DNA from: an uncultured virus (IMG/VR IMGVR_UViG_3300011209_000023)
Lineage: Duplodnaviria > Heunggongvirae > Uroviricota > Caudoviricetes
Virus record (IMG/VR): IMGVR_UViG_3300011209_000023
Reading direction: 5' to 3' (one strand)
Length of the DNA stretch: 28,914 nt
A program made the position numbers and the translations under genes. The notes beneath the pieces were generated by a model. It worked only from the letters and a program-made list of their open reading frames with translations. It searched no databases and was not told where the DNA came from. Below, one piece after another: positions 1 through 28,914 of this stretch (its first letter is position 1; each line of letters begins with the position of its first letter).

Positions 1-1329
1 GTCGCCAAATACTGACGCAGGCAGGAATGATGACGTAATGGAACCGCCACGCCAGGGGCTGGAGATCTCCACGATACGTATCACGCTGCCATCATCCTGA
101 GCAATGAGCCCCGAACCATTCAACCCGCCGTTAATCGCTGCGAGCAAGCCAGACATTGTGCCGTAGTTGGCGACCAGAGATATGGTATAGGTGATACCCT
201 GCCAGGTCAGAGCAAAGGTCTGGCTGGTTGTCGTAAAGTCATACGTTGACGGCGAGGCACTGGCGCGTAATACCGCAGTCGCTCCCCCTGTTCCCGGAAC
301 GGCGTCCTGGTGAGGGGTATACGTGGCGATCTGCAGGTCATAGTCAGTACCGTTAAACGTTAGGGTGACAGGCATTCCGCTGAATGGCGCAATCTCTGAC
401 ACGACGTCGCCTGTCAGCACGTTAAAACCGCCCTCGATGGATACCTGATAATTCACTGGCGCTTTCAGGGTGACAATTGCACCGGCGATCCAGCCTGGAG
501 GAAGTTTATTCTCATCCTCGTCTTCATCATTATCATCATCGACATCGAGGCCAGAAAACGATACAGAGGCACCGCTGACGGTCATGGCATCAGCAACGAT
601 ATCACTGGCTTCAGGGGCAGTCTGAGCCATATCGAGGCCGCTGCCGCTCGACGTTCCCCCAACTTCCGTTGAGTTGAACCATATCTCGCTGCGACGATCC
701 CCCGCCACATTATCGCCGGGCCCATAGCTGGTATATGAAAAGCCATCGCCTAAGGTCAACGCCGGAGTTTCTCCTACCCGAAAATCTCCACCGGTATAGG
801 AGAAACGCCCATATCCAAGGCAGACAAACATTTCTACCGTCATTCTGGTGGGATCAGCGGGGTCGAATCGCGTTACCGGCTGCACCAGGTAATCCGGGTA
901 AATCCGGTTTCGCCCAAAAGCCTCCCTAACGGGATCACCGAGTTTTGCGGTGTTTGCCCGCGCCGGGTTCAGATCCAGCGATGAAGCGTTACTGGATGAA
1001 AAACCGCCCAGCTCTGGTTTTGGGGCAAAGAATAATGCATAGGCCGTAGACGCAATGGATACGGCTACCGAAACCCACGCGGCAATTTCAAGACCCGTGC
1101 CATAAGGAATGGGATATATCCGCACGTCACTGTCTGGCCGCAACAAACATAACGGCCATTCCGCCGGGGGGACTGCCTGGCCGTTCAGCTCGATCACGAC
1201 AGGATGAGTTTTGTCCTGTGAATAGCTCGGGACATTTCTGCTCATCCACTCATGCAGCGTCAGCACACCATGCTCGTGCGTTTCAAGGGGTTCACCCGGT
1301 AGCCGGGACGGGTAAAACTTTATCGTCAT
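1..1329 (-). CDS. Tail tip / host-specificity protein (gpI/gpJ-like), 5' part, runs off the window
   Basis: Not in the ORF track; translated by hand. ATG at 1329 overlaps the stop of the NlpC gene (ATGA). Reads MTIKFYPSRLPGEPLETHEHG...NTAKLGDPVREAFGRNRIYPDYLVQP... and stays open to base 1. Position follows the gpK-like gene. Confidence 0.85.
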   Translation of the reverse strand, partial: MTIKFYPSRLPGEPLETHEHGVLTLHEWMSRNVPSYSQDKTHPVVIELNGQAVPPAEWPLCLLRPDSDVRIYPIPYGTGLEIAAWVSVAVSIASTAYALFFAPKPELGGFSSSNASSLDLNPARANTAKLGDPVREAFGRNRIYPDYLVQPVTRFDPADPTRMTVEMFVCLGYGRFSYTGGDFRVGETPALTLGDGFSYTSYGPGDNVAGDRRSEIWFNSTEVGGTSSGSGLDMAQTAPEASDIVADAMTVSGASVSFSGLDVDDDNDEDEDENKLPPGWIAGAIVTLKAPVNYQVSIEGGFNVLTGDVVSEIAPFSGMPVTLTFNGTDYDLQIATYTPHQDAVPGTGGATAVLRASASPSTYDFTTTSQTFALTWQGITYTISLVANYGTMSGLLAAINGGLNGSGLIAQDDGSVIRIVEISSPWRGGSITSSFLPASVFGD

Positions 1330-1706
1330 TGCCAGAACTCCACGCGGTTAAAGCGGCGGATAAATCGCGCCAGTGGCAGAAACGTAACCCCAGAGCCTGG
1401 ATTACATTCCGCGACCTGCAGCTGGTTATCGAGCATCACAACGATCCCGACATGGGAAACTGTTGAGCCCGAATAGCAAGCCACTCCGGCACCTTCACAG
1501 GGTTCACAAGATTTCAGCGAAAGCATCAGCTTTCTCGCTTCCCGGTCGAGGCCCCCGCCGTCTTTGGTCACACCTGCAAAATCCGGCCATTCAGGTAGCC
1601 CAAGGTCGCGACGTATCTCATTTACAATGCCGAAGCAGTCGAGCTGCGGAAATACGCGCCCGCCCTTCAGCCAGGTGACTGAACGGTATTTATCAGGAGT
1701 AAACAT
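1326..1706 (-). CDS. NlpC/P60-type tail tip assembly protein (gpK-like)
   Basis: GGRVFPQLDCFG catalytic Cys motif and HVGIV His motif; tail-tip synteny. Confidence 0.85.
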   Translation of the reverse strand: MFTPDKYRSVTWLKGGRVFPQLDCFGIVNEIRRDLGLPEWPDFAGVTKDGGGLDREARKLMLSLKSCEPCEGAGVACYSGSTVSHVGIVVMLDNQLQVAECNPGSGVTFLPLARFIRRFNRVEFWQ

Positions 1707-1718
1707 ATTTGCCTCAGG

Positions 1719-2205
1719 TTAGTAACGTAAGCCCGGATGCTCGGCGAGGTTGTAACGTTTACGGGGCCAGGCTGTTTTGAGGACATTCATATAGCCTGCC
1801 GTGACCTGAACTGCTGTCGGGGTCCAGGAGCCGGATTTGATATCGAGCGTATACGGTGATGATGCCGGAGCAGACAGATCGGATGAAATGTACCGCCGGA
1901 ATGTCAGCGTAGCTNNNNNNNNNNGATTTCATTTCATCCAGAATTTTATCGATCGCCTCTGAAACCCGTCCGTCAATATTGCTGATAGCAAACTTTAAAT
2001 CCTGTGTCCCGTCGGCGTTCCTGGCTGGTAAGGCGATATCTATCGCGCTGGCCTCAAACGTCACCGGCTGACCATTTTCCAGCGTCACTGAAACGTCATC
2101 CCAGCCACTGGTTAGCCAGTAGTTATCATCTCCTGCCGATATCTGCAGCGTATCGTGAATAACCTCCGATCCGCTGCTGGCATATAGCCGCTCAAGAATT
2201 GTCAT
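1719..2205 (-). CDS. Minor tail protein (DUF1833-like, gpL position); apparent frameshift is caused by the 10-N gap
   Basis: Removing the Ns at 1915-1924 gives ATG AAA TCA GCT ACG CTG (MKSATL) and a 158-aa ORF ending ...AWPRKRYNLAEHPGLRY with TAA at 1719-1721. Confidence 0.8.
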
Positions 2206-2665
2206 GCTTCGGCCACTCTCTATTTAGCGCAATATCCAGTAACGACTGGCCAGCCAGCCATTCCGGGTAATTCCCCCAGCCAGAAGGCGGTAACGGGCGT
2301 TCCCATAATTCCAGCGTTGCGCTGTACTGCCAGTATTTTGGCGCGACCAGCGTCGGCCCTTCGTAAATATCCACGAACCTGGCTTTATAGGGCTTTACCC
2401 CGATGGGAGTCTGGAGTTTCAGATAGAACCAGGACTGGCCATCTTTAAGCGCATCCCTGAAAAACGCCTCAAACACCTGCGCCAGAGCATCAGTTTTAAA
2501 AATCCATTTAACTGATGCCTGGGTGGGTGTTGAGGTATATCGCCTTCGTTGTTGAGCGCGACCGGACGTCATCTCCGTTCGCAGTAAAGGTGATATGGGC
2601 TTAAACCCGTACCCGTCCATAAGCGGCATGGGCAGGTATTCGTCCGGGTAGAAAATATCTGCCAT
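2192..2665 (-). CDS. Minor tail protein, probable distal tail (gpM-position) protein
   Basis: 157 aa directly after the tape measure gene; LLRTEMTSGRAQQRRRY motif typical of this family; GGAGGG RBS. Confidence 0.75.
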   Translation of the reverse strand: MADIFYPDEYLPMPLMDGYGFKPISPLLRTEMTSGRAQQRRRYTSTPTQASVKWIFKTDALAQVFEAFFRDALKDGQSWFYLKLQTPIGVKPYKARFVDIYEGPTLVAPKYWQYSATLELWERPLPPSGWGNYPEWLAGQSLLDIALNREWPKHDNS

Positions 2666-2685
2666 GAATATTCCCTCCGGGCAGG

Positions 2686-5600
2686 TTATCGTGGTTTTTT
2701 GGGCTGAAGGTTGGAGTAAAGAGCTCTACCGAAGGCATTTTGAGGATTGTTTACGTCGCTCGTCAGTTCAGATTTTATCTGTTTAGCCAGGCGGCGGCCG
2801 TGGACATCCAATGTCTGCATCATCACATCATCCGGTTTACCAATGAGGTGGTAATTGACGTTGATGTCACCAGTTGAAAGAAGTTGTCTTTCCTGCTGCT
2901 GCCTCGCAGCGTTCTGTACCGCCGGCGATTCCCGCCCAACAGCTTTGACCCCCAGCGAACCATCAGCACCACGGGTAAGCGGCATGATGGCTTCCGGCCC
3001 GGCCTCGCCGAATACACCCGCACCTTTCGCAAACGCAAAATATTGGGGAGTGCTGTAAACACCATTGCTGTAGGCAGAAAGTGACGGAGAATCGTAAACG
3101 CCTCCGAGAGCGTTAAATGAAAAATTAGCTCCCGCGCTTTGAATAGCGGTACCACTACTTGCCGCACCGCTGGCACCGCCAAAAAGACTACCGAACAACC
3201 CACCCGCTCCGCCGCCAAATGACGCCATAATCGCTTTAGTGATCAACGCCTGTGTTGCCATCTGGATCAGCGTCTTAATCACCGTTTCGCCCAGGGAAGA
3301 AAAAATATTCGACATCCCATCTTTAAACGAAGCAGCGCCTGTCAGGACGTTTGTCAGGTTGTTGGAGATAGAGTTAGTGGTGGCATCCAGAATCTCGCTG
3401 GTTGCAGTGGCAGCCATTGAACTCAGATCAGAAGCCTGATCGGCATAGTTCATCAGGGAATCGCTGATCCCCGCGCGCCAGTCTGACTGCTGTTCATCGG
3501 TTTTTTTGTAATACTCCTCCTGAATATCCAGGCGTTCGGCAAGCGCTGTTTTAAGCGCTTCCGTTTGCTTTTTATACAGGTCTTCGGAAATCTGCCCACG
3601 ACTGAAATCACGCTGTAAGTCACGCTGCTGCCTGAGAAAATCAGCACGAATATCCGCCATTTCCTTCATTCGGTCACGGGCTTTATCCCCCTGTCCCGCG
3701 CCGAGGAAATCGATATTCCCCCTTTCCCGGGCGGCAGCATTACTGTCGGCCAGACCTTCGCGGAATGTTTTTAACTGTTCAGCGATATTTTTCTGATCGA
3801 TAAGCGCAGCATTATGCAGAATAGTTTCTTTTTTAGCTCGATCGAGTGAGGCTAACTCCCCCTGAACTATCTGATATTTTATTTTTGCCAGTTCATTGCT
3901 TTGTCCGGCGAGTGCAATCTGTTCTTCTTGTTGTTTAACAATACGGGTATATGCATCTTCATTTTTTTCTACCTCTGACTTTCCGCGAGGTTTTTTTTGC
4001 GATTCGTTAAGTTTAAAGTCTGTAGCAGCATTACCTTGAATAGCTGCGATCTGCTCATCCTGCCCAGGTAAAATATTACCTTTATTATCAGTTCTAACCG
4101 CTCCCTGTTTGATGGCATCTTGAAGAGCTTTAAGCTTGGCCCGCTCTACACCTTCTTTCTGAGAGAGGGCTATGCTCTCCTTCTGTTGCTTTATAAAATT
4201 ATCGTAAGCTGTATTGGTTTGGGGTGCTGGGGGCTGGCCGTTCCCAGAACGCTTTTTTAATTCGTCCATGAATTGAATGGTAACTGACAGCGATGTTGCC
4301 ATTGCTTCATTAACATTCAGCGCACCAATTATCGAACTTTTTATTTTGTCAAAAGCGACTGCCGATGCCTGAACTTTTGAGGCTAACTCAGTTTGTAACT
4401 TATTTTGCGCATCTACAGCATTGTTTAATTGAGATGTAGTATCAGCAATATCTCGGGATATTTTATTATATTCCCGCTGATATTTAGCAGCGTTCTGTAC
4501 GTAACCATTATTTTGATCATTCTGAACACCCATCTGTCGAGCGAGAGACGTATATTTCTGAACTTCAGCAGCGGCCTCGGCTTGAGCATCCCTCAAGTCT
4601 TCCAGCTTATCTTTGAGCGCGTCAATGGAGTCACCAGAATCAGCAATAGAGCCTCTGATTTGAATTTCGCTCATGGCTTTCGCCTTTTCCACCACCTCAT
4701 CAAGGGTGGAGGCATACTGTATCGCAGACTGACGCGCCTGTTCCTGGTTCTGATACCATGTATACCAGGCACCTGCACCCAGCATCAAAATCCCAGGAAT
4801 GCCACCAAAGAGGGATGATACGCCAGCCCATGCGGTTCTCGTTACAGAGGTGAGCGCATTAAGCCGCTGATTTGCTATTGACAGCTCATTGACCGTGGCG
4901 GTTTCCGCTTTATTCGCTTTGACCATCTCCATTGAGTTTCTTGCAAGCAGTGTCCTGATGGATGCGCGTTGTTTTTCCGTCTGCGCCAGTTCAAGTTGAG
5001 CCACTAGTGAGCGCTGATTAGACAGAAGTAACGATTTTTCCGTTTCAATCTGAACAAGTGAGGCGTTTGCTCCTTCGATTTTAGCCGCAGTGCTGAAAAT
5101 TTCCGCCCCTCTGGCCCTAATTAGCTCTTCGGTGTGTGATTTCAGTTGAAGCGTCCAGTTTCCCAGAAACCGGGTCACGCCCACAGCCGTTAACGCTCCT
5201 GCAGCCATTGCTACGGTATCAATGTTCTCAGCCAATGAATCAAGACCACCAGCAAGCACAGCGGAGGCACCGTATGCATCATTTGTACCGCCCACCCAGG
5301 CCATAAAGGCGTTTTCAACCTTTTGAGTCGAGGCTGATACTGTTTTTGGCATTGCATCAAATTCAGCCTGCATCACCCGTAACTGAGCGGTAATAGCCGG
5401 AACCACTTTATCTATTGTCAACAGTCCGTTATCAGCCATCGCCTTGAGGTCTTTGCGGGCAACGCCCATACCTGCCGCTAAGGCACGGATGATCCGATCA
5501 CCGTTTTCGTTAACAGAGTTGAACTCCTCCCCGCGCAATACCCCCTGCGCCAGCGCCTGGCTGAATTGTGTGATAACTGAACTGGCCTCTGACGTGCTGG

Positions 5601-6096
5601 CCCCGGATAATTTAAGGCCCGTGCTGATAGCCTCGGTGACTTTCAGTACATCGCCAGAGGAATAGCCAAACTCACGCATGGATGCTGCCGAACGAGAAAA
5701 TAAACCTGCGTTATCACTGAACGCTGTCCCTGTTTTCTGGCTGATATCCATAAGTAATCGTTGGGAATTGGAGAAATCATCGGTTGATGTTGACGCCTGT
5801 TTTAGACGTGCATTCACAGAACTCCACTCATCAGCAAGAGCGATAAGGTGCCCGGTCGCAAAAACTCCGGCAAACGCACCAGCCATACCCATAGCTGCAC
5901 TTTTAGTTTCTGATAATTGTGCAGATACTTCGGCTAGCGCCTGTCTTGTCTCGCGTGCGGAAACAGCCGCCTGCCGCCCACCCCGTTGCATTGTCTTATA
6001 ATAATCGGCCCCCATGCGAGATGCGCGAGCGATCTCGGTCTGAAAGGACTGAGAATTAGCTGAAACTTTTATAATTAATTCGCGAAGGGTTGCCAT
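2686..6096 (-). CDS. Tail tape measure protein
   Basis: 1136 aa, Ala-rich and helical; QFSQALAQGVLRGEEFNSVNE tape-measure motif; C-terminal GVFGEAGPEAIMPL motif. Confidence 0.95.
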   Translation of the reverse strand: MATLRELIIKVSANSQSFQTEIARASRMGADYYKTMQRGGRQAAVSARETRQALAEVSAQLSETKSAAMGMAGAFAGVFATGHLIALADEWSSVNARLKQASTSTDDFSNSQRLLMDISQKTGTAFSDNAGLFSRSAASMREFGYSSGDVLKVTEAISTGLKLSGASTSEASSVITQFSQALAQGVLRGEEFNSVNENGDRIIRALAAGMGVARKDLKAMADNGLLTIDKVVPAITAQLRVMQAEFDAMPKTVSASTQKVENAFMAWVGGTNDAYGASAVLAGGLDSLAENIDTVAMAAGALTAVGVTRFLGNWTLQLKSHTEELIRARGAEIFSTAAKIEGANASLVQIETEKSLLLSNQRSLVAQLELAQTEKQRASIRTLLARNSMEMVKANKAETATVNELSIANQRLNALTSVTRTAWAGVSSLFGGIPGILMLGAGAWYTWYQNQEQARQSAIQYASTLDEVVEKAKAMSEIQIRGSIADSGDSIDALKDKLEDLRDAQAEAAAEVQKYTSLARQMGVQNDQNNGYVQNAAKYQREYNKISRDIADTTSQLNNAVDAQNKLQTELASKVQASAVAFDKIKSSIIGALNVNEAMATSLSVTIQFMDELKKRSGNGQPPAPQTNTAYDNFIKQQKESIALSQKEGVERAKLKALQDAIKQGAVRTDNKGNILPGQDEQIAAIQGNAATDFKLNESQKKPRGKSEVEKNEDAYTRIVKQQEEQIALAGQSNELAKIKYQIVQGELASLDRAKKETILHNAALIDQKNIAEQLKTFREGLADSNAAARERGNIDFLGAGQGDKARDRMKEMADIRADFLRQQRDLQRDFSRGQISEDLYKKQTEALKTALAERLDIQEEYYKKTDEQQSDWRAGISDSLMNYADQASDLSSMAATATSEILDATTNSISNNLTNVLTGAASFKDGMSNIFSSLGETVIKTLIQMATQALITKAIMASFGGGAGGLFGSLFGGASGAASSGTAIQSAGANFSFNALGGVYDSPSLSAYSNGVYSTPQYFAFAKGAGVFGEAGPEAIMPLTRGADGSLGVKAVGRESPAVQNAARQQQERQLLSTGDINVNYHLIGKPDDVMMQTLDVHGRRLAKQIKSELTSDVNNPQNAFGRALYSNLQPKKPR

Positions 6097-6108
6097 TGCT
6101 ATTCCTCT

Positions 6109-6136
6109 AAAAAAAAAGCCCCGCTTACGCGAGGCT
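6109..6136 (-). terminator. Rho-independent terminator closing the lipoprotein moron
   Basis: Minus strand AGCCTCGC-GTAA-GCGGGGCT followed by a T run. Confidence 0.8.
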
Positions 6137-6163
6137 CTTAATCTAATTTGTTAGTTTAATCAA

Positions 6164-6547
6164 TCATTCATCCTGACCGCATACCTTATAATACAAATCC
6201 AAATCAGACCCAATGAGGGCCTTGTATATCTTCTTATCATCAATGGTATAGTTTACGCCTTTAGAGAAAAAACCTTTCGATTTCATTGTTAATGCCAGCT
6301 GAAACTTTGAATAACCAGCATAGGCTCCGAAACTATTTTTTGAATTTATTTCACCACAAACAAATCCGGCAACCAGTCCATCTTTTTCACCTGCTTTTAC
6401 AAACCTTAGATAGCGAAACTTTGCACTATCTGGATCTTTCATGTCAGCAGCAACTTCCTTTTTGGCAATATCTATTGCTTTTTCGTCGCTGGGTTTACAT
6501 CCTGCCAGAAATAAAATGGATAATGCCAAAACTATTAATTTTTTCAC
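6164..6547 (-). CDS. Moron lipoprotein, possible superinfection exclusion factor
   Basis: Signal peptide with LAGC lipobox, AT-rich; upstream TGGTAGGAT extended -10-like element and own terminator; function inferred from position. Confidence 0.8.
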   Translation of the reverse strand: MKKLIVLALSILFLAGCKPSDEKAIDIAKKEVAADMKDPDSAKFRYLRFVKAGEKDGLVAGFVCGEINSKNSFGAYAGYSKFQLALTMKSKGFFSKGVNYTIDDKKIYKALIGSDLDLYYKVCGQDE

Positions 6548-6621
6548 ACAGCGCCCCTATTGGTAAGGATATGGGTAAATCCTACCATTGGTTATGTAAA
6601 ACTTCAGCTATCATTGTTTGT

Positions 6622-6680
6622 TCAAGCTGATGCTGCGAGCAAAGCGGCTTCTAAGCCTTAAAAAGGATCACTGTTGTTAG
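6622..6680 (-). pseudogene. Degenerate duplicate of the 3' end of the gpT-like tail chaperone gene
   Basis: Translates NNSDPF*GLEAALLAASA* versus DSGDPFAGLEAALLAASE* in the intact gene; identical 20-mer at 6635-6654 and 7480-7499. Confidence 0.85.
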
Positions 6681-6743
6681 TCCCCGTGTATCGATGAAAG
6701 CCCACCTGAGTGAGCTATCTCAAAAACCACGGATTTGAGGGTG

Positions 6744-7274
6744 TCACGCCTCAAATCCAGGCAGATACATTTGAACCTCATCAACCACACGGGTGCGAGC
6801 TGCCAAGAGTAGGCGTTTCCGTCCTCCCGCCCCCCATTTGCCCATACGGCTTGCACACTGGCTCACTTCCTTGGTTTCGGTGTTTATCACATGGTCAATT
6901 TTATTTAAGCGGGCCATAGCATCAAAGCCCTGTCGAACAAGAGACTGAAAGGTTTGGTAAACCCGGATCTCAAACTCAGCACTGAGCCATGCGGCATAGC
7001 GTATTGCAACAATTTCCAGGGCCCATACACCTTGGTTTACGCCGCCGTTAATAACCTTAACTGGTTGATTTTCTTCCAGAGTGCATTTTTGCATTCTGGC
7101 TAATGTTTGAACGAAATCTTTAACCTTTTTGGAGCGGAGGAACTGACTTGGTCCCTGATTTTCTTTGGCCTGACCACTGCCTACAGCGGAGGCGTGCAGG
7201 TCATTCAGACTGTAACGTCCATAGTCATCAACACGAACTGAAACGCCGTTTACTGATACGGTTGGATATTTCAT
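6744..7274 (-). CDS. KilA-N domain DNA-binding protein (antirepressor-like)
   Basis: GRYSLNDLH...PSQFLRS...GGVNQGVWALEIVAIRYAAWLSAEFEIRV is KilA-N-like; ATG at 7274 preceded by AGAAAGGT RBS (176 aa). Confidence 0.88.
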   Translation of the reverse strand: MKYPTVSVNGVSVRVDDYGRYSLNDLHASAVGSGQAKENQGPSQFLRSKKVKDFVQTLARMQKCTLEENQPVKVINGGVNQGVWALEIVAIRYAAWLSAEFEIRVYQTFQSLVRQGFDAMARLNKIDHVINTETKEVSQCASRMGKWGAGGRKRLLLAARTRVVDEVQMYLPGFEA

Positions 7275-7426
7275 CGTATTTACCTTTCTGTGGTGCGAGC
7301 CTGTTCGCGTAGACATGGGCAGCCAAGAGCGGAACGATGATAACCACCGCCCTGTCTCAGACTCACACTACGGAAAGCTCTTGCTGGAAGATGCGCACGC
7401 GAATGCGCTTTAAATTGCAGATATAG

Positions 7427-7451
7427 AAAAGCCCCACGGTGAAGCGAGGCT
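7427..7451 (-). terminator. Probable Rho-independent terminator after the gpT-like gene
   Basis: Minus strand AGCCTCGC-TTCACC-GTGGGGCT-TTTC. Confidence 0.6.
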
Positions 7452-7466
7452 GGAGATAATTCGATT

Positions 7467-7772
7467 TTATTCCGAAGCGGCGAGCAAAGCGGCTTCTAAC
7501 CCGGCAAATGGATCGCCGCTGTCGCTTGCCTCATCTTCTTCTGTACTCCACTGAAGCTGAGCCTCTTCAATGGTGACTTTACCGCCCTGCGCCCCGTAAA
7601 CCGCTGATACCAGCTGAGCATTGAGAATATCGCCACGGATATCACCGATCGGGCTGATACGATCGTATTCAGCCCACATCCTGAATTCGCCGACCGTCAT
7701 GGTTTGTCGCAGTTCGCCCAGCGTGCGGCCCATCCGGAGCGCCAGCGCCATCAGGAACTGCATGCCAGGCAT
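7467..7772 (-). CDS. Tail assembly chaperone gpT-like (probably the -1 frameshift extension of gpG)
   Basis: FLMALALRMGRTLGELRQTM...EFRMW motif; lies in the -1 frame relative to the upstream gene. Confidence 0.85.
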   Translation of the reverse strand: MPGMQFLMALALRMGRTLGELRQTMTVGEFRMWAEYDRISPIGDIRGDILNAQLVSAVYGAQGGKVTIEEAQLQWSTEEDEASDSGDPFAGLEAALLAASE

Positions 7773-7774
7773 TT

Positions 7775-8179
7775 TTACTTTGCTTTAGCATCATCCGCGT
7801 CACGAATGAGATCAAGTGCCTGCTTCAACAGCCGGGAATGCACAGGGCCATAGATCGCTTCAACCTGTTCGGTGTCATCGACAGTAAAGACGGGCTGCAG
7901 GTCGGTATCCAGCAAAATATCGATGAAAAGCGTGACGTCGGCCCGCATCGTGCGGAAGGCTCGTTCTGAAGGGGTCAGTTCTGGTGCCTCCTGGGGCTCC
8001 TGCCCTTCCGGTAGTTTGGGTGGTTCCGGGCTGGCAATGCCCTGCCAGCGAATCCAGGCTTCTGCTGATGGCTCACGAATGATGACTTTGGCGTTATCCC
8101 ACTCCGGAACGGAGACTTCTTTTTTACGAAAGCCCGCCATCGGTGCCAGTGCCAGTGCTTTAAGACTCGGTTTTGACAT
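7775..8179 (-). CDS. Tail assembly chaperone gpG-like
   Basis: Between the tail tube and gpT-like genes; VSVPEWDNAKVIIREPS motif. Confidence 0.88.
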   Translation of the reverse strand: MSKPSLKALALAPMAGFRKKEVSVPEWDNAKVIIREPSAEAWIRWQGIASPEPPKLPEGQEPQEAPELTPSERAFRTMRADVTLFIDILLDTDLQPVFTVDDTEQVEAIYGPVHSRLLKQALDLIRDADDAKAK

Positions 8180-8209
8180 TAATTTTATCGCCGGTCTCCC
8201 GGCGCTCCG

Positions 8210-8914
8210 TTAATTGATGGTGACGGTGCAATCAGAAGAAGTGATCACAGTGCCATCGGCATCAGTAACCACGCAGGAATAAACCCCGGCATCACCGGAT
8301 ACAGCGCTGGCTTTCGTAAACGTTGCGCTGGTCTGGCCGCTGACCGTCGATGTGCCCTTTTTCCAGGCGTAGGTATAAGGTGCCGTACCGCCCTGGACGA
8401 CCACGCCCATGGTCAGGGCGCTTCCTGCCGCGACCGTTTGGGACGCCGGAAGGTCAGTAGCAAACGACAGAACTCCTGGGGCGTTAATATTGGTGGGTTT
8501 ACCTTTCAGACGCAGCGAGAACGTTGCAGCAACTACACCATTGGTTTGAGAATCCCAGGTGTGCTGACGTACCTCAGCGCGCATCAGGAATCCATTACCA
8601 GACGGGAAAATAACCTTAAACCCATAAACCCCGTCGTTATCATATGCTTCACGAAGTGCATCCTGCGCCGGGTTGCGGTAGAAGTTACCGGAAAGTGACA
8701 TTTCAGACGGAGCAGGAAGGCCGTTGATATTTTCCGTTTCATCCGAACAGAGCGTTGTCACGTCAATATCGTTTTTCTGACCAGCGGTAAAGCTTGCCTG
8801 TTTGATAGTGCAACTCAGGTTTAACCAGGTTGCGGTATCCAGCTCTGCCGAGGTGACCGGCACAGAGGTAATCATTACTACCGTTTTTTGGACACGTTCA
8901 AATAGTGCTGACAT
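8210..8914 (-). CDS. Major tail (tube) protein with C-terminal Ig-like domain
   Basis: AGQKNDIDVTTLCS motif; C-terminal YAWKK...DAGVYSCVVTD Ig-like signature; start placed at 8914 after GGAGG. Confidence 0.92.
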   Translation of the reverse strand: MSALFERVQKTVVMITSVPVTSAELDTATWLNLSCTIKQASFTAGQKNDIDVTTLCSDETENINGLPAPSEMSLSGNFYRNPAQDALREAYDNDGVYGFKVIFPSGNGFLMRAEVRQHTWDSQTNGVVAATFSLRLKGKPTNINAPGVLSFATDLPASQTVAAGSALTMGVVVQGGTAPYTYAWKKGTSTVSGQTSATFTKASAVSGDAGVYSCVVTDADGTVITSSDCTVTIN

Positions 8915-8970
8915 CGCAGCCTCCATAAATGAAAAAACCGCCAGCGGCGGTCGGATTGGATTGGTTTTTG

Positions 8971-9318
8971 TCAGGCAATGACCGTTATTTCGAGGGTTGC
9001 CCGATGAAGATGGGTTGTCGTGTCGTAGCCAGGAATTTTTGTCACCTCGACAGGTGAAAGAACCTGCAGGCGAGCCAGGGCGTCCAGGCGTAACGCTCTG
9101 GCTTCGTCATTCGTTTCAGCCCATACATCAACCTGAATGCGCAGTGTCGACTCTGCCTGGCCGCAGAAAACATCCCCGGCAACATCAGTCGGTATCGAGA
9201 AAATGACATAGGGAGTGGAAACTGCAGGAAGTCCGTCGCTGCCTAGCGGCACCACATACGGATAAACCCGCCCGTCTGCCAGCGTTGACAGCAGGTCATA
9301 GAGATCATCCTCTGTCAT
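8971..9318 (-). CDS. Tail terminator / completion protein (DUF3168-like)
   Basis: RVYP...PYVIF...RIQVDVWA motifs; synteny. Confidence 0.85.
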   Translation of the reverse strand: MTEDDLYDLLSTLADGRVYPYVVPLGSDGLPAVSTPYVIFSIPTDVAGDVFCGQAESTLRIQVDVWAETNDEARALRLDALARLQVLSPVEVTKIPGYDTTTHLHRATLEITVIA

Positions 9319-9764
9319 TTTGATAACACCTCATCGATAGCCTGATTCATCCGCTGCATCGCCACCTGCGTAGCTTCTTCCATGCGGGTATCAAAAGCTG
9401 GGCGAACAAACGGATGTGCAGGCGCTGTAGATGTTCCCAACTCCACGAAGCGCCAGTAAAACGCATTCCGCTTGTTGCTGGCCTTCATTGTATTGTCGCT
9501 GTTCCCCGTTCGCGGGTTAACGCCACGAATATGCACCCCAGATGAAATTTCACCGCGACGGCGACTTTTCTGGGTGACGACAACAACGTTTTTCTTCAGT
9601 TTTCCGGATTTCTCAGGAGCGCGATCAATCACCTCCTCGCGGAGCAATTCGGCACCAGCACGGGTCGACTCCCGGAGAACTTTATTATTTTCGGCCTTGC
9701 TGAGCGTTTGCAGATCGCGGGCAATATCCTGCAACCCGGAAAAATCCAGATTCACATCAATCAT
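9315..9764 (-). CDS. HK97 gp10-family tail completion protein
   Basis: APEKSGKLKKN and FYWRFVELGTSTAPAHPFVRPAFD motifs. Confidence 0.92.
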   Translation of the reverse strand: MIDVNLDFSGLQDIARDLQTLSKAENNKVLRESTRAGAELLREEVIDRAPEKSGKLKKNVVVVTQKSRRRGEISSGVHIRGVNPRTGNSDNTMKASNKRNAFYWRFVELGTSTAPAHPFVRPAFDTRMEEATQVAMQRMNQAIDEVLSK

Positions 9765-10099
9765 TTTTCGGTCCCCTGTTTGCAGAGAATTTCCAGCCGG
9801 GTACCTTTTATATCCGGAACCGGAGGCCCGGTAACGTTAAGAACTGCGCCTTTAAACGGACCAGTACGGACCTTCAATCGGGATGAGGCTGAAATATCCC
9901 TGCGAAAACGCACCCAGACTCGGATTGTCGCATCGGCATGCTCTGCGCCAGCGGCTAACAGCTCCCGACCGCTTATCCCCTTAACCTCGGCCCAGATGGT
10001 TTTCCCATCTTCCCAATTTTCAACTGGCTGGCCTGAAGGCGTTCTGGTGGTGGTGAAATTTTGGATGGTGACCCGGTGCCGTAATCGTCCTGCCTGCAT
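9761..10099 (-). CDS. Head closure / head-tail adaptor protein
   Basis: MQAGRLRHRVTIQ...WAEVKGISGRE motif. Confidence 0.92.
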   Translation of the reverse strand: MQAGRLRHRVTIQNFTTTRTPSGQPVENWEDGKTIWAEVKGISGRELLAAGAEHADATIRVWVRFRRDISASSRLKVRTGPFKGAVLNVTGPPVPDIKGTRLEILCKQGTEK

Positions 10100-10110
10100 A
10101 ATTCCCCCGC

Positions 10111-10437
10111 TTAAATACCATAAATTTTGTAAGGCTGGAGAAGTGCCTCGACAGTAAACGGAATATCTGTAGCAGCCTGACCGACAGAGACCGTTTCACG
10201 GTTTTCGTACCAGTGACCGATAAGCAGAAGCATCGCTGCTTTCACATCATCGCCAGGGAGAATTGAATCAGGATCATCTGCATACCCCTCGCTGGTTTCG
10301 GACTCATACATTTTGCGACGAGTCCATGTTTCGACGTAACGAGAAGCAGCTCCGATGTAGAGGGTCAATATTGAGTCGTCATCGGTAAAATCAGGCTCAA
10401 TGCGACAGTGCTCTTTAACCACTTCAAGTTTTAACAT
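10111..10437 (-). CDS. Head-tail connector (HK97 gp6-like)
   Basis: VKEHCRIE...AMLLLIGHWYENRE...ALLQPYK motifs. Confidence 0.93.
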   Translation of the reverse strand: MLKLEVVKEHCRIEPDFTDDDSILTLYIGAASRYVETWTRRKMYESETSEGYADDPDSILPGDDVKAAMLLLIGHWYENRETVSVGQAATDIPFTVEALLQPYKIYGI

Positions 10438-10670
10438 TATTTTTTAGCCTTCTTCTCTGGCACGGTTTCCGGCTGTTCCGGCTGTTCCGGCTGTTCCGGC
10501 TGTTCCGGCTGTTCCGGCTGTTCCGGCTGCGCAGAATTATCAACATCGACCAGCCGTGCATAGCCCTTTTTGACCAGTTCGCGACCGTGCTGCTCCTGCG
10601 TCTCCAGTAACTCCCCCTCAGACACAACTACACCGCCGAAGTAAATTGGTTTAACCGCGATAAGCTTCAT
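10437..10670 (-). CDS. Small capsid-adjacent hypothetical protein with a (QPE)7 tract
   Basis: GAGGGA RBS, TAATG coupling to the connector gene, basic C-terminus. Confidence 0.8.
   Translation of the reverse strand: MKLIAVKPIYFGGVVVSEGELLETQEQHGRELVKKGYARLVDVDNSAQPEQPEQPEQPEQPEQPEQPETVPEKKAKK
10467..10529. repeat. Perfect tandem repeat (TTCCGGCTG)x7
   Basis: Counted directly, 63 bp, in-frame (QPE)7. Confidence 0.97.
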
Positions 10671-10712
10671 GGTATTCCCTCAAATATTGCGGCCCGAAGG
10701 CCGCACAAGATA

Positions 10713-11930
10713 TTACTGACCGCCAGACGCCGGAACAGTGAATGAGCCATAAACAAAGGCTTCAGGACGTTTAACGGCCAGCGCCAGGCGCTCTTCGCAA
10801 CGGATTGTGATCATGTTTTTCTCGAAGTCGTCGGCGTTCTCAGTAGAGATGACAACGTTCGTTTCTTCACGGTCAAAAATCTGCGCACCGGCACTAAATG
10901 CCCCGGTCAGGAATTTACCCTGGAATGCCGTAGCTTCTGTCGCAACGACCGGAAGGCCCCAAAGAGTCGGCCCCGTCAGAGCTGCAGGGTTTGCCAGGAT
11001 GTAGCGGCCCAGCGTGTCTTTGGTCAACTCAATTTTCGCCCAGTCAATGAAGTGCAGGACGTGTCCGGATGCCGGGAAGCGGGCAAGCTGAGCCTGCAAC
11101 ATCGCGAGACGCAGATCGTCAATACCGTTCTGATTCTCAACCTGAAACGCTGCCGCAAATGCTGAAGCCTGCGGAATGATGCCTTCCAGATGAGCGCCAG
11201 TACCATCGCCGAACAGAATTTCCTGCTCTTCGACATACTTCAGGCCGAAGCGCATTTCAGCATCGACCTGAGACTGCAGTTGCGAAAAGTCATCGAGGAT
11301 CTGTTTGGATGCCTTGAAAAGATGCGCAATGGTTCGAACTGGCGTGATTTTTTCTGCAAACTCAATATTGCTGTACGGTTTGGTCGTATTTTCTGCGACC
11401 GCCGCTGCGTTATTGGTAAAGCCAGTTTGCTGCACCCAGTAAATGGTGTTTGATGCCGTTGTACCTGGCGCGATCAGATCGCGGATAAACAGACGCTGCT
11501 TAGGCGCGGTATCAATGCCCGGCAGGCGGTCAGGAGCAACAATATTGCCGGGGACATTGGCGGTGAGTAGCGCTGCCTTCACCGGAATTGAAATCCGCTG
11601 GCTGGCCGCGACGCTGGCAGCAAAGGTTTTCAGCGCTTCAGCAGAAATAACCTGCTGACCTACAGATTCCACAACTTGCTTTGCATTTGCCAGCGGCATC
11701 TGCGCAACATGCTGCTCCAGTTCACCCAGCGCGGCTTTAAGAGTTTTTTCGGCTTCTTTCAGTGCGTTGAGCTCAGATGCCATTTTATCCACGGTATCTT
11801 TGGTTTCCGCCGACAATTTGCCGTTCTTCTTAGCCTCAGTCAGTGCCTCTTCCGCTTTGGCGTTAAATTTTCCAGTTGCTTCTTCAATGGAGGCGGTGAC
11901 TTTTTTCAGAATCTCGTTTACATCAGACAT
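10713..11930 (-). CDS. Major capsid protein, HK97 fold
   Basis: N-terminal coiled-coil delta domain; RLFIRDLI, ASKQILDD, TLWGLPVV and IRCEERLALAVKRPEAF motifs. Confidence 0.96.
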   Translation of the reverse strand: MSDVNEILKKVTASIEEATGKFNAKAEEALTEAKKNGKLSAETKDTVDKMASELNALKEAEKTLKAALGELEQHVAQMPLANAKQVVESVGQQVISAEALKTFAASVAASQRISIPVKAALLTANVPGNIVAPDRLPGIDTAPKQRLFIRDLIAPGTTASNTIYWVQQTGFTNNAAAVAENTTKPYSNIEFAEKITPVRTIAHLFKASKQILDDFSQLQSQVDAEMRFGLKYVEEQEILFGDGTGAHLEGIIPQASAFAAAFQVENQNGIDDLRLAMLQAQLARFPASGHVLHFIDWAKIELTKDTLGRYILANPAALTGPTLWGLPVVATEATAFQGKFLTGAFSAGAQIFDREETNVVISTENADDFEKNMITIRCEERLALAVKRPEAFVYGSFTVPASGGQ

Positions 11931-11939
11931 AAATGGTCC

Positions 11940-12794
11940 TTATTTGACTAACGCCGCAAGAGCGCTTTCAAGTGAATTGAGGGTTTCAGATTTGATTTCT
12001 TCGGTAGCGCCCGGCTTACCATCGGGATCGGTAACAGCGCCCGGCGTGTTACCTGTTAATGCTTTGATTAATTTCCGGCGCTCGGACCGGGGGGTATTTG
12101 TTTTCGCCAGCAGTGCATCAAGTTTGCGAAGCGCAGCTGCAGGTGATTCGTCGCCGTCGCTGACCGCATCAGCTGAAAGCAAACTGTCTGCCAGTCCCTT
12201 CGCCACAGCATCGCTGCCACCGATATAACTTTCGGTATCCATTAGTTTCTGAACGGCGGCAATATCAAGGCCGGATCGCGCCGCATAAATATCAGCCATT
12301 GCGGTATCGAATGGCTCCAGTGACTGCGCCAGTTCAGCGAAGTCATGGCGGTTTCCCATCGCGTACACCCAGCAATTGTGGATCATCAGAAAGGCACCGC
12401 GGCCAATCTGAATATCATCCCCGGCCATCGCAATTATTGAGGCGGCACTGGCGGCAATGCCCAGCACCTTCACCGTTACACGGCCTTCGTATTCGCGGAG
12501 GAGGTTATAAATAGCCAGCCCTTCGAACATGTCGCCGCCCGGCGAGTTGATGTTTACCGTCACATCTGCACCGTTCATTGAACGTAGTGCGCCGGAGATG
12601 CGTTTTGCCGTGACCCCCTCATCCCAGTAATCACGTCCAACAACATCAAAAATAGAAATAGAGTTGTCATTATCGGATGCAGCCCTGATCCCACCATTCC
12701 AGCGCTCAAGCGCTGAGGGCTGGGGCTCACTGGTAACACCCGCGCACGGGCGCCCCGCCGGAGCAACCGGAAGTTGTCTAATTGTCATGGGCAT
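11940..12794 (-). CDS. ClpP-like prohead maturation protease
   Basis: INSPGGD, GIAASAAS and LMIHN ClpP-family motifs; between portal and capsid genes. Confidence 0.93.
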   Translation of the reverse strand: MPMTIRQLPVAPAGRPCAGVTSEPQPSALERWNGGIRAASDNDNSISIFDVVGRDYWDEGVTAKRISGALRSMNGADVTVNINSPGGDMFEGLAIYNLLREYEGRVTVKVLGIAASAASIIAMAGDDIQIGRGAFLMIHNCWVYAMGNRHDFAELAQSLEPFDTAMADIYAARSGLDIAAVQKLMDTESYIGGSDAVAKGLADSLLSADAVSDGDESPAAALRKLDALLAKTNTPRSERRKLIKALTGNTPGAVTDPDGKPGATEEIKSETLNSLESALAALVK

Positions 12795-12824
12795 TGGCTC
12801 CTAAGCAGCCTGTTTAAGTGGCGA

Positions 12825-14108
12825 TTACTCGAAAGGAATATCAGGGAATACGTGGTTATGAAGTTCTCTTACAGCCAGCGCCTGAACCGCCGGGTTGCTG
12901 TTTTCAAGATTCTTCAACTGAGTCAGGTTGAGCTGAACTGTATAAATATCCCCGCCTTCAATTGGTGGCATATTTTCCAGCCTTCGCACATCGTTGCGCG
13001 ACATCCAGCCATTCTGCAGGGCGCTGGTATAGTACGCCGCACGTCCTGCGCTATCGGCTCGCAGAAGCCCCTCAACAGAGAACTCAGCAAACAAATCCTC
13101 ATCACTGTTCAGAAGACAACGCGAGATTTCCTGCTCAATATTGACCAGTAGGGGGCGCAGAGTATGGGTCAGGAACAGCATGTTCATCCCCTCAAGACTC
13201 GAAGCCCAACTTGATTGTTTTGTCGTATGGCCGACCATAAATGGCGGTACGCGAAACCAGCGACAAATTTCCTCAATACTGAATGAACGGCTTTCAAGGA
13301 GCTGAGCGGCCTCCGGGTTCATAGTGACATTCTGGTAAGTCAGTTCATTTTCCAGAACCATCAGTTTCCCGGCATTTTTAGAACCAATAAAGTTCTGGAG
13401 GGCCTTGCGAAGCCTTTCTCGCTGCCCTTCGTTTAGCGCAGTTTTCGAAGAAAGAAAGCCAGTACTTTGCAGGCCATTCTCGAATATTTTCGCGGCTGCT
13501 TCATCTACCGCCATAGCCGCGCCGAAAACGTCAACCCCGGCCATTGTAGGCATCATCCCGCACACACCATCAAGACCAAACCCACGAATGTGCATCATCC
13601 TGTCTAAAGGAATGATCCGCGGAACGCCATTTTCCGTGTAGGTGTACTGTAATTTTCCACTATCGAGTCGCTTTACAACCATTTTCTGAGGAAGAAGCGG
13701 AACCATTGATACCAGCTTGTTACCAATGAAAAACTTTTCGACAAAAGCATTACCACGCAGACAAATGCTGGCCACAATCATCAGCATGAAACGGGAAGGT
13801 GTCATTTCCGGGTTAGGGCGCCTGCATAATATCTGGTATGCAAGATTATTCTGAGCCAGTTTTCTAGATCCATCTGACTGTCTCTCGTAAATTTTTAGCG
13901 GAAGCGTGGATACCGACTCACTCAAGAGCCTCACGCACGCCCAGACGGTAGAAAGCCTGATAATTTTGTCAGCGGTGACAACTTTTCCGCTACTGCTGGT
14001 CCCGAACCACTCCTGCCAGAATTCACCGGTAGTCAGGCCAATGGGAACACCAAGCCAGTTTAAAAGGGCGCTCTTAACGCGCCCTGGTTGCTGTTTATTC
14101 TTAGCCAT
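12825..14108 (-). CDS. Portal protein, HK97 family
   Basis: VWACVRLLSESVSTLP, EEICRWFRVPP and GWMSRNDVRRLENMPP motifs. Confidence 0.96.
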   Translation of the reverse strand: MAKNKQQPGRVKSALLNWLGVPIGLTTGEFWQEWFGTSSSGKVVTADKIIRLSTVWACVRLLSESVSTLPLKIYERQSDGSRKLAQNNLAYQILCRRPNPEMTPSRFMLMIVASICLRGNAFVEKFFIGNKLVSMVPLLPQKMVVKRLDSGKLQYTYTENGVPRIIPLDRMMHIRGFGLDGVCGMMPTMAGVDVFGAAMAVDEAAAKIFENGLQSTGFLSSKTALNEGQRERLRKALQNFIGSKNAGKLMVLENELTYQNVTMNPEAAQLLESRSFSIEEICRWFRVPPFMVGHTTKQSSWASSLEGMNMLFLTHTLRPLLVNIEQEISRCLLNSDEDLFAEFSVEGLLRADSAGRAAYYTSALQNGWMSRNDVRRLENMPPIEGGDIYTVQLNLTQLKNLENSNPAVQALAVRELHNHVFPDIPFE

Positions 14109-15850
14109 CAGATACCCACTATGATCGGATCGTCAAAAAAGCCCTCAATATCACCATCATCAGGCTCGTAACCTTCCGCAGCACCAATTGCCATCGCCGA
14201 CGCAACCACACCATCTATTCGACCAGTACTCTTTTTCTTGGCGAATATGCGGTTTTCTTTTTGGTCGGCTTCGGTTACGGCGGAAGCAGCGTTCCATCGG
14301 AGGCAGGGGTTAGTTTTAATAATGATTACGCCATCATCCAGCATCTGTTCAAAGAGTTCGATGGAATGAGGCATCCACAGTCCTGAATCCTGCGCCTTGT
14401 AGTATCCCTGCCCGTGAGGAATAAGCGGTACTGATACAGAAGCGTTTTCCAGTTCCGGTTCAAGATATTTGATGCGGTACTGGTCGAAGGCGATCGCCTT
14501 GATATCGAACAACATGGAAAGATCAGCAATGCGCTCGGCAACAAAGCCATATTTCACCGCCTTTCCGGGAGTGGTATGAATATGGCCTCCCCGTTCCCAT
14601 GCGTCATAAGGTACGCGGTCTGTTTTCGCTCTATCCAGCAAAGTATCTTTTGGTGTCCAGAACTCCACCAGCAGCTTTCTTTTTTTAGGGAAAAAGAGCG
14701 CCAGAGACGTAAGGTCTCGAGTTCCTGAAAGGTCCAGGCCGCCATAACATTCTTCTCCCTGCAACTCCTGCAGGTCAAAGTCCTCTTCGCACCCCATCCA
14801 CACATCGCTACTCATCCAGGGGTTATCGGCATCCACCCACTGACAGAAGTTTAACCGCCGAACAATGCTTTCCTTCGACGGCATCCCCCGGGCCTGAGTA
14901 ACCTGCTCACGCAGGTAGCGATCGGTAAAAGTATGACCAAGAGAGGGGTTTGCTTTTTTCCAGCAGGACTCGTCCTTGAATGGGTCTTCTCCTTCGTCCA
15001 GGGAGCAAATGAAAGAAAAGAAACTGTCGTCCTCAATCGAGCCTTCGGCAACTTTCCGCCCATACTCGTGATAGTCGTAGCAGACGCTGGTTTTGTCGTG
15101 GCCGCTGTTAGTGATCATAAAAATCAACGCCTGGCGACGACCTTTCGTCCCGGCGCGCATCATTTCCACAACCTGGTTGTTTTTGTGCTCGTGAATTTCG
15201 TCAATCAGAGCACAGTGTGGGCGTGGCCCTGACTGCCCATCATCCGAACTTATAGGCCGGAAAAATGAGCCGGTCTGAAGAAACGCAAGGTTCCACTCTT
15301 TCCCGGCGCCGCCTGATTTATTTATTCGCTGTGCTAACGCAGGGGACTGATCCACCATCGCGACAGCATCACGAAAAAGGATCATGGCCTGGTCTTTTTT
15401 CGTCGCCGCTGCGTAGACTTCTGCGCGAGGTTCTTTATCGGCAACCAGACAGTAAAGAGCAATGCCCGCTGCAAGCGGGGATTTGCCAGAGCCTTTGCCT
15501 GACTCGACGTAAGCCATGCGGTACCGGCGATAGTCGTCTGAGTTTTTCCAGCCGAATATCGAACCTACAATAAAGCACTGCCACGGCAGCAGGTTGAAGG
15601 GTTTACCTTCATGCTCACCGCCGTTGAGCTTCAGTACTTTGGCAAAAAAGTCGATAGCACGCTGCGCCGCTGCAACATCCCATACCAACCCGCGAGCATG
15701 GCAGGATTCCAAATCTTTGAGATGTCGTTTACAGGAGTTTCTGATATCAGGCCCGGCGATTTCTTTTCCGGAGTCTACATCCCGTGCATATTGCGTGGCG
15801 GGATCAACCGAAGAACTGGTTGAGCGGGTCTTCTTCTTTTTCTCCACCAT
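14108..15850 (-). CDS. terL: Terminase large subunit
   Basis: Walker A GKGSGKS, Walker B ALIDEIHEH, nuclease GGLDLS and RIDGVVA motifs; the 5' end overlaps terS by 47 bp, so the exact start is uncertain. Confidence 0.95.
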   Translation of the reverse strand: MVEKKKKTRSTSSSVDPATQYARDVDSGKEIAGPDIRNSCKRHLKDLESCHARGLVWDVAAAQRAIDFFAKVLKLNGGEHEGKPFNLLPWQCFIVGSIFGWKNSDDYRRYRMAYVESGKGSGKSPLAAGIALYCLVADKEPRAEVYAAATKKDQAMILFRDAVAMVDQSPALAQRINKSGGAGKEWNLAFLQTGSFFRPISSDDGQSGPRPHCALIDEIHEHKNNQVVEMMRAGTKGRRQALIFMITNSGHDKTSVCYDYHEYGRKVAEGSIEDDSFFSFICSLDEGEDPFKDESCWKKANPSLGHTFTDRYLREQVTQARGMPSKESIVRRLNFCQWVDADNPWMSSDVWMGCEEDFDLQELQGEECYGGLDLSGTRDLTSLALFFPKKRKLLVEFWTPKDTLLDRAKTDRVPYDAWERGGHIHTTPGKAVKYGFVAERIADLSMLFDIKAIAFDQYRIKYLEPELENASVSVPLIPHGQGYYKAQDSGLWMPHSIELFEQMLDDGVIIIKTNPCLRWNAASAVTEADQKENRIFAKKKSTGRIDGVVASAMAIGAAEGYEPDDGDIEGFFDDPIIVGI

Positions 15851-16268
15851 CTACTTTCACCTTCGTCCTGGCTGCAGGTGTAAGACCGAATTCAACCAGA
15901 TAACTTTTGAAACGGCGATCAGCGTCGGCCAGCATGGCTACAGCCGGATTTGCCTTAATCAAAAAGCCGCCATCGGTCTGCACCGTATATGTTCGGCCCT
16001 CATCGGCGATAGTGAGGCGCAGCTGCAAAATGTCGGCATAAATATCGCAAAGACGCTCCAGCGCCAGCGTATCTGCAACGGTCAGAATCCCCATTCCGTC
16101 GAGTAGCATGGTGAGTTTTCCCCAGGCTACTTTTCCCCAGTCAGTGAGGTGCTCTGGAGGGCTTGGGATTTCTCGCGCTGGCGATGGTTCTTTGTCGTTA
16201 AGTTTGCGTTTGCCCGGGTTGCCGGTAACCACTTTGAGGTGGGTCGGTTTCGGGCGTCGTCCTGCCAT
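15804..16268 (-). CDS. terS: Terminase small subunit, P27 family
   Basis: MAGRRPKPTHLKVVTGNPGKR N-terminus; EFGLTPAAR C-terminal motif; GGAGG RBS. Confidence 0.95.
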   Translation of the reverse strand: MAGRRPKPTHLKVVTGNPGKRKLNDKEPSPAREIPSPPEHLTDWGKVAWGKLTMLLDGMGILTVADTLALERLCDIYADILQLRLTIADEGRTYTVQTDGGFLIKANPAVAMLADADRRFKSYLVEFGLTPAARTKVKVDGGEKEEDPLNQFFG

Positions 16269-16317
16269 CGGAACCTCCCGGAAAAAAACTTTTCATTTCG
16301 CGGTTGTGCACAAAAAG

Positions 16318-16331
16318 GACTGGCGGCGGTC
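16318..16331 (-). other. Putative cos site (3' overhang type)
   Basis: GACCGCCGCCAGTC between HNH and terS resembles the HK97-type CGCCGCC cohesive end (recalled); preceded by a G-rich tract GGGGGAGGGGCGGGTC. Confidence 0.6.
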
Positions 16332-16451
16332 ATTTAGGTTCGAGGTTCTGAACTTTTGACCCGCCCCTCCCCCCTAAGATGAGAATCGATATCATTTGAA
16401 TGCTAATGATTTCAAATGACAATCACATTTGAATTGTATTGATAATGGTTA

Positions 16452-16793
16452 TCACTTAAACCAATGAGAGGTCGGGTCCAGTGGCATCCCGTTTTCATCG
16501 CAGCCAATCAGGGTGCCACGCTTCTCCATTCGCTGCTTCGTTGAGTCGTGGTGCTGCTTGCACAGCCCTTGCCAGTTCTTCCGGCTCCAGAAAAGCTTTT
16601 GCGCCTTCGCTATTTCCTGGCTGTCACCAGAGCGCAGAGCCTCTTTCAGTTTGTGCGGGATGATGTGGTCAACCACCGTTGCCGCTGTCACCCTGCCTTG
16701 CTCCTGGCACATGACGCACAAGGGGTGCGCACGTAGGAAGATAAGACGCTCTCGGTCCCACTTGCTGCCGTAGATACGTGGCTCTTTGTTCAC
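16452..16793 (-). CDS. HNH endonuclease, terminase-associated (HK97 gp74-like)
   Basis: HPLCVMC...VVDHIIPH...NWQGLCKQHHDS motifs; adjacent to cos/terS; AAGGAG RBS. Confidence 0.92.
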   Translation of the reverse strand: MNKEPRIYGSKWDRERLIFLRAHPLCVMCQEQGRVTAATVVDHIIPHKLKEALRSGDSQEIAKAQKLFWSRKNWQGLCKQHHDSTKQRMEKRGTLIGCDENGMPLDPTSHWFK

Positions 16794-16808
16794 GTAATCG
16801 CTCCTTGA

Positions 16809-16847
16809 GCATTATCACAGGCGCTCAGCGAGTGCCTGCTGTAATGC
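16809..16847 (-). repeat. GCATTA...TAATGC stem-loop repeat, copy 1
   Basis: GCATTATCACAGGCGCTC-AGC-GAGTGCCTGCTGTAATGC imperfect inverted repeat. Confidence 0.8.
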
Positions 16848-16848
16848 C

Positions 16849-17094
16849 TTAGCTCGCCTGCTCTGCGCCGCTATCAAACAGCGTCAATGCTTCAGTAGAC
16901 TCCTGAATTGCCTTCATGGCCTTTGCCACGTAGGTGTTCTCAGTTGTGACGCGGTTGTATTGCTGGACGAACATTTGATACTTGAGATCGTCGTCCTGTA
17001 CGAATTGAATGGCTTCTTTCGCTGCGGCTGTGTCATAGCCCAGCATTGCAAGCAAGTTCATTCGAATCTGTTGAGCTGAAGTGATCTCTGCCAT
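16849..17094 (-). CDS. Hypothetical phage protein (DUF2560-like)
   Basis: 81 aa with GAGGT RBS; MAEIT...DTAAAKEAIQFV resembles DUF2560 (recalled); flanked by paired stem-loops. Confidence 0.75.
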   Translation of the reverse strand: MAEITSAQQIRMNLLAMLGYDTAAAKEAIQFVQDDDLKYQMFVQQYNRVTTENTYVAKAMKAIQESTEALTLFDSGAEQAS

Positions 17095-17118
17095 GTGTTA
17101 CCTCTGTGCGATGTGGGA

Positions 17119-17158
17119 GCATTATCGAAGCCACTCGGCAGAATGGCTCCTGTAATGC
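17119..17158 (-). repeat. GCATTA...TAATGC stem-loop repeat, copy 2
   Basis: GCATTATCGAAGCCACTC-GGCA-GAATGGCTCCTGTAATGC. Confidence 0.8.
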
Positions 17159-17225
17159 TTTTGCATTTATCTTTGCTGCGGGTACAAGCTGAACGGTTGC
17201 CTTACGGTTGCCTGTTACGCACAAT

Positions 17226-17255
17226 AAAAAAGGCCGCATATAAAATGCGACCTTT
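17226..17255 (-). terminator. Rho-independent terminator
   Basis: Minus strand AAAGGTCGCAT-TTTAT-ATGCGGCCTTTTTT. Confidence 0.7.
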
Positions 17256-17526
17256 GGTTGGTACCAGTTAGAAAACTAAAATCTCACAGGAGCCACCCGG
17301 GAGAGGCTTTTCTGCTCTTTAACTGACCACTGCGGTTTCGGTGTTGGCTGGCAGTGATAACGTGATGATAGCTTCATTTAAGTTATCGATACCATTTAAA
17401 TATCGAAAGAGCTCATTGAACCAATCATTTTCAACTTGCCGGAACATTCAACCAGAGCAACAGGTATCTGTGCTGGTTTTTGATGGCTATTCCCAGCGCT
17501 CCCGGATGAGGCCGGTAACTAACAAT

Positions 17527-17739
17527 TTATTCGACGGTTCCTTCAGCATTGACCCATAGGTCTAAATTTTTAATGTAGCGCTGGATGGGAACATAAATAA
17601 CCATTCCATCCCCAAAATGAACAGATTTTATAACACACCCTTGTGGGGGAAAAAATTCCCCATCAGCCGGAGGCCAGGTCGAGCGCTCATTGCCGTAACG
17701 ATAACCGCATGGAAGTCGTGGTAGTGAGTTTACTGTCAT
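17527..17739 (-). CDS. Small hypothetical protein (possible moron)
   Basis: 70-aa ORF in an AT-rich gap after the spanins, same orientation as late genes; weak RBS. Confidence 0.4.
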   Translation of the reverse strand: MTVNSLPRLPCGYRYGNERSTWPPADGEFFPPQGCVIKSVHFGDGMVIYVPIQRYIKNLDLWVNAEGTVE

Positions 17740-17905
17740 GAGTGGCTACTTAGTTAAGAGTGGTTTGAGAGCCTATAGTGCATGACCACCACTGGATTAG
17801 ATACAAACATTTCATTGCTGACTGTTTGAATGCCACGTTTTCAAAACTTTTATTGAGGTGAGCGATTGAATATTAAGCATTAAATATGCCGGGCTTTATG
17901 TTTAC

Positions 17906-18136
17906 TTATCTTGCGCCTTTCACTGTATGTTGCGGACAATTGGCCTGTACTGCTTTGTTGTGCGCCAGGATGTCACGCTTGGTCTGCTTATCCAGCACGT
18001 CGATATCGTGGTCGGTCAGGTAGATGACCCTCACCCAGATGCAGGCCGTATCAACGACTACCGGGGCGGGTAAACTTTTCGCGCAGCTCGCGATCAACAT
18101 CGTCATCGCCCATACGCTTAACGTCTTCCTGTACAT
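17906..18136 (-). CDS. o-spanin (Rz1-like lipoprotein)
   Basis: MYRKTLSVWAMTMLIAS-C lipobox; overlaps the 3' end of the i-spanin in another frame; ILAHN motif. Confidence 0.8.
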   Translation of the reverse strand: MYRKTLSVWAMTMLIASCAKSLPAPVVVDTACIWVRVIYLTDHDIDVLDKQTKRDILAHNKAVQANCPQHTVKGAR

Positions 18137-18326
18137 CGCTTGCCCCTTTCGTGACTTCAGCACGGCGTTCTGCCGCGGCGACAGTAGCAGCGGCGTTCTC
18201 TTCGGTACGTTGCTGATCAGCTTTGGCTTTCGCCTTACTGGCCCCGCGAGCATGACCAATGCCGAACGCGCCAGCAATAGCACCCAGGATGACGACCACC
18301 AGTCCCGCGATAATTTCAAAGCTCAT
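18051..18326 (-). CDS. i-spanin (Rz-like)
   Basis: Single N-terminal TM helix followed by an Ala-rich coiled coil; overlapped by a lipoprotein gene. Confidence 0.8.
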   Translation of the reverse strand: MSFEIIAGLVVVILGAIAGAFGIGHARGASKAKAKADQQRTEENAAATVAAAERRAEVTKGASDVQEDVKRMGDDDVDRELREKFTRPGSR

Positions 18327-18667
18327 TGCTGCTCCTTCAGTTCGTCGGCCTTTTCTTTCAATGCTGGCTGGCGTACGTATTGCGATAGTACGGCCAGCAC
18401 CACCAGCGCAGGGCTAATCAACGCAACGATGTTTGGCGGCAGGATGTTTTTGATATCCGGCGGCAGCACCGCCCAGGCGTGCAGCGCAGCATCCGGGAAC
18501 GACTGCGCCCATACACCAACCAGCGCGCCGATAGCTCCCAGCTTTACAGACCACGTTTTCAGCAGCAAGCTGGCATGCCCTACGAACTCCAGCCGGGTAT
18601 ATTTGCGCAGAAGTAACAGAACGAGCACAGCCACCAGCACAAGCAAAGCGAAAATGATCATCTTCAC
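18323..18667 (-). CDS. Second holin-like membrane protein
   Basis: About three hydrophobic segments and a charged C-terminus; coupled to both neighbours by 4-bp overlaps. Confidence 0.7.
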   Translation of the reverse strand: MKMIIFALLVLVAVLVLLLLRKYTRLEFVGHASLLLKTWSVKLGAIGALVGVWAQSFPDAALHAWAVLPPDIKNILPPNIVALISPALVVLAVLSQYVRQPALKEKADELKEQQ

Positions 18668-19203
18668 AGGACACGCTCCTTAACCCAGCCGTAGAGAAAA
18701 TCCTCGTTGGCTTCGCGGCCCTCCGCCAGTTCGAGGTATCTGGCACCCTGGCTGCAGTTCAGCGCACGCAACAGAACCTGTTCACCCTCTTTCCCGCGGG
18801 CGGAAAGGTATCCCTTAAGCGCGGTGATGGTTCGGGGACCAATGGCACCATCCGGAATCAGATCGGGATACAGCTTTCCGCGCATATTCATTGCGGTCAG
18901 CCAGCGCTGGAAAAAATTACTGGCTACAGATGGCCCCATGTTCACGCCAGTGTCGCAAAGCTCATCTGCCAGTACCGTAGATAGAGCTGCCACCTGGTCA
19001 AACCGGGGGCCGGTCCAGTAATCGCTCAGCAGGATTTGCTTTGCTGTTTCCCTGGGCAGGTTCCGCATATCACCGGTGTAGCCATGTGCACGCGCGGTGG
19101 TCTGCGTGATGCCCCAGCGGGTCGGCCCGCCTTTATCCGACGGATGATCGACATAACCACCCTCCTTGCCGAGGATCCCCTCGATAATCTGATCTGCTGT
19201 CAT
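18664..19203 (-). CDS. Endolysin, glycoside hydrolase family 108 with peptidoglycan-binding domain
   Basis: EGGYVDHPSDKGGPTRWGIT GH108 motif; DGAIGPRT; FLYGW C-terminus. Confidence 0.93.
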   Translation of the reverse strand: MTADQIIEGILGKEGGYVDHPSDKGGPTRWGITQTTARAHGYTGDMRNLPRETAKQILLSDYWTGPRFDQVAALSTVLADELCDTGVNMGPSVASNFFQRWLTAMNMRGKLYPDLIPDGAIGPRTITALKGYLSARGKEGEQVLLRALNCSQGARYLELAEGREANEDFLYGWVKERVL

Positions 19204-19511
19204 GGCGCCTTAACTCCGGTAATGCGTTCCCAGAAATAGGTCAAAGCAACAGAACCCATTGCCCCGCTAATTCCGGAAGTGGCCAGTATCATGTAAATGC
19301 TCAGTCCGCTTTCAATGCTCACCAGGCCAGCAATAACGCCGGTAAACCCTGAAACCACCATTTGGGCAAGAGCATTGATCAAGCTCCATGTTGCCTTGCT
19401 CTGCTTCACATCTATCAGGTAGCGGACAAGTCCACCCCAGCAAGCAATGATCAGCAGAACCAGCCAGGACATCCCGGCAATGCTCTCTTTGTCTTGCATA
19501 CGTTTAGCCAT
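19200..19511 (-). CDS. Holin (LydA-like)
   Basis: Three TM segments, WGGLVRYL motif, directly upstream of the endolysin, GGAGG RBS. Confidence 0.88.
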   Translation of the reverse strand: MAKRMQDKESIAGMSWLVLLIIACWGGLVRYLIDVKQSKATWSLINALAQMVVSGFTGVIAGLVSIESGLSIYMILATSGISGAMGSVALTYFWERITGVKAP

Positions 19512-19625
19512 AGTTACCGCCTCCGATGAAAAATCGGGAAGCTGTGTGTTTGAAAAGGGTCAGGCCCGTCAGGCTGGATTTAACAACGAAGCGTGTCGAT
19601 GATGATTCCTGCGGGACCTGATAAT

Positions 19626-19649
19626 AAAAAAGCCATGCAAATGCATGGC
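19626..19649 (-). terminator. Rho-independent terminator upstream of the lysis genes
   Basis: Minus strand GCCATGC-ATTT-GCATGGC-TTTTTT. Confidence 0.75.
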
Positions 19650-19703
19650 CTTGTGATTTGAATCCGTTATTTACAAAATGTATTCGAGACAGTATCTTTC
19701 GAC

Positions 19704-19783
19704 TTCCGGACAAAAAAACATATACCGGGACAAAATCTAAATGTAACTGCCTTGCCTGCATGAAACCATGCGGGCTTTTTTTT
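19704..19783 (+). ncRNA. Candidate ~80-nt sRNA
   Basis: TTTACA(19670)-17 bp-TATCTT(19693) promoter; terminator GCCTGCATG-AAAC-CATGCGGGC-T8 at 19754-19783; too short to contain a credible protein gene. Confidence 0.55.
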
Positions 19784-19791
19784 GCCCAAAG

Positions 19792-19812
19792 AAAAAGCCC
19801 ACCGAAGTGGGC
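19792..19812 (-). terminator. Rho-independent terminator
   Basis: Minus strand GCCCAC-TTCG-GTGGGC-TTTTT. Confidence 0.8.
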
Positions 19813-19838
19813 CTTACAGCTATCATCATTTTTTATTA

Positions 19839-19953
19839 GGTGTGGTGCCGGGTGCCTCCCGGTAAGTCGCCGCCAGTCCACAGACGACTCGCAATGCGCA
19901 AAAAAACATATCAGACTGGCAATGCCCCTCCGCATAGGGGGATTCACCACACC
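19839..19953 (-). ncRNA. Candidate multi-branched structured RNA
   Basis: 9-bp closing stem GGTGTGGTG/CACCACACC with three internal arms; upstream TTGAAA-17-TAAATT promoter and downstream terminator. Confidence 0.6.
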
Positions 19954-20111
19954 AGAAATTTAACATTCAGTCTTTCTGGTTTCAATACTCTGCTTGTCTG
20001 AGGTATCGGCTCACCATAACCGCCCAGCCTGATGTTATCAGCGTGTAGCGGCTTGTTTTTCTCTTTGATAAAATTGATTCGCAAATGATTAAAACATCAA
20101 CTGGTGAAAAT

Positions 20112-20558
20112 ATGAGTAAGTACTCAGACCTTTTACAGGTAATCAAGTCACGGGTTTGCCAAAATAACAACTTCCCCCAAACATTACTGGCAGACTCACA
20201 CAGTTACAGAACCAGGCAGGTTTGGTACCGAATAGGACAAATATTCACTCTTGAATGTATTCTCGATGAGTACAGGAAACATTTTTCATCGGATTATTAT
20301 TATCTTGATAACGATAAGGCTCTTCATCACCTTATCTTCGAAATGACCAAGTGGAAACCTGAAGAGATTAGAAGACTCTCGCTAAACGACTGTCTCTTTA
20401 TCATTGCCAGTCAACTAAAGCCCAGTTATATGTCAGAAGATGCTGCCGCTGTCCTGGCGTCACTCAATCTGCCGACTGGCCACTATCCTGTTGAGGATTT
20501 TCCACAAGAGGACTGGGATCCCAGGGAAAACTCAGCATTCCTTCAAAGCTACCAGTAG
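20112..20558 (+). CDS. Hypothetical moron protein (resembles the ECs1072-type phage family, recalled)
   Basis: AT-rich 148-aa ORF opposite to late genes; extended -10 TGATAAAAT at 20066-20074; GGTGA RBS; alternative ATG at 20085. Confidence 0.8.
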   Translation: MSKYSDLLQVIKSRVCQNNNFPQTLLADSHSYRTRQVWYRIGQIFTLECILDEYRKHFSSDYYYLDNDKALHHLIFEMTKWKPEEIRRLSLNDCLFIIASQLKPSYMSEDAAAVLASLNLPTGHYPVEDFPQEDWDPRENSAFLQSYQ

Positions 20559-20721
20559 CGACTCGCCCAATCTCCGCAGAGATCTGACTCAGCCGCTCCT
20601 CAAGAGCGGCTTTTTCTGCTATCAGACGGTTGAAGTGGGCAAGATAGATTTTCTGTTGCCCAAGCCAGTCTTCTAGCTGTTGAGTGGTCATGCCCGGGTT
20701 AAAAAAATATGGTTGCTGCAT
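20464..20721 (-). CDS. Hypothetical 85-aa coiled-coil protein
   Basis: AAGGGGGAG RBS just upstream of ATG; heptad-like LIAEKAALEERLSQISAEI; first ORF after the tRNA in the pR' direction. Confidence 0.6.
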   Translation of the reverse strand: MQQPYFFNPGMTTQQLEDWLGQQKIYLAHFNRLIAEKAALEERLSQISAEIGRVATGSFEGMLSFPWDPSPLVENPQQDSGQSAD

Positions 20722-20788
20722 AGCTCCCCCTTGATAAGTTACGCATTATGATCGGGATTCGCTTCAGACGCTGGCCCCTCTGCCGTTC

Positions 20789-20864
20789 TGGTGCTGGTTG
20801 ACGGAATCGAACCGCCGACATCCTGCTTACAAGGCAGGCGCTCTACCTTCTGAGCTAAACCAGC
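20789..20864 (-). tRNA. tRNA-Thr(UGU)
   Basis: 76 nt GCTGGTTTAGCTCAGAAGGTAGAGCGCCTGCC-TTGTAA-GCAGGATGTCGGCGGTTCGATTCCGTCAACCAGCACCA; intact acceptor stem, anticodon TGT, GTTCGA T-loop, encoded CCA. Confidence 0.96.
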
Positions 20865-20952
20865 AATCTGGTTCAGGGCTCTGCGCAGAGGGCTTTAACG
20901 TATCGTGCAGCACGTCTCTACCCAAGAGCCCTGACCGGAGTGCAGAAATGAC

Positions 20953-20982
20953 AAAGCCCACGGGGGTTAGCCTTGGGCCTTT
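20953..20982 (-). terminator. Probable tR'-like terminator
   Basis: Minus strand GGCCCAAGG-CTAACC-CCCGTGGGCT-TTGTCATTT shortly after the putative pR'. Confidence 0.5.
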
Positions 20983-21031
20983 AATTTATTTCATGCAGCT
21001 CAGTTCGCTTTAACGTCCCGAGCCTATCACA

Positions 21032-21060
21032 ATTCAAGCAGTTTCTGGCTCACTTTGCAA
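21032..21060 (-). promoter_or_regulatory. Putative late promoter pR'
   Basis: TTGCAA-17 bp-TTGAAT overlapping the last codons of the Q-like gene, the expected lambdoid position. Confidence 0.55.
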
Positions 21061-21612
21061 GTAAAATCTGTCGCCATTTGTGCCGAATGCGTCACACATT
21101 GGTGCGTACAGCATCGATTCTGCCAAACTAAGCCACGTATCAACTCTGCGTCTACAGGTCATAAAGCACCAGTCGGGATGCTTTTCATAGAGCTCTTCCG
21201 CTATGCGGCGTTTGCTCTTCCGTAACCGGTAATGCTCCACCAGCAGGTGATACAGCTCTTTGTGACCACCTGTAATAAGGACTGCCCCCAGTACCTTATC
21301 AATCAGCAGTCCTTCATCGTCTGTACAGAAGGCCAGGCCGCTTTTGTTTTTCCCCGCGAGTATTTCACGAAAAAACGCCTCAAGCTCTGGCTTCGAGATG
21401 CCAGACTTCTTCATCCGGCGTAATGCTTCGTTGATGGCTGTTTTAGTGACTTTCCCGGAAGCCAGTAACTGGTTAAACATATTGCCGCCACTACAGCCGC
21501 CGATGTAAGACCAGCGGCCCCACATGCGCAGCTTCCCTTGAATCCAGATGGCCTCAAGCGTTTTCAGCCTGACCATTTCACCAGCTTTTCCAACCTCGGA
21601 CGGGTTAATCAT
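21034..21612 (-). CDS. DUF1133-like putative late antiterminator (Q position)
   Basis: MINPSEVGKAGEMVRLKTLEAIWIQGKLRMWGRWSYIGG; last early gene before tRNA and lysis genes; GGAG RBS; 192 aa. Confidence 0.8.
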   Translation of the reverse strand: MINPSEVGKAGEMVRLKTLEAIWIQGKLRMWGRWSYIGGCSGGNMFNQLLASGKVTKTAINEALRRMKKSGISKPELEAFFREILAGKNKSGLAFCTDDEGLLIDKVLGAVLITGGHKELYHLLVEHYRLRKSKRRIAEELYEKHPDWCFMTCRRRVDTWLSLAESMLYAPMCDAFGTNGDRFYLQSEPETA

Positions 21613-21625
21613 TATGCGTTCTCCA

Positions 21626-22606
21626 CTATGCCAGCACGCCAATTGCCAGCGAACGATCCAGAAATCGAAACAGCAGCTCCAGCTGTGAGCCGTGCTTCTC
21701 CTCAAATGCCACGGTGTCAGCGTGCAACTCGTCGTGATGCGCTCTGCAAAGCGGCAACACAAACAGGTCATGCGCTTTTGTTCCCATTCCACCTTGTCCG
21801 TGGCCTATCAGGTGATGGGGATCATCTGCTGGTTTGTTACAGCAGACACACTGCTGGGACTTAACCCAGCGCGTCCAGCTCTCGTTTACCCAGCGGCGGC
21901 GTTTTGGTCGCAGCATGAATGATTCCGGCGTTTCAGGATCTACGCGAAGACCGAGAATCTTTTTCTGCACCACTTCGCTCGCCGCTGGCTCCGGCACAAT
22001 ATCGCTCTCCTTCGTCACTGGTTGATGCTTTATTTCCGGCAATCGCAGGGCTTTACGGGCCAGCGATTCAGGGATTACGTGCGCCAGATTGTTTATCACC
22101 AGCCACCAGCACAACTCCGGGATCGTCAGTTGATGGTCTTCGTTGAACCCCAGCTGTGAGCGGATGACCGTTATCAGCCAGGATACCAGGTTCCCACGCG
22201 CAATGCCTGCCAGCGTCTCTGTGTACTGATCACGCAGCAGATTATCGCAGGCCCAGCAAAGGCGGATGCTGCCAGGCTCATGCCGGAACAGCGTAAAATT
22301 TTCGCTGTGCCATGAGCCGTGGGGATACTGGCATTCAAAATGACGCTCCAGCTCGGCCTCCAGCGAGCTGATACCACCCGCGCGCAGAATGACGTCTTTG
22401 TTTTCGAATACTGGCTTCAAAACCGGGTCTTCTGCCAGTGGCTGCGTGGCGGGAGGGATGGCGCCGGTTGCGTAGTCGCTGTATTTTTCCGGTGCAGGCT
22501 CAATCAGTACCCGTCCTCTCCTGAACATCGGCATGAGATCAGCACCTGGGCGAAGAAGTACCACGCCCATGCGTGGGGCAATCTCAGGGGTTAGTAGTGC
22601 TCTCAT
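21626..22606 (-). CDS. DUF968 (YdfU-like) protein with C-terminal HNH-like motif
   Basis: MRALLTPEIA start; CVCC...DDPHHLIGHGQGGMGTKAHDLFVLPLCRAHH motif. Confidence 0.88.
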   Translation of the reverse strand: MRALLTPEIAPRMGVVLLRPGADLMPMFRRGRVLIEPAPEKYSDYATGAIPPATQPLAEDPVLKPVFENKDVILRAGGISSLEAELERHFECQYPHGSWHSENFTLFRHEPGSIRLCWACDNLLRDQYTETLAGIARGNLVSWLITVIRSQLGFNEDHQLTIPELCWWLVINNLAHVIPESLARKALRLPEIKHQPVTKESDIVPEPAASEVVQKKILGLRVDPETPESFMLRPKRRRWVNESWTRWVKSQQCVCCNKPADDPHHLIGHGQGGMGTKAHDLFVLPLCRAHHDELHADTVAFEEKHGSQLELLFRFLDRSLAIGVLA

Positions 22607-22618
22607 ATCATCTCCACG

Positions 22619-22996
22619 TCAGGCAACTGCACGAAAACGTCGGATGGTGATTTCTACTTTCCCTTTCTTCACGATGTTCCCCCACTCCACCAGCATGCGC
22701 TTAACCTGACTGTCGTCTTCCCAGACGCCTGTTAGAGTCAGGGCATCGAACAGCGCTTTGTTGTAGTTATCGATATCCCGACGGCGCTGATCAGGCGGAT
22801 ACAACACAATGTGAACCTCAGCCAGATCAGAGGATGGCCGGGGAACGGCTCGCAGTTGCTCAATAATCGCCGCTCTCGCTGCCTGCTGGAACTTGCGCCC
22901 AGTCTCGCTAACCAGATGCCTGCCTTTCAGCGGTCCCTTGCTCGGGGCGCGCCAGTAACTATTTACGCTCGGTGGAAATGGTAAAGTCAGTTTCAT
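22619..22996 (-). CDS. rusA: RusA-family Holliday junction resolvase
   Basis: LPFPPSVNSYWR; RRRDIDNYNKALFDAL; DDSQV. Confidence 0.93.
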   Translation of the reverse strand: MKLTLPFPPSVNSYWRAPSKGPLKGRHLVSETGRKFQQAARAAIIEQLRAVPRPSSDLAEVHIVLYPPDQRRRDIDNYNKALFDALTLTGVWEDDSQVKRMLVEWGNIVKKGKVEITIRRFRAVA

Positions 22997-23005
22997 TTAG
23001 CCCCC

Positions 23006-23815
23006 TTAAAGGATCGCTACAACGTCTTTTGCGACTTCCCGCGTACTGCTTTTGCAGGAAATCGAACGGCGCGCTTTGATGAATTCCAGGTTAAAACCAT
23101 GCTCCCGGTACAGGTCGAGAACCTTCGGTGCAGATGAGTTAGAAATCACTACCCGAGCGCCACGGTGAAAGGCAGATACACATTGCTTCGCCAGGTCCAC
23201 CTGGTTATCCCAGCTAAAACCACCAGCGGCGTAGGCGGTGAATCCGGTTGTTCCCGGCATCGGTTCGTAAGGCGGATCGCAGTAAACCACATCCCCTTTC
23301 CCGGCCAGGCTGATAGTTCGGCGATAGTCAGCAGTCATGAAGACGCAGTTATGCGCCATAGCCGCGAAGGCTTTCATCTCATCCATCGGGTAATACGGGG
23401 CCTTGTAGCCTCCCCAGCCCACATTGAACTTGTTCGCCTGGTTGTAGCGCATCAGGCCATTGAAACAATGCCGGTTGAGATACAGGAATGCAGCTGCGCG
23501 TTCTGTAGCCTCCAGCGTCTGAGCGTTGAACTCGGAACGGATCAGCTCATAGCCATCTGGTGACCGCATGTGCTCAAACATCCAGCGGGCCTTTAATTCC
23601 ACTTCATCCGGCACCACCGCTAACATCTGATACAGATTAATCAGGTCCGGGTTAACGTCCGCCAGCAGGTAATCTGCGTGCTTATCGCTGTTCAGGAATA
23701 CCGACCCACCGCCAACGAATGGCTCTATCAGACGTTTCCCTGCCGGGATGTGCACGAACAGGTCAGCCAGCTGGGTATACTTTCCACCAGCCCATTTCAA
23801 AAATGGCTTGCTCAT
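23006..23815 (-). CDS. dam: Dam-family DNA adenine methyltransferase
   Basis: FLKWAGGK, EPFVGGGSVF, YLNRHCFNGLMRYN and YCDPPY motifs. Confidence 0.95.
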   Translation of the reverse strand: MSKPFLKWAGGKYTQLADLFVHIPAGKRLIEPFVGGGSVFLNSDKHADYLLADVNPDLINLYQMLAVVPDEVELKARWMFEHMRSPDGYELIRSEFNAQTLEATERAAAFLYLNRHCFNGLMRYNQANKFNVGWGGYKAPYYPMDEMKAFAAMAHNCVFMTADYRRTISLAGKGDVVYCDPPYEPMPGTTGFTAYAAGGFSWDNQVDLAKQCVSAFHRGARVVISNSSAPKVLDLYREHGFNLEFIKARRSISCKSSTREVAKDVVAIL

Positions 23816-24726
23816 GAGCGGAACCCCGCTGGCACTGTATAAACCACATTGGCGAAACTGGATTTGAAACTATCATCCTGCTTAACCCACTTGCCGCCAG
23901 TCCAGGCTGGGCGTCCGGCGGCCTCCCATTTTTTGGCCTTGTCGAAATACTCGACGCAGTTCTCGGGAGCAAACAGCGTTTTGGGCCGCAGGTAGTCGCT
24001 CATCTTCGGATCCTGAGCCCATTTCGCGTTCAGGTAGTCAACCACCAGCATCAGGTCTTCAGGGCTGTAATCTTCGGCCACGCGTCCACGGATATAACCC
24101 AGCGTCGTTTTGGTTCGCCCCCCCTTGCCATAGGTCGAGTTGGTTACCCGATTGAAATGATCCAGAACGAGATCTGCCGGATCGGTCTGGTCTGGTTGCA
24201 GCGCAACCGGACAAGAGTCTTTACCTGTAATCTCTGTAGTACTCTCTGTTGTATTCTCTGTAAGATCATCGTGCCAATTTGACCTGATGACAGCGGTTCG
24301 TTTTGACCCGGTGGAGCGTTTCACAATGACCTCTTCCATCGTGTCATTTTGACCTGATGGAACGGCGCATTTTGACTTCTTCGATTTGGTCACTTTGACC
24401 TCATCTAAAAGCTCGCTCTCGTTGTTGATCGTGTAGTAGTTCGTCATGTCGCGCTGGGACTTGTTCAGCTGCTCAACTTTAAGCACGCCCATGCTCTTCA
24501 GCCGGGTGAAGGTGCGCTTCAGAGTGGATTCAGACCAGAACGGGAATTGCTCCAGCCATTGCTCTGTCGTGTTGTAGATCCAGCGTACGCCGTCACGCTC
24601 CAGCCCTGAGTTAGTCTCCTGCAGCCAGTAGTTAAGCTGCTGCAGCGCAATGGCTTCATTCAGGCCGATGCTATAGGCAAGGTCAGGATTGATGACTATC
24701 GGCCTTGATGGCATTAACAGGCTCAT
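23812..24726 (-). CDS. Replication initiator protein
   Basis: N-terminal wHTH-type IGLNEAIALQQLNYWL...WIYNT; TENTTESTTEIT linker; C-terminal YLRPKTLF conserved phage motif. Confidence 0.88.
   Translation of the reverse strand: MSLLMPSRPIVINPDLAYSIGLNEAIALQQLNYWLQETNSGLERDGVRWIYNTTEQWLEQFPFWSESTLKRTFTRLKSMGVLKVEQLNKSQRDMTNYYTINNESELLDEVKVTKSKKSKCAVPSGQNDTMEEVIVKRSTGSKRTAVIRSNWHDDLTENTTESTTEITGKDSCPVALQPDQTDPADLVLDHFNRVTNSTYGKGGRTKTTLGYIRGRVAEDYSPEDLMLVVDYLNAKWAQDPKMSDYLRPKTLFAPENCVEYFDKAKKWEAAGRPAWTGGKWVKQDDSFKSSFANVVYTVPAGFRS
24230..24405. repeat. Putative replication origin iterons inside the initiator gene
   Basis: TGAC cores of (T)TTTGACC-like repeats at 24280, 24304, 24327, 24350, 24373 and 24396 (23-24 bp period), plus TCTCTGT x3 at 24231-24261. 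Confidence 0.75.
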
Positions 24727-24895
24727 AAGACCCCTCTATTTCCCTGAATTTTCGTCTGAACTGCTCGAGGGGGCTGAAACACTCGTGCTTATACCCTTCG
24801 CGCAGGTATATAACACGCTGTGTCTGGGGCTCCCAGCGTATGACCCTGACCGGGACGCCGTAGTGATCTCTGAACCATCGGTTGAGCTCTCGCAT
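24683..24895 (-). CDS. DUF4222-like small protein
   Basis: RWFRDHYGVPVRVIRWEPQTQRVIYLREGY...FRRKF motif; GGAG RBS. Confidence 0.8.
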   Translation of the reverse strand: MRELNRWFRDHYGVPVRVIRWEPQTQRVIYLREGYKHECFSPLEQFRRKFREIEGSYEPVNAIKADSHQS

Positions 24896-25071
24896 ACTTT
24901 CTCCGCCTGGCCGTTAAAGTCCCCTACCACCCACTGAGCAAACTGGTAGCAGACAGGTTCGAAACCGCCTGGTACTCTTACCCCATACACGAACTGCACC
25001 GGTCCTGCTCCACCAGGAACTGGCCGCGCTACAAGTTGCGACCTGCGGTATTGTGTTGATAAACTGTTCAT
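24736..25071 (-). CDS. ymfM: YmfM-like protein (possible cell-division inhibitor)
   Basis: MNSLSTQYRRSQLVARPVPGG...FAQWVVGDFN resembles e14 YmfM (recalled); follows the ymfL-like gene; GGAG RBS. Confidence 0.65.
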   Translation of the reverse strand: MNSLSTQYRRSQLVARPVPGGAGPVQFVYGVRVPGGFEPVCYQFAQWVVGDFNGQAEKVCESSTDGSEITTASRSGSYAGSPRHSVLYTCAKGISTSVSAPSSSSDENSGK

Positions 25072-25132
25072 GCGTTAGTAATCTCCACTGATAACGACAC
25101 GCCACGACGCCAGGAGCTGCAACTCGCTGGCG

Positions 25133-25594
25133 TCACTTCTTTTTGCGTGCAAATAACGTGATAATTGCCGCAATCTCTTCTTCACGCGCAGCCAAGTGGC
25201 GGCGGTGATGCACCATGATTTCTTCAGCTTCATGTCTTTCGATTACCCCATCCTCAAGTGCCTGTTCGATAATCTGATCAACCTGTCCTCTGGCGGCAGA
25301 GGTACGCATTGCCCGGCTGAACAAGTCCACGCGATCCAGCTCTTCCAGGTGCGGAACATCCACCAGCAGAGCACCACGGCGGCGAGCGAAGTAATCAGCC
25401 AGTAACGACGTGTTGGAAATGTCTTCCATCGCTTCCAGCTCGCTGACTTCGAAGAAACGACAGCCGTTTTTCTCGTAAAGATTGTTGTTAAACTGCGTCA
25501 CCGTCATTCCCAGTGCGCCAGCCATTGCTTCGCGCCCACCTGGATATGCTTTGCACATCGCTTTGACGGCTTCTTTGAGGTTTGGCTCTACCAT
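25133..25594 (-). CDS. ymfL: YmfL-family regulatory protein (CII position)
   Basis: YPGGREAMAGALGMTVTQFNNNLYEKNGCRFF motif; follows cro. Confidence 0.8.
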   Translation of the reverse strand: MVEPNLKEAVKAMCKAYPGGREAMAGALGMTVTQFNNNLYEKNGCRFFEVSELEAMEDISNTSLLADYFARRRGALLVDVPHLEELDRVDLFSRAMRTSAARGQVDQIIEQALEDGVIERHEAEEIMVHHRRHLAAREEEIAAIITLFARKKK

Positions 25595-25628
25595 CTTGAT
25601 TTACCTTTTGTAGTTATCGAATAACCGC

Positions 25629-25871
25629 TTAAGCAGTACGATTATTTGCACTTGGTACGTCATCTGTTTGATAGCGACTTGGGTACAAAATGTGTAATTC
25701 GCTTATTTCTCCTCTAAAGAACTTGGCTAATCTCTCCGCCAGTTCGACAGATGGGACTTGCTCGCATCTTTCAATGCGGCTCAACGTTGCAGGATCTACC
25801 TGTACCCCGGTTGCAACGTGCAATAAGGTCATGCCATGCGATTTTCGCAATTTTCTTAATGGTGATTGCAT
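25629..25871 (-). CDS. cro: Cro-like HTH regulator
   Basis: XRE HTH (VQVDPATLSRIER), divergent from cI, AGGAGG RBS. Confidence 0.88.
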   Translation of the reverse strand: MQSPLRKLRKSHGMTLLHVATGVQVDPATLSRIERCEQVPSVELAERLAKFFRGEISELHILYPSRYQTDDVPSANNRTA

Positions 25872-25885
25872 AACGCCTCCTATTT

Positions 25886-25962
25886 TTGCGTATTACGCAT
25901 GTTATTCCACGCTAGCGAATTGCGCAAGTTGCTTTGCACGAAACGCAAAAACAACATGTAAT
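25886..25962. promoter_or_regulatory. OR region: three 15-bp operators with pR and pRM
   Basis: TTGCGTATTACGCAT (25886), TAGCGAATTGCGCAA (25913), TTGCACGAAACGCAA (25934); pR on minus TTGCGC-17-TAACAT; pRM on plus TTGCAC-17-TGTAAT. Confidence 0.8.
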
Positions 25963-25968
25963 GAGTGA

Positions 25969-26664
25969 ATGAAAATAGGATCTCGCATACGACAACTTCG
26001 CTTAGCGAAGAACATTAAAATCGCAGAGCTTGCAGAAGCTGTGGGCGTTGATGCTGCCAATATTTCCAGGCTTGAAACTGGTAAACAAAAGCAGTTTTCA
26101 GAACAGACACTTAACCGACTTGCTCAAGCTTTAAGCGTAAGTGTACCTGACCTATTTACCTCTGACGAAAATGATACTACTGTACATATAAACAGTGAAA
26201 AATATGCATCTCCCGTAAAGGATGTGGATGTATACAGAGTCGAGGTACTTGATGTGAGCGCAAGCGCCGGGGCAGGACATATACACGGTAGTGACGTCAT
26301 AGATGTCATTCATGCTATCGAGTTCAGCAATGATCAGGCATTGGCAATGTTTGGTGGCAGGACTCCATCTGGAGTAAAGGTCATCAACGTTCGCGGTGAT
26401 AGCATGGCCTCAACGATTGAGCCTGGCGACCTAATCTTTGTGGACGTAACTATCAATGAGTTCGATGGGGATGGGATTTACGTCTTTGGTTTTGATGGAA
26501 AAGTTTATGTTAAACGCCTGCAGATGATACCAGACCAACTGCTAGTCATCTCTGATAACCCTCGTTATAGAGAATGGAATATAACTAAAGAGAATGAACA
26601 CAGATTCTATATCTATGGAAAGGTTTTAATAAGCCAGTCTCAGTCCTTTAAACGGCATGGATAG
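25969..26664 (+). CDS. cI: CI repressor, XRE HTH plus S24 autopeptidase
   Basis: N-terminal HTH; Ala-Gly site (SASAG); catalytic Ser in VRGDSM and Lys in VYVKRL. Confidence 0.95.
   Translation: MKIGSRIRQLRLAKNIKIAELAEAVGVDAANISRLETGKQKQFSEQTLNRLAQALSVSVPDLFTSDENDTTVHINSEKYASPVKDVDVYRVEVLDVSASAGAGHIHGSDVIDVIHAIEFSNDQALAMFGGRTPSGVKVINVRGDSMASTIEPGDLIFVDVTINEFDGDGIYVFGFDGKVYVKRLQMIPDQLLVISDNPRYREWNITKENEHRFYIYGKVLISQSQSFKRHG
26155..26197 (+). promoter_or_regulatory. LexA (SOS) box with overlapping sigma70 promoter inside cI
   Basis: TACTGTACATATAAACAGTG (26178-26197) matches TACTGTATATATATACAGTA at 17/20; TTTACC(26155)-17-TACTGT(26178). Confidence 0.75.
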
Positions 26665-26682
26665 CATTCATCATCATAAACT

Positions 26683-26707
26683 AGGCCTCATTCGAGGCCT
26701 TTTTTTT
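26683..26707 (+). terminator. Terminator after cI
   Basis: AGGCCTC-ATTC-GAGGCCT followed by a T run. Confidence 0.88.
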
Positions 26708-26717
26708 CGCCCTAAAT

Positions 26718-26768
26718 TTGCGTTTTACGCACATAGCTATTGCGTTACTCGCAATTTATGATTATCTT
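26718..26768 (+). promoter_or_regulatory. OL operators and pL
   Basis: TTGCGTTTTACGCAC (26718) and TTGCGTTACTCGCAA (26740) match the OR palindromes; TTGCGT(26740)-17-TATCTT(26763). Confidence 0.8.
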
Positions 26769-26965
26769 CTACTCGTCGGCACATGACGAAACTTACGGAC
26801 AAGGATGAACAGAACACAACATGGAAGAGCATTCCCCTTCTTTCCGGTGGGGATCGGTTTGTAACTGAAGGAGTGCGCTTCCAGTTGTGACGTGTACAAG
26901 CGTACCGCAGCGCCGGTCGACGCAATTTTTAATCCACCCGATAACGGTTTCTTGAGGGTAAACAC

Positions 26966-27325
26966 ATGTCTTCATGTTACGCAGTAGTTTTAAACGGTAA
27001 TACCGAAATTAAATACTTCCCGTTCCACGACTCACGTAGCGCTGACGATGCTGAAGCTATGGCGGATGAGTGGCGCTACAAGGCGATCGACGCTATTGGA
27101 GCGGAAGAGTCTTCTCGCTTCCACTTGCGCGTAGTTCGCCCAAAGGTCGTTTTTCAGCTTCCATCCGGAGCCGTGGTGGAGTGTGACCTTGATGACGTAG
27201 ACATCAACCCGCGAGCCTGCGCCGACCTTGATTACCACCTCTGCGCATTCGGGTTCAATCGTGGTCTTGACTATTGCGGTAACTGGGACTTAGACGGCGC
27301 TGAAATTATCGAATACATCGCATAA
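26966..27325 (+). CDS. Hypothetical acidic protein, first gene of the pL operon
   Basis: 119 aa, GAGGG RBS; family not recognised; no Arg-rich N-like motif. Confidence 0.75.
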   Translation: MSSCYAVVLNGNTEIKYFPFHDSRSADDAEAMADEWRYKAIDAIGAEESSRFHLRVVRPKVVFQLPSGAVVECDLDDVDINPRACADLDYHLCAFGFNRGLDYCGNWDLDGAEIIEYIA

Positions 27326-27533
27326 CGGCTTATTTGGCGGCTATCCAGTCTTCCACCAGCCAAACAGGAGGAAGAGGATAATGTTCTGATGGGTAACCGC
27401 CCTTTTTACACAAGACACGAGAGCACTACCGAGTGACGGGCCCATAACCCAATCCGCTCGGGCTGATGCAGCAGCTGGTGTTCTCCTGTGTTGTGTGGAG
27501 ATAACTAACTAATCCTTTGCAGAGGAAACAGAA

Positions 27534-28451
27534 ATGAAATTATCAAAGTTACGTAACGCCATTGTCTATCGGGCTACTTTGCCCAGTATTGAAGCGGTTG
27601 AAGGGCACCTGCAGGAATTGCCATACTCTGAACTTACAGAAACGGAGTTCGCGCGGGCTTCCTTCGTCCCTAACCCGATTACCGGTGAGCTGGTTACGCC
27701 AATTACTGGCGGTTATGCAATCGTGGTTCGCCGCGATGAAAAAATAATCCCCCAGCACGTCGTGATGAAAGAAGCAAATGAGCGTATCCAGCGCATCGAA
27801 AATGCGTGTGGTCAGAAATTGAAGCGCGCTGACCGTAACAACATTATCCAGGATGCTAAGGTTCAGCTATGCAAACAGGCATTCATCAAGTCGTCTCTGA
27901 TCCTGGTCCTGTATAACACTGAAGAAAATCTGCTGATCATTAATTCCGCCAATAAAAATATTGCCAATTTAGTCGGGGCGATGCTGGTTAAAGTGATCGG
28001 CTCAGTCAAAACAGTCACGATCAACATCAGTAATATCAAAAACGGCCTGACAACGCGCCTTAAAAACCATCTGGATGGCGAAGAATCAGCCTTTGCCGGG
28101 TTTGAGGTCGGTGATTATGTCCAGCTATCCCGCCTGGCAGAACAGAAAGAAGTTATTCGCTACTCTGCGGAACACACTTCCGTTACCAGGGAAATTCTGG
28201 AGAGCCTGAACACAGGTTTTATCGTCGATAACATGGAATTAAGAGGCTGTGGCGTCTCTTTTCTGCTTACAGATAAGTTCCATTTCCGGCGGATCGATAC
28301 CAAGGATAATGATTATTCTGATGATGACGACAAAGCCTACCGCTGGCGTCACCAGGCAGGTACGGACATGTTCCAGTTCTGTAAAGTAATTAACCAGCTT
28401 TGTGATCTGCTCGCCTACAAAGAGCCCGAAGAACAAAAACCAGCAGCCTGA
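27534..28451 (+). CDS. rdgC: Phage RdgC-like recombination-associated protein
   Basis: 305 aa; NAIVYR N-terminus, RRDEKIIPQHVV and VSFLLTDKFHFRRI motifs typical of RdgC; GAGGA RBS. Confidence 0.85.
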   Translation: MKLSKLRNAIVYRATLPSIEAVEGHLQELPYSELTETEFARASFVPNPITGELVTPITGGYAIVVRRDEKIIPQHVVMKEANERIQRIENACGQKLKRADRNNIIQDAKVQLCKQAFIKSSLILVLYNTEENLLIINSANKNIANLVGAMLVKVIGSVKTVTINISNIKNGLTTRLKNHLDGEESAFAGFEVGDYVQLSRLAEQKEVIRYSAEHTSVTREILESLNTGFIVDNMELRGCGVSFLLTDKFHFRRIDTKDNDYSDDDDKAYRWRHQAGTDMFQFCKVINQLCDLLAYKEPEEQKPAA

Positions 28452-28540
28452 TTAGAACAGCAGCAATTACCCCATTCTCATGGGTTGGGTTGCTGCACCC
28501 TAAATTTACGCGTTGCAGCGCGTCAGATGGAGAACAAAAG

Positions 28541-28840
28541 ATGGCTAAGACAGCAAAACAACTGATTAAACAGGCGTACGAAATAGCCAAAACTATGCCA
28601 CCAGAACATGCAGCAATAATCAAGGAACTGGCTACCGTCCTCGATGTTTCGAATGTAGCTCTGCGCCAGACGCGCACCGAACGTGACGCCCTTCTCGCAG
28701 AGGTCAAATCCTGGGCGAAGGAGTGTGATCGTATTACTGAGCGATATACCAAGAAGCGCATAAATCTGCATGTCCTCGAAGCAATGCGCGATTTGAAAGC
28801 AATTTCCCCCACCAGCTTCCGTAACGTGGAGGCTCTCTGA
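28541..28840 (+). CDS. Hypothetical early protein (coiled coil)
   Basis: Start moved to ATG 28541 after GGAG; 99 aa; TGATG coupling to the next gene. Confidence 0.75.
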   Translation: MAKTAKQLIKQAYEIAKTMPPEHAAIIKELATVLDVSNVALRQTRTERDALLAEVKSWAKECDRITERYTKKRINLHVLEAMRDLKAISPTSFRNVEAL

Positions 28841-28914
28841 TGGCTAAAGACTCAAAGCTGGTATATGGCGCGAGTGGCAAAACGAACGTTTTGACGTTCG
28901 AACCTGAAAACCTG
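28840..28914 (+). CDS. 5' fragment of the next early gene (possibly ParB-like)
   Basis: GGAGG RBS; MAKDSKLVYGASGKTNVLTFEPENL open to the edge; family guess from recall only. Confidence 0.6.
   Translation, partial: MAKDSKLVYGASGKTNVLTFEPENL

Follow-up and report, generated by a model that had tools for sequence, protein, structure and literature searches.

The cI repressor gene of an uncultured virus of the Caudoviricetes (IMG/VR record IMGVR_UViG_3300011209_000023, analyzed as one stretch of 28,914 nucleotides and here called the window) carries, within the codons of its interdomain linker, a predicted LexA operator that overlaps a sigma-70-type promoter and is followed by a Shine-Dalgarno sequence and an in-frame start codon. 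The operator and its conservation at the DNA level, the geometry of the promoter, a transcript 5' end at the equivalent base of the Salmonella prophage ST64B, and the joint conservation of a ribosome binding site and start codon were all observed. The reading that we favor, and hold to be fairly probable, is that these elements form a LexA-gated nested unit encoding a headless CI that would lower the amount of functional repressor and sharpen prophage induction. An earlier reading, made from the sequence only, had described the box, promoter, and in-frame start; that observation is confirmed, and the coordinates of these elements, of the Shine-Dalgarno sequence, and of the cleavage site all recheck correctly. 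Its interpretation of them as an SOS-controlled antirepressor built into cI is partly supported.

The cI gene and the predicted LexA operator in its linker

The cI product matches the Pfam families HTH_3/HTH_31 and Peptidase_S24 (E = 9.7e-21), scoring 42.9 bits for HTH_3 (cutoff, 23) and 74.1 bits for Peptidase_S24 (cutoff, 23.3), and its PHROG label is "transcriptional repressor." With the Ala-Gly site and the Ser/Lys dyad intact, it is by its sequence a repressor of the self-cleaving HTH-plus-S24 type, with an identity of about 40% to P22-type c2 and comparable repressors. The flanking open reading frames (ORFs) encode a cro-like HTH protein, a CII-like protein, a replication-type protein, an unassigned 119-aa protein, and RdgC, and a family search of the ORFs beyond position 23800 found no umuC-type gene among those beside cI. 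The layout resembles that of lambda, P22 c2, and HK022 in its divergent cI and cro genes, operators on both sides, HTH-plus-S24 repressor, and probably leaderless cI mRNA. This last feature was read from ST64B, whose primary cI transcription start site (TSS) has a 0-nt 5' untranslated region; the published ST64B promoter string from -50 to +1 matches positions 1451 to 1501 of homologue record L266, with TGTAAT 6 nt ahead of the ATG as in the window, where the main cI transcript probably begins on the A of the ATG. The terminator that follows cI (Table 1) would be common to the full-length transcript and the predicted internal one.

Table 1. Features of the cI region, in window coordinates
Feature	Position	Strand	Remarks
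Probable PRM -10, TGTAAT	25957..25962	+	Inferred from ST64B and the window sequence
cI repressor gene, 231 aa	25969..26664	+	ORF list, Pfam, PHROG; HTH, residues 3-64; linker, about 65-90; peptidase S24 domain, 99-219
-35 hexamer of predicted internal promoter, TTTACC	26155..26160	+	Codons F63-T64
-10 hexamer of predicted internal promoter, TACTGT	26178..26183	+	Left arm of operator; 17-nt spacer from TTTACC
Predicted LexA (SOS) operator, TACTGTACATATAAACAGTG	26178..26197		Codons 70-77 of cI linker; motif scan and shuffles
Predicted internal transcript start	26190	+	Gene nt 222; by homology to ST64B only
Shine-Dalgarno sequence, GAGGT	26242..26246	+	7 nt before GTG at 26254
Predicted nested in-frame ORF, GTG codon 96 to cI stop	26254..26664	+	136 aa; lacks HTH, has whole S24 domain
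Predicted autocleavage site, Ala100-Gly101	26266..26271	+	Both residues invariant in alignment A1
Catalytic Ser145 (GDSM)	26401..26403	+	Invariant in alignment A1
Catalytic Lys182 (VKRLQ)	26512..26514	+	Invariant in alignment A1
Intrinsic terminator	26683..26708	+	Hairpin 26683-26700 plus T-run; 7-bp stem, 5 G-C pairs

The box TACTGTACATATAAACAGTG agrees at 17 of 20 positions, as originally claimed, with TACTGTATATATATACAGTA, which we take to be the LexA consensus. It is the sole site in the window with no more than three mismatches, and no such site arose in 100 shuffles. The loose core CTGT-N8-ACAG has no significance by itself: it occurs once against 0.33 expected, and 29 of 100 shuffles contained at least one copy. 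The same threshold was calibrated on host SOS boxes in one 5.6-Mb E. coli chromosome, where 20-mers within three mismatches numbered seven and a reversed-pattern control returned none. Six of the seven stand directly upstream of sbmC, umuD, sulA, dinD, a DinI-like gene, and the tisB region, and the seventh is the homologous cI box, whose sequence, TACTGTATATAAAAACAGTA, is identical at every position to the umuD and sbmC sites. Judged by their locations, the other six sites of this grade in that chromosome are real SOS operators. By its palindrome and AT-rich center, the cI box qualifies as a predicted enterobacterial LexA operator, to which LexA presumably binds and through which it would exert SOS control.

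Among 61 homologues taken as representatives, which come from Klebsiella, E. coli, Salmonella, Citrobacter, Pantoea, and Proteus and are 56 to 91% identical in protein to the window CI, 59 carry the box at these codons, with scores of 16 to 19 of 20. A strict pattern recovers it in 245 of 248 extracted genes, a 246th being off by only one flanking base, and Fels-1 and ENT47670, at 52 to 55% identity, have it too. The codons that spell it are nearly fixed in the box-bearing representatives (ACT, 59/59; GTA, 57, and GTT, 2; AGT, 59/59), compared with family-wide usage of 31% for ACT, 18% for GTA, and 13% for AGT. Codon 75 is always NNC (AAC, GAC, CAC, TAC, ACC, TCC, or CCC), so that the CAG arm is kept, while the surrounding linker varies freely. 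The expectation that CTG-N10-CAG would be conserved within an otherwise variable linker thus held at the level of silent changes and codon choice, and the alignments indicate that the box is retained at the DNA level by selection on codon choice in a protein linker.

On the repressor tree, one gain of the box at the base of the family and two losses are needed. The two box-less lineages inside the family, Dryocola and Phaseolibacter, are also without the ribosome binding site and start, and the Phaseolibacter homologue has lost the catalytic Ser, the catalytic Lys, and the Ala-Gly site as well. In six outgroup repressors with a recognizable cleavage site (PSTCR7lys, PhiR5_1, ST160 c2, HK639, Lambda_4C10, and Mannheimia 535AP1), nothing in the gene resembles a LexA site: the best matches reach 11 to 12 of 20, and none lies in the linker. 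The best match in Stx2_12E129 is 14 of 20, outside the linker; no cleavage site was located by script in Stx2_12E129 or HK022, so internal starts were left unscored there. An origin of the box as the relic of an HTH-umuD fusion was judged unlikely, because box-less HTH-plus-S24 repressors, P22-type and similar, lie outside the family and a single basal gain is favored.

The predicted internal promoter and transcript start

The predicted hexamers TTTACC and TACTGT lie where the sequence-only reading placed them, 17 nt apart, and their layout is that of the umuD promoter of E. coli as we assign its hexamers from the sequence (TTGATC-17-TACTGT). In the window this promoter scores 8 of 12, and a simple scan that needs 9 of 12 made no call; across the homologues, its position is consistently the best one. 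The mean plus-strand score is 7.34 (95th percentile of background, 6.83) versus 3.75 for the minus strand, and the plus strand outscores the minus strand in 47 of 59 representatives. Of the 59 box-bearing representatives, 42 have TTTACN and 12 have TTTATT as the hexamer 17 nt ahead of the box, a conservation that is not independent evidence because the hexamer is encoded by the invariant Phe63 (TTT in 59/59; other invariant Phe columns have TTT in 36 to 57 of 59). Three Pantoea-type representatives (L012, L129, and L180) have TACTGT weakened to G/CACTGT, and there a TATAAT within the box, with a -35 of its own, takes over as the predicted promoter.

A transcript start near 26190 had been predicted, and in ST64B, whose CI is 72% identical in protein to that of the window, a primary 5' end falls on the corresponding base. 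Supplement 1 of Hammarlof et al. (2018; PMC5856525) lists for the ST64B cI gene (STMMW_20241/SL1967) an "internal" plus-strand TSS 221 nt past the primary one in both D23580 and 4/74, called from TEX enrichment in differential RNA sequencing (dRNA-seq). This TSS is an A, 7 nt after TACTGT and at position 13 of the 20-mer box. The operator therefore overlaps both the -10 hexamer and the start of the promoter, an overlap predicted for the window by homology. The same TSS was also called under non-SOS conditions (PMC5856525), and its PUV values are uninformative on regulation because they include read-through from PRM. Another dRNA-seq study, of SL1344, lists no internal TSS in the ST64B cI gene.

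RNA abundance data bear on the gene as a whole. In run X2, a contig from an RNA library covers positions 25543 to 26669 at a depth of 185, with nothing over 26670 to 26851; the contig-only runs X2 and X4 place cI in RNA libraries, in contigs from lysogens that cannot resolve an internal start. The two raw-read RNA runs, X21 and X23, gave 0 reads for this phage and carry no weight either way. Peroxide shock of strain 4/74 raised sulA 43-fold (30 to 1292 TPM), recN from 18 to 413 TPM, and umuD from 9.9 to 116 TPM; at the gene level, ST64B cI rose from 168 to 634 TPM, and SL1344_1966, which is divergent from cI and by gene order on the cro side, stayed at 3.2 to 8.0 TPM. NaCl shock also raised ST64B cI, from 225 to 778 TPM, a larger rise than that of SOS genes (sulA, 44 to 106 TPM), so the rise under peroxide need not stem from the internal promoter. 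The sRNA STnc1310, which is induced with ST64B under peroxide, was considered as an internal cI RNA and rejected, as it lies 326 nt past the cI stop codon.

The nested start and its predicted product

The GAGGT in front of GTG96 has a calculated anti-Shine-Dalgarno duplex energy of -7.2 kcal/mol, compared with a 5% quantile of -5.5 over 228 other in-frame start-like codons of the family, and a synonymous-recoding control for this start gave a P value of 0.022. Such controls gave P values of 0.01 to 0.24 per lineage, the lineages not being independent of one another. In the window's clade (14 representatives), codons 90 to 96 are nearly invariant at the nucleotide level, only codon 91 varying (GTC, 12; GTT, 2). 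The pairing of GAGGT with GTG96 that the sequence-only reading had proposed is thus present and fixed in this clade, but other starts replace it elsewhere, and GTG96 was rejected as a family-wide start: outside the clade, codon 96 is GTT, GTC, GTA, ATC, or ATT, and GAGGT is absent. Only a few neighboring representatives (L001, L109, and L141) again have GTG96 behind a strong Shine-Dalgarno sequence; in some Pantoea-type genes, the one that precedes it is weak.

All 59 box-bearing representatives nonetheless have an in-frame GTG or ATG at codons 85 to 96 with an anti-Shine-Dalgarno energy of -5.7 or lower, against a background mean of -1.7. The position shifts among clades (codon 85, 87 to 89, 91, or 96), each start having its own Shine-Dalgarno sequence; in one Pantoea gene, the rare codon pair AGG AGG stands ahead of ATG ATG. 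Because other clades start elsewhere, the conserved feature is a ribosome binding site and start after the box and not codon 96. Among the six box-less outgroups with a recognizable cleavage site, only the Mannheimia phage has a comparable arrangement (ATG87 with -6.0). The linker is acidic and glycine rich, and its purine-rich codons favor Shine-Dalgarno-like strings.

The 136-aa protein, whose translation we infer from these elements, would carry the cleavage site only 4 residues from its N terminus. A structure model has a mean pLDDT of 68, with 64 to 92 in the core and low confidence in the N-terminal 23 residues, and it matches the structures of the LexA C domain, UmuD', and the lambda CI C domain. 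Among proteins of solved structure, UmuD and UmuD' come nearest in sequence to the C-terminal part of CI (E = 1.4e-5); the score against the UmuD family NF007621 of NCBIfam is 35.8 bits, below the cutoff of 110, so the nested product is not a member of the UmuD family.

Proposed mechanism, alternatives, and significance

In the mechanism that we propose, a sigma-70 promoter in the cI linker (TTTACC-17-TACTGT) would have its -10 hexamer and start site covered by the LexA operator and would be followed by a 64-nt leader, the GAGGT Shine-Dalgarno sequence, and the in-frame GTG at codon 96. In an undamaged lysogen, LexA would hold this promoter low, and full-length CI would be made from the probably leaderless PRM transcript. 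Depletion of LexA upon DNA damage would let the internal promoter fire, giving a transcript that stops at the cI terminator and encodes a headless CI with a complete S24/oligomerization domain and no HTH. This protein would most likely join full-length subunits and leave fewer dimers and tetramers competent for DNA binding, and the lowered repressor pool would sharpen prophage induction and commit the prophage to it, beside RecA-stimulated cleavage of CI.

The nested unit may be real and the headless CI, which would retain the cleavage site and the surface that binds RecA*, may instead stabilize lysogeny by competing for RecA* filaments, or simply buffering them, and so raising the damage threshold, which we regard as unlikely. 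Most clades start at codons 85 to 91 and keep 9 to 15 residues ahead of the Ala-Gly bond; their product would therefore be a cleavable, UmuD-like substrate, in keeping with the solved sequences closest to it, and peroxide shock in 4/74 raises cI-gene RNA while the prophage remains repressed. Precedent exists in Hex of phage 434, which is cotranscribed with the repressor from PRM and modulates RecA-stimulated cleavage by blocking it (PMC3564112). Against this, the start in the window's clade, 4 residues before the cleavage site, suggests that the N-terminal arm is dispensable, a higher threshold could be attained by tuning the cleavage rate directly, and ST64B is described in PMC12626290 as induced faster than the Gifsy prophages.

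LexA bound within cI could also serve as a roadblock that tunes the PRM or PRE transcript and couples cI dosage to LexA, with the start and ribosome binding site as by-products; the sequence-only reading had already raised LexA as a roadblock. The operator does lie 210 nt into a transcribed gene, and relief of a block would fit the rise in cI RNA under peroxide shock. This explanation is nevertheless improbable, since it accounts neither for a primary 5' end 7 nt after TACTGT nor for an in-frame ribosome binding site and start that persist despite turnover of their position and are lost together with the box; moreover, LexA is not, to our knowledge, an efficient block to elongation.

Very improbable, in our estimate, is a role for the SOS-induced internal transcript as RNA, either as the precursor of a 3'-end sRNA at the cI terminator or as a decoy. 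The strong hairpin directly 3' of the window cI would suit such a role, as would the analogy with svsR, an sRNA at the 3' end of cI in the E. coli prophage NC-SV; the authors of that work (PMC12803456) state that some such sRNAs arise from internal promoters and that the control of svsR awaits clarification. The definition of svsR, however, was a match of 58% across 77 nt, and the conserved in-frame ribosome binding site and start would be left unexplained. Finally, the sequence-only reading had listed a weaker antisense promoter as an alternative, and a LexA-controlled one firing toward cro, to interfere with PRM or bypass repression by CI, is hardly credible. Either strand has a -10-like arm because the operator is palindromic, and on the minus strand the simple scan called TTCACT-17-TATCAT (9 of 12), whose spacer contains the box. 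Minus-strand scores average 3.75, however, the hexamers are not conserved because their -35 would fall in the variable linker, and the TSS tables for D23580 and 4/74 (PMC5856525) place no start on the minus strand of the ST64B cI gene, the only antisense-flagged TSS under this gene being a plus-strand start 292 nt upstream.

A LexA-gated headless CI would have counterparts in several known systems. It resembles umuD in that a -35 is followed, after 17 nt, by a TACTGT that serves at once as the -10 and as one arm of the operator, and in that the start codon comes 14 to 56 nt past the box; it resembles UmuD in a predicted product that consists of nothing but an S24 domain and a short N-terminal arm bearing the cleavage site. 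Unlike umuDC, the unit is nested in frame in a larger repressor gene and has no umuC-type gene among the ORFs beside cI. Tum of phage 186 and AntC of N15 are LexA-controlled antirepressors of temperate phages; like them, the nested unit would be a phage gene that LexA controls through an operator and whose product, made in the SOS response, would be expected to disable the prophage repressor. The Gifsy antirepressors GfoA, GftA, and GfhA are likewise LexA controlled and act in trans on coresident prophages (PMC3121763 and PMC7067206). Antirepressors of all these kinds are separate small genes directed at non-self-cleaving repressors, whereas the candidate here, with its own promoter and operator, is nested in frame within cI as CI's own C-terminal domain, and the cleavage site and dyad of the repressor are intact. 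Hex is similarly a second protein from a lambdoid repressor gene region that affects RecA-stimulated cleavage; it differs in being read in another frame, from a gene that lies 3' of cI and overlaps part of it, in lacking a promoter and LexA operator of its own, and in inhibiting induction. Another parallel is a shorter isoform without the N-terminal DNA-binding part, made from an internal start: the Tn5 inhibitor protein is produced from its own promoter and start within the transposase gene and acts by forming mixed oligomers with the full-length protein. In contrast to that case, the internal promoter here would answer to LexA, the SOS repressor of the host, and would be part of a prophage switch.

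A literature search found no earlier description of an SOS-controlled headless repressor nested in cI, and the available portion of the phiNP/Stx preprint (10.1101/2025.01.01.630987) makes no mention of a nested cI unit. The family is widespread: it includes ST64B and Fels-1 of Salmonella, SfII of Shigella, coliphage mEp460, some Stx2-converting phages, and many Klebsiella prophages, and 1,059 of 5,426 complete E. coli genomes have a homologue that spans 80% or more of the gene. E. coli genomes carry up to four places matching cI, and the S24/oligomerization domain is highly conserved (mean column identity of 82% over 24 diverse C-terminal halves), so that mixed oligomers across prophages would be possible. 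A fragment from one prophage might then synchronize, or sabotage, coresident relatives with different operator specificities. The wider proposal to which such effects belong, that headless CI is a trans-acting, SOS-timed signal across the immunity family, is tentative and rather unlikely. In it, because the full-length mRNA is probably leaderless and the nested Shine-Dalgarno sequence is strong, the fragment may also be translated from PRM transcripts, and the LexA-set ratio of headless to full-length CI would be the analogue variable of the switch.

In the textbook account, SOS induction of such phages has a single input, the RecA-stimulated cleavage of CI. If the nested unit functions as proposed, the cI switch would read both arms of the SOS response, RecA* activity and LexA depletion, and the phage would produce an isoform of its repressor that acts dominantly. 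The cI box is also a clean example of a regulatory element kept through codon choice inside a protein linker. Such a unit would bear on induction thresholds, on spontaneous induction, on cross talk among coresident prophages, and on the mobilization of prophage-borne genes by antibiotics that trigger the SOS response.

The cI gene and the LexA-like box in its linker

The window derives from a lambdoid Klebsiella (pro)phage of 28.9 kb, and 18 Klebsiella phage records match positions 25600-26800 at 98.8 to 99.3%. The sequence-only reading had placed within its repressor gene a LexA box, a promoter, and an in-frame start for a CI fragment lacking the helix-turn-helix (HTH) domain ("headless CI"), and all of its coordinates were correct when checked against the window. 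A terminator directly follows the cI gene. The immunity region is otherwise lambdoid but carries a phage-186-type CII-like regulator, and the late genes are HK97-like. The 119-aa open reading frame (26966-27325) ahead of the RdgC-family gene had no Pfam or PHROG match.

Features of the immunity region and of the putative unit nested within cI
Feature	Position	Strand	Remarks
CI-type repressor gene, 231 aa	25969-26664	+	N-terminal HTH, C-terminal peptidase S24 domain
cro-like HTH gene	25629-25871	-	divergent from cI
186-type CII gene	25133-25594	-	divergent from cI; Phage_CP76, E 3.4e-15
RdgC-family gene	27534-28451		early-left operon, downstream of cI; Pfam E 3.2e-35
TTTACC (-35)	26155-26160	+	17 nt upstream of TACTGT
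LexA-like box TACTGTACATATAAACAGTG	26178-26197		codons 70-77, inter-domain linker of cI
GAGGT	26242-26246	+	7 nt ahead of in-frame GTG at 26254 (codon 96)
Ala100-Gly101	26266-26271	+	downstream of GTG96

Dyads of the TTGCG-N5-CGCAA type, including TTGCGTATTACGCA, TTGCGTTTTACGCA, and TTGCGTTACTCGCAA, are repeated on either side of cI (25885-25960 and 26716-26760) and are probably the CI/Cro operators OR and OL. A TGTAAT lies 6 nt ahead of the A of the cI ATG (25957-25971), a geometry identical to that of the Salmonella Typhimurium phage ST64B, where the primary transcription start site (TSS) leaves a 5'UTR of 0 nt. Full-length cI is therefore probably translated from a leaderless mRNA, in contrast to the nested start with its strong Shine-Dalgarno sequence.

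The bare core CTGT-N8-ACAG was not significant in the window (1 occurrence versus 0.33 expected, with at least one in 29 of 100 shuffles), whereas a 20-mer with three or fewer mismatches to the LexA consensus was, occurring once in the window and in none of 100 shuffles. For calibration, a 5.6-Mb E. coli chromosome containing a cI homologue was searched for sites of equal quality, using the reversed pattern as a control, and yielded seven sites versus none. Among the seven, sbmC, umuD, sulA, and dinD each have one immediately upstream, a fifth precedes a DinI-like gene, a sixth falls in the tisB region, and the seventh is within the cI homologue itself. The box of this homologue, TACTGTATATAAAAACAGTA, agrees in every letter with the sites preceding umuD and sbmC. 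This E. coli box and the next 8 to 9 nt (AATAATG.AGG) also resemble the sbmC promoter-RBS region (L102 6209-6245 versus L260 773-813), a likeness that may be due to chance or may hint at the origin of the nested unit.

Conservation of the box and of the candidate nested start

Homologues at 56 to 91% protein identity were found in E. coli, Kosakonia, Citrobacter, Salmonella, Lonsdalea, Kluyvera, Pantoea, and Proteus. When the proteins are aligned, the linker varies throughout apart from Thr71, Val72, and Ser76. From the fetched loci, 248 genes were extracted and reduced to 61 representatives with less than 95% nucleotide identity; in 59 of these the box occupies the same codons and scores 16 to 19 of 20. 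The strict box pattern was matched by 245 of the 248 genes; one (L061) is off by one flanking base, and the remaining two are from Dryocola. The signature is held at the DNA level: in the 59 box-bearers codon 71 is always ACT (31% in family usage), codon 72 is GTA in 57 (18% in family usage) and GTT in 2, codon 76 is always AGT (13% in family usage), and codon 75 is invariably NNC across Asn, Asp, His, Tyr, Thr, Ser, and Pro. The box is also present in the more distant Fels-1 and ENT47670 homologues (52 to 55% identity; 17 of 20 in each). In a maximum-likelihood tree all box-bearers fall within one clade (support 100/97), and the three label changes on the tree are interpreted as a single gain followed by two losses, in Dryocola and in a long-branched Phaseolibacter homologue (L018/L195). 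Along with the box, the Phaseolibacter homologue has lost its Ala-Gly cleavage site and the catalytic pair (Ser replaced by Asn, Lys by Arg), and by its sequence it looks like a non-inducible repressor derivative.

Each in-frame ATG, GTG, or TTG was scored by the duplex energy of the 15 nt upstream with the anti-Shine-Dalgarno sequence; Stx2_12E129, Phaseolibacter, and HK022 were left out of this scoring since the script detected no cleavage site in them as an anchor. Each of the 59 box-bearing representatives offers an in-frame start (codon 85, 87 to 89, 91, or 96) with an energy of -5.7 to -11.9 kcal/mol, against a background of 228 start-like codons elsewhere in the same genes with a mean of -1.7 and a 5% quantile of -5.5. 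In the two Dryocola genes no energy in this codon stretch was better than -0.7. Among ten box-less homologues a comparable start was found only in a Mannheimia phage (ATG87, -6.0), and six had none stronger than -4.3. When synonymous codons were redrawn from the family's own usage, p was 0.01 to 0.24 in box-bearers versus 0.92 to 1.0 in the box-less pair, values that are not to be simply multiplied because the lineages are related.

The proposed GAGGT-7-GTG96 start is supported in the window's own clade of 14 representatives, in which codons 90 to 96 (AGA GTC GAG GTA CTT GAT GTG) are near-invariant in nucleotide sequence, codon 91 alone varying (GTC in 12, GTT in 2), and codon diversity is 0.08 to 0.11 versus 0.4 to 0.6 across the remaining C-terminal domain. 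It is not a feature of the whole family, codon 96 elsewhere usually being GTT, GTC, GTA, ATC, or ATT; there the start falls on codon 88, as GTG or, in Pantoea, ATG, or else on codon 85 or 91, and one Pantoea gene has AGG AGG GAG GGA GCA directly before ATG ATG. The predicted leader is 28 to 64 nt across box-bearers and 64 nt in the window. An out-of-frame 11-codon open reading frame (26222-26257) ends in ATGTGA, and its stop overlaps the GTG96 start (GTGA) in a coupling-type arrangement; not every clade keeps this, the TGA being absent from L002.

The predicted internal promoter and its transcript

With a simple sigma-70 score built on textbook frequencies, and hence approximate, the predicted internal promoter of the 59 box-bearers averaged 7.34 on the plus strand versus a background 95th percentile of 6.83. 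An antisense promoter on the minus strand is less likely: that strand averaged 3.75, and the plus strand scored higher in 47 of 59. The commonest solution was TTTAC(N)-17-TACTGT, although the -35 hexamer is weak evidence alone because an invariant Phe encodes it. In three Pantoea-type loci with G/CACTGT for TACTGT (L012, L129, and L180), a box-center TATAAT with its own -35 outscores this solution (9.0 to 10.9). The region upstream of E. coli umuD contains TTGATC-17-TACTGT with the identical box, and we read these hexamers as the probable working umuD promoter.

The family member in ST64B (sb38 = STMMW_20241 = SL1344_1967; 72% protein identity) provides a mapped start. The TSS sheets of Hammarlof et al. 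2018 (PMC5856525, supplement 1), which assign starts by enrichment in TEX-treated dRNA-seq libraries, give the gene three plus-strand starts. The primary one is at 2098184 in D23580 and at 2072244 in 4/74, a secondary one lies 292 nt ahead of it, and an "internal" one is at 2098405 and 2072465, respectively, 221 nt past the primary start in both strains. The -50..+1 string in the supplement of Ramachandran et al. 2012 (PMC3293720) matches L266:1451-1501 of the ST64B locus and puts the primary start on the A of the ATG, so that the internal start is gene nucleotide 222. This nucleotide is an A seven bases past TACTGT (L266 1710-1715), a hexamer spaced 17 nt from TTTACC (1687-1692), and the A converts to window position 26190, the very place near which a start had been predicted. 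In these sheets the internal start was detected without deliberate SOS induction and stands without comment; the accompanying PUV values are the TPM of the first 10 nt with read-through included and thus no measure of promoter strength. The tables of Ramachandran et al. list no internal start in the gene.

Indirect data on SOS induction come from Canals et al. 2019 (PMC6333337, supplement 5), where ST64B cI of strain 4/74 rises from 168 TPM in InSPI2, the base medium, to 634 after peroxide shock, as do sulA (30 to 1292), recN (18 to 413), umuD (9.9 to 116), and dinI (325 to 1160), while the divergent SL1344_1966 on the cro side goes from 3.2 to 8.0. As described by Owen et al. 2020 (PMC7067206), ST64B shows no lytic expression in 4/74 under peroxide shock, and an internal LexA-controlled promoter would be expected to give just this pattern, more cI RNA under SOS while the prophage stays uninduced. 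However, NaCl shock in the same supplement also raises cI (225 to 778 TPM, 3.5-fold) with sulA and umuD shifting only about 2-fold, so that gene-level TPM is not decisive for SOS induction of cI; the rise in NaCl may be an osmotic or supercoiling effect on the ST64B immunity region. For the window's own phage, one contig from an RNA library (X2) spans 25543-26669 at a depth of 185, and none covers 26670-26851, which fits termination at the cI terminator; no internal start is visible in the contig. Two raw-read RNA runs contributed no reads. A second X2 contig with three differences (depth 326) diverges within the cII-like gene (25543-25616), suggesting a related second prophage in the sample.

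Predicted product, possible roles, and spread

What the data support best is a LexA-gated gene for headless CI, nested inside cI. Its predicted product in the window has 136 aa, from Val96 (read as Met) to Gly231, and comprises the whole S24 domain without the HTH. A model built from 24 diverse sequences (mean pLDDT 68; core 64 to 92; first 23 and last 8 residues poor) had LexA C-domains, UmuD', and the lambda CI C-domain as its top structural matches. UmuD/UmuD' are also the closest solved chains by sequence (E 1.4e-5); the product falls far under the cut-off of the UmuD family model. The arm before the cleavage site varies from 4 to about 15 residues, a variability pointing to the core domain rather than the arm as the part of importance.

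The C-terminal domains of S24 repressors mediate dimerization and cooperativity, and classical reports describe free repressor C-terminal fragments as negatively dominant and truncated LexA/CI as able to cleave in trans. By analogy, headless CI may form mixed oligomers with full-length CI and would thereby promote prophage induction. The main rival has the opposite sign: headless CI would act as a RecA* decoy that stabilizes lysogeny, for which the account of Hex of phage 434 (PMC3564112) offers a precedent. Less likely is a role of the internal transcript as RNA only, which the sRNA svsR, reported to lie 3' of cI (PMC12803456), could favor; so too is LexA acting as a roadblock within cI.

LexA-controlled antirepressors and self-cleaving repressors are known kinds of regulator; what is new is the placing of a LexA operator-promoter and an in-frame start within the linker region of the repressor itself. 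No description of such an arrangement was found in literature searches or in the papers examined on ST64B transcriptomics and on the phiNP control region. The cI family is widespread: of 5426 complete E. coli genomes, 1059 contain a homologue that spans 80% or more of the gene, and family members include ST64B, Fels-1, SfII, mEp460, and some Stx2 phages.
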